Below, in pieces: positions 1-14,048 of a stretch of DNA of 14,048 bases. Below the pieces are notes generated by a model. The model was not told the origin of the DNA and did not search any database. It saw only the letters and a program-made list of their open reading frames with translations. How positions within the stretch are numbered: position 1 is the stretch's first letter; the number at the start of each line of letters is the position of its first letter. Source of the DNA: Calditrichaceae bacterium (GTDB lineage Bacteria; Calditrichota; Calditrichia; Calditrichales; JBFXGD01); contig JBFXGD010000086.1 in NCBI GenBank assembly GCA_050178385.1, forward strand, positions 1-14,048, read 5' to 3'. The translations under genes and the position numbers were made by a program.

Positions 1-2
1 AA

Positions 3-1850
3 CTGATTCCCATTCTGATATCCGGATTTTTTCTTCTGACAGGCGGTGTATTAAGGTATAATCATTTTCCTGGTGAACTTACGGTTATACTTCTCACTAT
101 CGCGATCATTTTGGGCGGGTATAAAATTGCGATTAAGGCTTATACCGAGTTAAAATCTCTCCGGCCGGGAATAAATTTTTTAATGACCATCGCAGTCATC
201 GGAGCCGTAATCATTGGTGAATGGACCGAAGCTGCCGCGGTCGTCTTTTTATTTGCTCTTGCCGAATGGTTGGAGTCGTTTTCGCTTGACAAGGCAAGAA
301 AATCAATTGAATCGCTTCTGAGATTAGTTCCGGAAATGGCCATTGTGCTTCAGGACGACCGGGAATTATCCATACCGGTTGAAGACGTAAAATCAGGCCA
401 AATCATTCTTATTAAGCCCGGCATGCGTCTGCCACTGGACGGATTTGTCATACACGGAGATTCATACATTGATCAGAGTCCGGTCACGGGAGAAAGTCAA
501 CCTGTGTTCAAACAGAAAGGCGATAAAGTATTCGCGGGTACTTTAAATCAATATGGCGCGCTTGAAATTGAAGTAACCGCTGATAGTGATGATACGGTTT
601 TAGCGGGAATTATAAGACTGGTAGAAAAAGCGCAGTCCGAAAAAGCGCCGATTCAAAGCTTTGTCGAGAAGTTCTCCGGATATTATACACCTGCTGTTGT
701 CGCCATGGCTTTCCTTGTGGCCGTTATTCCACCGCTGCTATGGAATCAGTCGTTTTCTGAATGGTTTTACCGTTCATTGGTGCTGCTGGTAATCTCCTGT
801 CCCTGCGCTCTTGTCATTTCGACACCGGTTGCAATTGTAACGGCATTGAGTCATGCTGCCCGAAAGGGAATTCTGATCAAAGGTGGCAATTATCTTGAAG
901 TTTTTAGCCGGATCAAAGCGATGGTATTTGATAAAACAGGGACACTTACCTATGGATTACCGGCGGTGGAAAAAGTTGTTTGTCTAAACGGATATACGGA
1001 AAATCAGCTATTATCTTTCGCATTGTCTCTGGAATCAAGAGCGGAACATCCGATTGCTGAATCCATTTGTGACTATGCGCGGCAGAAGGGAATTGAATCT
1101 CAGCGGGTGGATTCATTTAAGATTGTCCCCGGATTGGGGGTGTCGGGAATGGTTGAAGGGCAGACAATCAGTATAGGAAACGCCCGGTATTTTAATGAAT
1201 TACTTCCAAAACAAAAACAAATTATCCCGGATCCGGATGGTGAAAAAACGAGGGTCTATATCGGGAACGGAGAACAGCTATTCGGGTATTTTGATATATC
1301 GGACCAAATGAGGGAAAACGCGTATGACACCGTAAAACAACTGAAAAGTACCGGAGTAGATAAAATTATTATGATGAGTGGTGACCATCAGGATGTCGCG
1401 AAAAATATGGCCCGTCATGTGGGGATTGATATCTTCCATGCTGAGCTTATGCCGGAGGACAAAGTGCGGTTAATGGAAACATTAACCAAAAAATACGGAC
1501 AGGTCTGCATGGTGGGAGATGGTGTAAATGACGCCCCCGCCCTTGCGAAAGCCACTGTGGGAATCGGGATGGGACAAATCGGAAGCGATGTGACGCTTGA
1601 GACGGCGGATATTGTTCTTATGCATGATGACCTTGCAATGATTCCGCATTTAAAAAGTTTAAGCAGGGCAACGGTGGCTACAATCAGGGAAAATATTACC
1701 ATAGCTCTTGGGCTAAAACTGGTATTTCTGATTTTGGCTATTCCGGGATTCGCAACTTTATGGATGGCGGTATTCGCCGATATGGGGGCGAGTCTGATTG
1801 TGATTTTCAACAGCCTGAAATTAATCAGATTTACAGATAAAAAAGTATAA
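3..1850 (+). CDS. Heavy-metal-translocating P1B-type ATPase, Zn/Cd/Pb (P1B-2; ZntA/CadA-like), 5' end outside the window
   Basis: The frame is open from position 3 (LIPILISGFF...), so the TTG at 111 is not the true start. Motifs: TGES actuator, SCPC in the transmembrane helix, DKTGTLT phosphorylation site, HP, GDGVNDAPAL hinge. Lys (GLK) and Asp (ADMG) in the last two helices are typical of P1B-2 pumps. Confidence 0.95.
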   Translation: MIPILISGFFLLTGGVLRYNHFPGELTVILLTIAIILGGYKIAIKAYTELKSLRPGINFLMTIAVIGAVIIGEWTEAAAVVFLFALAEWLESFSLDKARKSIESLLRLVPEMAIVLQDDRELSIPVEDVKSGQIILIKPGMRLPLDGFVIHGDSYIDQSPVTGESQPVFKQKGDKVFAGTLNQYGALEIEVTADSDDTVLAGIIRLVEKAQSEKAPIQSFVEKFSGYYTPAVVAMAFLVAVIPPLLWNQSFSEWFYRSLVLLVISCPCALVISTPVAIVTALSHAARKGILIKGGNYLEVFSRIKAMVFDKTGTLTYGLPAVEKVVCLNGYTENQLLSFALSLESRAEHPIAESICDYARQKGIESQRVDSFKIVPGLGVSGMVEGQTISIGNARYFNELLPKQKQIIPDPDGEKTRVYIGNGEQLFGYFDISDQMRENAYDTVKQLKSTGVDKIIMMSGDHQDVAKNMARHVGIDIFHAELMPEDKVRLMETLTKKYGQVCMVGDGVNDAPALAKATVGIGMGQIGSDVTLETADIVLMHDDLAMIPHLKSLSRATVATIRENITIALGLKLVFLILAIPGFATLWMAVFADMGASLIVIFNSLKLIRFTDKKV

Positions 1851-1934
1851 AATAAAATCTAAGGTCAGAATAATTCAGTCATTGTTTGAGTTCTTGTCTT
1901 CATTTACGCCAACGAAAACCGGGAGATTCAGAAC

Positions 1935-2492
1935 GTGTTGTGGATTGAAGTGATCGGATCATTAAGCCTTGTGAGCGTCTTTGTAATACTCGTATTGACG
2001 ATTCGCAAAAAAGTACCTTACATAAATAATTACTTTTTTGGAATCGCTTTATTATTTGTCATTTGCGGTGTCATACTGGTATATATTGAAGACCGGCAAT
2101 TCACAAAATTTCAGCAATATAAATTCTGGGAAAATGTCAGCGGTGAAATCCTGGAGACAAAAATAACCGGTGAAAGAGCGATCCGACCGCAAGTGACATA
2201 CTCCTATATTTTCGACGGGAAAGTCTATGTGGACAGCACAAATCTTGAAACACCCGGATTTGGCGGACGAAACAACCGGCGTCAAACAGCGGCAAATATT
2301 CTAAAGGAATATATCGTTGGAAGCGCGATTCCGGTTCATGTTGATCCGGGATATCCGGAAAAATCGAAAATTCATATCGGTGTTCCATGGAATGTATTCG
2401 GAATTATGGGGTTTGGCGGATTTTTATACATTCTGGGCTTCTTCGGGGCTCTTGCATTTCTCTTAAGGATATTTTCAAGACCGGAAGATTAA
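1935..2492 (+). CDS. Membrane protein, DUF3592-like
   Basis: 185-aa ORF with GGGAG RBS at 1921-1925. It has two N-terminal hydrophobic helices, a soluble beta-rich segment (W..V.G.I....I...RP.V.Y.Y...G..Y ... Y..G..I.V..DP..P..S) and a C-terminal helix. This is the pattern I associate with DUF3592. Confidence 0.7.
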   Translation: MLWIEVIGSLSLVSVFVILVLTIRKKVPYINNYFFGIALLFVICGVILVYIEDRQFTKFQQYKFWENVSGEILETKITGERAIRPQVTYSYIFDGKVYVDSTNLETPGFGGRNNRRQTAANILKEYIVGSAIPVHVDPGYPEKSKIHIGVPWNVFGIMGFGGFLYILGFFGALAFLLRIFSRPED

Positions 2493-2664
2493 GAGATATT
2501 CAAAAATTTTAATAATTTAAAACAAATAGTGATATCTGATTTAAGTTTTCCGGATTTTCGCTTCTTATTCTTAGCTTATCGCGATGTCATTTTATTTGAT
2601 TTTAAAAAATTGCTGAATATTTATACCATCCATGGTTTTTGCCTGTTAATAGACCAAATTTTCT

Positions 2665-2693
2665 TTGCCTGTCATGCAAGTATTTTGTAAAAT
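2665..2693 (+). promoter_or_regulatory. Candidate sigma70 promoter for the exonuclease-DinG gene
   Basis: TTGCCT (2665-2670), a 17-bp spacer and TAAAAT (2688-2693) in an AT-rich intergenic region about 40 bp upstream of ATG 2735. Confidence 0.5.
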
Positions 2694-2734
2694 AAAGCTT
2701 TTATAAAAACCTCTCATTCAATACCGGAAAAAAA

Positions 2735-5683
2735 ATGGAATTAAGAAAAGAACTGCTCAATTATCTTGGTTTATCCACATTTGTCGTTGTCGATCTGGAG
2801 ACAACCGGACTCGAGCCGGAAAATAATAAAATTATTGAAGTCGGAGCCATAAAATTTGTTGATGGAGAAGAGACCGAGACTTTTGAGTATCTTGTGAACC
2901 CGGAATGTGATATTCCCGAGTTTATCACCAGGCTGACCGGGATATCGGATAAGGATGTGGCGGATGCGCCGCGGATCGAAAAAATTTTTCCTGAGCTTGA
3001 CCGTTTTTTGGGCGGCGCTCCGTTTGTAGGTCATCAGGTAAATTTTGACGCGTCGTTTATTGAATATCAGTACCGTGTCAGACATAATGATTTCGAGAAC
3101 TGGCAGAACCCGGTCCAGCGGTTTAAATATGTTGATAATGTCAGGATGGACACGCTGTTTTTATCCAGAATTCTGCTGCCGTTTCTACCAAAGTTAAAAT
3201 TAGGCGTCGTCGCCAAATATTTCGGTTATGATATTGAAAACGCTCACCGCGCCATAGAAGACGCCAGGGCAACGGGACATATATTTCTTGAACTGGTTGA
3301 CCGCGCGCTTGCGGTGGATAATAATATTCTGAGCAATATCATAAATCTGCTTTATGCCAATTCAGTGCGCGCAAAAAGTTTCTTTGTTCCCGTTCTCAAG
3401 TTCAAAAAGGAAAATAACATCACCGTTACTTCTTCGGCGCTCGTCGAAGATGTCAAACATGCTCAGCAATATTACAATATCATTGGACAAGGGGAATTCG
3501 GGTTTGATGATAATGCCGGAGATGAAGACGTTTTGGCGGTCGATGAGCAGATAGTTGACGGATACTTTCAGGATGGTGGGAAACTTGCGGATATCATCCC
3601 GAAATATGAACTGCGTGAACAGCAGCATGAGATGGCGGGATTGATAAACAACGCGTTTAATCAATCAGAATTTCTGATCGCGGAAGCCGGAACAGGCACA
3701 GGTAAATCAATGGCGTACCTTGTTCCCTCGGTGGAATGGGCGACAAAAAACCGTGAAACCGGCCAGCGTGTGATTATCTCGACAAATACAAAAAACCTGC
3801 AGGAACAATTATTTTTTAAAGATATTCCAACGCTTTACAGTGCCAGAAAGGGTAAGTTCAAAGCGGTTCTTTTGAAAGGCCGGTCGAATTATCTCTGTAT
3901 TGAGAAATGGAATACGGTGATGACAGATATGAATCAACGTCTGTCACAGGATGAACGCTCGCGTATTCTCCCGCTTGTACTGTGGGCCGAACAGACACGA
4001 ACAGGTGATATCGCGGAAAATATGGGTTTTCAGCTGGACAACAATCTGGGACTTTGGCAAAAGTTAATTGCCGAGCCCTCCTATTGTCCGGGACGGGCCT
4101 GCAAATTTTATAAAGACTGCTTCCTCATGAAAGCACGCGAGAATGCCAGACAGGCTGATCTGGTAATCGTTAATCACGCCTTGTTGTTTTCGGATCTCGC
4201 GGCTGACCACAGCATTCTGGGCGAGTACAGAAACCTTATCGTGGATGAGGCGCATAATATTGAGAAGACCGCCGCGGAGCATCTTGGGACCCGTGTAAGT
4301 TACTGGTCGTTCAGAAATCTGTATCATAAGTTATATGAAGAAGAACCAAAGAAGACCGGCACGATTCTACAACTTGAATACCGGCTGAGCCGCGGGAATG
4401 TGGATCAGGATGTTCAGAATCAATTACACCGGCATACCGGGAAACTGAAACGCAGCAGTACGCGCTTAAAGCAGAGCGTCCTTCAGTTTTATAATGAGTT
4501 TGCTCATGCCATCCGCGCAAAATATCAGTCCGGTGGTCAGGATGACAATCGGATCAGGTATTATCAGAATTTTCGCTATTTCAGGGATCTCACGGAACAG
4601 ATTGATGAGATAAAACAGAGTATGTCCGGTTTAAGCAGAAATCTGAGTGAAATCATTAATGAATTTGATAATCTCGCTCCGGATCGGTTTGAATTTCAGG
4701 ATCAGCTGCGTCGCGAACTGGTCGCGGTTGAGACAGATATAAACGCGCTTTCGGAAGCGTTCGATTTCTGTCTGAAGGCGGAATCGGATAAATACGTTTA
4801 CTGGCTTGATTTACCGCGCAATGAGCGGATAAATGATGTTACCATGCATGCCGTTCCTTTGAATATCGCGGATCTGCTCCGGCAAAATTTGTACGAAACT
4901 CTCGGCACGGCTGTATTTACTTCAGCTACTCTGGCTGTCGAACAACGGTTTGATTATTTCGTAAAGCGAACGGGATTAACCCAGTTTGATGATAAGAAAG
5001 TTGAAACCGCCATTTTGGGATCACCTTTTAACTATAAAACGCAGTTAATGCTGGCCGTGACCGATTTTATCCCTGATCCCAGAAGCGCGGACTATTCGGC
5101 GGCTTTATTTGAACTGATCAAGGATATTCATAAACATCATCAAACGGGGATGCTGGTTTTATTCACAAGTTACAGCCTTCTGAATTTGGCATATGAGTCG
5201 ATGAAACCGCATTTTGAAGCGGAACGGATACTGCTCCTTGCCCAGGGGAAAAGCGGAAGCCGCACCAATATTTTAAATCAGTTTAAGGAATACCGCGATT
5301 CAATATTGTTCGGAACAGACAGTTTCTGGGAAGGTGTGGATGTTCCGGGTGACGCGCTCGAGATTCTTTTTATTCCAAAATTGCCGTTTGACGTTCCGAC
5401 CGAACCATTGATTGCCGCCAGGATGGATGAGATCAAAAAACAGGGAGGCAACGCGTTTTTTGACTACTCTGTTCCGGAAGCGATTATCAAATTCAGACAG
5501 GGATTCGGCCGGCTGATCAGAACAAAAACCGATTTCGGCGCTGTCATCATTGCCGATAACCGATTGAGTAAAATGCAGTACGGAAAACAATTTTTGAGCA
5601 GTCTTCCAGTAAAAGGAGATATCTACTTTGATAAGAAGACGCTGCTTGATAGCATGGATGAATGGTTTTTGGGAAAAAAGTGA
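2735..5683 (+). CDS. dinG: DnaQ-like DEDDh 3'-5' exonuclease fused to a DinG-family (XPD-like SF2) helicase
   Basis: 982 aa. Exonuclease motifs: DLETTG (ExoI), GHQVNFD (ExoII), HRAIEDA (ExoIII). Helicase motifs: Q motif (LREQQ), Walker A EAGTGTGKS, ISTNTKNLQEQL, LLKGRSNYLC, DEAH, TSATL, LFTSY, FWEGVDVPG, KLPF, QGFGRLIR. Confidence 0.95.
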   Translation: MELRKELLNYLGLSTFVVVDLETTGLEPENNKIIEVGAIKFVDGEETETFEYLVNPECDIPEFITRLTGISDKDVADAPRIEKIFPELDRFLGGAPFVGHQVNFDASFIEYQYRVRHNDFENWQNPVQRFKYVDNVRMDTLFLSRILLPFLPKLKLGVVAKYFGYDIENAHRAIEDARATGHIFLELVDRALAVDNNILSNIINLLYANSVRAKSFFVPVLKFKKENNITVTSSALVEDVKHAQQYYNIIGQGEFGFDDNAGDEDVLAVDEQIVDGYFQDGGKLADIIPKYELREQQHEMAGLINNAFNQSEFLIAEAGTGTGKSMAYLVPSVEWATKNRETGQRVIISTNTKNLQEQLFFKDIPTLYSARKGKFKAVLLKGRSNYLCIEKWNTVMTDMNQRLSQDERSRILPLVLWAEQTRTGDIAENMGFQLDNNLGLWQKLIAEPSYCPGRACKFYKDCFLMKARENARQADLVIVNHALLFSDLAADHSILGEYRNLIVDEAHNIEKTAAEHLGTRVSYWSFRNLYHKLYEEEPKKTGTILQLEYRLSRGNVDQDVQNQLHRHTGKLKRSSTRLKQSVLQFYNEFAHAIRAKYQSGGQDDNRIRYYQNFRYFRDLTEQIDEIKQSMSGLSRNLSEIINEFDNLAPDRFEFQDQLRRELVAVETDINALSEAFDFCLKAESDKYVYWLDLPRNERINDVTMHAVPLNIADLLRQNLYETLGTAVFTSATLAVEQRFDYFVKRTGLTQFDDKKVETAILGSPFNYKTQLMLAVTDFIPDPRSADYSAALFELIKDIHKHHQTGMLVLFTSYSLLNLAYESMKPHFEAERILLLAQGKSGSRTNILNQFKEYRDSILFGTDSFWEGVDVPGDALEILFIPKLPFDVPTEPLIAARMDEIKKQGGNAFFDYSVPEAIIKFRQGFGRLIRTKTDFGAVIIADNRLSKMQYGKQFLSSLPVKGDIYFDKKTLLDSMDEWFLGKK

Positions 5684-5813
5684 CATTTATATAGAAAAAA
5701 TGATGTTTGATTAACCCATAAATAACCGGATTTTCAAGAGAATCAATAAATTGTGTAAATGTTTGATATCAATTGTATTTGAGAATACACTTTTCAATTG
5801 CGGGAGATGATTG

Positions 5814-7352
5814 ATGACTGATAGAAAATTGTTAATCGGTGAACAAGATCTGACCTTGGATGACATCAAATTTTTTCTTAAATCAAATCCATTGATTGCG
5901 TTTGAAGAATCGGTCAGGAAAAAGATCAATGAGAGTCGTCAGATAATAAAAGATATTGTGGGATCTGGCAAAGTAGTTTACGGCGTGAATACCGGTTTTG
6001 GAAAATTCGCTGATGTAAAAATAAAAAAAGAGGAGACGGCAGAGCTGCAGCGCCGTCTTGTACTTAGTCATGCCGCGGGTGTAGGTAATCCCATGCCGGT
6101 GGAAACTGTCCGGTTAATGATGATTCTTAAAATAAAAAATTTATCCCAGGGTTATAGTGGGGTTAGGATCGAAGTCGTTCAAATGTTGGCGGATTTGTTG
6201 AATAAGGGGATCACACCGGTCGTTCCTGAAAAGGGATCCGTGGGCGCCAGCGGTGATCTCGCGCCCCTTGCGCATATGGCGCTTGTTTTAATCGGTGAGG
6301 GAGAAGCATTTTACGAAGGGAAGCGAATAGAGAGCAAAGAAGCGTTGCGGCGGGCCGGTTTAAAATCTCTTGTTCTGGAAGCAAAGGAAGGCCTGGCAAT
6401 CCTGAATGGTACTCAGGCCATACAGGCGCAGGGGATTCGGGCGTTGATTCAGGCGAAAAATCTTGTAAAATCAGCTGATATTATCGGCGCGGTCAGCCTG
6501 GAAGGACTGCTTGGAACATTATCCGCTTTCGATCCGAGGATACATGAAATACGCAGACATCCGGGGCAGCAGAAAGTCGCGGCCAATTTTCTTAAAATTT
6601 TACAGCACAGTCAAATTGTGGAATCTCACCGGTTTTCCGATCATCGCGTTCAGGATGCCTATAGCCTCCGCTGCATGCCGCAGGTACACGGCGCGGTGAG
6701 AGATGGTCTTGAGTATGTTGAATCTGTTTTTGTAAGAGAAATGAACGGTGTGACGGATAATCCGCTTGTGTTTCCCGATAACGGCGATGTTCTGTCCGGC
6801 GGAAATTTTCATGGTGAGCCTGTGGCGCTCGCCTCAGATTATCTCGGAATTATCATGGCGGAGATTGCGAATATATCCGAAAGGAGAATCGAGCATATGC
6901 TGGACCCGTCCGTGAGCGAAATGGCGGGATTTCTAACGGAAGATGGCGGATTAAATTCCGGTTTCATGATTGCTCAGGTGACAGCGGCGGCGCTTGTCTC
7001 AGAAAATAAGGTGCTTGCGCATCCGGCGAGTGTGGATTCCATTCCGACCTCCGCCAACAAGGAAGATCATGTGAGTATGGGGACCTACGCGGCGCGCAAG
7101 GCTCTGGAAATAGTGGGAAATGTTGAAAATGTTTTAGCTATTGAATTGATCTGCGGTTGTCAGGCGCTTGATCTGAGGGCTCCGTTTCAGCCATCCGCGG
7201 GCACGCTGGAAATACTGGATCTGGTCCGGTCAAAAATCGCGCACTGGAAGGAAGACCGCCTGATTCATAAAGATATCGATGCCGCCAGAGAGTTTATACA
7301 ATCTGGCGATGTCGTCAGTTATATGGAGAAAGTCACGGGTGAATTAGAATAG
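5814..7352 (+). CDS. hutH: Histidine ammonia-lyase (histidase)
   Basis: VYGVNTGFG, MIO-forming GSVGASGDLAPL, KEGLAILNGT, VQDAYSLRC, GGNFHG, SANKEDHVSMG. The LSHAAG substrate-selectivity motif is of the histidase type rather than PAL or TAL. ATG 5814 follows GGAG at 5803-5806. Confidence 0.95.
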   Translation: MTDRKLLIGEQDLTLDDIKFFLKSNPLIAFEESVRKKINESRQIIKDIVGSGKVVYGVNTGFGKFADVKIKKEETAELQRRLVLSHAAGVGNPMPVETVRLMMILKIKNLSQGYSGVRIEVVQMLADLLNKGITPVVPEKGSVGASGDLAPLAHMALVLIGEGEAFYEGKRIESKEALRRAGLKSLVLEAKEGLAILNGTQAIQAQGIRALIQAKNLVKSADIIGAVSLEGLLGTLSAFDPRIHEIRRHPGQQKVAANFLKILQHSQIVESHRFSDHRVQDAYSLRCMPQVHGAVRDGLEYVESVFVREMNGVTDNPLVFPDNGDVLSGGNFHGEPVALASDYLGIIMAEIANISERRIEHMLDPSVSEMAGFLTEDGGLNSGFMIAQVTAAALVSENKVLAHPASVDSIPTSANKEDHVSMGTYAARKALEIVGNVENVLAIELICGCQALDLRAPFQPSAGTLEILDLVRSKIAHWKEDRLIHKDIDAAREFIQSGDVVSYMEKVTGELE

Positions 7353-7384
7353 ATCAGCATGTGGTCGTGACATAGCGCTTTCAC

Positions 7385-7413
7385 TTGAACGGTTGTTTTT
7401 ATTTTCATAGATT
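7385..7413 (+). promoter_or_regulatory. Candidate sigma70 promoter for the rpiB-like gene
   Basis: TTGAAC (7385-7390), a 17-bp spacer and TAGATT (7408-7413). It overlaps the ORF-track TTG at 7413, which favours the downstream TTG at 7443 as the start. Confidence 0.4.
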
Positions 7414-7442
7414 TGAAAAAAATTGATAGTACGGGGAATGTT

Positions 7443-8084
7443 TTGAAAAAATTAATACGGGAATTCGAAATTGTAACCGCGGCGAAGCTAAACAAAGTCG
7501 TTTTTATCGATAAAAATACGATTATCACACCACTCGCGAAGGATACCGCGCGTGAACTTGGTGTGGAATTTAAAGAATACAGGGAAGCGGATGTTACTGC
7601 GCTAAATCGTTCAGAAAAAGTCACGGAATCCTGGCCGGTTAAAAAAATTGCGATTGCGGCAGATCATGGGGGATACTATCTGAAAGAAGAGATAAAAGAA
7701 TTTTTACGTAAAATGGATTACGCCGTTTCAGATTTAGGTCCCATGAACGCCGACCCGTGTGATTATCCTGATTATGCCGTGCAGGTGGCAAGAATGGTCT
7801 CAACCGGTGAGGCTGAACGGGGAATCATGATTGATAGTGTGGGAATCGGGTCATCCATGGCGGCAAACCGCGTGCGCGGGGTACTCGCGGCGAAATGCAA
7901 CAATGCTTTCGAAGCGAGAAGCTGCCGGGAACATAACTTTGCCAATGTGTTGACGATGGGAAGCAAAGTAATCGGAAGTGAAGTCGCCAAAGAAATTGTA
8001 AAAGTATTCCTTGAGACTCCGGGTGGAGCTGAAAGACACAAACGCAGGATTGATAAAATTTTGGCGATGGACAATGGGAAGTAG
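7443..8084 (+). CDS. rpiB: RpiB/LacA/LacB family sugar-phosphate isomerase with a ~66-aa N-terminal extension
   Basis: From 7641 the sequence is RpiB-like: IAIAADHGG, DYPDYA, GIMIDSVGIG, AANRVRGV, REHNFANVL, ERHKRRI. Probable start is TTG 7443 (GGGGA at 7433-7437), giving MKKLIREFEI...; alternative start 7413. Confidence 0.85.
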   Translation: MKKLIREFEIVTAAKLNKVVFIDKNTIITPLAKDTARELGVEFKEYREADVTALNRSEKVTESWPVKKIAIAADHGGYYLKEEIKEFLRKMDYAVSDLGPMNADPCDYPDYAVQVARMVSTGEAERGIMIDSVGIGSSMAANRVRGVLAAKCNNAFEARSCREHNFANVLTMGSKVIGSEVAKEIVKVFLETPGGAERHKRRIDKILAMDNGK

Positions 8085-8434
8085 GAAGTAAGAAGTAGGA
8101 AGTAGGAAGTTTAAGAAAAAAGATAAAAGAAAAAAGAAAAAAGAGTCAGAACGGGCTGTTTCTGTGGACGAAGTAGGAAGTGGGAAGTAAGAAGTAAGAA
8201 GTGGGAAGTTTAAGAAAAAAGATAAAAGAAAAAAGAAAAAAGAGTCAGAACGGGCTGTTTCTGTGGACGAAGTAAGAAGTAGGAAGTAAGAAGTAGGAAG
8301 TGGGAAGTTTAAGAAAAAAGATAAAAGAAAAAAGAAAAAAGAGTCAGAGCGGGCTGTTTCTGTGGACGAAGTAGGAAGTGAGAAGTAAGAAGTAGGAAGT
8401 TTAAGAAAAAAGATAAAAGAAAAAAGAAAAAAGA
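8075..8434 (+). repeat. Higher-order tandem array (period 99, 99, 92 bp) of TRRGAAG heptamer runs alternating with a 64-bp constant block
   Basis: The constant block TTTAAG-AAAAAAG-ATAAAAG-AAAAAAG-AAAAAAG-AGTCAGAACGGGCTGTTTCTGTGGACGAAG occurs at 8110-8173, 8209-8272 and 8308-8371 (one A>G at 8349), and partially at 8400-8434. Heptamer runs occur at 8075-8109, 8174-8208, 8273-8307 (5 units each) and 8372-8399 (4 units). Confidence 0.97.
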
Positions 8435-8443
8435 TGAAGAACG

Positions 8444-8536
8444 GTCTGAACCCGGATTAAAATGATTAAATGATGTGCATGATTAAGAAATTGGAAATCA
8501 GAGTCATCATGTAATCAGGCGAATCATAGTTCAGAC
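8444..8536 (+). repeat. 93-bp hairpin/REP-like element, copy 1
   Basis: Terminal inverted repeats GTCTGAAC (8444-8451) and GTTCAGAC (8529-8536). GAT(T) motifs recur every 8-9 nt in the left arm and (A)ATC motifs in the right arm. It matches the reverse complement of 13371-13463 at 85 of 93 positions by manual alignment. Confidence 0.9.
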
Positions 8537-8650
8537 AAAGAAGTAAGAAGTGGAATGGGGAATCGGGATAAGATAGTTCCCTAAAAACAAGACGTGTTCA
8601 TCAAAATTTATCCTGCTTTGTATTTAATAAATAAACGCAGAGGAGATTCT

Positions 8651-10111
8651 GTGAAAGATAAAATTCTGGGTGAAGCCTTAACCTTTGATGATGTATTGCT
8701 GGTGCCGGCGAGATCAAGTGTTCTGCCGCGCGATGTTTTGGTTTCAACAAAACTCACACAAAATATTACCTTAAATATTCCCATATTATCCGCAGCCATG
8801 GATACCGTAACCGAGTATGAATTGGCGATTGCTCTTGCCCGCGAAGGGGGCATCGGTATAATTCACAAGAATATGACCATCGATCAACAGGCTCAGCAGG
8901 TGGATCGTGTAAAACGGTCGGAAAGCGGTATGATCAGTCATCCGGTGACGCTGGGACCTCAACGCAAGCTTAGTGAAGCGCTTGAAATGATGCGCAAATA
9001 TCATATTTCCGGTATTCCAATCGTAGATAATCAAAAATTAGTCGGTATTCTGACAAACCGCGATCTGAGATTCGAAACAGATCTTGACCGCACCATTGAT
9101 AAGATAATGACAAAGAACAATCTCATTACTGCTCCCATAGGCACATCTCTTGAAGAAGCCGAAATTATCCTGCAAAAACACAGAATCGAAAAATTATTGA
9201 TCGTTGATAATAAGAATGAACTCAAAGGACTGATCACCGTTAAGGATATTCAGAAAAAGAAGATGTTCCCGGATGCCTGCAAGGATGAAGAGGGACGGTT
9301 GAGAGTCGGCGCCGCCATCGGTGTTGGGGAAAGCGGATTGGAACGCGCCGAAGCTTTAATAAAAGCCAGGGTTGATGTGATCGTGATTGATACCGCTCAT
9401 GGCCATTCTGAGGGTGTCATCGAATCGGTCAGAAATTTTAAAAAGCGGTTTCCTAAAATGCAGCTGATAGCCGGTAATATCGCAACCGCAACCGCGGCTA
9501 AAGATCTTATTGATGCCGGTGTTGACGGTCTGAAAGTCGGAATCGGACCTGGGTCAATCTGCACAACACGTGTGGTAACCGGCATCGGAGTTCCTCAAAT
9601 TTACGCGGTAATGGAAGTTGCCGGTGTGGCAAAAAAATATGGAATACCCGTCATTGCGGATGGCGGAATAAAATACTCCGGTGATATCGCCAAAGCCGTT
9701 GCCGCAGGGGCTGACAGTATCATGATTGGCAGTCTGTTCGCGGGAACGGATGAAAGCCCGGGTGAGACGATACTGCTTGACGGCCGGAGTTTTAAAGCGG
9801 TACGGGGAATGGGTTCTCTCGGAGCTATGGCGGAGGGCAGTAAAGACCGTTATTTCCAGGATGGCCTTTCTGTGGACAAACTGGTCCCGGAAGGCATTGA
9901 AGGAAGGGTACCTTATCGCGGACCATTGAGAAACACGGTTTTTCAGATGGTTGGCGGATTACGGTCGGCAATGGGATATACCGGGTGTCAGTCTATTGAA
10001 GAGATGAAAGACCGGGCTCAGTTTGTAAAAATGAGTTCTGCCGGTCTGCAGGAAAGCCACCCGCATGATGTCATAATCACAAAAGAGTCGCCAAATTACA
10101 GCACCAGATAA
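8651..10111 (+). CDS. guaB: IMP dehydrogenase (with CBS pair)
   Basis: [30 protein letters not shown] region, DTAHGHS, catalytic loop [29 protein letters not shown]. The true start is likely GTG 8651, after AGGAG at 8641-8645. Confidence 0.97.
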
Positions 10112-10187
10112 ATAGTGCCCCGTGATAGCCGGTCTGGGTATTAATTCCATGTACGGCAGCCTGGGGAATAGGAGTAAGGATTTAATC

Positions 10188-10586
10188 ATGTTAAAAAAAA
10201 TTGATCATATCGGAATAGCGGTGCCTGATCTAACCGACATAATAGAAACATATAAAACTGCTTTTGAAATGGATCCCGAATTTACAGAAACAGTCCCTGA
10301 CCAAAAAGTAAACGTTGCGGGTTTCCACGTTGGCGAATCAACCATCGAATATCTTGAGCCATCCGCCCCGGATTCTCCGATTGCCAGTTTTTTGGAAAAA
10401 CGTGGCACAGGGATACATCATCTGGCTTTTCGTGTGGAAAATCTTGCTGAAAAACTTTCAGAGCTTAAAGCAAAGGGATTCAGGCTGATTGATGAATCGC
10501 CAAGACTGGGAGCGGAGGGTAAAAAAATCGCTTTTATTCACCCAAAAAGCACAAACGGAATACTGATTGAGCTTTGTGAGATATAG
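10188..10586 (+). CDS. mce: Methylmalonyl-CoA epimerase (VOC superfamily)
   Basis: [62 protein letters not shown] 10188 follows AGGAGTAAGGA at 10170-10180. Confidence 0.92.
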
Positions 10587-10601
10587 AATAGCTGTTATAA
10601 C

Positions 10602-10631
10602 AGCCCGCCAATAAGTGGCGGGCTTTTTTTT
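10602..10631 (+). terminator. Rho-independent terminator after guaB-mce
   Basis: Stem AGCCCGCCA / TGGCGGGCT with an ATAAG loop, followed by a T tract, 15 bp after the mce stop. Confidence 0.92.
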
Positions 10632-10667
10632 GATAATTTTCTCTGTTTTGTGATGAATATTTAAACT

Positions 10668-11615
10668 ATGAATTTTGTTAATCGTTATTTTACTCTCATT
10701 TTTCTGGTGATCCCTGTGACATGGGCCGGTTCCTTTATCGCCGGGAAATATGTGATACATGATATTGATCCTATCGGCAGTGTCTTCTGGAGATTTCTGC
10801 TCTCAGGATTGCTGATGATACCTGTATTGATGCTTTTTCACCGTAAAGCTCATCCGGAAAAGATCAGCGGCGCGTGGATCAAACACCTGCTGATCGTTGT
10901 TTTTACAGCGGGAATTGGTTACCATATTTTATTCTTCTGGGCGCTAAAATATACATCCCCCACCAATACGGCACTGATCATCGCGCTAAATCCGTTTTTT
11001 ACGGCATTTGCTGAAATTATTATCTTTAAAAGAACCCGACCCGGCCGTTTTTATTTAGGATTTCTGTTAGCGTTTTCAGGCGCGGTCTGGGTCAACATTT
11101 CCCGCGGCGGACATATCGATTTTTCGACCCTTGGAGCGGGTGAAATTCTGGCGCTCGGCGCGTCACTCATCTGGTCGGTATATACCATTCTCGCTAAAAA
11201 AACCAAACATGAAGAATGGGATTCTCTTTGGATCAACGCCTACAATTATTTGTTTACGGCAATTTTGCTTATGCCGTTTGTGGGAGCTGTTATTCAGCCT
11301 TCATTTCTTATTTCGGTGTCAGGTGAAGCCTGGGCAGGTTTATGGTACATGGCTGTTTTTCCCACAATTATCGGTTATACATTGTTCTATGTGGGCGTTC
11401 AGAAAAAAGGACCGGCCTGGGCCGCAACATTTATTTACCTGGTACCTTCAATAACCGCGAATCTTGATTACTTGTTTTTTGATGCTCATATGTCTTTTGC
11501 GATGATATCCGGAACGACTTTTGTAGTGATCGGTCTGATCGTAGGCAACATCAGTCCGCAGCAGATTTTATGGCTCAGAAAAAGTATTATAAGCCGGACT
11601 GATAACAAACATTAG
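10668..11615 (+). CDS. EamA/DMT family transporter
   Basis: 315 aa with about 10 hydrophobic helices in two EamA-like repeats: WAGSFIAGK, RF, ALKYTSPTNTALIIALNP, WSVYTILAKK, YMAVFPTIIGY, GPAWAATFIYLVP. Confidence 0.92.
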   Translation: MNFVNRYFTLIFLVIPVTWAGSFIAGKYVIHDIDPIGSVFWRFLLSGLLMIPVLMLFHRKAHPEKISGAWIKHLLIVVFTAGIGYHILFFWALKYTSPTNTALIIALNPFFTAFAEIIIFKRTRPGRFYLGFLLAFSGAVWVNISRGGHIDFSTLGAGEILALGASLIWSVYTILAKKTKHEEWDSLWINAYNYLFTAILLMPFVGAVIQPSFLISVSGEAWAGLWYMAVFPTIIGYTLFYVGVQKKGPAWAATFIYLVPSITANLDYLFFDAHMSFAMISGTTFVVIGLIVGNISPQQILWLRKSIISRTDNKH

Positions 11616-11752
11616 TTACGTTTTGAATTAAAAGTTGATATCGAATAATTACTCATCATTCCTATTTATTTTTTTTATTCGTTTCAGAAAATCTGAAAAA
11701 TACATAATTTATTTCCATGAAATGTGCAATACATTGTTTACATCAGTGAGGG

Positions 11753-12865
11753 ATGAGGATGTCAAATTTTATTTTCTCATTTATTGTCATAGTTCATGCT
11801 TTAATTCATCTTTTAGGATTCGCAAAAGCCTATAACTTTGGCAGCATTCAACAATTAACAAAAGTTATCTCAAAACCGATGGGTATGATTTGGTTATTTA
11901 CCTTTCTGTTATTTGTGATAACCGTACTGCTTTTTTGGATGAACAAGAATATGTGGCCTGCCCTGGCAATAATTTCTGTTATTTTTTCTCAGATACTAAT
12001 TCTGACGGTGTGGAGCGATGCAAAATTCGGAACAGTTGCTAATATTATTGTGCTTGCGGCTGCGTTGCCCGCCTTGGGTAATATCCAGTTTAATAACATG
12101 ATTGAGAAAGAACAAAAAGAGCTGCTTGGGAGCGTTGCCATGGATGCCGGTACCATTGTTGATAGTACGGGGATAAATCACCTACCCGTCATTATTCAGA
12201 AATGGTTTAAGTTTTCAGGAGTGATCAACAAACCAAAGGCGGTTTTTGTCAGATTAAAACAACAAGGGGAGATGAAGACAAAACCGGATGGTAAATGGAT
12301 GAGTTTCAAGGCGGATGAGTATTTTGACGCAAGAAAACCTTCATTCATATGGGTAACCCGTGTTTGGATGATGCCGCTTATTTATCTGAACGGCCGTGAT
12401 AAGTTCAAAGAAGGCGAAGGCGAAATGCTCATCAGGTTGCTCTCTCTGGTAAATGTTGTAAACGAAGGACATAATGAAAAAATGAATACGGGAGCCATGT
12501 TAAGATATTTGGGGGAAGTCTGCTGGTTCCCCTCGGCCGCCATTAACGATTATATGAACTGGGAAGAAATTGACTCTTTATCGGCAAAAGCCATCATGAC
12601 CTATAAAAACAGGAGTGTTTCCGGAGTTTTCACTTTTAAGGATAACGGAGAAATGGTTTCATTTCAGGCTGACCGTTATTTTGGTGGTGGGGCGGATGCA
12701 AAATTAGAAAAGTGGCTTGTAGAAATGGTGGAGTATAAAGAATTCGATGGATATCGCATCCCTAATAAATGTAAAGTCATCTGGAAATTAAACGAAGGCG
12801 ATTTCACATGGCTGGATCTGGAGATCGTTGATTTAGATATCAACACGTTTCAGCTTTATGAATAG
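11753..12865 (+). CDS. Membrane-anchored protein, DUF6544-like
   Basis: 370 aa with four N-terminal hydrophobic helices (HALIHLLGF...WSDAKFGT). The soluble domain contains HLP, LKQQGEMK, FIW, RDKF..GEGEM, LRYLGE..WFP and G.RIP..C...W, as I recall for DUF6544. Start could be 11753 or 11759. Confidence 0.75.
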   Translation: MRMSNFIFSFIVIVHALIHLLGFAKAYNFGSIQQLTKVISKPMGMIWLFTFLLFVITVLLFWMNKNMWPALAIISVIFSQILILTVWSDAKFGTVANIIVLAAALPALGNIQFNNMIEKEQKELLGSVAMDAGTIVDSTGINHLPVIIQKWFKFSGVINKPKAVFVRLKQQGEMKTKPDGKWMSFKADEYFDARKPSFIWVTRVWMMPLIYLNGRDKFKEGEGEMLIRLLSLVNVVNEGHNEKMNTGAMLRYLGEVCWFPSAAINDYMNWEEIDSLSAKAIMTYKNRSVSGVFTFKDNGEMVSFQADRYFGGGADAKLEKWLVEMVEYKEFDGYRIPNKCKVIWKLNEGDFTWLDLEIVDLDINTFQLYE

Positions 12866-13230
12866 AAAGTCAAAAATTTATACAAAACTAATCGGCTGTC
12901 TGAAGCACGGATAAGCAGGGAAATTTCCGGACGGATTAGATGCGGGTAGTTTAATTTCTCACCGCTTTTTAACTCTTTGAAAATTACATTGATAAGAAAT
13001 TAAGCGAGCAGAAAGAAATATTTTATCCTATGGAAAACGAATTTAAAAAGGATGCGAAATATCTTTTTATTCCTGACTCCATAAGAGGCGTCATCAAGTC
13101 GAATGGTGATTTACACAATAAAATTGAACTTCTCAAACAGATAAATTTTACGGAAATAACCGCCAGTTCCGGCTATTAAATAATAAAAATATTACTTAAG
13201 AATCCCGCGTCTTCAGCACAATATCTTACT

Positions 13231-13286
13231 CATAACTCATAACTCATAACTCTTAACTCTTAACTCATAACGCTTAACTCTTAACG
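13231..13286. repeat. Heptamer tandem repeat C(A/T)TAAC(T/G) x8
   Basis: CATAACT x3, CTTAACT x2, CATAACG, CTTAACT, CTTAACG, read directly from the sequence. Confidence 0.95.
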
Positions 13287-13370
13287 CTTTTAATTCCCAT
13301 TTCCTGCTTCAGACACAGGGTTTCTTCATTTTTTTCTTATTTCTTAAACTTCTTACTTATTCCCTTCTTT

Positions 13371-13463
13371 GTCTGAACTATGATTCGCCTGATTACATGA
13401 ATACTCTGATTTCCAACTTTTTAATCATGGTCATCATTTAATCATTTTAATCTGAGTTCAGAC
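13371..13463 (-). repeat. 93-bp hairpin/REP-like element, copy 2 (inverted relative to 8444-8536)
   Basis: Same terminal inverted repeats, with 8 substitutions and no indels relative to copy 1. Its flanks carry the reverse complements of the A-rich heptamer block (about 13473-13498) and of TAAGAAG-TTTAAG (13343-13355). Confidence 0.92.
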
Positions 13464-13508
13464 CGTTTTTACTCTTTTTTCTTTTATCTTTTTTCTTTCA
13501 ATTCATCT

Positions 13509-13624
13509 TTCTTCTAACCCACCCCGGGCCTGATAAATCATGCCCTTCCCCTCCCTTATGCATAAGGGAGGGGATAGAGGGGAGGGGCAGTCTCTTGCAA
13601 AACAGAAAATTCGCCCCGAAGAAT
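13509..13624. repeat. 116-bp direct repeat, copy A, with a REP-like palindrome
   Basis: Identical to 13802-13917 except at one base (13587 G vs 13880 T). Contains the perfect 28-bp palindrome TCCCCTCCCTTATGCATAAGGGAGGGGA at 13547-13574. Confidence 0.95.
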
Positions 13625-13744
13625 CCTATTTTCTAAATCCTTCCAAGGTAGCCAAAGATGCCTGCGGCATGACATACGGGTAGATTAACCGGGTTCACCG
13701 CGGTTGACTATGACATCACGCGCACAAATTGGGACGCCCCTACT

Positions 13745-13772
13745 CTTAACTCTTAACTCTTTTCTCTTAACG
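13745..13772. repeat. Second, shorter CTTAAC(T/G) heptamer run
   Basis: CTTAACT, CTTAACT, CTTTTCT, CTTAACG, followed by a tail (...TTTAATT...CCCATTTCCT.CTTC) similar to the tail after the 13231-13286 run. Confidence 0.8.
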
Positions 13773-13801
13773 CTCTTTAATTCTCACTTCCCATTTCCTC
13801 C

Positions 13802-13917
13802 TTCTTCTAACCCACCCCGGGCCTGATAAATCATGCCCTTCCCCTCCCTTATGCATAAGGGAGGGGATAGAGGGGAGGGTCAGTCTCTTGCAAAACAGAA
13901 AATTCGCCCCGAAGAAT
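13802..13917. repeat. 116-bp direct repeat, copy B, with a REP-like palindrome
   Basis: Offset 293 bp from copy A. Palindrome at 13840-13867. An outer imperfect stem can form between ACCCACCCC and GGGGAGGGT. Confidence 0.95.
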
Positions 13918-14048
13918 TTCGAAACGCAATAGTTGAATCTGAAACTCTTAACTCTTTTTTCTTTTATCTTTTATCTTTTCCTTCGTACTTCCTCCCACAA
14001 TTGCTAAATGGCGATTTAATCCTTAATTTTCCTCATTAAAAATTTAGT

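Follow-up and report, generated by a model that had tools for sequence, protein, structure and literature searches.

How can the runs of a tandem array differ in every repeat unit, while the blocks that separate them remain almost identical? The question is raised by an array in the genome of a Calditrichaceae bacterium (assembly GCA_050178385.1, a 320-contig metagenome bin, 94% complete), located on contig JBFXGD010000086.1, of which positions 1 to 14,048 comprise the window analysed here. Between 8075 and 8434, runs of the heptamer TRRGAAG (H-runs) are separated by 64-bp blocks (Table 1). A recheck reproduced exactly the coordinates and all 19 RR doublets given in the initial annotation. It also confirmed that the three 64-bp blocks differ by a single base, an A in the first two blocks that is replaced by G at 8349 in the third, that T..GAAG is kept in 19/19 heptamer units (TRF period 7), and that all four purine pairs are present, with AG occurring 8 times, AA 6 times, GG 4 times and GA once. 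The array is probably a 3.6-copy higher-order tandem duplication of a 99-bp unit within a mosaic cluster of dispersed short repeats, with runs that change by ordinary repeat instability.

Table 1. Positions of the array, its modules and the neighbouring features in the window.
Feature	Position	Strand	Description
rpiB (ribose-5-phosphate isomerase B family)	7413..8084	+	Pfam LacAB_rpiB, E 5e-50
H-run 1, (TRRGAAG)5	8075..8109	+	RR GG-AG-AA-AG-AG
H-run 2, (TRRGAAG)5	8174..8208	+	RR AG-GG-AA-AA-GG
H-run 3, (TRRGAAG)5	8273..8307	+	RR AA-AG-AA-AG-GG
H-run 4, (TRRGAAG)4	8372..8399	+	RR AG-GA-AA-AG
64-bp blocks	8110-8173, 8209-8272, 8308-8371	+	alternate with the four H-runs
A-module 1, TTTAAG + (AAGAWAA)4 + AAGAG	8110..8145	+	W pattern A-T-A-A; dispersed module
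A-module, further copies	8209-8244, 8308-8343, 8400-8434	+	first two identical, last partial
28-nt core TCAGAACGGGCTGTTTCTGTGGACGAAG	8146..8173	+	copies at 8245-8272 and 8344-8371 (A>G at 8349)
Partial fourth block, 35 nt	8400-8434	+	matches A-module
Palindromic TIR element GGTCTGAAC...GTTCAGAC	8436..8545	.	dispersed family; stem 8444-8537
Unique guaB leader	8546..8650	+	self-hit alone in genome; absent from repeat-free relatives
guaB (IMP dehydrogenase), GTG start	8651..10111	+	Pfam IMPDH, E 5e-166; start from alignment with relatives
Second cluster of the repeat set (S-runs, TIR element, A-runs, GGGAGGG palindromes)	13228..14048	-	opposite orientation; contig end inside

Architecture of the array and its genomic setting

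TRF described the array with a period of 99, 3.8 copies and a score of 618. The region is non-coding and intergenic, and the H- and A-modules, read from the sequence, comprise no C on the sense strand. The arrays in 8075-8434 all lie on one strand; no fold was obtained for the 99-nt unit (z +0.73), nor a significant one for the 28-nt core (z +0.31). For the TIR element at 8436..8545 a fold of -30.7 kcal/mol was determined (z -4.8; 0/200 shuffles as good). Its family comprises 35 other hits of at least 80 nt, distributed over 24 contigs if the query's own is counted, and includes an inverted copy at 13364-13470.

The stop codon of rpiB (8082-8084) is formed by the TAG of heptamer unit 2 and lies inside H-run 1, and RpiB ends in ...KILAMDNGK* here compared to ...KILNY...* in repeat-free relatives. 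In 5/12 of the repeat-free relatives examined, rpiB and guaB are adjacent with 0-20 nt between them, and in the congener (G001) runs are found at both ends of the orthologous rpiB-guaB spacer, with different inner modules. As judged from these sequences, the repeat cluster was inserted at a formerly tight rpiB-guaB junction, an event that would predate the split of the species and its congener. In an alignment with the congener and a metagenome contig, the part of the guaB leader that is conserved in the congener starts at about 8575. A metagenome scan for this leader gave one contig, which belongs to the congener's lineage, while a scan for the 28-nt core gave no match. In the region 7900-8750 neither a sigma-70-like promoter nor an intrinsic terminator was found, and an Rfam scan yielded sub-threshold chance hits alone. 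A search of sequencing runs with sampled words of the locus matched 17 runs, the best with 0.43 of the words, all as contigs and none listed as RNA.

A search of the genome for (TRRGAAG)n, as suggested in the initial annotation, and for the block revealed that the heptamer is a dispersed repeat, that the same holds true for the A-rich half of the block, and that the block as a whole is unique. The three-unit TRRGAAG pattern had 225 matches in the genome, compared to 0 for a reversed control pattern, and 334 in the congener; the four-unit pattern is carried by 18/86 genomes of the phylum, and an H-run by 10/41 relatives. Altogether, 171 (TRRGAAG)n runs were located on 65 contigs, with RR totals of 292 for AG, 200 for AA, 42 for GA and 33 for GG. 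Five-unit runs are rare (12/167 other runs), and the longest array comprises 12 units in this genome and ~48 in the congener. Two other heptamer families were found, namely 169 (AAGAWAA)n A-runs, 165 of them besides the array's own, and 47 (GTTAAGA)n S-runs; in total, 522/1899 TRF rows have a period of 7. The order of the families, H -> A -> S, is fixed in the genus. Neighbouring pairs are on the same strand in 267 cases and opposed in 15, close neighbours follow the order H>A in 96/162 cases, and the junction from the run to the TTTAAG of the A-module is highly stereotyped genome-wide. The concatenated heptamer families also form, together with palindromic elements, higher-order duplicated units of 79-375 bp.

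The full 64-bp block was found in this contig only, with no alternative contigs carrying it. It combines the (AAGAWAA)4 module with what is left of a dispersed ~60-nt element after the loss of a hairpin; this remnant is the core, in which a CCCCC...GGGGG hairpin between two GTTTC repeats is missing. Three copies of the longer form are present in another contig (C119). Each 99-bp unit is made up of a (TRRGAAG)n run, the A-rich (AAGAWAA)4 module and the decayed remnant of the hairpin element.

Turnover of the runs compared to their surroundings

The proposal of the initial annotation that the runs change faster than their surroundings was borne out by three comparisons. Among the three complete copies, 5/10 R columns are variable compared to 1/89 other columns (Fisher p = 2e-5). 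An independent 172-bp array in the congener showed variation in 7/10 R columns, with a block of ~116 nt that is almost constant. Between two near-identical assemblies, both of them short-read assemblies, the orthologous guaB-proximal run comprises 6 versus 3 H units and 4 versus 3 A units, whereas its flanks (about 220 nt, 99.5% identical) differ by 1 substitution. When five arrays were pooled, variant positions varied in 10/53 columns and other positions in 55/1045 (Fisher p = 7e-4).

The mean RR distance within the array amounts to 3.33 differences per 10 sites and is at the random level (3.61 in random five-unit windows); 51% of random triples show a distance as small. The RR order is saturated, yet the run length is conserved (5, 5, 5, 4). 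The changes at the R positions are A<->G alone, the other two adenines per unit never vary, and GG units are modestly enriched in the array (4/19 versus 5.3% genome-wide, p = 0.016). Only 1 nt away from the scrambled H-runs, the four A-runs of the array are identical, each with the pattern ATAA, which is found in 27/89 four-unit A-runs (chance 0.028 if independent). The scrambling thus hit the H-runs while sparing the A-run 1 nt away. Such variation is not specific to H-runs, since in the C119 array it is the A-run patterns that vary, beside identical H-runs.

Slippage or recombination among the heptamers, one of two processes considered in the initial annotation, is favoured by these data, except that gain and loss of units alone gives a poor fit and the exchange has to preserve the run length. 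In simulations that assume an ancestor and simple event types, a toy model of gain and loss combined near-constant length with a distance as observed in no more than 1.7% of simulations, while length-preserving exchange among the four runs, with 8-16 events, gave a fit in 41-60%. Based on this model, length-preserving out-of-register exchange may be the mechanism. The four unit variants (TAG, TAA, TGA and TGG before GAAG) differ at the two R positions alone, and homology-driven exchange out of register would limit the changes to these positions and to A<->G. Candidate events are transient misalignment with mismatch correction and short-patch conversion, either between the runs of the array or with other runs. 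The observed pattern would require no dedicated enzyme.

A single unequal crossover was rejected, since the inner runs, judged by eye, are no chimeras of the outer ones and the GG at unit 5 is present in neither parent. Ectopic donors for H-runs 1-3 were likewise rejected, since no exact match to these runs exists elsewhere in the genome; the 28-mer of H-run 4 is also present at two other loci.

Several points against should be mentioned here. Ordinary repeat instability usually alters the number of units, as it does between the strains, whereas the length is conserved in this array, even though few other runs of the genome have five units. The sparing of the neighbouring A-runs and the merely modest enrichment of GG units also count against it. 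Furthermore, the single GA unit cannot be produced by an exchange among the local runs.

Placement at gene ends and alternative explanations

Almost all runs (165/171) lie outside crude ORFs, and in co-directional spacers arrays were all-sense in 34 cases, all-antisense in 9 and mixed in 5. Sense arrays start between -22 and +29 nt from the upstream stop codon in 53/63 cases, and 18 overlap the end of the ORF, while 22/22 antisense arrays are located at least 29 nt from the stop. A sample from the congener showed the same tendency, with 13/15 sense arrays near the stop and 7/7 antisense arrays at least 36 nt away. Despite the turnover of units, orthologous gene ends have retained their arrays in the two species. 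The unit variants TAA, TAG and TGA carry a stop codon, so that all three frames are closed along a run of them; on the reverse strand, all frames are open. We infer that sense arrays are tolerated at gene ends because of these stop codons, and the array itself would have no function of its own. The absence of antisense arrays near the stop and the persistence at orthologous ends could equally reflect function or targeted insertion.

It is conceivable, but in our view unlikely, that the arrays function as cis elements at the 3' ends of genes, acting on the transcript or the DNA (transcript end formation, mRNA stability, ribosome handling past the stop codon) or as protein-binding arrays, e.g. 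for the four-helix-bundle TIGR02436 protein, with R positions that are free or tuning and the 99-bp array as a multiplied site. This would explain why position and strand are strongly non-random, with 53/63 sense arrays at the stop codon compared to 0/22 antisense arrays within 28 nt of it, a placement repeated in the congener, and why arrays are kept at orthologous gene ends while their units turn over. The C-free sense strand of both modules and the A-runs that bracket the sole TIGR02436 gene would also fit. Comparable repeats point in the same direction: in the accessible text of PMC4692102, G-rich heptamers of Xanthomonas are placed alike and mostly transcribed, with transcripts starting or stopping there above controls, and heptamer repeats of Nostoc altered promoter reporters according to the available part of bioRxiv 10.1101/2022.06.06.494920. 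The locus itself, however, offers no terminator-like or promoter-like site, no Rfam match and no folding of the unit. Moreover, unit number and composition vary freely between copies, strains and species, and the distribution of the runs (10/41 relatives) is tracked neither by CsrA (35/41) nor by TIGR02436 (40/41). A CsrA sponge, suggested by the resemblance of TAGGAAG to GGA-type sites, was rejected because CsrA occurs regardless of the runs.

The initial annotation had named a link of heptamer repeats to four-helix-bundle genes and, finding none in the window, had placed any effector in trans. The window indeed lacks such a gene, since the sole TIGR02436 / PF05635 match of the genome lies on another contig (C187:5981-6292). 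It is bracketed by inverted AAGAWAA runs at 5844-5871 (+) and 6383-6410 (-), which share their unit with the A-module of the array, but do not share TRRGAAG. The link itself holds within the order, where 13/16 TIGR02436 genes sampled in relatives showed 7-8-nt arrays at their ends, compared to 0 arrays in 43.5 kb of control loci. An effector in trans is not supported by the distribution of the gene, since it is nearly universal and does not track the abundance of runs; the two run-rich genomes carry one gene each. Literature searches by the name TIGR02436 returned no papers, and those on intervening sequence protein, four helix bundle, heptamer or Avd returned nothing relevant. At 8075-8434, neither a gene between arms nor complementary arms, as in a heptamer-armed IVS-like cassette, were found. 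It seems improbable that the TRRGAAG/AAGAWAA arrays are gene-less one-armed derivatives of TIGR02436 cassettes that still serve as cis sites for the protein or a partner, placed themselves at >60 stop codons and keep their R diversity by length-preserving homology-guided rewriting. If true, this would tie the heptamer excess of bacteria to a specific protein family. Other gene families suggested in the initial annotation showed no such association: the array closest to a GxxExxY gene (TIGR04256 match, C16) is 1.1 kb away from it, and of 4 Y1_Tnp matches one (C62) was inspected and has another repeat, of ~137 bp, on its flanks, which also led us to reject a REP/BIME system with RAYT.

There is a small chance that order, number or content of the runs is a product of assembly, with strain variants of one or two real copies threaded into a tandem path by a short-read assembler. 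Part of the contrast between blocks and runs could be attributed to ascertainment, as arrays assemble only if their runs differ. Furthermore, a contig end is located within 200 nt of 27/171 runs, the congener has its orthologous spacer split over two contigs, and the window itself ends in the repeat set. Runs 2-4, however, are each preceded by the locus-unique core, and the three run patterns must therefore exist in reads of the locus. The period and the blocks are exact, no other contig offers an alternative form of the block, and another genome, assembled separately, has a like layout within a contig of 264 kb.

We regard it as quite improbable that the blocks are no copies of one 99-bp unit, but result from repeated insertion of the 64-bp module into a long (TRRGAAG)n array that was heterogeneous beforehand, with runs that were never identical. 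Such an origin would agree with RR patterns as different as those of unrelated runs, with the existence of long arrays and with the stereotyped junction between run and TTTAAG. On the other hand, the regular 5-5-5-4 spacing and the exact 99-bp period are expected from duplication, the block with its deleted core is unique to the locus, and no mobility gene is linked, with the inspected Y1 transposase-like gene carrying another repeat.

A DGR-type diversifier that rewrites the two R positions, the templated, position-specific process of the initial annotation, is extremely improbable and already largely refuted: variation confined to two positions per unit, at kept length and beside untouched A-runs, and an Avd-like four-helix-bundle gene elsewhere in the genome would fit, but the 94%-complete genome, checked for a reverse transcriptase, gave no RVT_1 match, changes are confined to A<->G instead of adenine to any base and affect 2/4 adenine positions, the target is not protein-coding, no template copy was found, with no exact match to runs 1-3 elsewhere, R variation is common to all 171 runs, and C119 combines identical H-runs with varying A-runs. 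A CRISPR array was rejected from the array sequence, since the genome's own heptamer makes up the variable parts, and the constant part is a mosaic of dispersed modules.

Relation to known repeats and significance

A comparable behaviour of runs is known from minisatellite variant-repeat (MVR) patterns, in which a few unit variants change their order far faster than the flanks do, by misaligned conversion-like exchange. These are eukaryotic, meiotic and long arrays, whereas here 2-12 units are found in a bacterium, within a larger duplicated unit. The BIME/REP elements of enterobacteria are intergenic mosaics of short motifs in variable order, which typically follow gene ends and include a palindromic member. 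The cluster resembles them in its mosaic structure, its location at gene ends and its palindromic member, but most of its modules are tandem heptamers, and the RAYT-like gene is associated with a different repeat.

The array is an additional case of the class of intergenic heptamer repeats, as this class is described in the accessible text of PMC4692102 and PMC4679880: a tandem 7-nt unit occurs at many loci, in intergenic sense placement near the stop codon and with differing unit numbers between strains, as in LSSR/STRR-type repeats. Long simple sequence repeats (Mrazek et al. 2007, as cited in PMC4679880) belong here as well. GGGAATC of Xanthomonas and GGGGA(T/C)T of Nostoc are G-rich heptameric repeats with many dispersed tandem runs (Rehm et al. 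2015, PMC4692102) and, like the arrays here, lie farther from the gene when on the other strand. In contrast to them, the present unit has another sequence and cannot form a G-quadruplex, three families are concatenated with palindromic elements, and the host belongs to the phylum Calditrichota. The TAACTGA repeats of Beggiatoaceae, Cyanobacteria and Bacteroidetes (MacGregor 2015, PMC4679880) are alike in their patchy phylogenetic spread, with 169 sets in one genome and mixed heptamer assemblages in some species, and also in 7-nt-step indels between close strains, contig ends in repeats and stop codons in the unit. They are located just upstream of start codons in the Beggiatoaceae genome, whereas here the repeats abut the stop of the upstream gene. 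Four-helix-bundle genes of the TIGR02436 / PF05635 'S23p' type are known from the 23S rRNA intervening sequences (IVS) of Coxiella (PMC4990558). In this order, such genes carry flanking 7-8-nt arrays, and the C187 gene has inverted runs of the block's AAGAWAA family; unlike such cassettes, the arrays of the window enclose no TIGR02436 gene, all point in one direction and form no hairpin. Among the matches listed in a literature search, no paper joined heptamer repeats and Calditrichaeota, and a term search of the Caldithrix abyssi genome paper found no mention of heptamers or tandem repeats.

In many bacteria, no other long simple repeats are as over-represented as tandem heptamers, whose origin and role are described as unexplained in the available sections of PMC4679880 and PMC4692102. 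This Calditrichaceae genus provides a dense and legible case with three heptamer families, a fixed order, stop-codon placement and one orientation, in which young higher-order duplicates separate what changes fast (the unit variants) from what changes slowly (everything else). The R positions are scrambled although the run length stays constant and the adjacent A-run is untouched, which offers a concrete handle for measuring how such repeats mutate. Altogether, the changes in the array look like ordinary repeat dynamics and not like a new diversification system.

Layout of the array and dispersal of its modules

On re-reading the sequence, the runs, blocks and coordinates of the array matched the layout described in the initial annotation exactly (table). 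The three 64-bp blocks differ by one base in total, at position 8349. Alignment of the three full 99-bp copies shows variation in 5 of 10 R columns (R, the two purines of TRRGAAG) compared to 1 of 89 other columns (p = 2e-5).

Features of the rpiB-guaB region and of the second repeat cluster
Feature	Positions	Remarks
rpiB	7413-8084	
H-run 1, (TRRGAAG)n	8075-8109	five units
Spacer rpiB-guaB	8085-8650	566 nt, repeat-filled
64-bp block 1	8110-8173	
H-run 2	8174-8208	five units
64-bp block 2	8209-8272	
H-run 3	8273-8307	five units
64-bp block 3	8308-8371	
H-run 4	8372-8399	four units
Fourth block	8400-8434	partial, 35 nt
Palindromic element	8436-8545	GGTCTGAAC...GTTCAGAC, ~100 nt; directly after array
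guaB	8651-10111	
Palindromic element, second copy	13364-13470	
Second cluster	13228-14048	same modules, opposite orientation; contig terminates within cluster

None of the parts of the 99-bp array is private to this locus. In the source genome (3.89 Mb, 320 contigs), the three-unit TRRGAAG pattern gave 225 matches and the reversed control 0, and the genome search for (TRRGAAG)n suggested in the initial annotation returned 171 runs of at least two units on 65 contigs. The RR doublets in these runs are AG (292), AA (200), GA (42) and GG (33), so A/G variation at R characterizes the family as a whole. Companion families are (AAGAWAA)n, the A-runs, with 169 runs and (GTTAAGA)n, the S-runs, with 47. 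No TRF period is more frequent than 7, with 522 of 1899 rows. Five higher-order arrays with H- or A-runs were found (periods 79, 99, 172, 294 and 375), and the examined regions of the congener contained at least seven further duplications of this kind.

The 64-bp block opens with a stereotyped 36-nt module, TTTAAG-(AAGAWAA)4-AAGAG, present on many contigs. Its remaining 28 nt are a shortened version of a ~60-nt element with an internal CCCCC...GGGGG hairpin, which occurs in three copies in contig C119; the copies in the window lack 32 nt between two GTTTC repeats. The ~100-nt palindromic element (fold z -4.8) has 35 other matches of at least 80 nt and occurs on 24 contigs including the query's own. 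The congener additionally carries this element in tandem, at periods of 169 and 172 bp. Adjacent arrays lie on the same strand in 267 pairs versus 15 opposed, in the preferred order H>A (96), followed by A>H (25), H>S (17) and A>S (14).

The second cluster contains two copies of a GGGAGGG...CCCTCCC palindrome with the centre TTATGCATAA. In the orthologous spacer of the congener lineage (L032:1-130, L112:1400-1530), this palindrome is split by an insert whose ends are inverted (CAGGCTGTTGCAG...), at the same place as the contig break; the insert may be an insertion sequence targeting the palindrome. On contig C53 (1-9200, L031), a GC-rich, hairpin-rich element of ~300 nt is found repeatedly between heptamer runs. 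Gene callers could be misled by the spurious ORFs (LLLTSYF... peptides) that extend across this element and across the runs on their open reverse strand. Contig C62 (11081-12700) carries a RAYT-like Y1-transposase gene (11864-12205); copies of a ~137-bp AT-rich repeat, which has no relation to the heptamers, lie on either side of the gene.

The congener showed 334 three-unit matches, and 8 of 39 other order- or class-level relatives showed 2-26 each. Within the phylum, 18 of 86 genomes contain the four-unit pattern, the two of this genus being by far the richest. The reversed control (GAAGRRT x4) gave 60 and 13 matches in a single genome of the same class (G061), which seems to possess an abundant heptamer family of its own.

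Placement at gene ends

Of 12 repeat-free relatives examined, 5 have guaB beginning 0-20 nt downstream of rpiB (adjacent or overlapping), which indicates that the 566-nt spacer was inserted where the two genes had been tightly joined. The 105-nt leader before guaB is unique within the genome and possibly a new promoter. The rpiB gene ends on the TAG of the second heptamer unit; its congener counterpart ends on a TAA provided by a different unit, and the C-terminal residues differ. The congener spacer, split over two contigs, has runs at both ends and different inner modules, so that the 99-bp array is younger than the species split.

The heptamer arrays of the genome are intergenic. Based on crude ORF calls (at least 110 aa), spacers of co-directional gene pairs contained sense arrays only in 34 cases, antisense arrays only in 9 and both in 5. 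For 53 of the 63 genes with a sense array at most 400 nt downstream, the array starts between -22 and +29 nt from the stop codon; in 18 genes it overlaps the ORF end, so that a repeat unit supplies the stop. All 22 antisense arrays lie at least 29 nt away. In a congener sample of 20 regions, selected solely for the presence of runs, 13 of the 15 sense arrays were close to the stop and all 7 antisense arrays were at least 36 nt from it. Several array-bearing gene ends are orthologous in both species, with differing unit numbers and R patterns. On the sense strand, TAA, TAG and TGA units each contain a stop codon and TGG units none; a run of the former therefore blocks all three frames. The reverse strand of H-runs is open in every frame. 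A published study describes the same placement for the G-rich heptamers of Xanthomonas and Nostoc (PMC4692102). Given such strict placement, a function at gene 3' ends is a possible though less likely reading; it gains no support from terminator, promoter, Rfam family or fold.

The flanking of TIGR02436 four-helix-bundle genes by 7-mer repeats, mentioned in the initial annotation, was borne out: among 16 loci from 10 relatives (L096-L111), 7-8-nt tandem arrays were present at 13 (both ends in 9, one end in 4), compared to none in 43.5 kb of control loci. These arrays are often reverse-complementary, with a unit private to each gene copy, and the sole TIGR02436 gene of the source genome lies between inverted AAGAWAA runs (C187:5844-6410). 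However, the distribution of the gene, present in 40 of 41 relatives, does not follow run abundance: each of the run-rich genomes has one copy, and a run-free genome has 12. The arrays in the cluster of the window are one-stranded, unlike these inverted arms. A link to four-helix-bundle cassettes is interesting, but of low probability.

Pace and probable mechanism of change in the runs

That the runs diversify faster than their surroundings, as initially proposed, was borne out by the window array, a congener array and a comparison of the congener with an independent metagenome contig. In the congener's 172-bp array (3.1 copies, within a 264-kb contig), 7 of 10 R columns are variable; its ~116-nt block shows 4 variable columns by a period-slice count that includes register shifts from a unit indel, and 1 on aligning two copies. 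Compared to the metagenome contig, the congener shows one substitution over ~220 nt beside guaB, with 6 versus 3 H units and 4 versus 3 A units. In the 294-bp array of C119 the A-run patterns vary and the H-runs are identical, hence fast change is not specific to TRRGAAG. Pooled over five arrays, 10 of 53 variant positions, 6 of 185 other heptamer positions and 49 of 860 non-heptamer positions are variable.

Pairwise comparison of the three five-unit runs gives 4, 3 and 3 differences over 10 R sites (mean 3.33). For five-unit windows drawn at random from unrelated runs the mean is 3.61, and 51% of random triples are as close as these, which indicates that positional ancestry has been erased. 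Run length is nevertheless conserved, although five units are rare elsewhere (12 of 167 other H-runs), and all four adjoining A-runs share the pattern ATAA (27 of 89 among four-unit A-runs elsewhere; probability by chance 0.028). GG units are slightly over-represented (4 of 19 versus 5.3%; p = 0.016), a hint that exchange was local and not genome-wide. Two toy models were simulated, both of which presuppose an ancestor and are indicative only. Independent unit gain and loss reproduced near-constant lengths at the observed distance in no more than 1.7% of simulations. When 1-2 units were transferred between any of the four runs, in any register and with length preserved, 41-60% of simulations fitted after 8-16 events. 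Neither model produced the single GA unit.

Out-of-register pairing of units would confine mismatches to the two R positions, because units of the family differ only there, and mismatch correction or short-patch conversion would then exchange A and G at R without any other change. Such misaligned exchange, which resembles the shuffling of variant repeats in minisatellites and transient-misalignment mutagenesis, would explain why only these positions change, with no need for an enzyme of its own. A DGR-like process rewriting the R positions, corresponding to the templated, position-specific diversifier initially considered, is rejected as highly improbable, since a search of the 94%-complete genome gave no RVT_1 match for a reverse transcriptase, the changes are limited to A<->G, and neither coding target nor template was found.

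A short-read assembler threads such arrays only if their runs differ, which biases what is visible. The observations are best explained by ordinary repeat dynamics; what falls outside this picture is that run length stayed constant although the order is saturated, and that the A-runs were spared. Altogether, the array is real and adds a new member to the dispersed intergenic heptamer repeats, a known class.
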